Assembly: GCA_946965045.2 (NCBI GenBank)
Contig: OX337229.1
Location: 5,146,001-5,210,000, forward strand
Length of the DNA stretch: 64,000 bases
Origin: Epithemia pelagica
Lineage: Eukaryota > Protista > Bacillariophyta
Direction of reading: 5' to 3'
Notes under the pieces: generated by a model
Database searches by the model: none
Told to the model about the DNA's origin: nothing
Seen by the model: only the letters and a program-made list of their open reading frames with translations
Part shown: positions 1-64,000 of the stretch, piece by piece
Position numbering within the stretch: position 1 is the first letter of the stretch
Layout: each line of letters starts with the position of its first letter
Translations under genes and position numbers: made by a program

Positions 1-36
1 CTGATTTTCTATAACCCAGACCTCCAGACATTTTCT

Positions 37-2566
37 GTGTCATCCGACTATTCCCTTGACACTGACCGCAGCGTCAGTGACGCCTTTCCTTCCCTCGTCT
101 ACGATGGGGGGATCCAGCTGTCGCTCTGGGCTTGTGACAACGGGTTCGTCAAGTCTATTTATCCGCCTGGCACTCCCGTTTTCTACCAACAGGCGGGCGA
201 CTCCACTCGGTATCAGGGCCAAGTCGTACAGGTTCCTACTGGTACTACGCCCACCTACAAGATTGATCCCACTGATCCTCCCTCCGACGGTCCCATTGAG
301 ATTGACGCCGAATTAGTGTGGGGGGTGAACGACCTCAAACGAGGTTCCCCAAGTCCTACTGACACCACCACCGATGCGGACTCCGCGGTTGATACCTCCA
401 CGTGGGCCGAAGATCCCCTGCGTCCGACGTGGTTGCGCCCGTCGGAACCTGTCACTCTCCAGGTGGAGGACCAGGGTTATATCCAAGGGGCTCTGCAATT
501 AGACGCAAGCGGAGAATGGGAGTTTGTCGGGCGTGACGCGGGAGATAACAATCAACGAACCGTGGTGCCATTGCCCACGTTAGCTCAAACCTATCGAAGC
601 ATGATGCAAGAAGGAATCCTTGTCCCAGGTTGGACGCTCGATCCCAATGTGTCCATCGCCCGACGGTTTGTGTCTGCTGGCGGACTAGATCGCAAAACTG
701 CTCCGGGGTTGCTACTACAACTGCCCGGACTCACCAACAACGACAGGACCATCTGGACAGACTCATACGGGGAAGAGCATGGGAGCTTAGTTACAATGGA
801 CGTGTTCGACGAAATCGATCAAAAGACTTACGAACGGTATCAAGAGGCAGGATTCACCGCCATTCCCACCATGAATGTGTTCACAATCAAACCCGACGAG
901 ATGGGCAATCCGTACCGTGCCAAGAGCCGTATCGTGGTTCTGGGAAACCTCGAGGAGAGGATCTGGACCAGCTCAGATCGATATGCCCCGGTGCTGCAGG
1001 CAACCAGTTGTCGTCTCTTGATATCAATGGCAGTGGAGCGTGGACGAGTGGCAAAACAGGGGGATTGTAAAAACGCATTCTGTCAGCCGGAATTGCCGGA
1101 GGAGGAAGTTGTCATATGCCTGCCTCCAAAGGGCTGTCCAATCAGCAAACCTAACCAGCACTTACTGGAAACTAAAGAAGACGTTGTATGGACTGCGCCG
1201 AAGTCCAAGACACTGGTACGACAAGTTTGTCAAAGTGCTGGTGGACCAGATGGGTTTCCAAAAGTGCGTCAACGACCCGTGCATACTGGTGGGATATAGT
1301 CCAGGTGGAACTGAACCCATATACGTGGGAGTGTACGTAGACGATTTTGTCTATTTCAGTGCCGATGCTGCTGCCGAGAAGTGGTTTGAGACCAAGTTGT
1401 GCGAACTGTTGACCGTCGATTTCATGGGCGTGGTGTCATACTTTCTCGGGTGCCGGTATCAATGGTATCGAACCGAGAACGACGGTGTGGGCGTCCACAT
1501 TTCCCAGCCGGGTTTCATTGAACAGTTCCTGCAAAAGTTTGGAATGCAGGACTGTACACCAACGAAAAGTCCCTACCGATCTGGATTACCAATCGACAGG
1601 ATTCTGTCACCTACAACGACACCAGATAACAATCCACTAGTGGGGCCTTATCGATCCCTTATGGGGGGTTTGACGTGGCTGTCCATCAGAACTCGTCCGG
1701 ATATCGCCGTGGCACACAAGCTGTTAAGTAAGCATGTGACCAACCCCAGCCAGGGACACTTCGAAGCGGCCAAACACGTCTTGCGCTACTTACGCGGAAC
1801 AACGGATCGCGGGTTATCGTTCGTTGAGAAGGCAGCTGACAACGCCATTCATGGGTACATCTCGTGGCCAACCAACACGCCAGTACCGTCACACCTACAA
1901 AGCGAAAAGTTCACGGATTCGAACTGGGGACCACAAGACGCGTCGCGACCCTTGCCAGAAGAACAAGAAACCCGAACCGTAACCGACGACGAATGCAAGT
2001 CATTGCAAGGCGCGCTAGTACTCCGCACGGGCGGCCTGGTGTGGTGGAAGATCGAGCGCGAAGAAAGATGCAGCCGCAGCTCATGCGAAGCGGAAATCAA
2101 ATCGATGGACCTGGTAACGAAGGAGGCCCAACACCTCCACTACTTGATGGACGAGCTGCACCTACCTGACACCCAACGGGCGATCCCAGTATACAACGAC
2201 AATAGAGGTGCCGTAGACTGGAGCAGTTCCGGCGCCATCACCAAATGGTTGCGGCACCTCAACATGCGTGAGGTCGCTATCAGAGACGCTATCAAAGCCA
2301 ATGAAGTGACCGTATTCCATATCCCTGGGAAAGTGAATCCCGCCGACTTGCTAACTAAGGAACATCGAGACGCTACCCATTTCCAAGAGCTCCGCGACAT
2401 TCTAGTACCAGGCGAGCCCGGAGTGGGGGGTGTTGGAAATGAGAAGATAGAGGAAGTCGTCCGGCGCGGACGCGCGACCAGTCACGAAGCTGAGTCACGA
2501 TCACCAAAGACAATGACCAAGAACGTGAGCTGGGCGGATATAGTGAAACGAAGGAATGTAGCATAA
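37..2566 (+). pseudogene. Frameshifted Copia pol (RT-RNase H)
   Basis: ORFs 37..1299 and 1040..2566 join at CPISKPN / TYWKLKKTLYG; about 4 extra nt (CAGC, 1156-1159) break the frame. Confidence 0.85.
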
Positions 2567-3099
2567 GGCCGTTCCTTGATATTCTGCAAAAACAAAAGTT
2601 GGAGCGTGACACGTCACAAAATACCCGGAAATATGGCGTCAAATCCGGGTTCGACGCTGTTTCAGCTTTTGAGGCTGCAAAAGTTGGGTCCAACTTTTGC
2701 AGGCCGGCAAAAGCTGAACAGACATTAGGGATAGTGCTTTCTTCTTGCTAGTGTACATTGGGCCCTACAGAAACAAAAATGACGGTTAAGGATTTGAACG
2801 GCGCGCGTTCGACTCCAACGGTCCCCCTAACCTCAATGAAGAGGAAGCTCATAATGTCCTACTTTGATAATTTTAGTCTATAAAAATCAAAGTGAATATG
2901 GGGACTATTGGGGAACTTGGGGGAAAAAGTGCGGTTATAGGTTTTGGTTTTGTAAATGCCAAAGGAGGGCGTGTCGCGCAATTGTCTACAAAAAGGTGAT
3001 GTCATGTGTCGATTTTTGTTTTTGCAGAATATCAAGGAACGGCCTAACCTGTCTATAATTTCGAATTCTGTAAGAAGTCTTGCCCTCCCGTTCTTAACA
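2431..3099 (+). repeat. 3' LTR of Copia no.1 (about 188 bp after removing the MITE)
   Basis: Starts TGTT directly after the PPT; the first TTAACA downstream of the MITE ends at 3099. The right end is inferred because the 5' LTR is not in the window. Confidence 0.6.
2567..3044. mobile_element. 478-bp MITE, PIF/Harbinger (Tourist-like)
   Basis: Perfect 31-bp TIR GGCCGTTCCTTGATATTCTGCAAAAACAAAA; TAA target duplication at 2564-2566 and 3045-3047; no coding capacity. Confidence 0.9.
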
Positions 3100-3218
3100 A
3101 CCGGTCATCAGTCATCAATGGCTCATTGGGATTTGGGCGATGGTTCAGTTTGTGGTAGGGGGTAGGGGCTTGTCGATTGTCGATTGTCGACTACGATATA
3201 CGAGTACGATAGCAGATA

Positions 3219-3929
3219 CTCCCTCTGGACCGAAATTGTGTAGCGAATTGCAAAAAAATACTGTAACTTCATGGGCATATCTCCGTTTGTACTAAAAATT
3301 ATATAGATCGGTCGGTCTTTCCAAGATCTACATTTTCATGTATAATTTATATGTTCCATCTCTCATTTTTGGGGCCATGAGAGAGAACTAAAGCGTAGCA
3401 AAAATAAATGTCTAACTTTGCCGTACCGGTTCATGCCCCCTGACCCCTCTCAAGACCCGGCCCATTTAGGGGAGGCCCAGAGGGGTCCATAGAGGAGGGA
3501 TATGCATCCACAAGACCGTGGACGTGCCATAGTGCTTCTGCTGGCGCTGGCTAAAAATGGCAGACTTTCCCATGGTGCCATTGCACAAGTCGCCAAAAAA
3601 TTTGGTGCTAGCAGAACCTCCATAAGTAATCTGTTGGCGCGTGCCATGCTCAGTCGTGCTTCAGTGCTTAATCAACTCACCAGATATTTGGCCTAATGCA
3701 TGCAGGCGCGGAAAAAAGCTTATCTATCAGTCCTTAGTCGTTATATTTGACGTTAAATAGATTTTCTACTTATTTGAAGGCACGTGTGTCGTGGAATGTT
3801 CATCTCTAAAATTCGACTCCGAATGAGCCGGCCAGTTCCCCGTAGGTTTGTACCAGGGTCTACGTGATGTATTAAGGCGACTAATTTTACTTGTTGGTCG
3901 CGCGCTACACAATTACGGTCCGGAGGGAG
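3219..3929 (+). mobile_element. 711-bp internally deleted Tc1/mariner element
   Basis: 27-bp TIR CTCCCTC(T/C)GGACCG(A/T)AATTGTGTAGCG with TA on both sides; subterminal motifs GTATAATTTATATGTTC and TTCGACTCCGAATGAGCC are shared with the mariner at 30889; ORF 3502..3696 resembles the transposase N-terminal HTH. Confidence 0.85.
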
Positions 3930-5168
3930 TAGCAGATAGCCCCTCCTCCACCCTCCCGTATTCGTATTTGTCGTATGTAGACTTGTAGAGCTTTTAATAA
4001 GGCGTGGCGTTGCCCTAAAACCTAACCCGGATTTATGGAAGTTACACTACTGTTTTACAGTACGAGTTTCAACAAAACAGAAAATAAAAGGCACTCTATT
4101 TCTGATACTGTATCATGTTGACACGAGAACGAGAGAGGGGGGAAGAGCACAGAACAGACCACCCCGAGCTATCAGCATTCAGCATACAGCATGCTCTATG
4201 CTCTTCGACCTTCGACTCGCATTTCGCATGGGTTTCGTCTTTCCAAACTCAATAACTCTTAATGACCGTACAGTGCAAGGGTCTTATTCGGAAGCAGGGG
4301 TCTGATGTCTCATATCCATATATTATGTTTGTAATGGCGGGTCGGACGGTGACGCACGGGGATGCTGATCGTAAACGTGCCAACACTGGGGGAGATCCCG
4401 TTCCATGTGTTCGTTGATTCAATGGAGGGGAAAGAGAAGGGGTCTGAAACGAACATCCGATTCCTCTCTCAGACTTGAGACGCTGTCGGTGTGGTCATCA
4501 CGATTTTTTAACTCTATGGATCAAGGGCAACAACGACCCACTGGTTAGATGGGGTTACAGTCATGGTTGCGTCCGTTGCTCTTCGACTGCTGGGCATCAA
4601 CCACTTTTGGTGTCGCGTTGCACGAGCTTGAATGGTTGTGTCCTCTACCTCCTCCCAAGGGTCATTTCATTTTCACTGATTGGTCTCCTGCTCGTGAAAG
4701 ACAAACCTTGGGTGTCATCTTTAATCACCAATGGTCACCAACACAAGTACAGTTCTTGTGTGGCGGATAATAAGGATGAGCAAAAGAGATGCTGAATCTT
4801 TTCAATGACCATCCAAAATGCCAATCCATTTCATATGGGAGTGATTGATCATGGGTATCATCATCATTTGAATTGTCTCATAAAATCAAAGACGATCAGA
4901 TTTTGATTTGGTCTTTGTCGATTGCTGACTGATTGGAAAACACCTTGTTTTGCCTTCGATATTCTGGTAAGGAAGAATTGTCTTTCCGCCACAGGCAATC
5001 TGTTTCTCATCTCCCTTGATGAGAAGCCCATTGACGTCCCAGGAGTAACACTCTTGTTGTTTCTTTTGTTGGGACTGGTCTGTTTCAGGGCATATTGCTC
5101 TTGTTCTTGATCGTGTCACCCACATTGCCATCCTCTGTACTTTGCACTTCTTGAAGATATCCGCAAAC

Positions 5169-8100
5169 ATGAAGCTTGCCGCGAATTCGTCCTTTGGATG
5201 TCGCAAGGACAAGGTGGTCCGCACCACCGTCCTCTTTTGGACCAGCCTGTTTGTTGTTCTCAACCTGTCCTGTCTGCCTGGCGTATTGGGCAGGTCGTCT
5301 CCTGACGAACTTGTTCCGCAACCACCACCAGACCTGACAGGTGAGATTGGGTTTGCTCCGCCACCACAAGACCCGAATGGTCTGATTGATGCTGCTCCAG
5401 CTGACCAAGAGAAGATTACTGCGGTACAATCGGGCCAAGAACAAGTGTTTGTGGTTACTGGGCCACAAGCTACCGTGTGCCCGCCGGATCATATGCCACG
5501 CCAGTATCCGGATTCCGATCTATATGGTTGCTTCCTTGTTGGATGTAGGTAACTCGGGTGCTCCTCCCCCTCTTCGATCTCCTCCCCAACAAGGGTTAAA
5601 GAAACTGCATCATCACCTGATGCCGAGACGGGACCTCAAGATATTCAAGGTTGTAATGGGGCGAACCAGATTGCAGTTTATCAATGTGGTACATTTGTGA
5701 CCTGCACGGATCAACTTGATGCGTTTGGTACATTCATCCCGGATGGAACTTGTGGTGGTGGGATTCCCAACGATGCCCTCATAAACGCACCCGTCGAAAA
5801 CTTGTCAGTCGCCTTAGCCAACGGAGAAGTGTTCGCCGAATCCGCCCCATTCTCACCAGCCATACCCCGTGAAGTATTGGGACCCTACATGCTGTACAGT
5901 ACCTGTCCGGAAGGAACTGAGTTGGTGGAACTGCCAGATGGAACCTCTGCCTGCTTTTACGAAGGTCACCGCTACTTGGGTTGTTGGCAGAAGGAATATT
6001 CACCATCACCGGCTCGGAGTTTCAATGAATCCATGACATACTGTATGGACGAGTATGGAAGTGGCCCTTATAAATTTGCAGCTTTGACAGGAGGAGGTGT
6101 TTATGACTGCTTCGACGATCTTGATTCTCAAATGTTGGGTACCGCCGCAAGTGGCACAGAATGTACCTTGTTGTGTGAGGATGATGTGGACGGCTCCAAA
6201 ATCTGTGCTCCGAATGTGGCGCAAATGGTATACAGTACAGACCCTGACGAGAACGTGCTTCCTCCATCCGAAATAAAAGTAACATGTCCACCAGGACACG
6301 ATGTTGGTGTAGTGGAAAATGACCAGCAAGCATGTTTTTTTAACGGATATCGGTATCACGGTTGCTTTCAACGGTATGCTGACAAGATCAAACCTGAACT
6401 GGGTAAAGCCATCGCTGAATGCTCGGAAAAAGACTTGGCAGTGGTTGAGCTTTTTGGTGGAACGCCTTCGTGCCTGACAAAAGACGAGTCCACGAACGGT
6501 CTTCCCTCTCCAGACGAACTTTGTTATCCGATATGCACAGAAGCCATTGACACCGGCACTCTTGACATTGCCCGCTCCCTCGATTGTGGCCGCCAGGTGG
6601 CTTACGCGCGATACAGTACGACAAAGGAATTTGACCATCTCTGCGAACTTGGAGCGAGTATGTGTCCCGCGGGAACTACGTTATTCACTCACGACGACCA
6701 AAGTGTTTGTTGGGACACTGTTCACCGAGAGTACGTGGGCTGTTTCACGAAAGATGAGTTGGAAGTTGCCAGTAACAGTTCCATCCACTTTATGGCAATT
6801 TTTCAACCAGGCAGTGATACCTTGGATGCCTGCCTTGACGCATGCCGCGATGAATATAGTTTCGGGGCAATGAAAAATGGCAATGAATGCTATTGCTTCA
6901 CAACCGGGAACGAAGCTGTCTTTGCTTCTCCACCACCGCATTGCTTGTGCACCTCCCCGTGCGGAGATGGTAAGGATGATACCATATGTGGAGCTACGGA
7001 CCGATACAGTGTGTTCCGCACCGTGCCTACCAATTTCCCTCCGGTTGCCGTGGCCAAGGCTGAAAAAACGGTGGAGTGTAATGAGGAGAGAACATATGTC
7101 AACCTGGATGCGTCTTCCTCCAAGGATCCCGATGGAAGTGATTCAGGTTTGAGCTATACGTGGTACAGGAATGGTTCATGGACAAAGGATACGTCCGACT
7201 CTGTAACTTCGACGTCTTTCTCCGTTAGCACTTACTTGATGTCGGTCAATGTGTGCGATTCAACGCCATGTGGTGTGGCGGAGCAGATTCAACGCCATGT
7301 GGTGTGGCGGAGAAGTGTACCAAATCCGACGATGTACTCATTCAAGTTCAAGATACGAAGGTACGTTGGTCGTGCGTCCGTCATTGTTTCCGGTCATGTT
7401 CGACTGCCACTAACTCACATGACTTTGTTGGGCCTTTGCCTCTTGATGCGTCGTCGGCTTCCAGCCTCCAACCATTACGTGTCCCCTTAAAAACGCCGGA
7501 CCACTTTTGATTGTACCGGGACAATCATCAATGCCCACTTCCATCAATGTAGCTGAACTCTCGGCGTCTGATGTTTGCGGCGACACAACGATTGGAGATC
7601 CCGAGTTTTCCTTCACCATGAAAGATTCGACGACTGGCGAGTACGTTTCGGCGCCCAATGTCTTAAAGCTTGGAACATTGGATGAACAGTACTTATGGAT
7701 AGAGGGCCATACGACAATGGCTGGTACATACAGACTTGGAATGTCAGCAACCGCGAAAGATGAAAATGGAAATAGTGCATCACTGGATCCTTCCAAATGT
7801 TACATGACAGTTGAAATTAAGAATCTTCCTCCGATTGCAGATCTATATATTGAGCGTCCGTCGCGACAGTGTGACGGGGCCACGACGTCTGTGGAGCTGG
7901 ATGTATCGAAATCTTTTGATCCCAACGAAGGTGATAAACTGACATTTTCATGGGCCATTGGAGACGAGCAGAAAGATAGCTGGACGGGCAACTCTCACAA
8001 GGTGGGCTTGACGGTTGAAACCCATTTGATCAGTGTCCAGGCATGCGATAGTTTCGGGTTGTGTGACAGAACACCTGGCACTAAGGTTTATATTCAAGGT

Positions 8101-11100
8101 AGCACGGTAAGAGGCCTGTGAAGAAGACAATTGCGTTTCGGGCGTTGAGTTCCTCTCCTGTTGCTGACACCTTTGCTACTCTTGTTGATGTTGATTCAGC
8201 CGGAGCTGAAATGCACTTACTCGCCCGCCGGTCCCATTACACAAGACAAATTTCCTGCTTCCGTCAAGGCATCTGTGAGCAACCGTTGCGGAGATGTAAA
8301 GATTGTGTCTTTACAGCCAATGTTCACCGAGGTCACAGGCGACGACAGTTCAGTTCAACAGTTTTCTGTGCGGAACGCCGAGTTGTTCGCTGATTCTCAG
8401 GATGAAGCGCAATCTCTTGATGTCCTCAGTCAACGTGATTCTATCTACCTTTCAAGTGCTGCCAATGTTCCTGCTGATTACCAACTGAAAATTACTGAAT
8501 ATGATACACGTGGACCTGATTATGCCGACCTTTCAAGCTCTGTCAACGCTCTCGCTGGTAATGTTGATCTCATTGACAAAGGTTCTTCCGACCAATTCAC
8601 AACGGAATTCGTCGGAAATTCTGAAGTGAAACTAGTCAGCTCAAGTGCACCTGTGGGTAAGTATGTCATGAATGCATATCCTACGGTTGTTGACCGCAAC
8701 GGTAGACTGTTTCAAATGTCCCAGCATTGTACCATGGACGTTGAGATCTTGAACATGGCTCCGGCTGCTAGTTTCACCGTTGATGGTACTGATGCAGATG
8801 CAATAACGCATGAATGTAAGGACGAGAAGACGAAAGTAGTCTTGGACGCTTCTTCTTCCAAAGACCCGGATGGCCATTCTTTGACGTATACATGGTACGA
8901 TAATGGAACAGAGATGAAAGAGTGGCAGGGAGCTACACCAATTACCGCATTGCCTCGCGGAGATCATGCCATTTCGCTTATGGTATGCGACCAGTTGCCT
9001 GGTGGCAGGTCGTTGCTGCAAGACAGGTCCAAGTGTGACACGACGAAACAAGTCCTTGTTTCAATTCAAGACAAAACGGTACGACTTTCGTCTCGACATC
9101 TCGTTGAGTTTGGTGCTTTCATACCACTGCTTGTCCACTAACAGTCATCGTCTCGTTTTGAATCTGTCACAGGCTCCAATTATCCCATCATGTCCCTACA
9201 AGAAGGACCAAATCATTGAACTACCCAAAATGCCATTGTCATTCCAACTTAAAGCTACGGATACTTGTGGTACCGCGAGTCTATCAGTTGACAAGACAAC
9301 AATAACAATGACTAGCCCTGACAAGAATGATTCAGCGCTCGATGTCTCGAATGAACTGAGCGCCAAAGTTGTGAAGGCTGCGACAAAAACGACACGTTAA
9401 TGACTCAGAGGCGGATGTCTCGAGTGATTTCGGCGTCAAAGTTGTGAAAGATACAGTTACGATCAACACTGTCGAAGGTAAACCGTTGAACTTGGGAACA
9501 TACAACATTCAGATGTTGTTTAAGGCCACCAACGAGGAAGGCCTTTCTACCACTGCGGAGTGTGACTTTCAAGTGGAAATTGTTAATGAATCTCCCACCG
9601 CAGCCCTTTCGATTGACACGTCTCGGGAATGTACTGAGCGATTGACAGATGTGACGCTTGATGTTTCGCAGTCCAACGATCCGAATGGTCACGAAATGAC
9701 ATATTTTTGGTATTGGAACGACGAAAAACAGGATGGCTCATGGACTGAGGACTATCATACTGTGAAATTACCAGTTGGAAGTCATTCCATTGCGGTCGAA
9801 GCCTGTGATGCCCTTGACCCTAACATGTGCGACATGACGGAGTGGAAGACAGTTGAAATCACAGACACCACGGTAAGAGGAATTTCTCTATATCTCGGCG
9901 TGATAATGCACAAGAACAGACGCATCATCATCAAGTACTTGTGTTGATCTTGTCTTCTCACTGCTCCTGTCCTTCCTTTGTTTTTCCATTTCCGACAAAA
10001 GGGCCCCAATATCATCTGCCCCTCTGGTATTGAGACGCCTATCACCCAGTTTCCTTTTACTCTCAGTGTTGATGCCTCGGATGCGTGCAGTTTGGTCAAA
10101 TATACAACAATAATGGGACAAAAATTTGTGAGTGCATCCTCAGGCGAAGAAAGTAAAGATTTCGAGGTTGAAAGCAACGGTACAGAATTACAAATCACTG
10201 GTCAAAAAGCTGCCGTTGGGACATATCGAATGGAAATCAATATTCAATCTCAAGATGAAATGAACCGACTTGGCACCACCACATGCAGTGTGATGGTGGA
10301 AGTTGAGAATGAACCTCCCGTTGCCAATCTAGTTCAACCAAATACTATGGAATGTACAGAAGAGATGACTGTCGTACATCTCGATGCCTCTGGATCACGT
10401 GATCCCAATCCCAGGCAATCTCTTACATATTCTTGGTACAACAATGATACCCTAGAAAACTGGGAGGGTGCAAAGCCTTCCGCTAAATTGGGAGTGGGAA
10501 CGCACGAAATTCATGTCAATGTTTGTGATAACATGGGCGCGTGTACAGACTCGGACAAAATCGAAGTTACTATTCAAGATAACAAGGTACGATGACTTGA
10601 CTACTGGCCGTACTATGATCATCACTTCCAGGCTCACGCATTTTATTTTTCTCGTTTGCTTTAACTCTCTAGGGCCCTGAGATCAAGTGTCCATTCGCTG
10701 GGACCGAAATCATCACGCAGCAAAACTTCCCTTTCGAAATTCCCAAAGTAGAGGCCTCTGATGATTGCAGCAGTCCAGTCAAGACGATTACTCGGTATTC
10801 GTTTTGGAAAAACCACCGAACAACCGACGATCCCCCTTCTGAAGTGACAGACGACTTCGAGGTGGTAGAAACCGATAATGGAACCATGATGATTAATGAT
10901 AAACGAGTTGGCATCGGATCATATGTGATGAAGATAGAGGCGACATCATCAGATCAGTCTGGCCAAACAAGCACGCTCGACAGTGACATTTGCAATTTGG
11001 AAATACAAGTTGTGAATTTTTTCCCTACAGCAGAAATCAACATTGATGGAGAACAATCACGAGAATGTACTGGACTGACGACAGCTGTCAATTTTGATGG

Positions 11101-12933
11101 TAGTGGCTCAACCGATCCCAATGGACACGATTTGAGTTACTATTGGTTCAACAAGGATTATATTAAGTCGGGTTACCCATGGGCCGTCCAAGGAGACCGG
11201 CCCAAGTCGGGTTACCAATTGTCCTTACCATATGACCAGTCTCAGTTGAGTAAGGATTGGCTAAACGTGATTGACCAATCAAAGACAGATTACGCCAAAG
11301 TGTTCATCAAAGATAACCAGTCAAGGTTGAGTTCATCATCCACGCACACTACGTACTTGCCGGTTGGAGAAAATCAACCTATCTTTCTCAAGGTTTGTGA
11401 TGAGTTGAATGCGTGTGATATGGCATCGACCACGGTCACGATCAAAGATACTACGGTAAGCTCGAAGGCCATGAATCAAAGCACGCTCCTTCCTGTTTTC
11501 TACTACACATGAGTTCGTGTACTGACATGCTCACACTTGATTGTGTCCTCACACTTCGCAGGCTCCCACGATTGGAGGATGCCCTTTCAGGCCAAATGAA
11601 CTAGTTCAGAGGAACTCATTTCCTTTGTCCTTCCAAATAGATACCGAGGATGACTGTGGTACTACAACTTTACGGATGATATCAAACACATTCAAGGTGA
11701 TAACAACTGACGGCGATGTCATGGAATCATTCGCTGTCAAAATCGATGGCGACAACGTCTCGATTGATCCTATCGTCGATTCGTTTGATGTTGGAGAATA
11801 TCGAATTCAAGTTAAGTTTGAGGCCACCGATGAGAGTGGTCTCTCCACAAAACAAACGGATGTCAATGCGTGTGACTTTCAACTGGAGATTGTGAATCAA
11901 CAACCCATCCCCGTACTAGAGGTTGTGGACCAGAAGAAGGAATGCACTGGGCCCATGACACCAGTCACGTTCAATGTTTCGAAATCTTCAGATCTAAATG
12001 GACATGAGTTGACATACAGCTGGGCAAACAATGGAGTTGACCAGACTGATGAATCTGGAACATGGACGGACGACACTCGCACGGTGGAATTGCTGGTTGG
12101 AAACCATTCCATTACGGTAACAGCCTGTGACAAATACGGCTCTTGCGGAACAACAGAGCCAATCACAGTTGAGATTACAGATACAACGGTAAGTTGAATG
12201 ATTCAATTTGATGGTCTGCGGTCAACTAAGCAACGGCACCAAACCATTTGATCTGGTCACCTCAAGCGTCTCACTTCCTTTGTGCTCCTCTTCCATCAAT
12301 CACTCTACGTTTTGCCATTGCCATTTCCTTTTGCTTCTTTAGGGCCCGACAATTCAATGTCCTTTGGTTGGTGTGGATCTTGCCTATGTTGACGAGGATA
12401 ACTATCCTCAATTTTCCATCGTTACTGCCAAGGATCTTTGCTCGCCGGATGTCACTATTGAGATAACGGAACATAAACTGTGGGCAACTGTTGACAAAGG
12501 TGGTACAACTGTGACAAAGACCGATGATTGCACGGTGCGAGTTGAGGATGGCAGGAAGGTCACCATCAAGGAATCGGTGAGCAAGTATAACTTATACTAC
12601 ATTGGTATTGGTGTTACTGTCACAGATAGCAGGGGCAACTCAAACAAGCTTGAACCGGACAAATGCTTTCTGCAACACTCTGCCACCGAGGGCAAGAATC
12701 CTTATAAATACCTCGACCACTTCGATGATGAATCCAGTAAATCAAGTAGCGGTTGCGAGGATTCAGCCCCTCTCACAAGCGCAGCCGAGGTGGAAGACGA
12801 GGAGGAAACCGAGGTGGAAACAGAGCAGGCAAACGAGGAAGAGAAAAAGAAGAAGAAGAAGAAGAAGAAGAAGAAGAAGGATGAGAGAAGGAACCGCGAA
12901 CAGCGACAGCCGCGTAAACACCTTCGAAATTAG
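5169..12933 (+). pseudogene. Large (about 2,300 aa) secreted protein: signal peptide, 4 WSC-like Cys repeats, 7 PKD-like and 7 HYR/Ig-like modules, acidic plus poly-Lys tail; 8 exons, three disabling lesions
   Basis: WSC motif YVGCF...CLDAC...NECYC...CG; PKD-like motif LDASxSxDPDG..LxYxW repeated. GT-AG introns at 7361-7464, 8107-8199, 9079-9172, 9873-10001, 10587-10672, 11456-11561 and 12189-12342. TAA at 5550-5552; frameshifts near 7285 and 9400. Confidence 0.8.
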
Positions 12934-14512
12934 TGCGTAGCTGCCACTGTGACAATGCTGGTTGTCCTTTACACAGTGTAAAATAATAGAGAATCTCTTG
13001 GGGAGCATTTTACACGGGTGAGCTGTAGAAAGCGGTGTAGTTGTTGACAAGATGCATATTCCATTGGCCAATCCCGATGCATGCACAGTCTTTCAACAAA
13101 GGTACATGATGTCAAATATAATCTGTTCTTTTGTCCTTTTACATGGTTGGTTGGTGCATTCAGTCTTGCGGTGGGGGCAGTGAGCCAAATTCTTGTGCTC
13201 CTTTAGGGGACGAAGATCTTGTGATCGGCGACCAAAAAGTGAGTCGAAATTTTCTGTGCACCGGGATTGTGGGGTCTCTTGTGTGTTTGGACCAGAAATG
13301 AGGAAATGCTGCCGGGTAATAACTTGTTCTTGATCAGTTGTTTCGGTCCATGATGGGTTGTGCGATTTCCAAACGCAACTGGGAGGGAATGAAAGAATAA
13401 AGAGTCGACGACGGCATCGCATCCAGTCGCAAGCGTCCTCAAATCTTTTCTCGTCGGCAACCAAAAGGCCAAGAGGGCGGTGACCATGCCACGTTTGGTC
13501 CATGGGCGTGGAGGTGACCACCAAGGTCAATTCCAACACGGTATTTTACCAATCACACAAGGGCTTGTTTCACTTGTACCAAAGGGGGTGTGGTCGCGGT
13601 GGTATCGTCGTCGCTTCCCAAACGGCCAGCCCCAACCCAAACCATGGTGTCGTCTTCGTCCATATTGGGTCATGTGTTGCTGTGCAAGGGGTTGTTGTCC
13701 ATTTCATCGTGTGGGCCTCCTGGGGATTGGGCAAGAGTTGGGTTCCTGTTCATGCATGGCGTCAGGGGGCGGTAATGACAGCAAGAGAATACCGCAACAC
13801 CGTGGACAAGGCCATTATGCACAAACCCATGCCAACGTCCGCAATTCGGTCAAAATCGTGGACGAGCGCCATGGAGCCGCAGTCATATCGGTATGAGCGG
13901 TATGATCGCAGCGAGCTACCAAGGCCATCCGCAAACATTTGCAAGGCCCAAACGTGGCGGGACTACACGGAATGCGGCTTGTCCATGAACAGCCAGTCAA
14001 GTGGGAAAGAGCATTCTGATGCTGGTCCACGAGCGTCAAGGTCGTAGGATGAATGGTGGCATTGGTCACGGTCGGCCGGCCGCAACAAGTCGACCAAGGT
14101 TGTCACGCATTCCAGTGGTTGGTGCAGCGGGACGGTGGGCAAGGCTACTTGATACAACATGGCATGCAGCCGACGGTTGGTACAATTGGATTGTGACAAT
14201 GATGTGCAATTGCGTCCAATAGCTGTCATCCACGAGGCCAACAAGCGATCCTGGTCGTTGTAGGAGTTGTGACACTTTCTCGAGTGCCAACTTTCAAATC
14301 CCGACAATCCACAGAATGAAATTCCAATCAGTGACAAACAAAGATTTTAAAACAGAATCATTACGAATACAGGCATGAAACATGCGCTCACTCTCCAACG
14401 GGTTCACGTCATTGCGACAAATGAGAACACTATGAGAGGCCACGTCCATACCAAAGATCTTTTCCTTGCGTCACCATACGACATCCAAGATGATCCAGCA
14501 ATGTAGAGCACA

Positions 14513-16400
14513 CTATTGAACAACATGTGATACCCTTTCCGCAAGGTTCACGAGGAGCACAGCGGCATCCAAGGCTGCATATTCAAGTCGAAGAGCGTGT
14601 AGAGGGCGTTCACTCCAACTACCTGGTGCTTTTTTATGTTTCGTCTTGGACAAGGTCACCCCTTGGGGGCAAAGCGACCGAGTCAATTTGGCCAAACTTT
14701 GTTTTGTAGCTTTTTGCAAGTCCAAAATACGATCGTCCTTCAGGCTCTGACTTGCATTTGTTCCAAGTGCGTTGTCAATTGCTTGAATATCGCCTGTCAC
14801 GGAGAACCCCAAAACAAGAACTTGTCTGTTTCGTTCTTGGCAAAACAATTTCTGTACAAAGTCTACGCACTCTTGATGATATTGGCTTTCTGTGGAGGTC
14901 TCGACCAAGTCAATCACATATGTCATGATAACGTCCCTGTCTTGGTTGTCTTGTGTTCGAAAGGCAATCTGCAAGGTTGCCGCTTTGTTCCCCCCAGTGT
15001 GAAATTCGAAGTCAAACGCAACGACCATGGGATGGTCGGGAGTTCCACTGAATATTTTACGTTCCAGATTGGCCAGTTTCTCTATGGAATCCACAAAGAT
15101 CGGTTCTTCCTTGAGTGCGAGATGTTGCTGTTCATCTTGGGTCAAACTAGAGTCAAAGGACAACCCTGCTACTGCCCGACATGCCTCTGGCCAACGGCCC
15201 TTTTGTAACACAGAAGTTTCACAACAAGTCTCCTCAATCTCAAGTTCCCTACCTTCTTCATCAGTTTAGGTTTAGAAAGGCGGTTCGTAGACATGTCTAA
15301 AATGCTTGGGTCGTCCACGAGAAGCGCCATGACAGTCAGTTGGTCCAGATCAAGAAAGTCATGCAAGAAGCGAATTCGATACTCAATGCCTTTGTCTCCC
15401 TCGAGATGCAATCCACTAGCGATGATATAACGCAACAGCTTTTCAAGTTTTTTGTTGCTCTGGTTGTTGACAATACATATCCATGCTTTTGTAGAAACTT
15501 CAATTTGTTGCTCAAATCACTGGAATTCATATCCCGCAATTTATGGTTCCGTTCCATGATTGTATGCAGTTGGTATTTACTGAGCCCGGTCTTTTTGAGA
15601 ATTGACACCACGTTCCTCGTTTTCTTTTTTGCCTTGGTGCTCACAGACCTCCAACCAATGGATCGGAAATCACCAACTGTTTGCTGGTTTGCACGGGCAA
15701 GACCAAGCGTCGATTTCTCACCAAGTGTGGATCTGTTTGCCGTCCGGGAAACCATGGTTCGATGTGGCATTGCAAACTCGTGTTATCCTCTGCAGAAACT
15801 CGACCATGTGGTACTAGCGCGATATGAATAGCCTCCACAAGGAGAAGGTGGTGGGCAGCGGAACGGGTGTCGAGTAATGGCGGTGCCGATTGTCCGTGAG
15901 TTAAACATTGTGCAAGGCAAAAAGCGGTTGGTGGAAGAGTAGTCGCAGGAAATGGAGAAGAAGGATTTATGATCGCCTCAAGCCGATCATCTTGGTACAC
16001 ATTTGCCAGAAGAAACAACTCTGTGAAGTTGTCACTTTCCATCACTGGTGTTTCTGACTCGATCCAAAGAAAGGGAGTCATATCGTCGATTTGTTTCAAC
16101 TTTTGCTGTCATGGTTGTCGAGCCGCTGTCGATTTCTCTCCTTTGTTGTTTCCTCCATGATTGAAATGAGCCTTGTCTTGGTGGCATATGTGTCCAGCAG
16201 TTGTTCCCCATCATCTCGTTCTGGCTGTAAGTGAAGAAGACAGAGTCCATATCTTTCATCGCGTCTTTCATCTCCCTGTGTTTGGATCTATTGGATGGAA
16301 TCGGAAGCTGACGATGGACAGACGCTGATGACTTCTTTTGGAATTCTATCGACTTCGATCGATGTCCATTCACGCGCGATTCACATGCCGGCCGGCGCAC
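14513..16400 (-). pseudogene. DEDDy 3'-5' exonuclease (RNase D / mut-7 / EXD-like) with a fragmented N-terminal region
   Basis: Exo motifs VAFDFEF, LGFSVTGD and WSERPL...EYAALDA in ORF 14513..15211. Upstream coding-like sequence is split over at least four overlapping ORFs in different frames; the 5' limit is uncertain. Confidence 0.7.
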
Positions 16401-16588
16401 TCTCCATCGAGCTCCGTCGAAGTCGAAATTGTTCCACTTCGTCTTTGGTTGACCATGATGCGGAAACCGCTGGAGCCACCATTACGACGTTGGTTGTTCT
16501 CATCATATTCTTGCGCTTTTAAAAGCAAAAGACACTGAAGAGAAATCAAGAGCATCCGTCACGTACACCTTTATTATCAGTTACCATC

Positions 16589-16860
16589 ATGGCTCCGATT
16601 ACGAAAGCAGTCTCTGTTGCCATCACCAGTGACCTCATGTGCCCTTGGTGCTACATAGGACTTCGCAAACTCCAAGAAGCTTCCCAGGTAGCCAATATCG
16701 AGACCCAGATATCTTGGAAGCCCTTCATGTTACGTCCAGAAGCACCGGAGGAGGGCATTCCCAAGGGAGGGACCCCGGCATCGCGTGTCGGATCGCGCTT
16801 GAAACTGGCCGGTGAATCGACCGGCATTGACTTTACCGGACTGACGGATCGCACACCCAG
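16589..16860 (+). pseudogene. N-terminal half of a DsbA/FrnE-like thioredoxin-fold protein, truncated
   Basis: ITSDLMCPWCYIG (CxxC) and WKPFML motifs; from 16860 the sequence switches to the block that follows the gene's 3' end at 30825. Confidence 0.85.
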
Positions 16861-17480
16861 TTGTTTCAGCGCGCTATGTTGCCTATGAGCTAGCTGTATC
16901 CTCATGTTATTGTGACGGAAATAGGAGTAGAAAACACACAGCGTTTAGATTGCGCGTATCTTAACAGTTGTTCTGTGAAAGGTCAATGGTTGATTCTTCT
17001 CTTTTAGGTGTTTCAGTTGTCTGGTGGCAATGCTTCTTTGGTCCCTTTTTGGCATGCAGGACCAGTTCCGGTGACATAATATCACCTTGCACCTTGCACA
17101 CTCACGCTCGTGCGGATCGTACAAAGAGCAGACAAGAACACGGAGCAAATTTCGCCGTGCCTTCACAATTTCAACCAGTAGAAGTACCACATTACATACC
17201 CCTAAGAAATGTGATGACAATTTGAACTGCTCCATATTATATGAGAATCATTTCTAGTTTCTTCTCTTGCTAGCATTTTCTTCGGGAATTCCACATACAA
17301 ATCTTCATCGCCATCCCAGCACGCCATTGCTGTTTAGAGAAGCATAAAGGCGGGGGTCAAGAGAGCAGCAATCGCAGCAGCCCCGGTGGAAGGCTGAGTC
17401 GCGGCCGATGTATGCGGATCGTCACAAACGAGCTGGGAGGTACCATCTGCAATCACATTGCAACCTTGATTTTTGCAGGG

Positions 17481-17694
17481 TGTTGGGACCGGTGGACGAG
17501 CAGACCAATTCGGAAGCAAACGATGATGATGAAGATGAATCCGCGACCAAGGCCGTTGAGGAAAAATGGATCTTGGTAGAACGACGTGGCAACGAAAAGA
17601 AAGAACGGAGCATGAGTGCTCATTCTAAGGAGAATACGTTAACCTAAAGAGCTTTATCGTTGCCTTTACAGCACTGCTTGGTGGTTCTCCAACA
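17481..17694 (+). repeat. 5' LTR of Copia no.2
   Basis: TGTTGGGACC...TTCTCCAACA, repeated at 23383-23596. Confidence 0.97.
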
Positions 17695-17708
17695 TATTCT
17701 CCTTAGAA
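17695..17708 (+). promoter_or_regulatory. Non-tRNA primer binding site, complementary to LTR positions 17623-17636
   Basis: TATTCTCCTTAGAA is the exact reverse complement of TTCTAAGGAGAATA in the LTR; it lacks the TGG start of a CCA-end tRNA PBS. The priming role is inferred. Confidence 0.7.
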
Positions 17709-17741
17709 AAACCAATTTTTGAAGGGAACTACGATAGTTAC

Positions 17742-18386
17742 ATGTCTGAAGAACCCTCACGTCTTTCAGTTCTGTTAAACAAATTGACTCAACTGTCAAT
17801 CGAACAACAAGACCGGGTGAATACGGTCCTCCGCCGTCACGAGCACAACGTGCAACAGCGCGAAGAAGCATTCCGTGAAGCCCGAAGAGAGTTGGAAGAT
17901 AATTATCACGCAGAGGTGGATCACGATCGGACAGTCCTTCGAGAAGCCAAGGACCGCATCTTCAACGAGATTCAAGCTCGTCGGAGTGCACTTATTACTG
18001 AAATACAGACAGCGGAACAAGAACCGAGTCCAGCTGTACCTACCGAACTCAACGCCAGCCCCGAAGTATCCAGAGACGAAACAGCAGACCTCGTTGACGA
18101 AATACGTCAACTTGAGGACGGACGCATTGAGTTCGTGTGCCACTATCCGGCCCTACCAGCTAACGCTAGCACCGTTCCCACCAACATTCCCATTGGTACT
18201 CCAGTTTGGATCGTCAACCCACTCAAGTTGGCAGGCATCGTTGAGAGAACATTTTTGAAGGCAGAGGTTGTTGGGATTGGTCGAGGAAGAAAACCTTTCT
18301 ACAAGTTAAAAGTGTGGAATCCAGTCCACAAGAAATACGAAGAACACAAGCGCATCCGCAAGAATCTGGCAGTACGTGAAGTATAA
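17742..18386 (+). CDS. Accessory ORF of Copia no.2 (214 aa; coiled-coil N-terminus, basic beta-rich C-terminus)
   Basis: ATG-initiated ORF inside the element between the PBS and gag; same frame as gag-pol, separated by TAA GCC. Confidence 0.75.
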   Translation: MSEEPSRLSVLLNKLTQLSIEQQDRVNTVLRRHEHNVQQREEAFREARRELEDNYHAEVDHDRTVLREAKDRIFNEIQARRSALITEIQTAEQEPSPAVPTELNASPEVSRDETADLVDEIRQLEDGRIEFVCHYPALPANASTVPTNIPIGTPVWIVNPLKLAGIVERTFLKAEVVGIGRGRKPFYKLKVWNPVHKKYEEHKRIRKNLAVREV

Positions 18387-18389
18387 GCC

Positions 18390-21300
18390 ATGAGCTCCAA
18401 CCGATCCAATACCCGTGATGATGCTCGCCCTGATGCTGCTCCCAGCAGTAATGCATCAGGTGCTCGTAGCCAAAACAATCAAACACGTGGTTCACGGAAT
18501 CGTGGTCGAGGAAACCGAAACAATAACGGATATGGCGGCAACAGCAACAAATTCCAAGGTCAAGAACCTAGTCTTAAGGAATGTACTTTCGATTACTCGG
18601 AAGACCCCCAAGCGAAACGGTACATACGGAATGTGGAATTGCTCGTGGGGTACATTGGGTCGAACTTCGATAAGCACAATATTCATTTTCAACGTGCGGT
18701 AGAACAGTTGCGACTCGATGACCCAGATCCGCCTGATCGACCAAAAGACACAAGCGATGTCATCGCAATGAAAGAATGGGAATTTGCCCACAAAGCACGT
18801 CAAGAACAGATTCTATTATACGAGAACTTCCGTGCTTCCTTGTTCAGTTTGCTCTTAGGCCAATGCACGCCCTTGTTGAAGGACAAGATGAAAGCTAAAG
18901 CCGCCTACGAACAAGTATTTCAAGATCGTGATGGCGTGGCTCTGTTGAGTTTGATTAAACAGACGACTTTCACGTATGACTCAACAAGACTCTATACGGC
19001 TGTGACTCGTGATCGTCTGAAGGAGGAATTCTATGGTTTGCGACGCAAGCAGAATCAGTCGTTGCAGTCGTATTACGAAGTCTTTCGGGCAAAATATAAA
19101 GTCTTGGAGGAACTCAACATCAAACTATACAATGAGGACTTTGCAAAAGAAATCATGAGGGCAAAAAGCAAAACTCGAACCACACCCAACGAGATAGACA
19201 AGACAACAGCTCAAGATCGTTGTGTGGCTGTTCGTTTCATCCGCACATGCGGTGAAAAGGACTATGAGTCACACCTGCAGAACTCTTTCCTTGACGGGAA
19301 CAATCATTATCCGGCAACACTTGCGGATGCTTTCGCGATCATTGATAACCGTATGCACGGTACTCGCCAAGCACAGGGACAAGGACGTCACAACCAAGAC
19401 AGTCAAGGCACCGGAGTGGCATATCATACGCAAGAAAGCGATGACAACACGCTCACGGGAACAACTTTGACCACCACCACTACAACGCAACAGGCTCGTG
19501 ATGGCAACAACGGCGCAGAGGATAGCGCTGCCGGATCAACCGACACAGGTAACAGGGGACATGGATCTGTACCCTCCGTGACTGTTCACAACGATCATGA
19601 ATCAAGTATCTCACCTGCATTCTCTTTCACGTCTACTTCATTACAGGGCGCCGTTCCTCCTAATTGGGTCTTGCTCGACAATCAATCTACGGTCGACATC
19701 ATAGCAAACCCGTCCATTCTAAAAAATATACACACAAGCGAACAACCCATTCTTATTTCAAGTCATGCTGGGAGTCGAGAACTCAACCAACAAGCCTTAC
19801 TGCCCGGGTATGGCCTCGTATGGTTCGACCCCGAGGGCCCAGCCAATATACTTTCTCTCCACCATGCCAAGGCAAGATTTTCAATCCACTATGACAGCGT
19901 AAACGGCAACTCTTTCAAATTGTATGATCCTTCATCTGGGCGATTAAAGCACACGTTCAAACAAAGCCCCGAAGGTCTGTTCTTTCTTGACGTCAACCAG
20001 TTACACCATGGTAGTTTCTTAACTACTGTAAAAGAAAACGAAGAATCTTTCACCCCTCAAGAAGTCAGTAGAGCCAAACTGGCTAGGCGTATACAGGGGC
20101 AGATAGGTCGTCCTGCCACAAGGGAATTCATCAAGATCGTGGAAGGGAATCTACTCCCTAATGTGCCTATCAATAGTCAAGACATCCGGAGAGCCGAGAA
20201 ACTGTACGGTCCTGACCTTGGGAGCCTTAAGGGCAAAACCGTGAGACGCAAGTCGCCTAGTGTGGATACCGAACAAGTAATACCGCCGCCAATCCTGGTG
20301 GAGCATCAAGACGTAACCATGGTCATGGACGTGATGCACGTCAATGGCATACCATTTCTTCTCGCCACCACACTCAAGATCCAATTTGGCACCGTAGACG
20401 CCTTACCTCGTTTAAACGAAGACACTCTGATGGCCTCCATCAAAAAGACTGTGGCTATCCTGCGGAGAGGTGGTTTACGGCCACGCATGTTGTTGTTTGA
20501 CGGCGCATTGGGGTATGATGGATTTGAGCAACGCTTGGCAATGCTGGGTGTCAAACTCAACACCACCGCACAAGATGAACATGTGGGAGCAGCCGAGCGC
20601 TATATCAGGACGGTCAAGGACCGAATGAGAAGCACATACGCTATGCTTCCATTCAAAACTGTACCAAGGATCATGATCATTGAGCTGGCGAAGTTTGCCG
20701 TGTTTTGGCTGAACAGTTTCCCAAAACAAAACGGAATTTCACAAACAATCAGCCCTCGTGAATTGGTAACCGGTGAGAAGATCGATTTTCATCACCATTG
20801 CCGCTTTGAGTTCGGACAATATGTCCAAACACATGAGCAACATGACAACACCATGGCGCCACGGACCATCGGAGCAATAGCCTTACGTCCAACCGGAAAC
20901 AGGCAAGGAAGCTATTACTTCCTCAGTTTGGAAACCGGACGTGTGATTAACAGAAACAGAGCTACTGTTCTACCGATGCCCAACGAGGTGTTAAAGCGAG
21001 TGGAAGAACTTGCACAAGTACAAAACATGATCCCTGGTCTGGCCTTCGGTAATCGTGATAACCGCCCATTGGCCATGGATGCGGACAATCCCTTGTACAT
21101 CGAGGACGACGATGTCAGTTATGGGCCAAACGATGACGACGAGTCGGTTGATGCGCTACGCTACGACGACGAAATCGTTGAAGAAGAATTGGCAGATCTA
21201 GACGAGGAATTGAATCAGCATTCTGATTTCGACGAAAACCAAGGAGTGGGAGCGGTTGAACAGTATGACATTGAAAATGAAGGAGTGGTGGTGCCGGATG

Positions 21301-23549
21301 GAGTGGAGTTGGCATTAGATGGAGAGATGAATGGACCTGAGGAGGAAAGGGGCCCAGCTGAAGGCGAGGCATTGGAAGAGGAGGTAGATGAGGATGTGGA
21401 CGACGCCCATGTGGCGGACATGATGGATGAGGGTCCTGTGGAGGACCTCAACAATATGGAGGTGCCAGTCAACTTGTCCGACGAGTCAATGGAAATAGAG
21501 TTTGGGACCGACGTGGGAAGCGAGGCTGAAGGCGGCCTGTTCGAGAATGCCTTCGACGAACAGCAACAGGAAAGGGAGCCTCAATCCCATGAATACAACC
21601 TCCGCCCAAATCGGCAGCGAAGCTATGCATATCGATTCGGACACAACTTTGTTAGTCTGGATACTCTACCGAAAGGACGGTATGATGGGTACCTGCACAA
21701 AGGGACTGTTTACCTCACAAGCACGGAGGTCAATCAATCTACGCCCCAATATCCTATGAAATATGGACTAAAATTGTTTGGGAATAAAGGAGTGGAGGCC
21801 GTACGTAAAGAAATACAACAGTTGCACGACCGTGGCGTGGTACGAGCAGTGCATCGCAGTGATTTGTCGTGGCCACAAGTTCGTGCGGCCTTGGGCTACC
21901 TTATGTTTCTGAAAAGGAAACGATGCGGTAAAATCAAGGGTCGTGGTTGTGCGGATGGCCGTAAACAACGCTTGTTCATTCCGAAAGAGGACTCTGCGTC
22001 GCCAACGGTATCAACTGATGCCGTCTTCTACACAGCGATCATAGACGCGATTGAACGCAGAGCAGTCGCCGTGATTGATATCCCGGGTGCATTCATGCAT
22101 TCGGATATGGATCCGAACGTGCACATGAAGTTGGAGGGATTGATGGCGGAGCTCTTATTGGAAATTGATCCCGTTGCCTACAAACCCTACGTGACCTACG
22201 AAAAAGGGAAGCCGGTGATTTACATGGAAATGCTAAAGGCCCTTTATGGAACCCTCCGTGCAGCCAGGCTCTTTTGGGAACGACTAAGCGGAGTCCTAGT
22301 CAGCTGGGGTTTTGTGATTAATCCCTATGACTCATGTGTTGCGAATAAATGGATTGATGGGACTCAATGTACCATTACATGGCACATTGATGACCTCAAG
22401 ATTTCCCATGTGAAGGAGGATGTCCTGACCAAGATCATCGAGGACCTTAAAGCGGAATTTGGGAGGCTGGGTGAATTGTCAGTTTCTCGTGGTCGCCGAC
22501 ATGACTACCTCGGCATGTATTTGGATTATAGCGAAGACGGAGTTTTAGAAGTGGACATGCGCCCATATTTGGCCACGATCCTTGATGATCTGCCAAAGGC
22601 GATGAAAGGAAAGGCGCAGTCGCCTGCTGCAAATCATCTGACCATGATCCGAGAGAATGCCACCAAGCTGTCAACCAAAGAAGCCGAGGATTATCACAGC
22701 AGAACGATGCAATTATCGTATCTGGCCCAACGTGGACGGCCTGACATTCGAACAGCCGTAGCGTTCTTAAGTACTCGGGTTGCTAGTCCCGACGTGGACG
22801 ATCAACGCAAATTGACTCGTGTGCTGAAATACCTGCAGTCGAGCTTTGACTTGACGCTTCGGTTGGAAGCAAACCCCGATGGGATTCTAAAATGGTGGGC
22901 AGATGCTTCATATGCGACTCATGCTGATAGCAAAGGTCACAGCGGTGGTTGTATGAGCATGGGACGTGGAGTGGCCCACAGTATGTCAACCAAACAGAAG
23001 CTGGTGTCGAGGAGCTCGACCGAGAGTGAACTAATCGGCATACATGATGTACTCCCGTCACTGTTGTGGAATAGAAATTTTTTGGAAGCGCAAGGCATGA
23101 AAGTGAAAGATGTCATTTTGTTTCAAGATAACAAGAGTGCGATCCTGTTAGCCAATAATGGTCGCCTGTCAAGTTCCAAGAGAACCAAGCATATTAATGT
23201 GAGATATTTCTTTGTGAAGGATCAGATTGAAAAGAAGTTGTTACGCACCGAATTTTGTCTGACAGACGAAATGTTGGCTGATTTCTTCACCAAGCCGTTA
23301 CAAGGGACCTTGTTCTATAAGTTGCGAGATGCAGTAATGAACATTCGAAGCGATAGCCCATTCCATTCCTCACAAAGGAGTGTGTTGGGACCGGTGGACG
23401 AGCAGACCAATTCGGAAGCAAACGATGATGATGAAGATGAATCCGCGACCAAGGCCGTTGAGGAAAAATGGATCTTGGTAGAACGACGTGGCAACGAAAA
23501 GAAAGAACGGAGCATGAGTGCTCATTCTAAGGAGAATACGTTAACCTAA
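18390..23549 (+). CDS. Copia gag-pol polyprotein (1,719 aa)
   Basis: PR WVLLDNQST; IN DVMHV...FDG...AERYIRTVK; RT VIDIPGAF and WHIDDL; RH WADAS, STESE, QDNKS and ADFFTKP; IN precedes RT (Copia order). Confidence 0.97.
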   Translation: MSSNRSNTRDDARPDAAPSSNASGARSQNNQTRGSRNRGRGNRNNNGYGGNSNKFQGQEPSLKECTFDYSEDPQAKRYIRNVELLVGYIGSNFDKHNIHFQRAVEQLRLDDPDPPDRPKDTSDVIAMKEWEFAHKARQEQILLYENFRASLFSLLLGQCTPLLKDKMKAKAAYEQVFQDRDGVALLSLIKQTTFTYDSTRLYTAVTRDRLKEEFYGLRRKQNQSLQSYYEVFRAKYKVLEELNIKLYNEDFAKEIMRAKSKTRTTPNEIDKTTAQDRCVAVRFIRTCGEKDYESHLQNSFLDGNNHYPATLADAFAIIDNRMHGTRQAQGQGRHNQDSQGTGVAYHTQESDDNTLTGTTLTTTTTTQQARDGNNGAEDSAAGSTDTGNRGHGSVPSVTVHNDHESSISPAFSFTSTSLQGAVPPNWVLLDNQSTVDIIANPSILKNIHTSEQPILISSHAGSRELNQQALLPGYGLVWFDPEGPANILSLHHAKARFSIHYDSVNGNSFKLYDPSSGRLKHTFKQSPEGLFFLDVNQLHHGSFLTTVKENEESFTPQEVSRAKLARRIQGQIGRPATREFIKIVEGNLLPNVPINSQDIRRAEKLYGPDLGSLKGKTVRRKSPSVDTEQVIPPPILVEHQDVTMVMDVMHVNGIPFLLATTLKIQFGTVDALPRLNEDTLMASIKKTVAILRRGGLRPRMLLFDGALGYDGFEQRLAMLGVKLNTTAQDEHVGAAERYIRTVKDRMRSTYAMLPFKTVPRIMIIELAKFAVFWLNSFPKQNGISQTISPRELVTGEKIDFHHHCRFEFGQYVQTHEQHDNTMAPRTIGAIALRPTGNRQGSYYFLSLETGRVINRNRATVLPMPNEVLKRVEELAQVQNMIPGLAFGNRDNRPLAMDADNPLYIEDDDVSYGPNDDDESVDALRYDDEIVEEELADLDEELNQHSDFDENQGVGAVEQYDIENEGVVVPDGVELALDGEMNGPEEERGPAEGEALEEEVDEDVDDAHVADMMDEGPVEDLNNMEVPVNLSDESMEIEFGTDVGSEAEGGLFENAFDEQQQEREPQSHEYNLRPNRQRSYAYRFGHNFVSLDTLPKGRYDGYLHKGTVYLTSTEVNQSTPQYPMKYGLKLFGNKGVEAVRKEIQQLHDRGVVRAVHRSDLSWPQVRAALGYLMFLKRKRCGKIKGRGCADGRKQRLFIPKEDSASPTVSTDAVFYTAIIDAIERRAVAVIDIPGAFMHSDMDPNVHMKLEGLMAELLLEIDPVAYKPYVTYEKGKPVIYMEMLKALYGTLRAARLFWERLSGVLVSWGFVINPYDSCVANKWIDGTQCTITWHIDDLKISHVKEDVLTKIIEDLKAEFGRLGELSVSRGRRHDYLGMYLDYSEDGVLEVDMRPYLATILDDLPKAMKGKAQSPAANHLTMIRENATKLSTKEAEDYHSRTMQLSYLAQRGRPDIRTAVAFLSTRVASPDVDDQRKLTRVLKYLQSSFDLTLRLEANPDGILKWWADASYATHADSKGHSGGCMSMGRGVAHSMSTKQKLVSRSSTESELIGIHDVLPSLLWNRNFLEAQGMKVKDVILFQDNKSAILLANNGRLSSSKRTKHINVRYFFVKDQIEKKLLRTEFCLTDEMLADFFTKPLQGTLFYKLRDAVMNIRSDSPFHSSQRSVLGPVDEQTNSEANDDDEDESATKAVEEKWILVERRGNEKKERSMSAHSKENTLT

Positions 23550-23596
23550 AGAGCTTTATCGTTGCCTTTACAGCACTGCTTGGTGGTTCTCCAACA
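23383..23596 (+). repeat. 3' LTR of Copia no.2
   Basis: Direct repeat of 17481-17694. Confidence 0.97.
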
Positions 23597-24380
23597 CAGG
23601 GAACTTCCAAATCGTGAAGTCCCGTTTCGGCCTCGGGGTTGATGTCATCGTGGTCACACAAATCATGGACCGCACGAAGGATACGGAAATTTGCTCCACA
23701 TTCCGTAGCTGCGTCGTTACACTCGTTCAAACACCCATCATTGAGCAAGGCGGTGTAGGCGGCGTTACCACTTCCATCTTCGCAGACGACTGGGTCACAG
23801 AGGTCAAATTCCGGATCGGGTTGACGAAGAATGTGGCAGCCTTCACAAACGTCTTCGTAAACATGAATGCTGTCTTCGACGGGCTTGGGGAGGACATCTT
23901 CCAAACAAAAGTCATGGTGAGTACGAATGATCAAAAAGTTGGTGTGGCATACTTCCGATTCACAATTTTTGCCGCAATTGTTCTCATTCAACTTGGCCAA
24001 GGCGGAAGTCATTTGTTCCTGATCACTGCAATCAATCGTAAATCCATGCTCGGCCGCAGCACAAGCACAGCTCTCCTCGCCGTCATGGTTATGGCCGTCG
24101 TCACCCGAAGCCTCCACCAAATGCTCCCCCTTGGAGAGGATGACAGCAAAGAAAGTGGCTGCAGAGAAGAGCGATGGTTTGCCGAAAATCTTCATGGTCC
24201 AAGTCGAAAGTGTGCTAACAATGAGAGAGTTTTGTGCTTGTGAGAGAAAAAGAGGCTTTTCCCACAAAATCGTGCGATCTTTGGCCAGATCATTTCCCAG
24301 CAGAAAAGGCCTTGTCTCTTGGCCTTGCCAGTCTTGACATTTCTATATTCAATTGCCATCTGTCATACAAGAAACGCTAG

Positions 24381-25221
24381 TGTCTATTCTACCCCGGTAC
24401 TCATATGAGGACAAATCCTCATATGAGTACACTTTCAAAAGAAGAATATCAAATCAATCATGTACTCCTAAGTGGTTTTTAAGTTCAGATTCGTAATCTC
24501 CATACTTGAAAACGTACCCCTTGATATTCTCATGCTTTAATTGTGATGAGTAGTGACGATACAGTATCAAAAACAGAATTCATCCATGTTGGAGCGATGG
24601 TGATTTTCTAAGCTGAGTGTTTGGAGGGGATAAAACAGAAGACAATCAACCTGATGAGTGTTATTATCCCTAGTGTTGATGACCAGTTGTCCTTTGCCTG
24701 ATTGAGGCATCAGATTGAGAGAATTCAGCCAAAACAAGCCTCCATCACCACAGAGGAAAATTCTGAGACCGTAACAGCATTCGACACCAATACAGGGTCA
24801 AATGCGGCGTCTGAGCCTCCTGCACCCCAACACTTCATGTACAGGAAGCACAGACACCTTCAGGGAACCAGGAAAGTGCAGTGGGAGACTCAAATCCGCC
24901 AATGTCTGTGAAGACAGTTGAACTCCCTCGACAAAATGGTTGGATTTGCCCTACATAAACTGGATGGATGCATTTTCCAACACACGTAGTGTCTTGCCAC
25001 ATAAACATAGAACATAATGGTTGATTGTGGTCTATTACTTTTCTATTTTAGTTGTTCATTTTTTTGGTAGAACGGCAGATTCCCATGGTTGGGTTACATT
25101 TTTTGTCGATAGCTTCGTACAAAAGCTACTGTGGTCTACGTAGATATGATTTTAGTAGGATTGTCCTCATATGAGGACAAGCGCTGTCCTCATATGAGGA
25201 CAAACCGGGGTAGAATAGACA
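24381..25221. mobile_element. 841-bp non-autonomous TIR element, superfamily unresolved
   Basis: 17-bp TIR TGTCTATTCTACCCCGG; CTAG on both sides (24377-80 and 25222-25); single CTAG at the empty sites 34191-94 and 41451-54; subterminal CTCATATGAG palindromes. Confidence 0.9.
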
Positions 25222-25625
25222 CTAGAGCTTGTTGACTTTCGACGCGTAAAGTTGGCGAACTTGTAGGAATCACTACGAATGCGTACAGTACCTCGAACCA
25301 GCTGCCGGGATCTCCGGGTACAAAATTATCATACACTACTATCAGCTTCTGTTTTGTCTGTACTGGGTGGAGTGACGTGGCCGATGCTGGCCAGACTTCA
25401 GCGACTGACATTCGAGGTGCGACCGAGCCGCCTCCTCGACGCGAGGCGAGCATCCGATTTTGTTCCCATCGGCATTACGATTCGGATGACCGAATGCAAA
25501 GTGGATGAAGCGTGAGAAGAGCTCACTCTTCTCAGGTCCAGCATCCTTGCAACGACAACGAGACGAGTTCGAGACGATTGCAACGATCTTAGTTAGCTTA
25601 CATCTGCCTTAGCCTTCATCTTACC

Positions 25626-27731
25626 ATGACGTTTTCCGGTCCCAACCCATTCCTCGACGATCTCTTTAGCTCCAAGACCAAGTCTTCTGATCATATTGAT
25701 CGTCAAGCTTCTGCTCCCGTGGTCTCTCAGCCCACTGAGTGTCAGGACCAGAAACCTACCGCCTCCTCTTCTTCCTCCTCCAAGAACAAGAAGAAGTCGC
25801 CTCCCGTCTCCGAAGATGACGTGCTCTCCGTTGGCTCTGATTCCGATATCCAAGAGAAGCTCTTCTCGAAGATCCTTCTTTCCGACAAGAAGGATTCTTT
25901 GACCAACCTTGGAACGGACGGCGAAGCTCACCCGGACGATGAAGTGGAGAATCCTACCATCCTGGATCGCGATGCTGACTTCCCCCCCAAAAAGTTGATT
26001 GTTGGTTCCTCTCGTTACGAGTTGTACTTTTCGCCGGAATTCCTTTCACTTGGTGATTCCGACCTTGATCGTGTGTTTTCCGAACTCTCCAAGGTCAAGC
26101 CTATGGACTGGAGCGACTCCTTCGTCCGCCCCTTCCATGTGTCCCTCACGATTGATCCCTCCATTTGGGCCCAGGTTTGTGACAGTTTCCTTCGTTTGTC
26201 CTCTCCCGATGATTTACACACCTGGTTGACCACGAAGTTGAAGACCCACTCCCTTGCCTTTTTGGCAGCCTCCCGTCATGACACTCCGATTCTGTTCCAT
26301 AATCTCTGCTGTCCGGTTGATTGTGGTACTTTCGTCAACCCCAAGGTCGAGTTCTATGGCTTGGATCGCCCATCCTTCGATTCGTTACCTTTCCAGATTG
26401 AATCCAAGGATTTCGACGACCTTCTCCAAGAACACACTTTTGTTCAAGTCCCAACCATGAAAGAGATTTTGGAGCATTGTGTTATCGAAATTGACGGTCT
26501 TTCCCAGGATTCCGAGATTCCCTACTACTCTTTCGATCCCTCCAAACTCAAGACGTTGTCAGCGATCTCTCTTTCATCCGCCAAGACCGAACATGATTTT
26601 GTGTGCCCAAGCATGATCCCTTTTCCTCCTTGCTTCTCCGGTCTCATGCTCCAGAACACGGTTTCTTCTTTGGACAAAGATATCACGATTACCTTCGAAG
26701 ACTTAGCCAGCGCTGTTTACAAACTCGCCCTCTTCCATTGGTGGGGCAGTACTAGTAGAATTCCGTCAGTACACGCTCTAGAAGAGCCACAATCGATTAC
26801 CAACTGATACCAAGGTTCTCCATGGGTCAGAGAACAAAGGAAACCCAAGGGTTCTATCGTAGGGATAGTCAGGACACTGAAGACGTGATGATATGGTAAT
26901 GTTAATGATTGTGAGCTTACTACTAGGTTTGGTGTGTGAGATTTCCATTCTTGTTGTCGATCGTGTGAAATAGGTTCTTGGCGGTGATAGGTCTGGAATG
27001 GTTGGAGTTGATGTATGTGAGGTATATAACATGTATATGTGCTTGTATATCATATACAGCCTCAACGATTCTTGGCTAAAGTTGGTATATGTAGTTTTGT
27101 TGGCGCGTCCTTGTTTGCAATCTTGAAATAGTGGGAACGATGATATGGTCTCGCGTGATCGTGATCCGTGCCTTGTGTACTTAGACCGTTGGGTCGGATA
27201 CATGATCGCCACGCTCGGATAGTTCTTGCGCGCATCTTGACGAATTTGGGCGCGCACGCTTAGGGCATAGGTCAGGCTCGGATGTTCAACGGATGATCAT
27301 CCGTTGATGGGATATCAAGACCAAAGTTGATTCTTGGTAGCACGTTTGTCAATCTGTTCTCACTTTTTGGTATATGCGACCGAAATATAGGTTGAGCTAG
27401 CGCGAAGCTAGGTATGTAGTGTGGATGTAGGTGATGTAGGTGATGTTTGAAGCCACGGGACTCGACTAACCGATGAGGTGCCGAACCTAACCGATGATTT
27501 TCGGTGAGAGTTCTACTAAGTACTCCCTCTCCCTCTGTGGACGACAAGAAACTCGGTCTTCCTTTAGACCATCCATACCTCAAGATTCAAGAACCGATCC
27601 TTCGCTTTTGTTGGGTACAGATTCACAAGAAGCACTTGAAGACGATCCACAAGCTCTTTCCCATCCCCCCCCAGGGATTCTGGGAAAGCCGTTTCCACCA
27701 TTACCTCTCATTGAGCCCGAACCTTCCCTGA
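25626..27731 (+). pseudogene. ORF1 of the DIRS-like element, split by a 766-bp insertion (444 aa when restored)
   Basis: Removing 26753-27518 and one AGTAC copy joins ...HWWGST to PSPSVDDKK... in frame. Confidence 0.75.
26753..27518. mobile_element. 766-bp solo-LTR-like insertion with TA...TA ends
   Basis: 8-bp inverted termini TAGTAGAA / TTCTACTA; 5-bp TSD AGTAC at 26748-52 and 27519-23; removal restores the host ORF. Confidence 0.8.
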
Positions 27732-27732
27732 A

Positions 27733-29178
27733 TTGCCTCAGTCATCGATGATGAAACAACCTCCCATTCTCAAGAAAAGCCCTTCCCAAGCGCGCCTTTC
27801 CCAATTGCAGAATACCACTTCCGCCACGGTTGATTGTTCGGTTCCACACTCCAATGACAAATCCGGAGTCAAGATGACAGACGACGAAGGCAACGTACAT
27901 TTCGTGTCTCCAGAAATGTTTCTCCTCTCCCAGTGCATCAAGGAGGTGACCAACTCCAAGAAGACATCGAATGAGGATGACATCACGTCACCCGCCTCCA
28001 AGAGTATGTTTCGTGACATGCCGCTCTCCGCTCAGAAACAACTCTGGCTTGGATCAGTCAATCGCTCCTCATTGTCTCTCCCTGAAGATTTGCCGGATGT
28101 TGTACTAGTTGTTTGGAAGAGCAAGAACTCAGCCACGTTCTTTGAGTCTTTCGTTGCCGAAGTTTTTGACCCCATGGACAATGCCTGCACGATTTTGTTG
28201 AGTCAATGCGCGGTCATCCAGCGTTTGGGTCTTCGTTGGAAGTCAGAGGCATGTCCGGGAGGTTTAAGCCCATTCTCATTCGATCCCTATGCCATTCCTG
28301 GTTTAGATTCGAATCATACGCTTGACAAAAACATCCGACAACAAATACACGACGCGTCTCTTTGCCACCTCAACGACTTCAAACAGTCAAAAGACATGCA
28401 ACAGTTGTATACGGATCACAATCTGTTTTTCCCCAGGACCACTGAAGAATTCAAAAAACAACTCCGCTCCTTTTGGTCATGCGCCAAGGGCCTTTGTGGC
28501 TCCTCTTCCTTCATTGCTTCACAGATCCTGAAGGTCCTGAACTTCTTCCATCGATCTCAAACCCGAGTCGCCGCCAAGATGCAGAGTTCCGGCAACGAAT
28601 TTTATCTCGGCCAGTTTCTATTTGCAATTGATGAAGCAATCCAGGAATTTGTTGTGTCACTCTCAAGTGCCTCTTCTTTGTCTGACATCGGCTTCACCGA
28701 CTTAGAAGAGCGGATCAACTGGATCCTCTTCTCCGTCAAAACTGGTTCCGGCCTGGTCTCACTCCCACCTGCCCTCCAAGCCAAGTTTCAAGCTCAACAG
28801 ACAAAGAACTCACAGAAGAAACGATCTGGTGGATCAGAAGACGGCTCCCCAAACTCCAAGAGACAACAAGGATCATCCTCATCATCCTCTTCCACATCTC
28901 CCAACCCACCAGCCAAGTTCTCTTCTCCCTCCCATTGGCTGCTCCCGGAGAATAAGAATTACATGAAAGTTTTTCCGCCAAGTGTATTGACCAACATCCC
29001 ATCTGCAGAGAAAGAGGGCAAACCGATTCCCTTTTGCAACATCCTTTTCACCAAAGGAATTTGTAAAAAGGGCAAGAAGTGCAAATTCATCCACGATGAC
29101 CCAGCGAAGCACGGGAAGAAAGAAGCAATGGATGAATTCTATCGCTCTGCTTATAACACCGCCAATCCCAACAATTGA
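27733..29178 (+). CDS. Gag-like ORF of the DIRS-like element with CCCH zinc finger
   Basis: 481-aa ORF ending FCNILFTKGICKKGKKCKFIH; followed in the same frame by the RT region. Confidence 0.65.
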   Translation: MPQSSMMKQPPILKKSPSQARLSQLQNTTSATVDCSVPHSNDKSGVKMTDDEGNVHFVSPEMFLLSQCIKEVTNSKKTSNEDDITSPASKSMFRDMPLSAQKQLWLGSVNRSSLSLPEDLPDVVLVVWKSKNSATFFESFVAEVFDPMDNACTILLSQCAVIQRLGLRWKSEACPGGLSPFSFDPYAIPGLDSNHTLDKNIRQQIHDASLCHLNDFKQSKDMQQLYTDHNLFFPRTTEEFKKQLRSFWSCAKGLCGSSSFIASQILKVLNFFHRSQTRVAAKMQSSGNEFYLGQFLFAIDEAIQEFVVSLSSASSLSDIGFTDLEERINWILFSVKTGSGLVSLPPALQAKFQAQQTKNSQKKRSGGSEDGSPNSKRQQGSSSSSSSTSPNPPAKFSSPSHWLLPENKNYMKVFPPSVLTNIPSAEKEGKPIPFCNILFTKGICKKGKKCKFIHDDPAKHGKKEAMDEFYRSAYNTANPNN

Positions 29179-30617
29179 TGCCAGGACGGACTGATTGTTG
29201 CTTCATCCTTCACTCCTCTCCCTTCTCCAGACAACTCTCAGTCCGCAAGTAACAGTAGAACAAATATAAATGCAGATGAGTCTCTTTCCTCATCCTCTTC
29301 ATCCATCATTGTCCCCACGTTTCTTCCACCCCAAGCACCCCCTTCATCTTCCGCCAAGCCAAGAATTCCGACCTCGACGAATCCCTTCTTGACGAAGCAC
29401 CTCTCTCATGACTACCCTCGTTTCCCAGACACTCTCCAAGACGAAATCTCTCAGCTGTCAATTGTATCTTTGGACCGTCGTGTCTCTTTTCCGAATGACA
29501 CCGACTCCCTTCACAAGATACGTTCCTTTTCAGTTGAAGATCCCCCATCAAGTCTGCCACGCGCACCCACGACTTCGATCACCCAAGATCCTTCCGTTGA
29601 GTCCAGTCCATCTATAGCCCAATTGAATACCCCCCGCTCCCCAAGTCCCCCAAGTCACGCCACCGAAAATCTACCCTCACAAATTCAGAAAACTCCCCCC
29701 GGTAGTTCTTCTGCAATCATTGGGTCTGATTTCAAAGGAAAGCCTCTTCAGCGGAACATGCAACGATTGGAAGCAGCGAGAAAATCGGATTTGACATTAC
29801 TAGGTGAGTTATCTATTGTTCCTTGCGACGATCCCTCTCTCGAGCCATCCCCCAAGTGCTACCTTCCGAATGACGTCTCCAAGATCTTCTCCAAGCGTTT
29901 GTTCCCACCAAGACTCCAAGACGTGACCCACCCCCTCCAGCTGTCCACGATTCTATCTATCGCTTCGGACACACCACCAACCCCAAAGCCATCACCCTTC
30001 CTCCATGGGATCGATGACAAGTCAGTCATGTCCAATTCGATCCACAACTCACAGCTGATTGCTGGATTCGATCATGAGATGCAACAAGTGTTAGACAGCC
30101 ACCCTGGCTCCGTCATATCACCTGGCTCAGAATTTCGCACAGCCGAAATACTCCGCCCCTTACTCAGCGGCCATCCTTACTGGTCACGCTTCGAGCACAA
30201 CATCATTCACGGTGTCTCTTACCCTCTCACAGCTGAGGAATACGAGCCAGCCAGACTCGCCGAAAACGAGGCAATCCTCGCGTATGGCAATCACGCATCC
30301 GGCAAGAAACACCCAGAGGCTCTCTCCAAAGTTCTTTGTAAGGACGCTGCCAAAGGTTTTTCCCTACCAATAACCTTTGACTGCGCCAGGACAATCAAGC
30401 ACAGCAGGATAAGTCCCATGGGAGTAGCTCATCAACTCGGCATTGACGCAAACGGGACCTCATCCCCAAATTGCGTCTCACCCATGACCAATCCTTCTCC
30501 TTGGGCTTTTGCCCTTCCACCAACGACCTCATTGACCAAGACCGGTTGATTGATTTAGTTTTGGGGCATTGCATCAATCGCATCCTCCACCAGATCGTTA
30601 CGCTTCGTTGACATTAC
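29179..30617 (+). pseudogene. Disrupted, truncated reverse transcriptase N-terminus (DIRS-like)
   Basis: Frame is open from the gag stop; frameshift near 30455; TGA at 30609-11; breaks off at 30617. Confidence 0.7.
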
Positions 30618-30746
30618 GAAGCAGCTCAAGCGCATCAACGGGGTATTCATGGAGTCCCCTTTTTTGAATTCGAAGGAGAGCCCGCGTTTTCTGGTGCTCA
30701 AGATGTCACCACCTTTGTGAAATATCTGCGTCAATATGCATCCTGA
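30618..30746 (+). pseudogene. C-terminal fragment of the DsbA/FrnE-like gene (unit A)
   Basis: Hand translation EAAQAHQRGIHGVPFFEFEGEPAFSGAQDVTTFVKYLRQYAS-stop contains the GVPFF...SGAQ signature. Confidence 0.8.
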
Positions 30747-30888
30747 GAATGATAAGAGTTCTAGGAGAAAGGTGAAAAAGAGTTTAATAATGTAATGACA
30801 TAGTCCCACAAGAGTGTATTATTTGTTGTTTCAGCGCGCTATGTTGCCTATGAGCTAGCTGTATCCTCATGTTATTGTGACGGAAATA

Positions 30889-32856
30889 CTCCCTCCTGAA
30901 AGAAAATACTTCACGCTTTTACAAAAAAAACGATAATTTCACAAGCGAACGTCCTTTTTCCGTAATTTTTTTTTGTTAGAAAGCCCTACTCATTAGCTCT
31001 GTTTTGGTGTATAATTTATATGTTCGATTCTTGCGTCGGAACGAGCTACGACCGTTCAAAAGGCGTGATTTTGAGCATCGGTCTTCAGAGCCCACCGGTT
31101 GACACTTCTATGGCGCCTACGAACACGTCCTCTTCAGGGCGGCCCCCCAGGGCACCAAAGTACAAGACCATGCGTGAAACTGATAAGGTTCGCATCGTTT
31201 CAGCGCTCAATTCCATGGTCAACCAAGGCACCTTTGGCCGTGGTTCCATTTCTTCCATGGCTAGAGAGATGGGTTATGACAGGTCGACTATAAGTAAACT
31301 CTGGAACGGCGCGCGTGTGACACGCGCCACGGGCGTAATTCATTCACCTGAAATTTCAAGAAAGCTTGACAGGCGTGGGCGAAGGCCTAAATTGTCTCCT
31401 TCTACGATTAGAGTAAAGGTAAAAGCCCTTCCGTTGAACGCACGGAACACAAGGCAAAACCTCTCCTTCGCGTTGCGAGTTTCACACACCACTGTGAACT
31501 CGTGGGTGAAGAAAGGGATCCTTCGCACTCACAGGAACATGTTGAAACCGACGCTAACTGAACAGAACAAGCTCTCCAGGCTCTTGATGGCAACATCATT
31601 TGTCAAGGAGAAGGACAACAAGCCAGGTGAGTATGAGTACGAGGATATGCTGGACCTTGTGCACATTGATGAAAAATGGTTTTACCTGTCACAAGATGGA
31701 AAGAGATTTGTGCTTGCAGACGAGGAGGAAAATCCACATCGTACTGTGAAACATAAGAGCCACATCACCAAGGTGATGTTTCTGTGTGCTGTTGCAAGGC
31801 CCAGGTTCATCCCCCACCTGAACAAGTGGTGGGATGGCAAGATTGGCATCTGGCCCATTGGTGAGTGGGTTCCTGCCAAAAGGGATTCTGCTAATCGCCC
31901 GAAAGGTACTCCGGTGTGGAAAAATACCAGTATTACCAGGGATGTGTACCGGTCCCTATTGGTGGAGACGGTATTGCCTGGAATCATGGAGCGGTGGCCA
32001 GTGGAAGACAGAAAAGAAAGGGTGATAAGAATTCAGCAGGATGGTGCCAAGTCTCACATTTCAGAACGTGACCCTGAGTTCCTTGAATTCCTAAAGGATC
32101 TCAAGAATGATGGACAGTTGGATGCAACACTCTACACCCAGTCTCCCAATAGTCCAGATACAAACATCTGTGACTTGGGGTTTTTCAGGGCCATTCAGAG
32201 TGCAAGTCTGATTGTTGGATCAAATGAAAAGGCTTTGATTGATGCCGTGACCAAGGCCTTCAATGAGTATCCCAAAGAAAAGCTGAACAGGACCTGGCTA
32301 ACCCTACAGTCATGCTTCAACATGATCATTGAGGAAGATGGTGGAAATGACTACAAGATCCCCCACATGAATAAGGAGGGTCTTGAACGGATTGGTCAAC
32401 TTCCCACGGTGTTGGACGTCACCGAGGCCTTCACAGCAAACAACAATCTGCATCTACTGGAATAGAAAAACCTAAAGCTAAATGAATACCTGGCCAACCT
32501 CCACTTGATCCAGGAGGTGGCCAAGGGCTACGGCCAATGATTGTCCCTATAGGTAAAGGAATAGGAGTTCTTGTTGTTGCTGTGTGGTTGTTGTTGCGAG
32601 TTTCCTTCATGTGTGTTGTTGGAGGGAGACGAGTGAGTTTTTTCCCATCACTAATCGCCAGGTTGTAGCTGTGGAACCAATGGATCTGGCAAGTGGCACG
32701 TGTCATTGGTTTATGTTCATCTACGAAATCAGGGTGGAGTTCGACTCCGAATGAGCCAGCCGGCCTCCTGTAGACTTGTACCAGAGCCTACGTAATCTTT
32801 TTATGCGACTAAAAAACACAAAAAAAAAGCGTGAAGTATTTTCTTTCAGGAGGGAG
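30889..32856 (+). mobile_element. Intact Tc1/mariner element, 1,968 bp (unit A)
   Basis: Perfect 32-bp TIR CTCCCTCCTGAAAGAAAATACTTCACGCTTTT; TA TSD; empty site with a single TA at 16922-23. Confidence 0.97.
31110..32465 (+). CDS. Mariner transposase, plant-mariner-like, DD43D spacing
   Basis: HIDEKWFY, KVMFL, IQQDGAKSH and PNSPDTNICDLGFF motifs; the ORF is also open from 31020. Confidence 0.95.
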   Translation: MAPTNTSSSGRPPRAPKYKTMRETDKVRIVSALNSMVNQGTFGRGSISSMAREMGYDRSTISKLWNGARVTRATGVIHSPEISRKLDRRGRRPKLSPSTIRVKVKALPLNARNTRQNLSFALRVSHTTVNSWVKKGILRTHRNMLKPTLTEQNKLSRLLMATSFVKEKDNKPGEYEYEDMLDLVHIDEKWFYLSQDGKRFVLADEEENPHRTVKHKSHITKVMFLCAVARPRFIPHLNKWWDGKIGIWPIGEWVPAKRDSANRPKGTPVWKNTSITRDVYRSLLVETVLPGIMERWPVEDRKERVIRIQQDGAKSHISERDPEFLEFLKDLKNDGQLDATLYTQSPNSPDTNICDLGFFRAIQSASLIVGSNEKALIDAVTKAFNEYPKEKLNRTWLTLQSCFNMIIEEDGGNDYKIPHMNKEGLERIGQLPTVLDVTEAFTANNNLHLLE

Positions 32857-33268
32857 TAGGAGTAGAAAACACACAGCGTTTAGATTGCGCGTATCTTAAC
32901 AGTTGTTCTGTGAAAGGTCAATGGTTGATTCTTCTCTTTTAGGTGTTTCAGTTGTCTGGTGGCAATGCTTCTTTGGTCCCTTTTTGGCATGCAGGACCAG
33001 TTCCGGTGACATAATATCACCTTGCACCTTGCACACTCACGCTCGTGCGGATCGTACAAAGAGCAGACAAGAACACGGAGCAAATTTCGCCGTGCCTTCA
33101 CAATTTCAACCAGTAGAAGTACCACATTACATACCCCTAAGAAATGTGATGACAATTTGAACTGCTCCATATTATATGAGAATCATTTCTAGTTTCTTCT
33201 CTTGCTAGCATTTTCTTCGGGAATTCCACATACAAATCTTCATCGCCATCCCAGCACGCCATTGCTGT

Positions 33269-34009
33269 TTAGAGAAGCATAAAGGCGGGGGTCAAGAGAG
33301 CAGCAATCGCAGCAGCCCCGGTGGAAGGCTGAGTCGCGGCCGATGTATGCGGATCGTCACAAACGAGCTGGGAGGTACCATCTGCAATCACATTGCAACC
33401 TTGATTTTTGCAGGGAACTTCCAAATCGTGAAGTCCCGTTTCGGCCTCGGGGTTGATGTCATCGTGGTCACACAAATCATGGAACGCACGAAGGATACGG
33501 AAATTTGCTCCACATTCCGTAGCTGCGTCGTTACACTCGTTCAAACACCCATCATTGAGCAAGGCGGTGTAGGCGGCGTTACCACTTCCATCTTCGCAGA
33601 CGACTGGGTCACAGAGGTCAAATTCCGGATCGGGTTGACGAAGAATGTGGCAGCCTTCACAAACGTCTTCGTAAACATGAATGCTGTCTTCGACGGGCTT
33701 GGGGAGGACATCTTCCAAACAAAAGTCATGGTGAGTACGAATGATCAAAAAGTTGGTGTGGCATACTTCCGATTCACAATTTTTGCCGCAATTGTTCTCA
33801 TTCAACTTGGCCAAGGCGGAAGTCATTTGTTCCTGATCACTGCAATCAATCGTAAATCCATGCTCGGCCGCCGCACAAGCACAGCTCTCCTCGCCGTCAT
33901 GGTTATGGCCGTCGTCACCCGAAGCCTCCACCAAATGATCCCCCATGGAGAGGATTACAGCAAAGAAAGTGGCTGCAGAGAAGAGCGATGGTTTGCCGAA
34001 AATCTTCAT
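33269..34009 (-). CDS. Secreted, probably membrane/GPI-anchored Cys/His-rich protein with two internal repeats (copy 2, intact, 246 aa)
   Basis: Signal-like MKIFGKPSLFSAATFFAVILS; His patch DDGHNHD; two repeats with NFxIxRxxHDxC...HxxE; hydrophobic C-terminus AAIAALLTPAFMLL. Function unknown. Confidence 0.8.
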   Translation of the reverse strand: MKIFGKPSLFSAATFFAVILSMGDHLVEASGDDGHNHDGEESCACAAAEHGFTIDCSDQEQMTSALAKLNENNCGKNCESEVCHTNFLIIRTHHDFCLEDVLPKPVEDSIHVYEDVCEGCHILRQPDPEFDLCDPVVCEDGSGNAAYTALLNDGCLNECNDAATECGANFRILRAFHDLCDHDDINPEAETGLHDLEVPCKNQGCNVIADGTSQLVCDDPHTSAATQPSTGAAAIAALLTPAFMLL

Positions 34010-35074
34010 GGTCCAAGTCGAAAGTGTGCTAACAATGAGAAAGTTTTGTGCTTGTGAGTGAAAAAGAGGCTTTTCCCACAAAATCGTGCGATCTTTGGCC
34101 AGATCATTTCCCAGCAGAAAAGGCCTTGTCTCTTGGCCTTGCCAGTCTTGACATTTCTATATTCAATTGCCATCTGTCATACAAGAAACGCTAGAGATTG
34201 TTGACTTTCGACGCGTAAAGTTGGCGAACTTGTAGGAATCACTACGAATGCGTACAGTACCGCGAACCAGCTGCCGGGATCTCCGGGTACAAAATTATCG
34301 TACACTACTATAAGCTTCTGTTGCGCCAGGTCAGGTTCGTGTGGACAGAACTTACTTGCACTCGGTACTCGTACGAGTATGCGAAATTCGAACGACGACA
34401 TCAGAACAAGAAAGGCCATAACAAACAAGAGTCGACAAAGAAGGCCATTTTTTTATTATGAAAGGCCGATTGTTACGGATGATAGTCCAGTCACGCTTGG
34501 TTCACGCGTTCGCGCATGCCGATCCTCCAGTCGCTTCTGGTCGCGGGCCACCGCGCTTTCGGATACTGACGTGTGACAGAGCGGGAACAGAAACGAGAAG
34601 GCTTGTGTCGTTGCTTCCCCCGGCGGGTCCGGCTGTGGACGTGGACTAGACACACATTCGCGTCCCTCGTCAGAGTTCAGAGTGCGCAAAAAGATGTATT
34701 ATCGTGTCGTCTGGCAAATTGCAAACCAACAAGAGAGAAGCCAGAACTCGTTCAGGCAACAGAAAAAAAGTTGGGAACTGGAGCTGTCAATCAGTTTCTC
34801 ACAAACGATCACACTCTTTCTTAGTTAAGAAAAGGTAAGGGGAAACGACTTGGATCAGAGCATAGAGTGAGTGCCGAGGCAGCTGACCTTTTCTCGAAAC
34901 AATGAGAACCCGAAGAAAAAGGTTGTTCTATATATCCACGTCTAAACTCACCATTGATTTTGCCGTGTTCTTAATGTCTCGTTCTCCTTCCTTGAAACAG
35001 TGTTGTTTTGGATTGGAAGCTTTATCTTGGTAGTTTGATACGAAAGCCTTGCACTTGACATCCTTCATCATACC

Positions 35075-36438
35075 ATGAGGTTTCGGAACGCCATGAGAAC
35101 AATGAACTGGATGTTTGTCGTCCTTCAATCACTCATGAGTTTGTTTGGTGGAGCAACCATGACGGGCGCTGTCTTTGTGTCTGCATCATCACCGACCCAA
35201 CAGGCTCAAACATTTCCTCGTCGCCTTCCGGCCATTGTATCCAAGGGATACAAATGGTTTGATTCGGAAACGGGTCAAGAGTTTGTCGTCCGTGGAATCG
35301 ACTACTTTCCTCGACCGAACCAGGGACCCTTGAATCACAACTCCATGGATTTGTATACGGAGGAGTATCGTCATATATGGGAACGTGATATTCCCTACCT
35401 ACAAGAATTGGGAGTCAATGCGATTCGACTCTATGCCGTTGATCCCACTCAAGATCACACATCCTTCATGTACGTGTAGCTGTCGTTTTCGTGATCCTTG
35501 TGGTTGTTGTTGCTGTTGCGGTGTTTACTGGAATGCCTCTTTCGTGCTCTCTTTACTTTTCTTCTGACATGAAACTTGTGTTTCGTCTGTTGCCATATAT
35601 CAGGTGTGCCATGGAAGCGGCTGGTATTTATGTGATTGTGGCCTTGGCGCACGATTGTCCTACGTGTGCCATTACACGAGAGGCTTCGCCAGACTGTTAT
35701 CCACCCGAACTCAAATTGCAAGGACAGGCAGTCATTCAAGCCTTTGCTGGATTTACCAATACCTTGGCCTTTTCAGCTGGAAATGAACTGAAGGTCCTGA
35801 ACTTCTTCCATCGATCTCAAACCCGAGTCGCCGCCAAGATGCAGAGTTCCGGCAACGAATTTTATCTCGGCCAGTTTCTATTTGCAATTGATGAAGCAAT
35901 CCAGGAATTTGTTGTGTCACTCTCAAGTGCCTCTTCTTTGTCTGACATCGGCTTCACCGACTTAGAAGAGCGGATCAACTGGATCCTCTTCTCCGTCAAA
36001 ACTGGTTCCGGCCTGGTCTCACTCCCACCTGCCCTCCAAGCCAAGTTTCAAGCTCAACAGACAAAGAACTCACAGAAGAAACGATCTGGTGGATCAGAAG
36101 ACGGCTCCCCAAACTCCAAGAGACAACAAGGATCATCCTCATCATCCTCTTCCACATCTCCCAACCCACCAGCCAAGTTCTCTTCTCCCTCCCATTGGCT
36201 GCTCCCGGAGAATAAGAATTACATGAAAGTTTTTCCGCCAAGTGTATTGACCAACATCCCATCTGCAGAGAAAGAGGGCAAACCGATTCCCTTTTGCAAC
36301 ATCCTTTTCACCAAAGGAATTTGTAAAAAGGGCAAGAAGTGCAAATTCATCCACGATGACCCAGCGAAGCACGGGAAGAAAGAAGCAATGGATGAATTCT
36401 ATCGCTCTGCTTATAACACCGCCAATTCCAACAATTGA
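35075..36438 (+). CDS. Chimeric ORF: GH72 N-terminus fused in frame to the DIRS gag C-terminus
   Basis: Intron 35470-35603; junction ...AFSAGNE / LKVLNFFHRS... at 35787/35788; no stop until 36438. Expression unknown. Confidence 0.7.
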
Positions 36439-37877
36439 TGCCAGGACGGACTGATTGTTGCTTCATCCTTCACTCCTCTCCCTTCTCCAGACAACTCTCA
36501 GTCCGCAAGTAACAGTAGAACAAATATAAATGCAGATGAGTCTCTTTCCTCATCCTCTTCATCCATCATTGTCCCCACGTTTCTTCCACCCCAAGCACCC
36601 CCTTCATCTTCCGCCAAGCCAAGAATTCCGACCTCGACGAATCCCTTCTTGACGAAGCACCTCTCTCATGACTACCCTCGTTTCCCAGACACTCTCCAAG
36701 ACGAAATCTCTCAGCTGTCAATTGTATCTTTGGACCGTCGTGTCTCTTTTCCGAATGACACCGACTCCCTTCACAAGATACGTTCCTTTTCAGTTGAAGA
36801 TCCCCCATCAAGTCTGCCACGCGCACCCACGACTTCGATCACCCAAGATCCTTCCGTTGAGTCCAGTCCATCTATAGCCCAATTGAATACCCCCCGCTCC
36901 CCAAGTCCCCCAAGTCACGCCACCGAAAATCTACCCTCACAAATTCAGAAAACTCCCCCCGGTAGTTCTTCTGTAATCATTGGGTCTGATTTCAAAGGAA
37001 AGCCTCTTCAGCGGAACATGCAACGATTGGAAGCAGCGAGAAAATCGGATTTGACATTACTAGGTGAGTTATCTATTGTTCCTTGCGACGATCCCTCTCT
37101 CGAGCCATCCCCCAAGTGCTACCTTCCGAATGACGTCTCCAAGATCTTCTCCAAGCGTTTGTTCCCACCAAGACTCCAAGACGTGACCCACCCCCTCCAG
37201 CTGTCCACGATTCTATCTATCGCTTCGGACACACCACCAACCCCAAAGCCATCACCCTTCCTCCATGGGATCGATGACAAGTCAGTCATGTCCAATTCGA
37301 TCCACAACTCACAGCTGATTGCTGGATTCGATCATGAGATGCAACAAGTGTTAGACAGCCACCCTGGCTCCGTCATATCACCTGGCTCAGAATTTCGCAC
37401 AGCCGAAATACTCCGCCCCTTACTCAGCGGCCATCCTTACTGGTCACGCTTCGAGCACAACATCATTCACGGTGTCTCTTACCCTCTCACAGCTGAGGAA
37501 TACGAGCCAGCCAGACTCGCCGAAAACGAGGCAATCCTCGCGTATGGCAATCACGCATCCGGCAAGAAACACCCAGAGGCTCTCTCCAAAGTTCTTTGTA
37601 AGGACGCTGCCAAAGGTTTTTCCCTACCAATAACCTTTGACTGCGCCAGGACAATCAAGCACAGCAGGATAAGTCCCATGGGAGTAGCTCATCAACTCGG
37701 CATTGACGCAAACGGGACCTCATCCCCAAATTGCGTCTCACCCATGACCAATCCTTCTCCTTGGGCTTTTGCCCTTCCACCAACGACCTCATTGACCAAG
37801 ACCGGTTGATTGATTTAGTTTTGGGGCATTGCACCAATCGCATCCTCCACCAGATCGTTACGCTTCGTTGACATTAC
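35788..37877 (+). mobile_element. Duplicated DIRS-like fragment (gag C-terminus and RT N-terminus) in unit B
   Basis: Copy of 28528-30617. Confidence 0.85.
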
Positions 37878-38006
37878 GAAGCAGCTCAAGCGCATCAACG
37901 GGGTATTCATGGAGTCCCCTTTTTTGAATTCGAAGGAGAGCCCGCGTTTTCTGGTGCTCAAGATGTCACCACCTTTGTGAAATATCTGCGTCAATATGCA
38001 TCCTGA
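37878..38006 (+). pseudogene. C-terminal fragment of the DsbA/FrnE-like gene (unit B)
   Basis: Copy of 30618-30746. Confidence 0.8.
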
Positions 38007-38148
38007 GAATGATAAGAGTTCTAGGAGAAAGGTGAAAAAGAGTTTAATAATGTAATGACATAGTCCCACAAGAGTGTATTATTTGTTGTTTCAGCGCGCT
38101 ATGTTGCCTATGAGCTAGCTGTATCCTCATGTTATTGTGACGGAAATA

Positions 38149-40116
38149 CTCCCTCCTGAAAGAAAATACTTCACGCTTTTACAAAAAAAACGATAATTTC
38201 ACAAGCGAACGTCCTTTTTCCGTAATTTTTTTTTGTTAGAAAGCCCTACTCATTAGCTCTGTTTTGGTGTATAATTTATATGTTCGATTCTTGCGTCGGA
38301 ACGAGCTACGACCGTTCAAAAGGCGTGATTTTGAGCATCGGTCTTCAGAGCCCACCGGTTGACACTTCTATGGCGCCTACGAACACGTCCTCTTCAGGGC
38401 GGCCCCCCAGGGCACCAAAGTACAAGACCATGCGTGAAACTGATAAGGTTCGCATCGTTTCAGCGCTCAATTCCATGGTCAACCAAGGCACCTTTGGCCG
38501 TGGTTCCATTTCTTCCATGGCTAGAGAGATGGGTTATGACAGGTCGACTATAAGTAAACTCTGGAACGGCGCGCGTGTGACACGCGCCACGGGCGTAATT
38601 CATTCACCTGAAATTTCAAGAAAGCTTGACAGGCGTGGGCGAAGGCCTAAATTGTCTCCTTCTACGATTAGAGTAAAGGTAAAAGCCCTTCCGTTGAACG
38701 CACGGAACACAAGGCAAAACCTCTCCTTCGCGTTGCGAGTTTCACACACCACTGTGAACTCGTGGGTGAAGAAAGGGATCCTTCGCACTCACAGGAACAT
38801 GTTGAAACCGACGCTAACTGAACAGAACAAGCTCTCCAGGCTCTTGATGGCAACATCATTTGTCAAGGAGAAGGACAACAAGCCAGGTGAGTATGAGTAT
38901 GAGGATATGCTGGACCTTGTGCACATTGATGAAAAATGGTTTTACCTGTCACAAGATGGAAAGAGATTTGTGCTTGCAGACGAGGAGGAAAATCCACATC
39001 GTACTGTGAAACATAAGAGCCACATCACCAAGGTGATGTTTCTGTGTGCTGTTGCAAGGCCCAGGTTCATCCCCCACCTGAACAAGTGGTGGGATGGCAA
39101 GATTGGCATCTGGCCCATTGGTGAGTGGGTTCCTGCCAAAAGGGATTCTGCTAATCGCCCGAAAGGTACTCCGGTGTGGAAAAATACCAGTATTACCAGG
39201 GATGTGTACCGGTCCCTATTGGTGGAGACGGTATTGCCTGGAATCATGGAGCGGTGGCCAGTGGAAGACAGAAAAGAAAGGGTGATAAGAATTCAGCAGG
39301 ATGGTGCCAAGTCTCACATTTCAGAACGTGACCCTGAGTTCCTTGAATTCCTAAAGGATCTCAAGAATGATGGACAGTTGGATGCAACACTCTACACCCA
39401 GTCTCCCAATAGTCCAGATACAAACATCTGTGACTTGGGGTTTTTCAGGGCCATTCAGAGTGCAAGTCTGATTGTTGGATCAAATGAAAAGGCTTTGATT
39501 GATGCCGTGACCAAGGCCTTCAATGAGTATCCCAAAGAAAAGCTGAACAGGACCTGGCTAACCCTACAGTCATGCTTCAACATGATCATTGAGGAAGATG
39601 GTGGAAATGACTACAAGATCCCCCACATGAATAAGGAGGGTCTTGAACGGATTGGTCAACTTCCCACGGTGTTGGACGTCACCGAGGCCTTCACAGCAAA
39701 CAACAATCTGCATCTACTGGAATAGAAAAACCTAAAGCTAAATGAATACCTGGCCAACCTCCACTTGATCCAGGAGGTGGCCAGGGGCTACGGCCAATGA
39801 TTGTCCCTATAGGTAAAGGAATAGGAGTTCTTGTTGTTGCTGTGTGGTTGTTGTTGCGAGTTTCCTTCATGTGTGTTGTTGGAGGGAGACGAGTGAGTTT
39901 TTTCCCATCACTAATCGCCAGGTTGTAGCTGTGGAACCAATGGATCTGGCAAGTGGCACGTGTCATTGGTTTATGTTCATCTACGAAATCAGGGTGGAGT
40001 TCGACTCCGAATGAGCCAGCCGGCCTCCTGTAGACTTGTACCAGAGCCTACGTAATCTTTTTATGCGACTAAAAAACACAAAAAAAAAGCGTGAAGTATT
40101 TTCTTTCAGGAGGGAG
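38149..40116 (+). mobile_element. Intact Tc1/mariner element (unit B)
   Basis: Copy of 30889-32856 in identical flanks, so it was duplicated with the segment rather than inserted independently. Confidence 0.97.
38370..39725 (+). CDS. Mariner transposase (unit B)
   Basis: Same protein as 31110..32465. Confidence 0.95.
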   Translation: MAPTNTSSSGRPPRAPKYKTMRETDKVRIVSALNSMVNQGTFGRGSISSMAREMGYDRSTISKLWNGARVTRATGVIHSPEISRKLDRRGRRPKLSPSTIRVKVKALPLNARNTRQNLSFALRVSHTTVNSWVKKGILRTHRNMLKPTLTEQNKLSRLLMATSFVKEKDNKPGEYEYEDMLDLVHIDEKWFYLSQDGKRFVLADEEENPHRTVKHKSHITKVMFLCAVARPRFIPHLNKWWDGKIGIWPIGEWVPAKRDSANRPKGTPVWKNTSITRDVYRSLLVETVLPGIMERWPVEDRKERVIRIQQDGAKSHISERDPEFLEFLKDLKNDGQLDATLYTQSPNSPDTNICDLGFFRAIQSASLIVGSNEKALIDAVTKAFNEYPKEKLNRTWLTLQSCFNMIIEEDGGNDYKIPHMNKEGLERIGQLPTVLDVTEAFTANNNLHLLE

Positions 40117-40528
40117 TAGGAGTAGAAAACACACAGCGTTTAGATTGCGCGTATCTTAACAGTTGTTCTGTGAAAGGTCAATGGTTGATTCTTCTCTTTT
40201 AGGTGTTTCAGTTGTCTGGTGGCAATGCTTCTTTGGTCCCTTTTTGGCATGCAGGACCAGTTCCGGTGACATAATATCACCTTGCACCTTGCACACTCAC
40301 GCTCGTGCGGATCGTACAAAGAGCAGACAAGAACACGGAGCAAATTTCGCCGTGCCTTCACAATTTCAACCAGTAGAAGTACCACATTACATACCCCTAA
40401 GAAATGTGATGACAATTTGAACTGCTCCATATTATATGAGAATCATTTCTAGTTTCTTCTCTTGCTAGCATTTTCTTCGGGAATTCCACATACAAATCTT
40501 CATCGCCATCCCAGCACGCCATTGCTGT

Positions 40529-41269
40529 TTAGAGAAGCATAAAGGCGGGGGTCAAGAGAGCAGCAATCGCAGCAGCCCCGGTGGAAGGCTGAGTCGCGGC
40601 CGATGTATGCGGATCGTCACAAACGAGCTGGGAGGTACCATCTGCAATCACATTGCAACCTTGATTTTTGCAGGGAACTTCCAAATCGTGAAGTCCCGTT
40701 TCGGCCTCGGGGTTGATGTCATCGTGGTCACACAAATCATGGAACGCACGAAGGATACGGAAATTTGCTCCACATTCCGTAGCTGCGTCGTTACACTCGT
40801 TCAAACACCCATCATTGAGCAAGGCGGTGTAGGCGGCGTTACCACTTCCATCTTCGCAGACGACTGGGTCACAGAGGTCAAATTCCGGATCGGGTTGACG
40901 AAGAATGTGGCAGCCTTCACAAACGTCTTCGTAAACATGAATGCTGTCTTCGACGGGCTTGGGGAGGACATCTTCCAAACAAAAGTCATGGTGAGTACGA
41001 ATGATCAAAAAGTTGGTGTGGCATACTTCCGATTCACAATTTTTGCCGCAATTGTTCTCATTCAACTTGGCCAAGGCGGAAGTCATTTGTTCCTGATCAC
41101 TGCAATCAATCGTAAATCCATGCTCGGCCGCCGCACAAGCACAGCTCTCCTCGCCGTCATGGTTATGGCCGTCGTCACCCGAAGCCTCCACCAAATGATC
41201 CCCCATGGAGAGGATTACAGCAAAGAAAGTGGCTGCAGAGAAGAGCGATGGTTTGCCGAAAATCTTCAT
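40529..41269 (-). CDS. Cys/His-rich two-repeat secreted protein (copy 3, intact)
   Basis: Same translation as 33269..34009. Confidence 0.8.
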   Translation of the reverse strand: MKIFGKPSLFSAATFFAVILSMGDHLVEASGDDGHNHDGEESCACAAAEHGFTIDCSDQEQMTSALAKLNENNCGKNCESEVCHTNFLIIRTHHDFCLEDVLPKPVEDSIHVYEDVCEGCHILRQPDPEFDLCDPVVCEDGSGNAAYTALLNDGCLNECNDAATECGANFRILRAFHDLCDHDDINPEAETGLHDLEVPCKNQGCNVIADGTSQLVCDDPHTSAATQPSTGAAAIAALLTPAFMLL

Positions 41270-42331
41270 GGTCCAAGTCGAAAGTGTGCTAACAATGAGA
41301 AAGTTTTGTGCTTGTGAGTGAAAAAGAGGCTTTTCCCACAAAATCGTGCGATCTTTGGCCAGATCATTTCCCAGCAGAAAAGGCCTTGTCTCTTGGCCTT
41401 GCCAGTCTTGACATTTCTATATTCAATTGCCATCTGTCATACAAGAAACGCTAGAGATTGTTGACTTTCGACGCGTAAAGTTGGCGAACTTGTAGGAATC
41501 ACTACGAATGCGTACAGTACCGCGAACCAGCTGCCGGGATCTCCGGGTACAAAATTATCGTACACTACTATAAGCTTCTGTTGCGCCAGGTCAGGTTCGT
41601 GTGGACAGAACTTACTTGCACTCGGTACTCGTACGAGTATGCGAAATTCGAACGACGACATCAGAACAAGAAAGGCCATAACAAACAAGAGTCGACAAAG
41701 AAGGCCATTTTTTTATTATGAAAGGCCGATTGTTACGGATGATAGTCCAGTCACGCTTGGTTCACGCGTTCGCGCATGCCGATCCTCCAGTCGCTTCTGG
41801 TCGCGGGCCACCGCGCTTTCGGATACTGACGTGTGACAGAGCGGGAACAGAAACGAGAAGGCTTGTGTCGTTGCTTCCCCCTTCCCCCGGCGGGTCCGGC
41901 TGTGGACGTGGACACGACACACATTCGCGTCCCTCGTCAGAGGCAAAAAGATGTATTATCGTGTCGTCTGGCAAATTGCAAACCAACAAGAGAGAAGCCA
42001 GAACTCGTTCAGGCAACAGAAAAAAAGTTGGGAACTGGAGCTGTCAATCAGTTTCTCACAAACGATCACACTCTTTCTTAGTTAAGAAAAGGTAAGGGGA
42101 AACGACTTGGATCAGAGCATAGAGTGAGTGCCGAGGCAGCTGACCTTTTCTCGAAACAATGAGAACCCGAAGAAAAAGGTTGTTCTATATATCCACGTCT
42201 AAACTCACCATTGATTTTGCCGTGTTCTTAATGTCTCGTTCTCCTTCCTTGAAACAGTGTTGTTTTGGATTGGAAGCTTTATCTTGGTAGTTTGATACGA
42301 AAGCCTTGCACTTGACATCCTTCATCATACC

Positions 42332-44310
42332 ATGAGGTTTCGGAACGCCATGAGAACAATGAACTGGATGTTTGTCGTCCTTCAATCACTCATGAGTTTG
42401 TTTGGTGGAGCAACCATGACGGGCGCTGTCTTTGTGTCTGCATCATCACCGACCCAACAGGCTCAAACATTTCCTCGTCGCCTTCCGGCCATTGTATCCA
42501 AGGGATACAAATGGTTTGATTCGGAAACGGGTCAAGAGTTTGTCGTCCGTGGAATCGACTACTTTCCTCGACCGAACCAGGGACCCTTGAATCACAACTC
42601 CATGGATTTGTATACGGAGGAGTATCGTCATATATGGGAACGTGATATTCCCTACCTACAAGAATTGGGAGTCAATGCGATTCGACTCTATGCCGTTGAT
42701 CCCACTCAAGATCACACATCCTTCATGTACGTGTAGCTGTCGTTTTCGTGATCCTTGTGGTTGTTGTTGCTGTTGCGGTGTTTACTGGAATGCCTCTTTC
42801 GTGCTCTCTTTACTTTTCTTCTGACATGAAACTTGTGTTTCGTCTGTTGCCATATATCAGGTGTGCCATGGAAGCGGCTGGTATTTATGTGATTGTGGCC
42901 TTGGCGCACGATTGTCCTACGTGTGCCATTACACGAGAGGCTTCGCCAGACTGTTATCCACCCGAACTCAAATTGCAAGGACAGGCAGTCATTCAAGCCT
43001 TTGCTGGATTTACCAATACCTTGGCCTTTTCAGCTGGAAATGAAGTCAATCACTTTACACCCGTGGGCAAGGGGGATGAATGGAATGCGCCGTGTCAAAA
43101 AAAGTTTTTGCGCGATATGCGAGTGTACATGGAGTCGGTTTGTGGCAGTGGCCCAACAACTGCAAACGCAACAACAAGGACGACGACGACCAGGAGAGGA
43201 ATGCGGTCCATTCCCATTGGTTTGGTCTCGGCCGACGATGAACGACAAGCCTTGGCAACCTACTACAATTGCCAAGATGACACCAACGACCCCTATCAAC
43301 GTGCGGAATGGTATGGTTTGAATGCCTATGTCTTTTGCGATGGAACAGCTGAAAATTATTCACAGGCCTTGGGCTTTCAACTATTGGATCAAAGTTTTGC
43401 CTCCTTTAATTACTCGATTCCAGTTCTCTTGACCGAGTTTGGATGTTTGTCCGATACCTTTGCCACGGTCCAGGAGTATGAAGGGCAACGCAACTTTTAT
43501 CAAGCACAATGGATGTTGGATCAATCCTCCACCTTAAGACAGCATTTTGCCGGAGGCTTTGCCTTTGAGTATTCGATTGAACGAGAAAACGCCTTTCACG
43601 ATTCACCCTACCCCTTTACCAAAATGGGCAAACAGAATTATGGAATTGGTTTCTTGGAGCCCGAAGACTGCAACGATGTGAATATCTCCTGTTCGTATCA
43701 TCCATTGCCGAGTTATTATGCCCTCCAACGTGCCTACCAGATTGGTCAGGATTCTATGCAATTGACGACTCTGGACGACTTTGAACTCGAGGAACATCGC
43801 CGTCAACCCTCCAAGTGTCCTCCTCACTATCCATCCCTTGGTGAATTTGATTGGAGTGTGGTCGATGCCGTACCGGATTTGCCCTGTCCACGACACTCCC
43901 ACATGCGGTGGCATTCCAACCCAGACGTTTGTGCGGGATCGTCGCAACACAAGGGACCTGGGTTCCATCGTTCGTCACACCACAACAAGGACGACAGTGG
44001 CAAGAGTTGGTTGTCGATTGCCACGGGATTGTTGATTGTGGGTATCGTGGTTGTGCTGTTGTTGGTAGCGGTTGTCGTAGGGCGGCGACGCTTGTTGGTG
44101 GGACACGAGTGGAATGCGGCATCTCCTTCCACGCAACCCTACTACTACAACTACCTATGGGGGAAAACCAATTCCTCGAATGGATCGTCGTCGTCCTCCT
44201 CTTCCATGGGGGACAATGACGAAGATGAAAGGACTGGATTGTTGTTGGAACAACCATCGCAACCACAACCAGATTATTCTTCGGTCCAAAAGCATACGTC
44301 CGTCTATTAA
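42332..44310 (+). CDS. Glycoside hydrolase family 72 (Gas/Gel-like beta-1,3-glucanosyltransferase) with C-terminal TM helix; 2 exons
   Basis: RGIDY, DIPYLQELGVNAIRLYAVDP, AGIYV, FSAGNEV and PVLLTEFGC motifs; intron 42727-42860; the start could also be 42350. Confidence 0.9.
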
Positions 44311-45697
44311 TATCGAGAGAGGGACACTGTGGCATTGTATGCCCGACGCTCGATAGGACCACGTTGCCTAGACTCTCTGTAGTGACGCTTGTCGAGCTCC
44401 GTTTCATCAAGTTGATCCAGGAGGTCCCTTCCTACCTACCTTCCAAAAGTCTCTCTGTCTGTTTTGTGCGTCTGTGCGCAATCAAGGCAGACTCAGATGT
44501 TAATGTACGGTCCATGTTCGATTCTCTCTCTCTCTTTTTCATTTCCTCCCCTTTCAACTTTTTTTCTATATATAGTTGTGTTTCCATGCGTGGCTGAAAC
44601 GAACTGCACAGCTGCACCCAATTGTGGAACTTTCCCACATACATACACACACAAGAGGGCGATTCTGTTTCCCTTTCCTTCATGTTTGTAGGGTAGAGAT
44701 AATATAATATTCTATAGTTTGGGGAGAACGCCAAAGTACATACAATGCGGTCTTGACCTTCCTCTTCGAAGGCAATCCATAGAAGAAAGACCAGAGAGCT
44801 CATCATCGATTATGCCTTCCACACATCCACAAGAGGATCCTGTTCTTTGTTCCTTTCATACAGAGGGTAGAGAAGTGTATATCTAGAATAGTTTCGGTGA
44901 AAAGCCCACGACCCACGATTTATACGCTCTGCACATTCCTTCTTTTCGCAGGAACGGGGTGGACTCTTACCAAACAAAAAAGCCAAGGCACTCCATGAAG
45001 GATGAACCATACAGGGGTTCCTGTTCGTGTTCGTGTTGCGTTTCAACGTCATTTTCCGTGTGTTCCCATCCATTCTCTCTTCTGCATCTCTCTCTCTCTC
45101 TCTCGCTTTGGATTGACATTACTCCAAGGAGGGAAAGAAAACAGTGTGTGTGTGTTTCATTCCAGGTCGTTTCGTTTGGAGACTCGCAAACAACAACAAC
45201 CAGGACTCGACCATCCCTTTTTTACTTTTCTCTTTTTTTGCGACAGATCCTGCAAACCATGTCCTCTTGTGTGAGTAGTATTCCTTCCTTCCATCCGTCA
45301 CCTTCCCCTTTTGGCGTTGCTCTTCCAACATCCACCAAAGACACTCCCCCCCCCCCCCTTGCTGCCAGTTCCATGGGCGCGGCATGTTTTGGCCCCGTCT
45401 GTCGTTTTTTTAGTGTCTGTCGGTGGTTCCTCCCATGGTTGGTGGTGTGCACCGTGGACATTGGTTCCCGTCCCCCGGTCGTCCACACAACGTCCGACCC
45501 GTAATGGTGATTGTGATTGTGGTGGTACGAGCCAGAGTGCTCGTTTGCTTGTACCGTGTGATTGTCGGTCCCTCGTGCTTCTTCTTCTTCCTCTTAGTTT
45601 CCATCTTGTTCCATTGTCGTCTCATTGTCTCTAGACACTTTCACTCACACACACACTTATCGGTGAGGCTTCGAGTTCTTGTACCAACCAAATGGTC

Positions 45698-47635
45698 TTA
45701 GACAAATCGTGTGGTTTCGTCGTCCTTGTTGTTGTTGTTGTTGTGGTTGTGGTTGTTGTCGTCATGGAGCCGTGCGGCCGGTGGTGGTGGTGCTTCTTGG
45801 GTGGGTAAGAGTGCCGGGTGGTGGGTACTTGTCGTCGTCGTCGTCGTCGTTGTGGTTGTGCTTGTCATTGATATGGGTTTCTCCATTGTGGTGGCGGTCG
45901 TCGTCGTCATCGTATTGGTACTTGGAGGAGGATGGGTGATGGTGTTGGGTTCGTCGCTCGTGCGGCGCAATTTCTTGGGGTGCGAGTCGTCGTCCTCCCG
46001 GTTGGGTTCTTCGTCGTCGTTGCTCGTTGTCTTGCGAGGTCGCTTCTTGTCCTTGCCATTGTCCTGGCAGGATTCGGGTTCCAACGAACCGATGGATGGT
46101 TCCACCACAGCATTCTTCTTATGATTATGATTCGTATTAGTAGTCGTAGGATTGGTGGGTGGTGGTGGTTTCCTCGTGTCCATCCGTTTCGGGTTCGGGT
46201 CGTTGTCGTCATTGTGGCGGAATGATTCCGTCCTTGTGGTTGTGGTTGTGGTTGTGGTGGTTTCGGGGAGGTTGGGTGTGAATGCCCTGGCCATGGTCGT
46301 CCGGGTGGTGGTGGTGGTGGAGGAATCACCCGCTGGCGCTCGTGGTTCGGCTCGGTGTTGTGGTTGTTCTTGTTCTTGTGGCAAAAACATGTCGTGGCCA
46401 TTGTCGTTGTTGTTCTTGTGATCCTTCGGGGAGTTGGGTGGTGGTGGTGGTGGTGGAGTGTCCTCCTCCTCCTTGGTTGGGTCCCGCTGCGGGGTCTTGT
46501 GGTGGTGGTTGTCGTTGTTGGTGGTGGTGGCGTCCTTCTCCGGTGGCTTCCGGTCGTCCACGTCCTTTGGTTCGTGGTCCCGTGCGGATGCCGCCTCGTG
46601 CGGCTGCTGCTGCTGCGGGATACGGGTGTCCCGCAGTGGTGGTGGATCGTCCGGTTGTGGTGGGGTCTCCTTTGTGGTGGTGGTGGTGGTGGATGGTAGC
46701 GCCTCCTGTTGTGGTGGAGACGACGATTTGTCGTCGTCCTGGTCCTTTTCCGTGGGTGCTGCTCCTGCTGCTGGTTGGTGGTCGGACGACGACGACGACG
46801 ACAAGATTTGCACCATGGAGGAATCTTGCAATTCGTCATTGGACAATTCTTCATAATCGTCATCGTCATAGACAATGCAATTCAACAAAATCAAGTGGTC
46901 TGGTTCGGGTGCATGCGTACATGCCGAGTAGGGATCGTTGGGGTCCCACCACCACTTGTGCGATTGGACCGTGCCGGCAAACCATTCCTTGCGGCCCCAC
47001 AAATTGTTGAATTGCTTTTGCAACCGCGTGCCCACGGGAAAGGCATACGAGGAGGGAGCGTCAAAGTACCGCGTGGCTTTGTTCTTGGTGTTGTTGTGAT
47101 TGTGATTGTGATTGTTGTGATTGTGGTCGTTGTGATTGGGAGAAGAAGGATTGTGGGGATCCCGTGCGGGTGGTTTCGTGTCGGGTTGGGATGGCGGTGC
47201 TTGTTTTTGGAATGGTGGTGGTTGCTGTTGTGTTGCGGGTGGTGGTTGTTTTGGTTGGGATGGTGGTGGTGGCGGTTGTTTTGGAGATGGTAGATCGTGT
47301 CCTGGTTCTGCTTCTGTTTCTTGTGCCACTGCTTCCATTGTCGTCGAGTGTTGTGGTGGTGGCGGCGCCGGTTGCTCTTGTGGTGATAGTGGTGGTGGTG
47401 CTGGTCCGGTTGGTCCCTCTTGTGCTGCTGCTGCTGCTGCTGCTGCTGATCGTGGTGGTGGTGGTGATTGTTCTTGTGCTGGTGGTGGTGATTGTTCTTG
47501 TGCTGGTGGTGGTGGTGGTGGTGGTGGTGGTGGTGGTTGTTCTTGGGATGGATGGTGGGAGGTATCCCCGGATGATGATTGGCCAGAAGAAGAAGAAGGC
47601 GTGGGAGTGGTGATGGTGGCGGCGTCGAGAATCAT
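45698..47635 (-). CDS. Pro/Gln/Thr-rich low-complexity protein with a central Tudor-like domain
   Basis: FPVGTRLQKQF...WFAGTV...IVYDDDDYEEL pattern inside a long ORF; further 3' exons toward 44800 are possible but unresolved. Confidence 0.6.
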   Translation of the reverse strand: MILDAATITTPTPSSSSGQSSSGDTSHHPSQEQPPPPPPPPPPPAQEQSPPPAQEQSPPPPRSAAAAAAAAQEGPTGPAPPPLSPQEQPAPPPPQHSTTMEAVAQETEAEPGHDLPSPKQPPPPPSQPKQPPPATQQQPPPFQKQAPPSQPDTKPPARDPHNPSSPNHNDHNHNNHNHNHNNTKNKATRYFDAPSSYAFPVGTRLQKQFNNLWGRKEWFAGTVQSHKWWWDPNDPYSACTHAPEPDHLILLNCIVYDDDDYEELSNDELQDSSMVQILSSSSSSDHQPAAGAAPTEKDQDDDKSSSPPQQEALPSTTTTTTKETPPQPDDPPPLRDTRIPQQQQPHEAASARDHEPKDVDDRKPPEKDATTTNNDNHHHKTPQRDPTKEEEDTPPPPPPPNSPKDHKNNNDNGHDMFLPQEQEQPQHRAEPRAPAGDSSTTTTTRTTMARAFTPNLPETTTTTTTTTRTESFRHNDDNDPNPKRMDTRKPPPPTNPTTTNTNHNHKKNAVVEPSIGSLEPESCQDNGKDKKRPRKTTSNDDEEPNREDDDSHPKKLRRTSDEPNTITHPPPSTNTMTTTTATTMEKPISMTSTTTTTTTTTTSTHHPALLPTQEAPPPPAARLHDDNNHNHNNNNNKDDETTRFV

Positions 47636-48338
47636 GGTGGTGGTTGTTGCCACGAAGGAGATGAAAAACCCCTCTAGGTAGTGTGTCCCAGGAAGAGGTG
47701 ATGGTCGTTGTTGTTGTTGCGTTGTTGTTGCGTTTCCCACCGTGTTCCTTCCCCAAAGAAGAAGAAGAAGAAGAAGAAGCAGCAGCAGCAGCACTCTCGA
47801 TAATCCGAATCAATCAATCCTAAGTACTTTGGGAGGATCCCTACGACACACACACACAAGAGGGTGTTGTTGTGTATTATTGGTCTTCTCGTGCGTCGCG
47901 TTGGTGGTTCCCCATGGACGAGAGAGCCTGCTGTTGTGTGTTGTGCGGCGTTTTCCGGAGAAGGAAGCGCGCCGCCGCCGACCACGCGAAAAGAACGGGG
48001 GGTGACTATTGGACAATAGCGGGGGTGGTGAGTTCTGGGAAACGCGGCGCACTACCTATATTGGATCCATCTTGGGGGGCGAACCCAAATCGCTTTTGAG
48101 GGTTCTCCGCCCCCTTGTTTGGCGCGCTCTCCGACAATATTGTAAGGGTAGCTTTCACTATTGGACTCTATACCTACAATACCTATAGCTACTCCTAGTC
48201 GAGACAAGGAACACATGACGACCATGGCTCTCTATACTACCTCCAAGAGTCTGTCTCTCTCTTTCCTGTCTCTCTTTCTCTCTCTCTCTTCTCTACATAG
48301 ACATCAAAATCTTGCAGAGAGTCGGTCCATGCAGGGCT

Positions 48339-48495
<157 letters not shown>

Positions 48496-48880
48496 TCCTA
48501 CGAAAAGACCGCCGTCGTTGCAAATAATGGTGCCCCGGCGACTGCTCGTATACTACCTCTCTAGTCTAGTCGCCCGACGAGTAGTAATCTCAAAACAAAC
48601 CAATTGCCCCATCCAATCTCTCGTCGAGCGCACCCGACCCTACAATACAGAATACAATACAATACAATACACGCCGGGGGACCCTCCTCAACCTCAAAGA
48701 GGACTGGACACAGCGGGAATTCTTACTACAATTCGTATACGAATAATCAAGTGACATATACACGACGGGAAGGAATCGTCTACGGCACAATAATGGCGCC
48801 ATCCAAAGAACACTGGCCGACCGTCTCAATTCTCAATCCCCATATCCAAAAAAAAGAACAGAAGAAAGCCCACGACAACG

Positions 48881-50035
48881 ATGAGCATCCGCCAACAAGC
48901 GCAGTTCTCCCGACTTGCTTTTACCAACAGCAATCAACAAGAGGAACCAACATGGAGGAGGGTAACGGACTGGCCTCCATTGCCCGGAGGTGGGCGGGCG
49001 AGCTACGCATCGGTTGTGACGAAGCATCCCCACAAGAAAGAAGGACAGATTGTGGTTGTATTGGGAGGATACGAGTGTGGGAATGATTTTAATCACTCAA
49101 AATCCGCTCTTCTCTTGAACGTGGATGATCCTGACAAAGTGTGGCGCGAAGGACGAGCCATGAACGAAGCAAGAGTTCATTTTGCAGCCGTAGTCTGCAA
49201 TGGAGCTCTTTATGCCATGGGCGGCGGAAATGAAGAGTCCAGCTTGTCCACCATTGAACGAATTGGCATTGCAGATTTGGTTTCTTCATCATTCATGGCG
49301 AGCACTCAAAACAACAACAATCCCCAATGGACGACATTGAAATGTCGTTTGTCGAACAAAACAATTGGGTGCGCTGCGGCCGTTGTCAAGGACCGATTCA
49401 TTGTGGTGGCGGGTGGAGAATATGAAGATGTTCTTTCGTCAGTTGATATTATCGACACAACCTCCCAAAGTGAATGCTGTGTCCTATCGGGCCCACCCAT
49501 GAATGTGGGTCGAACTTTTTTTGGTATGGCTGTGATTGGTTCACGTATTTATGCCGTGGGTGGTAGGGACGAACATGATGGTTGTTACCAGTACCTTAGT
49601 TCTGTGGAATACCTTGACTTTGATGATTGGCTGAAAGAAGGACCCAAAGGTACAACATCCATGGTTCCATTCACCATCAGCACCAAGTCCTGGACGATTC
49701 ACAAGGATATTGTTCTTGGTAGTCCTCGATATGAGCATGCTGTGGTCCGCGTGGGATCCTGCCTCGTTGAAGTAGGAGGGCCCCAAAGTGAAACGAATGA
49801 CTTGCGTGCTGGGGAGGTTCTGGACACGCAACGCAACATGGTATGGCAGCTGCCAAAAATGGAAATGGAAAAGGAAGGCTGTGACGTGGTTGCCCTTTCC
49901 ACTGGCATTGTAACGATGGAAGGATGCTTTGTGGATTCGGGTGGTGAAACACTGTCTCTTATGGACAAGAATTCCTTGTGTTTTGCAGGATTGATGGCTC
50001 TGGGCAAGGCCCCCATCCGACCCAAGCTCTGTTAA
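48881..50035 (+). CDS. Kelch-repeat protein
   Basis: Repeated hydrophobic-GG motifs (VVVLGG, LYAMGG, IVVAGG, IYAVGG, VEVGG) with downstream W/Y; start codon uncertain. Confidence 0.85.
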   Translation: MSIRQQAQFSRLAFTNSNQQEEPTWRRVTDWPPLPGGGRASYASVVTKHPHKKEGQIVVVLGGYECGNDFNHSKSALLLNVDDPDKVWREGRAMNEARVHFAAVVCNGALYAMGGGNEESSLSTIERIGIADLVSSSFMASTQNNNNPQWTTLKCRLSNKTIGCAAAVVKDRFIVVAGGEYEDVLSSVDIIDTTSQSECCVLSGPPMNVGRTFFGMAVIGSRIYAVGGRDEHDGCYQYLSSVEYLDFDDWLKEGPKGTTSMVPFTISTKSWTIHKDIVLGSPRYEHAVVRVGSCLVEVGGPQSETNDLRAGEVLDTQRNMVWQLPKMEMEKEGCDVVALSTGIVTMEGCFVDSGGETLSLMDKNSLCFAGLMALGKAPIRPKLC

Positions 50036-50636
50036 AAAAAAATTGGTGGAAGTTGCGTTACGCGTGGTGGCTACAATCATGTGGATTTATCTATTAATAA
50101 CCACGTTCATAAGATTCCTTCTGCTTGGAATGATTCTAGCTAGGAGGAAGATCGTGGACGTTCCGGTCGTTTGATACTATTTCCTTTGCTTTGTTTCTCT
50201 TATTCCTTTCCAATCTCTAGCAGAGAAAGGAGTCGAGTCAACTTTGTCATCCTAGGACGAGTTAGATAGAAACATGAGTTGGAGCTCCAGGGAGCCTCAG
50301 ACAACCCATGTCACCAATACGGAGTGCTGGATGGATTTTGGTTGGAAAGCGATTAGCGAGCGAAAGAGAGCGTCACCCTGCCATTTCATGGGCGACTCTG
50401 TTTCTTCCAAAGTGCGTTTGCGGATATTGGGATCAAAACTGTTGCCTGTTTAGTCCAAGAAGAAGAAGAAGAGCATAATTTATCGCATACCGCGATTCTT
50501 TCACCCTGGCGTTTGGTTGCTTGGTGTCTTCTTCATCCATGATGGTTGGCGGCTCATGATTCTTTGTACATACAGTAGTGAGAGTAGTTGTTGCATGCCT
50601 CCGTGTTAGCGATTGCCTCGTTCCTAGTGTCGGTAC

Positions 50637-52034
50637 TCATGACTTGGTTGTGGTTTCCTGGTTGGTCGTTCGTTGTTTTCGTTGTCGTTTGGTCGTATAG
50701 GCCTTTTGTTCATCCACTTCGGTGGAGGGATTGTTCCATTCCTTCCAAGCATCGACAACGGGTTTCTTTTGTATAACGGTCTGCTCTCCCACAGGTGCAT
50801 GAAGATACCCCAAGAGCGCTCGAGACGGTCCATGATTCATCAAACCAATCATGTAGGAACGCAAGGGCAATCGATTGGACGTAGTAGTATTGGAAGAAGA
50901 AACCAAGTTGGATCGAGACAAGGCACAATCAATATCATCGTAGGGGCGTCGGCTCCACAGTTTGTGCAATTTGTACAAACTGGAAGGACGCCATATCTGG
51001 GCATGTGTACCACAACAAATACCATGACCCACCCTGGATTGTTCTCCCACCTTGTAAATGGGTACCGTCGAATTCACGTCTTGTACCAGGGTCATGGTGG
51101 TGGTGGTGGTGGGACGAGGACAGCCACTCACCAACCGTATGATGTCCCAATCCTCGGGGACTTGTTGAATGGCCGATTCCCATTGCGTCCGATTGGGTGC
51201 AATGACAAAATCATCTTCCAAAATCATGGTCAAACCCTTCTCAGGGGAGGAAACACTGGTCCGTTCCTCCATAATGTGCACGACCGTCCGCGCCAAACCG
51301 GACAGACCAAAACACCGCGTAATTTGTTGCAAATGTGACACACATTCCGACGCATTCCGCGTTCCTCGTAGAGCCGCAATCCGTTGATAGGGCACGGGGG
51401 GATGAATTTGTGCCAAGGCGTGTTCCATTTGAGCTCGACGAGCCTGTCTCTTGTCCAAATTAATGTAATAAATTCGTTGGACGCCACGTGCCAATTCGGC
51501 TTGTCGCCACTAGAGCCATTTGCTGCTGCTGTTGTTGCTGGGTTTGTCACCATTGTTGTTGTGGAGTCGTTGCTCTTGCTGCTGCTGCTGCTGCTGCTCC
51601 TTGTGTTGTTGTTCGAGTTGTTCAAAGGCATAGATTCGTTGGAGATTTTGCAGCGGCTTGGATCCAGAGCCATGGTCTTGTCCCATAACAAGTGTCTTGT
51701 CCTGCAACAACGACTGGTGGTGGTCCTTACGAGTTGGGGGAGGAGGACGACGAGGAGGAGGAGTGGGGTCGGTGTCGATCATCCTGGGAGACGATTTGAC
51801 TGGACTCTCCATTGCTGGTGTTGTGGGTAGAATAATGGCAGTCGTCACCAACGGTTCGGAGGAAAGATCCTTCCAGGAGGAGAGTTGTGCCAATCGAATC
51901 GTATCATAGAGCACGGAGGCTAGGGACAGAACCAATAGTACACTCGGAAAAGAAAAGCCATGCCTCCACAGTCGTTGTCGACGTCCACCATCCACCATAC
52001 TGGTGGTCCATCCGAACAGGGATCGAACCATCAT
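50637..52034 (-). pseudogene. Glycosyltransferase family 25-like, with an in-frame TAG between stem and catalytic domain
   Basis: IYYINLDKR and ILEDDF motifs; ORFs 51510..52085 and 50637..51494 are in the same frame, separated by one TAG at 51512-51510. Confidence 0.75.
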
Positions 52035-52800
52035 GAACGACCAATGGGAGTGATTGCTTGTCCGTCTCGGTAGGCCGCTTTTCACTGGGACGTGAACCTA
52101 GCGAAGCGAGGAACGGCGCGCTTTTCTGTGACCAAAACACTCTGTTTCCCTCTCTGCTCTCTTACATAGGGTGGTGGTTCCAGGAACGTGGCTTGACAAT
52201 TGACAATCTATTAGAGAATCAAGAAGTCCATCTCGTTCACAATGGCACCGTGTAGGAGTCGTAAGTGGGAGAGTACACTACGTAAAGGATCATAATAGAA
52301 TTGTCAGTCCCACGTTCCACCACGTGTGAATTTCGCACGACCCCGTGTGGTCCTGGATGATGTGACTCTCCAGCGGATGTGTAGTCGTGGGTTTTCGTGA
52401 TTCGGCTTTATATCAATAATCCTATTATGACCGGTCTCTCATTCACGAATCTGTAAGACTCATCCCCCGCTGAGGAAACGTGACAGTGGATAAGTACTTG
52501 TTCTTTTTTCTTTTGGGCTATCTAACAACAGAATTCGAGCGACTGGCAGGCCCTAATTGCCGATAGATACTTAGATCGCCCATCGTTCGCCCACTCTCAT
52601 AATAACCATCTATTTTTTTGCGCACGTACCATTCTCACAATTTCAGATTTTGGCAATTGGCAACCGCGATTTTAAAAACAACTGCTTTCTCGTTATTGGA
52701 GTTTCAGTCGACCGCGATACCTGTTGTGTTCGCATCGGAAGATACGGATCTTGTCCGTCCAAAGTTCTCTTGAACCAAGGAATCGAAACAAACAAGACGA

Positions 52801-54141
52801 ATGTGGAACAGCAAGGCCGGATCACCTCGTTTCACCCTTCGACAACCATCACAAAAGGGAGGTGATGCAACAGATGACAGAAATGGAAACATCAACGCCA
52901 CCAACAATCCGGGGTCTCCTTCTGCTATCCAACGACTTTTTGTGAAAATTAGCCAAACGCGGCGGTCTCGGTGGTGGGTCTTGATCATTCTACTTGTCGT
53001 GTGCTTCCATGGAAGCATGCGGATGTTATCTCTGTTGGACCCTTTTGTGTCGCAAGACCTTGCTCGAACGACACAACAGCAGACAATAGCATTGTCGGGC
53101 GAGACTCCTCCTGTAGTCGTGTCTCCCCAGGAGCAGCAACATCAACAGCAAGAAGAATGGAATCGGGCGACGCGTGACATTACCCTGCAATTGGACCGTT
53201 TGGAACAACAACTGCAAAAGCTCAATGACAAATTATCCTCTACCCACGACACTCCTTCTCTTGGCATGTTGGCGACTGCCACCCTGTCCTCAACCACAAC
53301 AGCTCCGTGGAGGCAATGGGAACAACCACTCAAACACACACCAAATCGCAGCAAGTACAATATTACGCACCGGGTAAACATGCGAGCATGGGAAGTCCAA
53401 CAGGGTATACAACGAATATATTACATAAATTTGGATAAGAATCGGCGACGTCGACGTCAAATGGAACTGGTCCTGAATGATTTGAACCGACCAGTTCCCT
53501 ATGAACGAATTCCTGCCCAGCAGGGGACCTTGAATGGAACGGAATGTGCCGTGGGCAAACAAGATCCCCGTCGATGTCGGGGTATTTCCGGTTTGGTCTG
53601 GACCAATCTGCACATTATGGAGACCAAAAATACATCGGGTGGTCTCACGATGGTATTGGAAGATGACTTTGTACTTGGCTCCAACATGACAGCCATTGAA
53701 CAAGCCATTCACATGGTCCCTTCCGATTGGGATGTGATTCGACTTCAAGCCTGGCATTTTTGCGATAGAATGTTGGTCCCCGTACGACCAAAGCGATTCA
53801 TAGCAAGGTCAACAACCGACAGAATCATTCCCCCAATTCCTGGTCTTCCCATTTTCCTGGCGGATCAACGACGAAATCCCAGAAAGAACACGACCACCGT
53901 TTGCTGTGGAACCCATGCGCAAATATGGAGAGAATCGAGTTTGTACAAATTGCATCGGTTGTGGAGTCGTCGTCCCTATCAGGACATTGATTGTGCCTTG
54001 TCGATGGATCCAACCATCAAGTCGTACATTATCGGCAGACTCAAACATGGCAGATCGAATTTTTTGGGCGAGTTGCAAATGCCCCCACACGAAGGGACTG
54101 ATATCCCCAAATATCCCGACCCAAATAAGACTGTAGAATGA
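52801..54141 (+). CDS. Glycosyltransferase family 25-like type II membrane protein
   Basis: N-terminal TM (WWVLIILLVVCF), coiled stem, IYYINLDKNRRRR and VLEDDF motifs. Confidence 0.85.
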   Translation: MWNSKAGSPRFTLRQPSQKGGDATDDRNGNINATNNPGSPSAIQRLFVKISQTRRSRWWVLIILLVVCFHGSMRMLSLLDPFVSQDLARTTQQQTIALSGETPPVVVSPQEQQHQQQEEWNRATRDITLQLDRLEQQLQKLNDKLSSTHDTPSLGMLATATLSSTTTAPWRQWEQPLKHTPNRSKYNITHRVNMRAWEVQQGIQRIYYINLDKNRRRRRQMELVLNDLNRPVPYERIPAQQGTLNGTECAVGKQDPRRCRGISGLVWTNLHIMETKNTSGGLTMVLEDDFVLGSNMTAIEQAIHMVPSDWDVIRLQAWHFCDRMLVPVRPKRFIARSTTDRIIPPIPGLPIFLADQRRNPRKNTTTVCCGTHAQIWRESSLYKLHRLWSRRPYQDIDCALSMDPTIKSYIIGRLKHGRSNFLGELQMPPHEGTDIPKYPDPNKTVE

Positions 54142-54453
54142 CGAACGTGGAGGGTATTGTAAGGCAAGTTCGTCTTTGCTCTTACTATTAGATTCTAGAT
54201 TCACTTTCTCATTGCATTGTCAAAATGTCTATCACTACAATCTAAATGTTGGGGGTGGAATGAAACAAAATCTTCCAGAGGAAGAATGAATAATGAATAG
54301 CTTTAATTGGAGTCGACTAGGTAGACTGTTCTGTATTATAGATCTTTCGCCTCAATGAGGACATATGTCTGTGGTTTTGTCACTGGAACCACGGACTGTG
54401 AAGGCCTTTGAATATCCCCAACACAGTTATCTTTAAACCTGGAGGCAATGCGA

Positions 54454-56238
54454 CTAGCCTTCCTTGGTTTGGTTTCCAGCAAACTTGGAAGCGACATTGG
54501 CTCGTTTCTTAGAACGCTTGTAGACCGATGCCTTGACCGTGGTGGTACTACTTGTAGTGGTGTTGGGAGCCGGCCATGTTGCGGAAGCTTGCTCGGGAGC
54601 TTTGGTGACCGCAGCAGTGGAAAATGGCATGGAAGCTCGTTGAAGCTTATGACACCGCAATTTGCTATTCAACGTGGCTTGTCCCTTGGTTCGGTACAAG
54701 GCGGCATTGTCCATGCAGGATTCCATTTCCATGGCATCGTCCAACAAGTCAGAGGCCAGGGCCGTGGTTTGCACTGCGGCACTGCAGTGATTGTGATAGG
54801 CCTCTTTGATGGAGGTAAAGGTGGATTTGGCTTGCTGAAACTGACCCGCTGCGGCCAATCGCTCGGCTTGTTGCATTTCTTGCGCCGCGTGGACGCGAAA
54901 GACATGGGCCGCCACATGCGTATTTTCATCCGAAATTGTATTGGATCCACGAGGACGAGCAATCGACACAGTCACACAATCACCCTCAACCATGCGTGCT
55001 TCCACGGTATCCGTGTAGGCTAAACTGGCCGTCAAGTGAGGAATGGGGCTGTAGTGGTCGATGCTGCTGTTGTTATCCAGGGGGCTGGCCAATCGGACCG
55101 TGACGATCAAGTCCCTTGCTTCGTCGGCATAAAAGTCACCCATATTCACAGTATAGGAGGATCCCGGTTGGCGGCACACGACATTGTCATGGTGGACCTG
55201 CACAATTTCGACCCCTCGCTCGGCCCTGAGATTGGACGGCACTTGCAAGGTGACAATGGCGGTTTGTGCCACAACCGACAAGACTCCACCCAATGCCTCA
55301 CCAAAGGCAATTCCGACATCCATATCTTCTTCCATAAAGTAATAGGAACCGCCCTCTGTGGCACTGGCCATTTCGCTAAGAAGACCTCCATTGTGGTCGG
55401 TCCCATAGCCAAATGTATGCAAGGAAATGCTCTTGTTTTGGTTGGATGGTTGCGATGAAACATCCAGTGAGGACATGGAGGTAGCGAGTTGATCATTGAC
55501 GGTATTGAAACTGTCCTTGACCAGAGACTTTAACCCGTCCACAGTACAAATGCCTTGATTGGCGTGTCCATCGGTAAGAAAAAAGACTGTTTGCACTGGA
55601 TTGGATCCTCCCTCTTGTTGCAACGTGGTGACCATTTCCCGTGCCGCCAAAACTACTCCGGACGACATGTTGGTACCTCCCCGAGGAGAGAGACGAGAAA
55701 TAATGGAACTGGCCGTCTGCCGATGCTGCGGCGTCATTTTCTGTATGGGCACTTCGACGCGCGCATCGGAGCTGTAGGTAATCAAGCCAAATCGATCTTG
55801 AGGACGCAATTGACGAAGCAACAGTTTGAGTGTTTTTTGACACAATTTGAATTTTTGTCGAGAGTTCATGGAACTGGAACGATCCAATACAACCACAATG
55901 TCAACTGGAGCACGAGTGTCGTCGTCATCCTCTTCGGGCATGTCTCGCGCTTGCAAGGAGACGCAGATTTCGGTGCTTGTCATCATCTTGGCGCCGCCAT
56001 TGGCTGCCACTGCCGATGCGCTCCTGTTAGACGGCAAATGAAGAGTGGCCTGTTGCTCCAAAACATCACAACCAATATTGGTGAAACGTGGAGCCGCCGA
56101 AATGGACAATGCCACTGGTTGTGAGGTAGTAGTGGATGGTGGTGCATGGGTGTTGGTGGTCACGGTCGTCTCGCCCTCGGTTTCCATTGTCTCCATGGTA
56201 GCGATCGTGCTGTCATCTAAGGTATGGTCGTTCCTCAT
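54454..56238 (-). CDS. von Willebrand factor A domain protein
   Basis: MIDAS DRSSS, GGTN, FFLTDG and HTFGYG motifs. Confidence 0.9.
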   Translation of the reverse strand: MRNDHTLDDSTIATMETMETEGETTVTTNTHAPPSTTTSQPVALSISAAPRFTNIGCDVLEQQATLHLPSNRSASAVAANGGAKMMTSTEICVSLQARDMPEEDDDDTRAPVDIVVVLDRSSSMNSRQKFKLCQKTLKLLLRQLRPQDRFGLITYSSDARVEVPIQKMTPQHRQTASSIISRLSPRGGTNMSSGVVLAAREMVTTLQQEGGSNPVQTVFFLTDGHANQGICTVDGLKSLVKDSFNTVNDQLATSMSSLDVSSQPSNQNKSISLHTFGYGTDHNGGLLSEMASATEGGSYYFMEEDMDVGIAFGEALGGVLSVVAQTAIVTLQVPSNLRAERGVEIVQVHHDNVVCRQPGSSYTVNMGDFYADEARDLIVTVRLASPLDNNSSIDHYSPIPHLTASLAYTDTVEARMVEGDCVTVSIARPRGSNTISDENTHVAAHVFRVHAAQEMQQAERLAAAGQFQQAKSTFTSIKEAYHNHCSAAVQTTALASDLLDDAMEMESCMDNAALYRTKGQATLNSKLRCHKLQRASMPFSTAAVTKAPEQASATWPAPNTTTSSTTTVKASVYKRSKKRANVASKFAGNQTKEG

Positions 56239-57287
56239 GGTTGTTTTGAACTAAACGCGTTTTGGAATATGTTGTTTTTGTTGTGCGGATACTGTTGCTT
56301 GTTTACCGGAAACATAAAAAGTGAGCGATGGACCACGCGAGTGGATCCTGCAAATGGGAAGTCGCAACCATCCAATCGCACACGTCTGGAAGGAGAGGTG
56401 CAGGTTTCCCCCTCGCTGTATCCATCGAACTTGGGGGGAGCAAGACTCGAGCGACTGGTGCCCGAGCGAAAAGTGGTTCTTATGGACATTTTATGCTGCC
56501 ATACCCTTCCAGAGGTTGTCAACCTGTCGTCGTACGACCGGAAATGTCCTGTATCCGTTGCATTCATGTTTGTGTCATGATCGATTTTCTCTTTCGGGGT
56601 CGCAACACACAGTCACGTCGGTGTTGTCCAGTCGTGTTTTTCAGCTCCGAAGCACAAGCCCAAACCAATATAAAAAAGGCTTGCCATTTCCCACTTGCGC
56701 TAGATATGACACTGTATTCTAGAATCCAACCACAAAGCCAGGTATGGCGTCAACACATACAAAAGATCCATGATGCAAAAACCAACCTTGAGTCCACGAA
56801 AGAGCTTCGCAAGAAGACAAGAAAATACTTTCGCTACTTTGGTCCATTCATTCCATCATGACGTTCCTCTACGAAGCGGTGAGCAAGTATGAGATGCATG
56901 TTGCTCGGTCGGTGTCTGCATACTCGCTCTATCTTGTCAATATAAAGCATTCGTTCCAATCCAAAAGAGTGAGTAAGCGAAATGGTATGTTCCCACCGAG
57001 TATCCTTCTTGTGGACCATCTCGTTCTTGATCGTGTTGGGGAGAGTGGCTTTTCTGTTTTTGTGTAAATGAAAATGTGTTGGGCCTTTTTCGCGTCCACA
57101 AAACATCGGCCGCGATTTTACACCATCGAGAGAGATCCTTGTATATTACACCAACAACGACGAGGACCCATTCCACAACGACAAACCGTTCTACACAGGG
57201 CAGACGCTGACCGCGCTTTCTTGTGTCCAAACCGGAACAAACGAGCAGTGACCGTCGATACATTTGCTCTTCCAAACCAAAATGAGC

Positions 57288-58054
57288 GAAACGGGTGTCA
57301 AGGTCGATGTATTGTATTCGATTGGACCCTGTTTACCACCGAGCGAATTGAAACGGCACCAAGACTGCAACGACGACGACAACACTTGTTCTCAGAGCGG
57401 TCCATCCCTGCCCTTTGTGGCGGAGGCACTCACTCGATACCAAACACTTATGCAAAACGAGGAGGCATCCTCCTCCTCTCCAGAACAAAATGGCAGGTCC
57501 TTGCCTTTGCCAGCGCAATTGGAAGAGTCGATTCGAAATCCAAACAATACAGTCTCGAAAAGACGAATCATCAAGAACAACAACGACACCAATCGGAATG
57601 GACTGCCTTTGCTTTGACCGGACGGTCCAATGGTCGTGCCATGCAATACATTCGCATGTGCATTCCACCCAGTTGCTCCTTCCCCCTCCATGCCCATCCC
57701 AATGTCGAGTGCATCTACGTGGTGCACGGGACGCTGTACGAGAAACGACTCGTCTGGACACACTCCCACGATGATGATCCTATGCATGAGTTGGTGGGAG
57801 ACGACGACGACACTAATGGTGTTGGCCGTCTCTTGAACCCGTCGGTCACGGAATATCCCTTGGATTTGTCGCAGTATCCCGAATCGTTGTTTGTCAGTCG
57901 ATCCTTTGGACAAGGACAAGTTCTCTTGAATGAAATTGGCTCCATTCATCGATCCTATACCCAAGAGGATGGAGCTGAATTGTTTGTGCTGTGGGGACAA
58001 GCGGGTCATTGCAATGTTCCAGTCGCATTCACACCACCCTCTCAACGAGTGTAG
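57288..58054 (+). CDS. Cupin (ChrR-like) domain protein; N-terminal part in a different frame
   Basis: PLHAHPNVECIYVVHG and IGSIHRS cupin motifs at about 57640-58050; the ATG-led upstream ORF (57264..57617) is out of frame, so there is an unresolved intron or frameshift. Confidence 0.6.
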
Positions 58055-59104
58055 TAGTGCAACACTCAAGAAGAAGGCATTTCATCCCACACACATGTGA
58101 TGATGATGATGACTGATAATGACCTCCTCTATCCTTCACATCTTCCGCAACGGTACACTACACTCGACGCCACGCTCCGAACACAAAATACCAAGACCGA
58201 CGGTGAGGAAAGCTCCCACGGTCGGTCTCCTTTCCCCCCTTCTGGCAAACTGCTGTTTGTCATTGTACGCACGCGGTACTGGTTTCAGCACGACAAGGAG
58301 AGGGAGACGTTTGCCGTCCACAAGAACAATCGGTGGTGGTTCCTGTACGACAGCACGAGAATAATCAAGACAGATGAAAGTCCGTCGAGTCATGAGACAA
58401 CAACGACCAGCAACCCACAGAGTCTCGTTTCACCAGGCACTGGTCTGTCTATTATTGAATCAAGAGATGTAGAAGTCAGTCAAGTCAAATGAGATCCCAA
58501 CGGCGTTTTTTTGTGCCGCCCAGAACATGACTACTACTCCTAGGAATAGGAGTAAAAAAGACTGGGGGGAGTAGTCCTAAGGTAGAATTCTTGTGGTAGC
58601 AAGGGTAGCACATACTCATCAATTAAGCGACTAAAACGCGGTAGAAAGCCATTTCGAACAAAGAACGAGGCGACGCGCGTGACACAAGGACTGCACATCA
58701 CGAATAGCTGGTGGAGATTCATCGCATCACAGCGTCGTCTCCTTACAGGGTTCCCTGTTTCCAGTTGCGTCGTCCCTTGTTGTGGTGTGGCCATTTCTGT
58801 CTGCGTATCCTTTTGTTCTTGTCTCTGCACTGCGAGATCTTGTCAAAATTGTGTTTCCGCGTGGCCAAGCAATCAACGAAAGAACTATCCGTGTGTACCA
58901 AAACAACCACAACAACAGCTCTCTTTGGTTGGTGTCTCGAGTGTTGTTGACACACACACACATGTTGTGTGTTGTCGTCGGAACACGACACGGCCACATC
59001 TCCCCAAAATTGCAACAACAACAACAAAACCCTGTCGATTGAGTGGCCAGTAGTCACTGCGAACCGCTTGTTGTGGCAATATTCCAAGCCTCCAAATTCT
59101 TCTC

Positions 59105-62100
59105 GTGGCTCTCTCTCTCGTTTGGTTCCAAAATAAACTCAAATTGAACAGCATGGAGGACGACGATATCATGACTACGGATTGTGCTTCTTTGTCGTTG
59201 TGGAACGGTTCCATGCTCGTGTGGTGGTGGATGCCAGGCAGTGGTTCGACGACGGGGGGATGGATGTGGTGGATGGTGGCATGGATGATTTCTGGTGCCA
59301 TTTGTTTTGTGGCCGGAGTGGTGGTCAGTGTCTTGGCCATTTCCTATTTTGTCTTGTTGCCGCAACAACATGGAGGACTGGCAGTTCCCGATTGGACTGA
59401 ACCCGAAGAGGAAGAAGAACCCACTACTACGCAACCCAAAACTTCAAATGCGGCATTCAAAGACGACAAGGAACCATCTTCCAAAAAGGAAGAGAGTGTC
59501 GCATCCAATCCATCTCCCACTCCTCCCAATAATACTAAAAGCCCGACCAAACAAATTCCTTGGCCATGGGATCGAATGCATAACCACAAACGCAACAAAC
59601 CAACGCGAACGAGTACGAAAACGCCATCCGAATCCGGCCATTCACAACAACAACAAGACGGGGAGGAGGAGGAAGACCCTATGGAGTATCCGTACAGCGA
59701 GTCCTCACGTTGGTTGGGAGTCCCTCCCTTGGGCGACGCACCAAATGAAACCAAGAGTAGTCCCTTGGCCGAATCGACCTCGATCCCACCATCTCCAACA
59801 ACGACTCGAACCACCAAAAAGCAACCAGGTGTCTGTATTGGCAGTATTTTTGGGTGGGATGTCGGTGGTACCTTGGCCAAGTTGGTCTATTTCGAAGAAC
59901 GACCCAATTTTGCCAAATCGGCCTCCTCGGCCGCGCTCTTGTATGGCACGGCATCTTCTCCTGGTGGTGGGCCGTTGCATGCGCATCCTCCCTCTCCCTT
60001 TGTGCAAGCCACCTTGGACGATCGACGTCCGTTGCGCTCCTTCTTGTCGTCACTCGATAGTACAACCATCACAAGACCACACACGTCCGTAGCGGACCAA
60101 TCCCACCACAAACCAACACGACGACGTCGATCCCTTTCCAATGGCAACTTGGCGGCCTCTCCCTCACCTCTGTTGGTGCCGCCGCCAAGTTCCCCCACTC
60201 AGGACCACAACCAAACAGACCAGAACAATCCTACCATGACCAAAGAGTCGTCGTCCTCGAATCTCATGTTGGAATTCTTGACGCAACGAGAACATCGAGC
60301 ACAAGCCTTGGATCGATTTTATGCCTTTGCCCGAGACAATCTCAATGCCAACCAAAGTAGTACTACTACTAGTAGTAGAACTAGTACTACAACAACAAGT
60401 GCTCCCAACATGCCGGATCCGAGTGGAACCACATCTACCAAAGACCATGCTACTACATCTTTGGACCCGCAAGACGAGGGCAGAGGAGAAGAAGAAACAA
60501 AGGCTGCCACGACGACCGTCCCTCCCTCGTCGCCCTCCACAATCATTACCATGAACCACAACAACAACAATTATGACATTGTCTGCGACGAACAATTGTC
60601 CTTTGATTGTTTGGATGGGACCTTTCACTTTTTGCATTTTGAAACACGTCGCATGCACGATGCTGTGGAATTGATTCGATGGTACGATTTGCATCATGCC
60701 GTCTCCACCCTGGGGGCCACGGGCGGCGGGGCTCACAAGTATGCTCAAGTCTTTGAACAGGAATTGGGCATTACCATGAAACGATTTGATGAGTTGCAAT
60801 GTTTGGTCGTGGGCATGCAATTTGTCCTGCGTACCGTGGTGGGAGAATGTTATACCTATCGACCACCGCAAGATCAAGAAGACAAGGAACATGGTCATGT
60901 CACGGAACAGGGCAAAAAGAAACGGCGAAAACGAAAGAAACGAGTCGAAGAGGAAGAAGAGGAATCCCCACAGAATGAACATTATGGAAATTATGTGGGT
61001 GTCGTCGAACAAGACAGTTGGGCGTTATCCGACAATGAGGAAGAAGCTCTGAGCAGAAGTACAGCCGAACAGGACCAAGGTCCCATGGACGACGAAGATG
61101 AAGAAGATGATGATGATGACGACGATTCCTCCGTTGCAGCTGCATCGTTCAAGGGTCCTGCAGCACCCCGACCTGGGAAATTGGATGAATGGTGGTGGTC
61201 TCGGAAAGTTCCGCGAGATGCTATTTCCGAAGCCTCAACCTATCCCTACTTGTTGGTGACGATTGGCACCGGAGTGAGTATTGTACGGGTGGATGGACCT
61301 GGTCGACACGAACGTATTAGTGGGTCCACCATTGGTGGCGGAACCTATTGGGGACTCATTCGGCTCTTGACCAGCGTAGATAACTTTGCCGATGTTATTC
61401 GATTGGCCGAACGAGGAGATCCGTCCAAGGTCGATATGATGGTGGGAGACATTTACGGTCCCAATCAAACGGAATCCTTGGAAAAGTTGGGCCTGCGTGC
61501 CGATTTGGTTGCTTCGTCGTTTGGGAAACTTGTGGCCAAGGAAAATCCAGCCGAAGGATTGGGGGAACAAGATTTGGCTCGGGCCTTATTGCTCATGGTG
61601 ACCATCAATATTGGTCAAGTAGCGTATCTGAATGCACAATTGCATGCCACCTCACGTATTTACTTTGTGGGAAACTTTTTGCGTCAAAACAAATTGAGTC
61701 AACGAAGACTTAGTTTTGCCATTGACTATTGGTCCAAGGGACAAATGGAAGCCTTGTTTTTAGAACACGAAGGGTACTTTGGTGCCTTGGGAGCTTTCTT
61801 ACTCTCCCAAGATCAATCATCACCCTTTGCCTATCATCCGGGAAACTCGAGCAAAGGCACATCGCCCAACACCAACCACGGACAACCGGGTACCACCGCG
61901 TCTTCGCGACCAAGATCGGGTCCCAAGGGCGAACGAACGGGGTTTTTGGATCGGCGGTCCTTTTCCGATTTGTCCATTTTTGGAACGCGGCAACAGGAGC
62001 ACGCCGAACGGGCTACGAGTGGGGAAAGTCAAGCCAGTTCTTTGGATCATCATCCCATGGCACCTGGATCATCTGCCTCGTCCACTTCGTCGGCCGCCGC

Positions 62101-62215
62101 CTCGTCGTCCTTGATGCCAACACCACCTTCGGTGACAGCCACGGCCGTGCATGCCGCCGGAGAAGTCGTGCGAGGTTTACAAAGAAGTTTCTCGTCCGAT
62201 CGTCCGTGTTGGTAA
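59105..62215 (+). CDS. PANK: Type II (Fumble-family) pantothenate kinase with N-terminal TM segment and long low-complexity inserts
   Basis: DVGGTLAKLVYF, GATGGGAHK, YPYLLVTIGTGVSI, GGGTYWGL, ASSFGK and HEGYFGALGA motifs; the true start is probably a downstream ATG. Confidence 0.93.
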   Translation: MALSLVWFQNKLKLNSMEDDDIMTTDCASLSLWNGSMLVWWWMPGSGSTTGGWMWWMVAWMISGAICFVAGVVVSVLAISYFVLLPQQHGGLAVPDWTEPEEEEEPTTTQPKTSNAAFKDDKEPSSKKEESVASNPSPTPPNNTKSPTKQIPWPWDRMHNHKRNKPTRTSTKTPSESGHSQQQQDGEEEEDPMEYPYSESSRWLGVPPLGDAPNETKSSPLAESTSIPPSPTTTRTTKKQPGVCIGSIFGWDVGGTLAKLVYFEERPNFAKSASSAALLYGTASSPGGGPLHAHPPSPFVQATLDDRRPLRSFLSSLDSTTITRPHTSVADQSHHKPTRRRRSLSNGNLAASPSPLLVPPPSSPTQDHNQTDQNNPTMTKESSSSNLMLEFLTQREHRAQALDRFYAFARDNLNANQSSTTTSSRTSTTTTSAPNMPDPSGTTSTKDHATTSLDPQDEGRGEEETKAATTTVPPSSPSTIITMNHNNNNYDIVCDEQLSFDCLDGTFHFLHFETRRMHDAVELIRWYDLHHAVSTLGATGGGAHKYAQVFEQELGITMKRFDELQCLVVGMQFVLRTVVGECYTYRPPQDQEDKEHGHVTEQGKKKRRKRKKRVEEEEEESPQNEHYGNYVGVVEQDSWALSDNEEEALSRSTAEQDQGPMDDEDEEDDDDDDDSSVAAASFKGPAAPRPGKLDEWWWSRKVPRDAISEASTYPYLLVTIGTGVSIVRVDGPGRHERISGSTIGGGTYWGLIRLLTSVDNFADVIRLAERGDPSKVDMMVGDIYGPNQTESLEKLGLRADLVASSFGKLVAKENPAEGLGEQDLARALLLMVTINIGQVAYLNAQLHATSRIYFVGNFLRQNKLSQRRLSFAIDYWSKGQMEALFLEHEGYFGALGAFLLSQDQSSPFAYHPGNSSKGTSPNTNHGQPGTTASSRPRSGPKGERTGFLDRRSFSDLSIFGTRQQEHAERATSGESQASSLDHHPMAPGSSASSTSSAAASSSLMPTPPSVTATAVHAAGEVVRGLQRSFSSDRPCW

Positions 62216-62895
62216 AAACACAAGGACGACATATCTCGTCCTTTGGATTTCGGTCCAGAAAGTGGTTGGCAAAACCCTAGCTTTGAGTTGCTTTGGTGAA
62301 GGCCATCTGTGATGTATCGCCAACGAAGTTGCTCAGCTTGATTCTATCCAGTCACGTTGGAGGGGAGAGTACAACATATTGCCAACACTGCTGTTGAGAT
62401 TGCATTGGGAATGATGCAACTCCAAAAACAACAACAACGGTTATGTTCACAAAAGAAGTGCGAGCGTGTTGCTGAAAGTCAGTGGACACCAAACAGGACT
62501 GCGAAACCCCGTTTGGTGAGTCTTTCCGTGTTTGTGGCCCAGAGAATGTTTATGCTATCATTGGGATATGCCTTTGCATAAACTCTTTGGTTTGAGAACG
62601 ACCATAATATGGAGCTACAGACTGTTTGGTCGTTTTGATACACTTTTCTATTGAAACAATGAGAAGAGATATGTATTGCTATTAAATACAGAGTTTACTT
62701 TCTACACAAATATTATGTCATGACAACATTTGTGGGAGTCAACCATCATGTGGATTCTTACGCTTTGGAATCTTGCACCCACTGGTCCTGCTTGTATCCG
62801 AGAGACATATCACTCGTCCTCGCAGGAGGGCAGCATTGCTTCCTTTAGAAGCTTGTGATAATGGGCAATGGTCCACGTCATGGGAGTGGAGAGAA

Positions 62896-64000
62896 TCACG
62901 GCATGAGGGGACGACTCTCCTTCTCATTGGAACTGTCCATGTCCGTGTCTGGATCGTGTTTCGCTTCTTGATCATCAGCATCCATCTTGTCAATCCACAT
63001 GGTCCGTGCCTTGACTTCGTAGGTTTGATCGGTATCCAACAACACACCAGATCCACTAAATTTGGGTAACCATCGTGGTGTCCATTGCACTGGTTCATGT
63101 AGTCGTGGCACATGCTGGTCGTCACGAGCTGCTACTCGTTCCTGGGCCTTGATCATTTCTTGATTGACAAGTTGATCAAAGTCGGTCACAAATCGTTGCG
63201 AATCACTCACCAATACTCTGGCATTGTGCACATGGTGTGCCTCGACAATCCGTTGAACGACTTGCCAGGCCAGTCGTTCATTGTACAAAACGTCCGCGAC
63301 AATGAGCACGTCGCATTCGGGAAGGGGCGTTTCGCCACCAATATCCAACAGTTTGGTGGATATGCGGGAGGCCAGTCCGGCATGTTCGGCACCGTACTGC
63401 AACAATTGCAAGGTGGTGGGATGAATGTCGGTTGCCACGACATGGGCGGCCCCCAATTGCGCTGCTGCTTGGACTTCCATACCAACCCCGGCTCCCAAGA
63501 CGACAACCCGTTGATTGCGAATCCAATCGGCATGAGCCTGCAGTTCTTGTGCGGCAACTACCGCACCGGGCCACGCCACGAGACCAAAGGGATCCAACAA
63601 GGGCATGTGATGTCGATGTTTGCCAAAGGCCAATCCATAATGTTCCACTTGCCAATAGGCTTCAATAATAGCGGAAGGTTTTTCCCATTCCCATACGGTA
63701 ATGGTCCAACATCCATTGTCGTCACGTTGCAACTGTTGTTGAGATTCGTGTCCTGCCTGAATGGTGGCTGTGGGAATAGGAACGGTCCGACTCACAATAG
63801 TAGCCTGTTTGCCCTTGCCCAAAAAGATGGAATGCCGTTCTCGGGGATATACGGTGGCTCCTGGAGAGACAGTTTCTTGATCCTCCTCATCGTCCTCGTT
63901 AACGTCGTCTGATTCCAGGTCCGAACCTTTTGCATGAGCAAATTGGGACAGGGAGGTGGACCTTGGTCTCTCTTCTTCTTCGTCGTTGTCGTATTCGTAA
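62896..64000 (-). CDS. METTL21 / Methyltransf_16-like SAM-dependent methyltransferase, 5'-partial
   Basis: FGLVAWPGA, VVVLGAGVG, VVATD and ADVLY motifs; hand translation shows the frame stays open to the window edge. Confidence 0.85.
   Translation of the reverse strand, partial: YEYDNDEEEERPRSTSLSQFAHAKGSDLESDDVNEDDEEDQETVSPGATVYPRERHSIFLGKGKQATIVSRTVPIPTATIQAGHESQQQLQRDDNGCWTITVWEWEKPSAIIEAYWQVEHYGLAFGKHRHHMPLLDPFGLVAWPGAVVAAQELQAHADWIRNQRVVVLGAGVGMEVQAAAQLGAAHVVATDIHPTTLQLLQYGAEHAGLASRISTKLLDIGGETPLPECDVLIVADVLYNERLAWQVVQRIVEAHHVHNARVLVSDSQRFVTDFDQLVNQEMIKAQERVAARDDQHVPRLHEPVQWTPRWLPKFSGSGVLLDTDQTYEVKARTMWIDKMDADDQEAKHDPDTDMDSSNEKESRPLMP

Follow-up and report, generated by a model that had tools for sequence, protein, structure and literature searches.

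Self-priming, in which minus-strand synthesis starts from a piece of the element's own transcript rather than from a host tRNA, has been established experimentally for the LTR retrotransposon Tf1 of S. pombe and is inferred for the Tf1/sushi group of Ty3/gypsy elements. For Tf1, both the cleavage and the RNA 5' end have been demonstrated experimentally, and the duplex is 11 nt long. To our knowledge, experimental proof of self-priming exists for Tf1-type Gypsy elements only, while among plant Copia elements it has been predicted in one lineage.

The prediction for plants concerns the TAR lineage of Ty1/copia and was made by Neumann et al. 2019, who also cited earlier proposals for Houba and Osr-1 (PMC6317226). 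Operationally, a self-primer was recognised there by at least 10 bp of complementarity to the 5' LTR, beginning 0-5 bp after the LTR (PMC6317226). The fungal GalEa Copia elements display a 'Conserved Hairpin Site' in place of a primer-binding site (PBS), and the authors found no LTR complement (PMC5445492). In diatoms, the founding paper on the CoDi elements (Maumus et al. 2009) makes no mention of a PBS or primer (PMC2806351), and no report of self-priming retrotransposons in diatoms was found in the literature.

Here, we describe a diatom element located in a window of 64,000 nucleotides, i.e., the whole stretch of Epithemia pelagica DNA that was analysed, and all positions refer to this window unless a contig is named. 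The element is a recently inserted and probably still competent member of Ty1/copia that, in our judgement, quite probably primes its minus strand with a piece of its own transcript and not with a host tRNA.

Organization and coding capacity of the element

The element is enclosed by direct LTRs with the termini TGTTGG...CCAACA, and a 5-bp target-site duplication surrounds both (Table 1). Such TG...CA termini and a duplicated target site of 5 bp agree with a Ty1/copia element. The lack of differences between the LTRs, the target-site duplication, and open reading frames (ORFs) all speak for recent activity. The initial annotation had spoken of identical LTRs and an intact ORF; the former stands, with 0 differences over 214 bp, while the latter has to give way to two ORFs split by a stop codon. 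The AAAGGAG(TG) adjoining the 3' LTR probably acts as the polypurine tract.

Table 1. Features of the Ty1/copia-type element and their positions in the window (a slash marks the LTR boundary)
Feature	Position	Strand	Remarks
Target-site duplication CAGGG, 5' copy	17476..17480	+	repeated at 23597-23601
5' LTR, 214 bp	17481..17694	+	identical to 23383-23596
Initiator-like motif GCTCATTCT	17618..17626	+	(G)CTCA directly 5' of the primer segment in most families
Predicted self-primer TTCTAAGGAGAATA, first 14 nt of R	17623..17636	+	exact complement of 17695-17708; covaries with the PBS in relatives
Rest of R and U5, 58 nt, loop closed by the primer-PBS duplex	17637..17694	+	fold and alignment A1
Predicted primer-binding site TATTCTCCTTAGAA, abutting the LTR	17695..17708	+	without TGG; complement in no listed tRNA gene
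ORF1, 214 aa, upstream cistron kept in paralogous families	17742..18386	+	no Pfam family
ORF2 polyprotein, 1719 aa: gag-like, protease, integrase, RT, RNase H	18390..23549	+	
Integrase region, ORF2 aa 570-900	20097..21089	+	AlphaFold model and Foldseek
Copia-type reverse transcriptase (RVT_2), active site WHIDD	21921..22589	+	Pfam PF07727; alignment
Putative polypurine tract AAAGGAG(TG), adjoining the 3' LTR	23374..23382	+	AGGAGTG/TGTTG kept before the 3' LTR in relatives
3' LTR, 214 bp	23383..23596	+	
3' LTR copy of the primer segment, also coding (..HSKENTLT*)	23525..23538	+	
Target-site duplication CAGGG, 3' copy	23597..23601	+	

The reverse transcriptase (RT) encoded by ORF2 was recognised as RVT_2 (PF07727) at aa 1178-1400 (E = 1.8e-8; 34.7 bits versus a cut-off of 31.6), and according to the alignment the catalytic DD is retained within WHIDD. 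Throughout the lineage of the element, the active-site motif reads W-H-(I/V)-D-D as opposed to the usual YxDD (ORF2 aa 1331-1340, at about 22380-22409), and YVDD was encountered only in P0116, the most distant relative examined. Searches at the sequence level for the integrase and other domains returned no match, whether against Pfam with a relaxed E-value, NCBIfam, or PDB (queried with the sequence as well as with a profile). Using AlphaFold, a model of ORF2 aa 570-900 was built on 11 homologues, and in a Foldseek structure search it matched cores of retroviral integrases as well as two-domain integrases (probability 1.0, E about 1e-7, TM at most 0.77 per target). An integrase fold upstream of an RVT_2 RT amounts to the Copia domain order, and together the RT and the modelled integrase confirm the element as Ty1/copia-type. 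A CCHC zinc knuckle was found in none of the ORFs of the window, while relatives carry zf-CCHC at aa 210-400; the N-terminus of ORF2 is an RG-rich stretch.

ORF2 extends 167 nt into the 3' LTR, so that U3 and the 3' copy of the 14-nt predicted primer are coding, and its stop lies 11 nt past this copy. In several paralogous families, a stop codon comes right after the 14-mer (ACG TAA or TAG; alignment A1), and the conserved CGTA following the primer thus reflects a coding constraint and lies outside the pairing.

An arrangement in two cistrons was observed in the window and in seven other elements (L005, L010, L012, L014, L016, L018, and L028). Across families, ORF1 is about 210-240 aa long, shows no known domain and a coiled-coil-like N-terminus, and its 3' end either lies shortly upstream of the ATG of the ~1700-aa polyprotein or overlaps it (TAA gcc ATG here, GCATGA overlaps elsewhere). 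The frame relation of ORF1 to ORF2 varies between families, hence simple readthrough does not account for the arrangement. Relatives with a named source were found in two diatoms, Fistulifera solaris and Fragilaria crotonensis, and the Fistulifera relative carries one single ORF.

Two further features were noted in the neighbourhood. Just downstream of the element, at 24368-25234, 31-nt inverted repeats that are 90% complementary lie 805 nt apart and enclose several TCCTCATATGAGGA palindromes, which may mark a small terminal-inverted-repeat element. In addition, pairs of ORFs of equal length (386 aa and 481 aa) at 29389-32465 and 36649-39725, spaced 7260 nt, suggest a tandem segmental duplication.

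Complementarity between the LTR and the predicted primer-binding site

The sequence directly following the 5' LTR, TATTCTCCTTAGAA (17695-17708), and TTCTAAGGAGAATA within the LTR (17623-17636) are exact reverse complements of one another. There is no spacer between LTR and PBS (0 nt) and no TGG-type PBS, and by the operational definition cited above the site is that of a self-primer, with 14 of 14 bp complementary at offset 0. Allowing for one mismatch (C17637/A17694), the pairing runs to 18 nt. The initial annotation had described the 14-nt match and the absence of a TGG-type PBS, both of which were borne out by direct comparison, as well as a 3-bp extension (GTT/AAC) past the mismatch, which is present in this element but is not kept by its relatives.

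The earlier estimate of about 1e-6 for a chance match also agrees with the present calculation, as an anchored 14-mer match in the 214-nt LTR has a probability of about 7e-7 (uniform) to 2e-6 (composition-based), and none of 20,000 LTR shuffles gave a match above 11 nt. In the window, the 14-mer has three matches versus 0.01 expected. The duplex is present in both the minimum-energy and the centroid folds of 17622-17745 (z = -3.3), and the loop at 17637-17694 contains a conserved TTGCCTTTACAGCAC (fold and alignment A1).

The LTR arm of the duplex lies in an initiator-like context. TCAH+1W has been proposed as the diatom initiator, where +1 is the base after TCA, and the TCATT pointed out previously proved to be a real match to this proposal, read as GCTCATTCT at 17618-17626 (PMC4686930). 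Similarly, TCATTCT is the most frequent INR in the stramenopile Phytophthora (PMC3599244).

Covariation of predicted primer and binding site in related elements

The exact 14-mer occurs in 51 copies in the 60.5-Mb genome, all at LTR or PBS positions of related elements. The only other copy of the exact family (G000:C3:1716858-1731367; L002 and L004) has LTRs that are 97-98% identical to those in the window; with 14.5 kb between its LTRs and an interrupted ORF, this copy probably carries an insertion. Diverged families in the same genome (48-65% protein identity) retain the layout with other primer sequences. For example, the primers of diverged paralogues are TTCTAAGGAGATTA, TTCTATTGGAAATA, TTCAATGGAGTTTA, TTCTTTTTAAAATA, and TTCTATCAACAATA, each exactly complementary to the 14 nt after its own LTR. 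The elements examined included one located 402 kb downstream (L009).

Outside this genome, the same layout was found in Fistulifera solaris (L074) and in Fragilaria crotonensis (L075), with the copy of the primer still present in the 3' LTR, as well as in ENA assemblies (L076-L080), Logan contigs (L082, L084, L165, and L166), and dozens of metagenome contigs. The lineage is abundant in several genomes and environmental assemblies. Clean LTRs were absent at a second Fragilaria locus (L081), and no pair was detected in four 700-nt pieces (L065 and L071-L073, from the 35% and 27% protein-identity tiers plus one 55% element), where mis-targeting or another primer is possible.

Counting only pairs found inside one LTR, 43 distinct primer/PBS sequences were obtained. 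The primer is 14 nt long in 32 of these and ranges from 13 to 17 nt. It follows directly after TCA in 28/43, and in four more the A of CTCA also pairs; an initiator-like TCA is found immediately 5' of the primer in 32 of the 43 families, and about a quarter are without TCA. The 3' end of the LTR is always ACA (CAACA, TAACA, GAACA, and once CACA), most pairs end at the CAACA of the LTR, and the loop between the paired arms measures 46-130 nt across families.

Alignment A1, a MAFFT alignment of 16 families built without reference to pairing, displays covariation at 14/14 pairs, and 224/224 cells are Watson-Crick with not a single G-U. None of 500 shuffles reached the observed values, and shifting the partner columns lowered pairing to 37-56%. 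The initial annotation had named compensatory changes among relatives as a check on its proposal, and this check turned out in its favour. RNAalifold applied to A1 recovers the LTR-PBS helix only; a conserved extra stem in R-U5, like the U5-IR of Tf1, was not recovered by this program. Mismatches between primer and PBS were seen in three copies only, two of which have truncated or broken ORFs (L013, G000:C5:2572100-2572187, and L020, G000:C16:2961705-2961789), while in the third (L090) the LTRs are merely 93% identical.

Proposed mechanism of self-priming

Considering the 43 distinct pairs, the full covariation, and the lack of a tRNA match, tRNA-independent self-priming as put forward in the initial annotation is the best explanation of the LTR-PBS complementarity. 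Transcription would start at the initiator-like GCTCATTC in the 5' LTR, directly after GCTCA or at its last base, at about 17622-17623 (A17622 or T17623), which would place the 14-mer at the 5' end of the RNA. The first 14 nt of the RNA would then fold back onto 17695-17708 and close the 58-nt R-U5 loop, a step for which sequence complementarity, fold prediction, and covariation provide support. By analogy with Tf1, the RNase H of the element itself or another nuclease would cut where the duplex stops on its 3' side, leaving a 3'-OH opposite the last base of the LTR, from which the RT would extend. Extension from the edge of the duplex would explain the observed geometry, in which LTR and duplex terminate at the same position. 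Finally, synthesis of plus-strand strong-stop DNA would copy the primer and thereby rewrite the PBS in every cycle, which would account for Watson-Crick pairs throughout and the lack of G-U.

Alternative explanations for the complementarity

Another possibility, though an unlikely one, is that the 3' end of the genomic RNA primes. In this case, R would end at the 14-mer with poly(A) addition or cleavage right after it, and the terminus would anneal to the PBS either in cis or on a co-packaged RNA. The primer would at the same time be the acceptor R, and priming and first-strand transfer would be coupled, merging into one step. We know of no LTR element for which such a fusion has been described.

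The ends of assembled contigs may serve as a proxy for RNA ends, yet they give conflicting hints. Three public sequencing runs hold the element itself; all are DNA assemblies, and no ends were obtained from them. The ends of four contigs without flanking DNA (L082, L083, L089, and L110) fall between -6 and +17 nt relative to the 3' primer copy. The end of L082, a Logan contig of a relative, lies 1 nt past the 3' primer copy, and that of L083 falls 6 nt short of this position, both in favour of a priming RNA 3' end. Positions 1-26 of L082 equal 5080-5105, and this terminal redundancy of 26 nt spans -11 to +1 around the primer; the overlap of closed cycles in Logan (L165 and L166) is 30 nt, as for k=31. 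The short overlaps of L082 (26 nt) and L110 (15 nt), which are not k-mer-sized, may therefore represent transcript ends, i.e., the R region. If L082 is a transcript, R would measure 26 nt, starting 11 nt upstream of the primer and ending right after it, and this redundancy is the only hint for a priming 3' end. In addition, the last base is A in 38 of the 43 primers, a frequent context for cleavage.

On the other hand, L089 and L110 reach 12-17 nt beyond the primer. L089, ending at +12, fits a primer at the RNA 5' end with a short R, and L110, whose head and tail share 15 nt (+2 to +17), is compatible with an RNA beginning at the primer on condition that its 5' end has been truncated or already cleaved. 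Moreover, priming by the 3' end leaves unexplained why the complementarity starts exactly at the conserved initiator-like TCA, and it needs the removal of a poly(A) tail or extra bases to set a 3'-OH at the edge of the LTR. Self-priming from the RNA 5' end is thus preferred.

It could also be argued that the duplex is a structural or regulatory RNA, with a role in packaging, dimerisation, or translation control, and that something else primes. Covariation by itself reveals that a pairing is selected and not what it is used for, and U5-leader stems near the PBS do occur in retroviruses. However, the paired arm sits at the sole place possible for a PBS, adjoining the LTR without a spacer in all families, and neither an alternative PBS nor a TGG is present. 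A structural stem should furthermore allow G-U, while the exclusively Watson-Crick cells of alignment A1 are expected of a site that is recopied from its primer. A purely structural duplex is accordingly considered improbable, more so than a priming 3' end.

Priming at 17695-17708 by a host tRNA, half-tRNA, or other host small RNA, as in copia, Ty5, and Bianca, is very improbable, even though half-tRNAs are a known non-canonical mode of priming in Ty1/copia (PMC6317226). ARAGORN found no tRNA in the window. The search of the host nuclear and organellar sequences for a complement of the PBS, which the initial annotation had suggested, returned element sites only: all exact genomic matches are LTR or PBS sites of elements, none lies in the organelle contigs, and singletons with one mismatch are no more numerous than in a reversed-pattern control (18 hits), with none at a listed tRNA gene. 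While this whole-genome pattern search was complete and included the organelle contigs, the tRNA list is partial, with 63 of 1840 candidates scored. Host tRNAs cannot account for 43 distinct PBS sequences, each of them matching the LTR of its own element. Membership in the class of half-tRNA-primed Copia elements (copia, Ty5, Osser, and Bianca), in which the PBS corresponds to an internal stretch of tRNA-Met or tRNA-Ile, was likewise rejected, as there is no match at the listed tRNA genes and the PBS differs between families. Chance or an assembly artefact is refuted by the probability of about 1e-6 for a single element and by the repetition of the layout in dozens of independent families and assemblies.

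Implications

Self-priming in this element would extend to a whole diatom Copia lineage, with unusually clean comparative support in the form of 43 covarying pairs and no wobble pairs. Priming without a tRNA would then have either originated or persisted in Copia and Gypsy elements alike. For annotation, a simple LTR-complement rule could be used for diatom elements, which tests for a tRNA-based PBS would wrongly fail. The young, apparently intact copies may offer material for testing the mechanism in a transformable diatom.

Comparison with known systems

Among diatom elements, the element resembles CoDi in being a Copia-type LTR retrotransposon of a diatom, a likeness of host range, with relatives annotated in Fistulifera solaris and Fragilaria crotonensis. 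It shares with the fungal GalEa elements a Copia background without a tRNA-type PBS and differs from them in its exact, covarying LTR complement.

Like Tf1/sushi elements, it carries a PBS directly after the 5' LTR that is complementary to its own LTR-encoded RNA and not to a tRNA, and the primer is predicted, from sequence, to be located at the start of the transcript. Unlike Tf1, it encodes an RVT_2 RT with the integrase upstream, while Tf1/sushi elements display RVT_1 and a downstream integrase (gypsy order). The type of RT and the domain order thus exclude the element from the Tf1/sushi clade, although it probably works like Tf1. It also differs in its 14-nt duplex (11 nt in Tf1), in its diatom host, in that cleavage is predicted by analogy, and in that no conserved extra stem was recovered.

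The element also resembles the plant TAR elements such as Houba and Osr-1, which are likewise Copia-type, carry a post-LTR sequence complementary to their own 5' LTR, and have a mechanism that, as here, is predicted in silico. The element satisfies the operational definition used for TAR, a likeness by feature (PMC6317226). In contrast to TAR, the host is a diatom and not a land plant, U3 and the primer segment overlap the polyprotein ORF, and the case for self-priming rests on 43 covarying pairs across species. The initial annotation had taken self-priming to be undescribed for Copia, and the TAR prediction of Neumann et al. 2019 contradicts this (PMC6317226). Rather than a new mechanism, the sequence comparisons lend good support to the extension of a known one to a new host group and a further Copia lineage.
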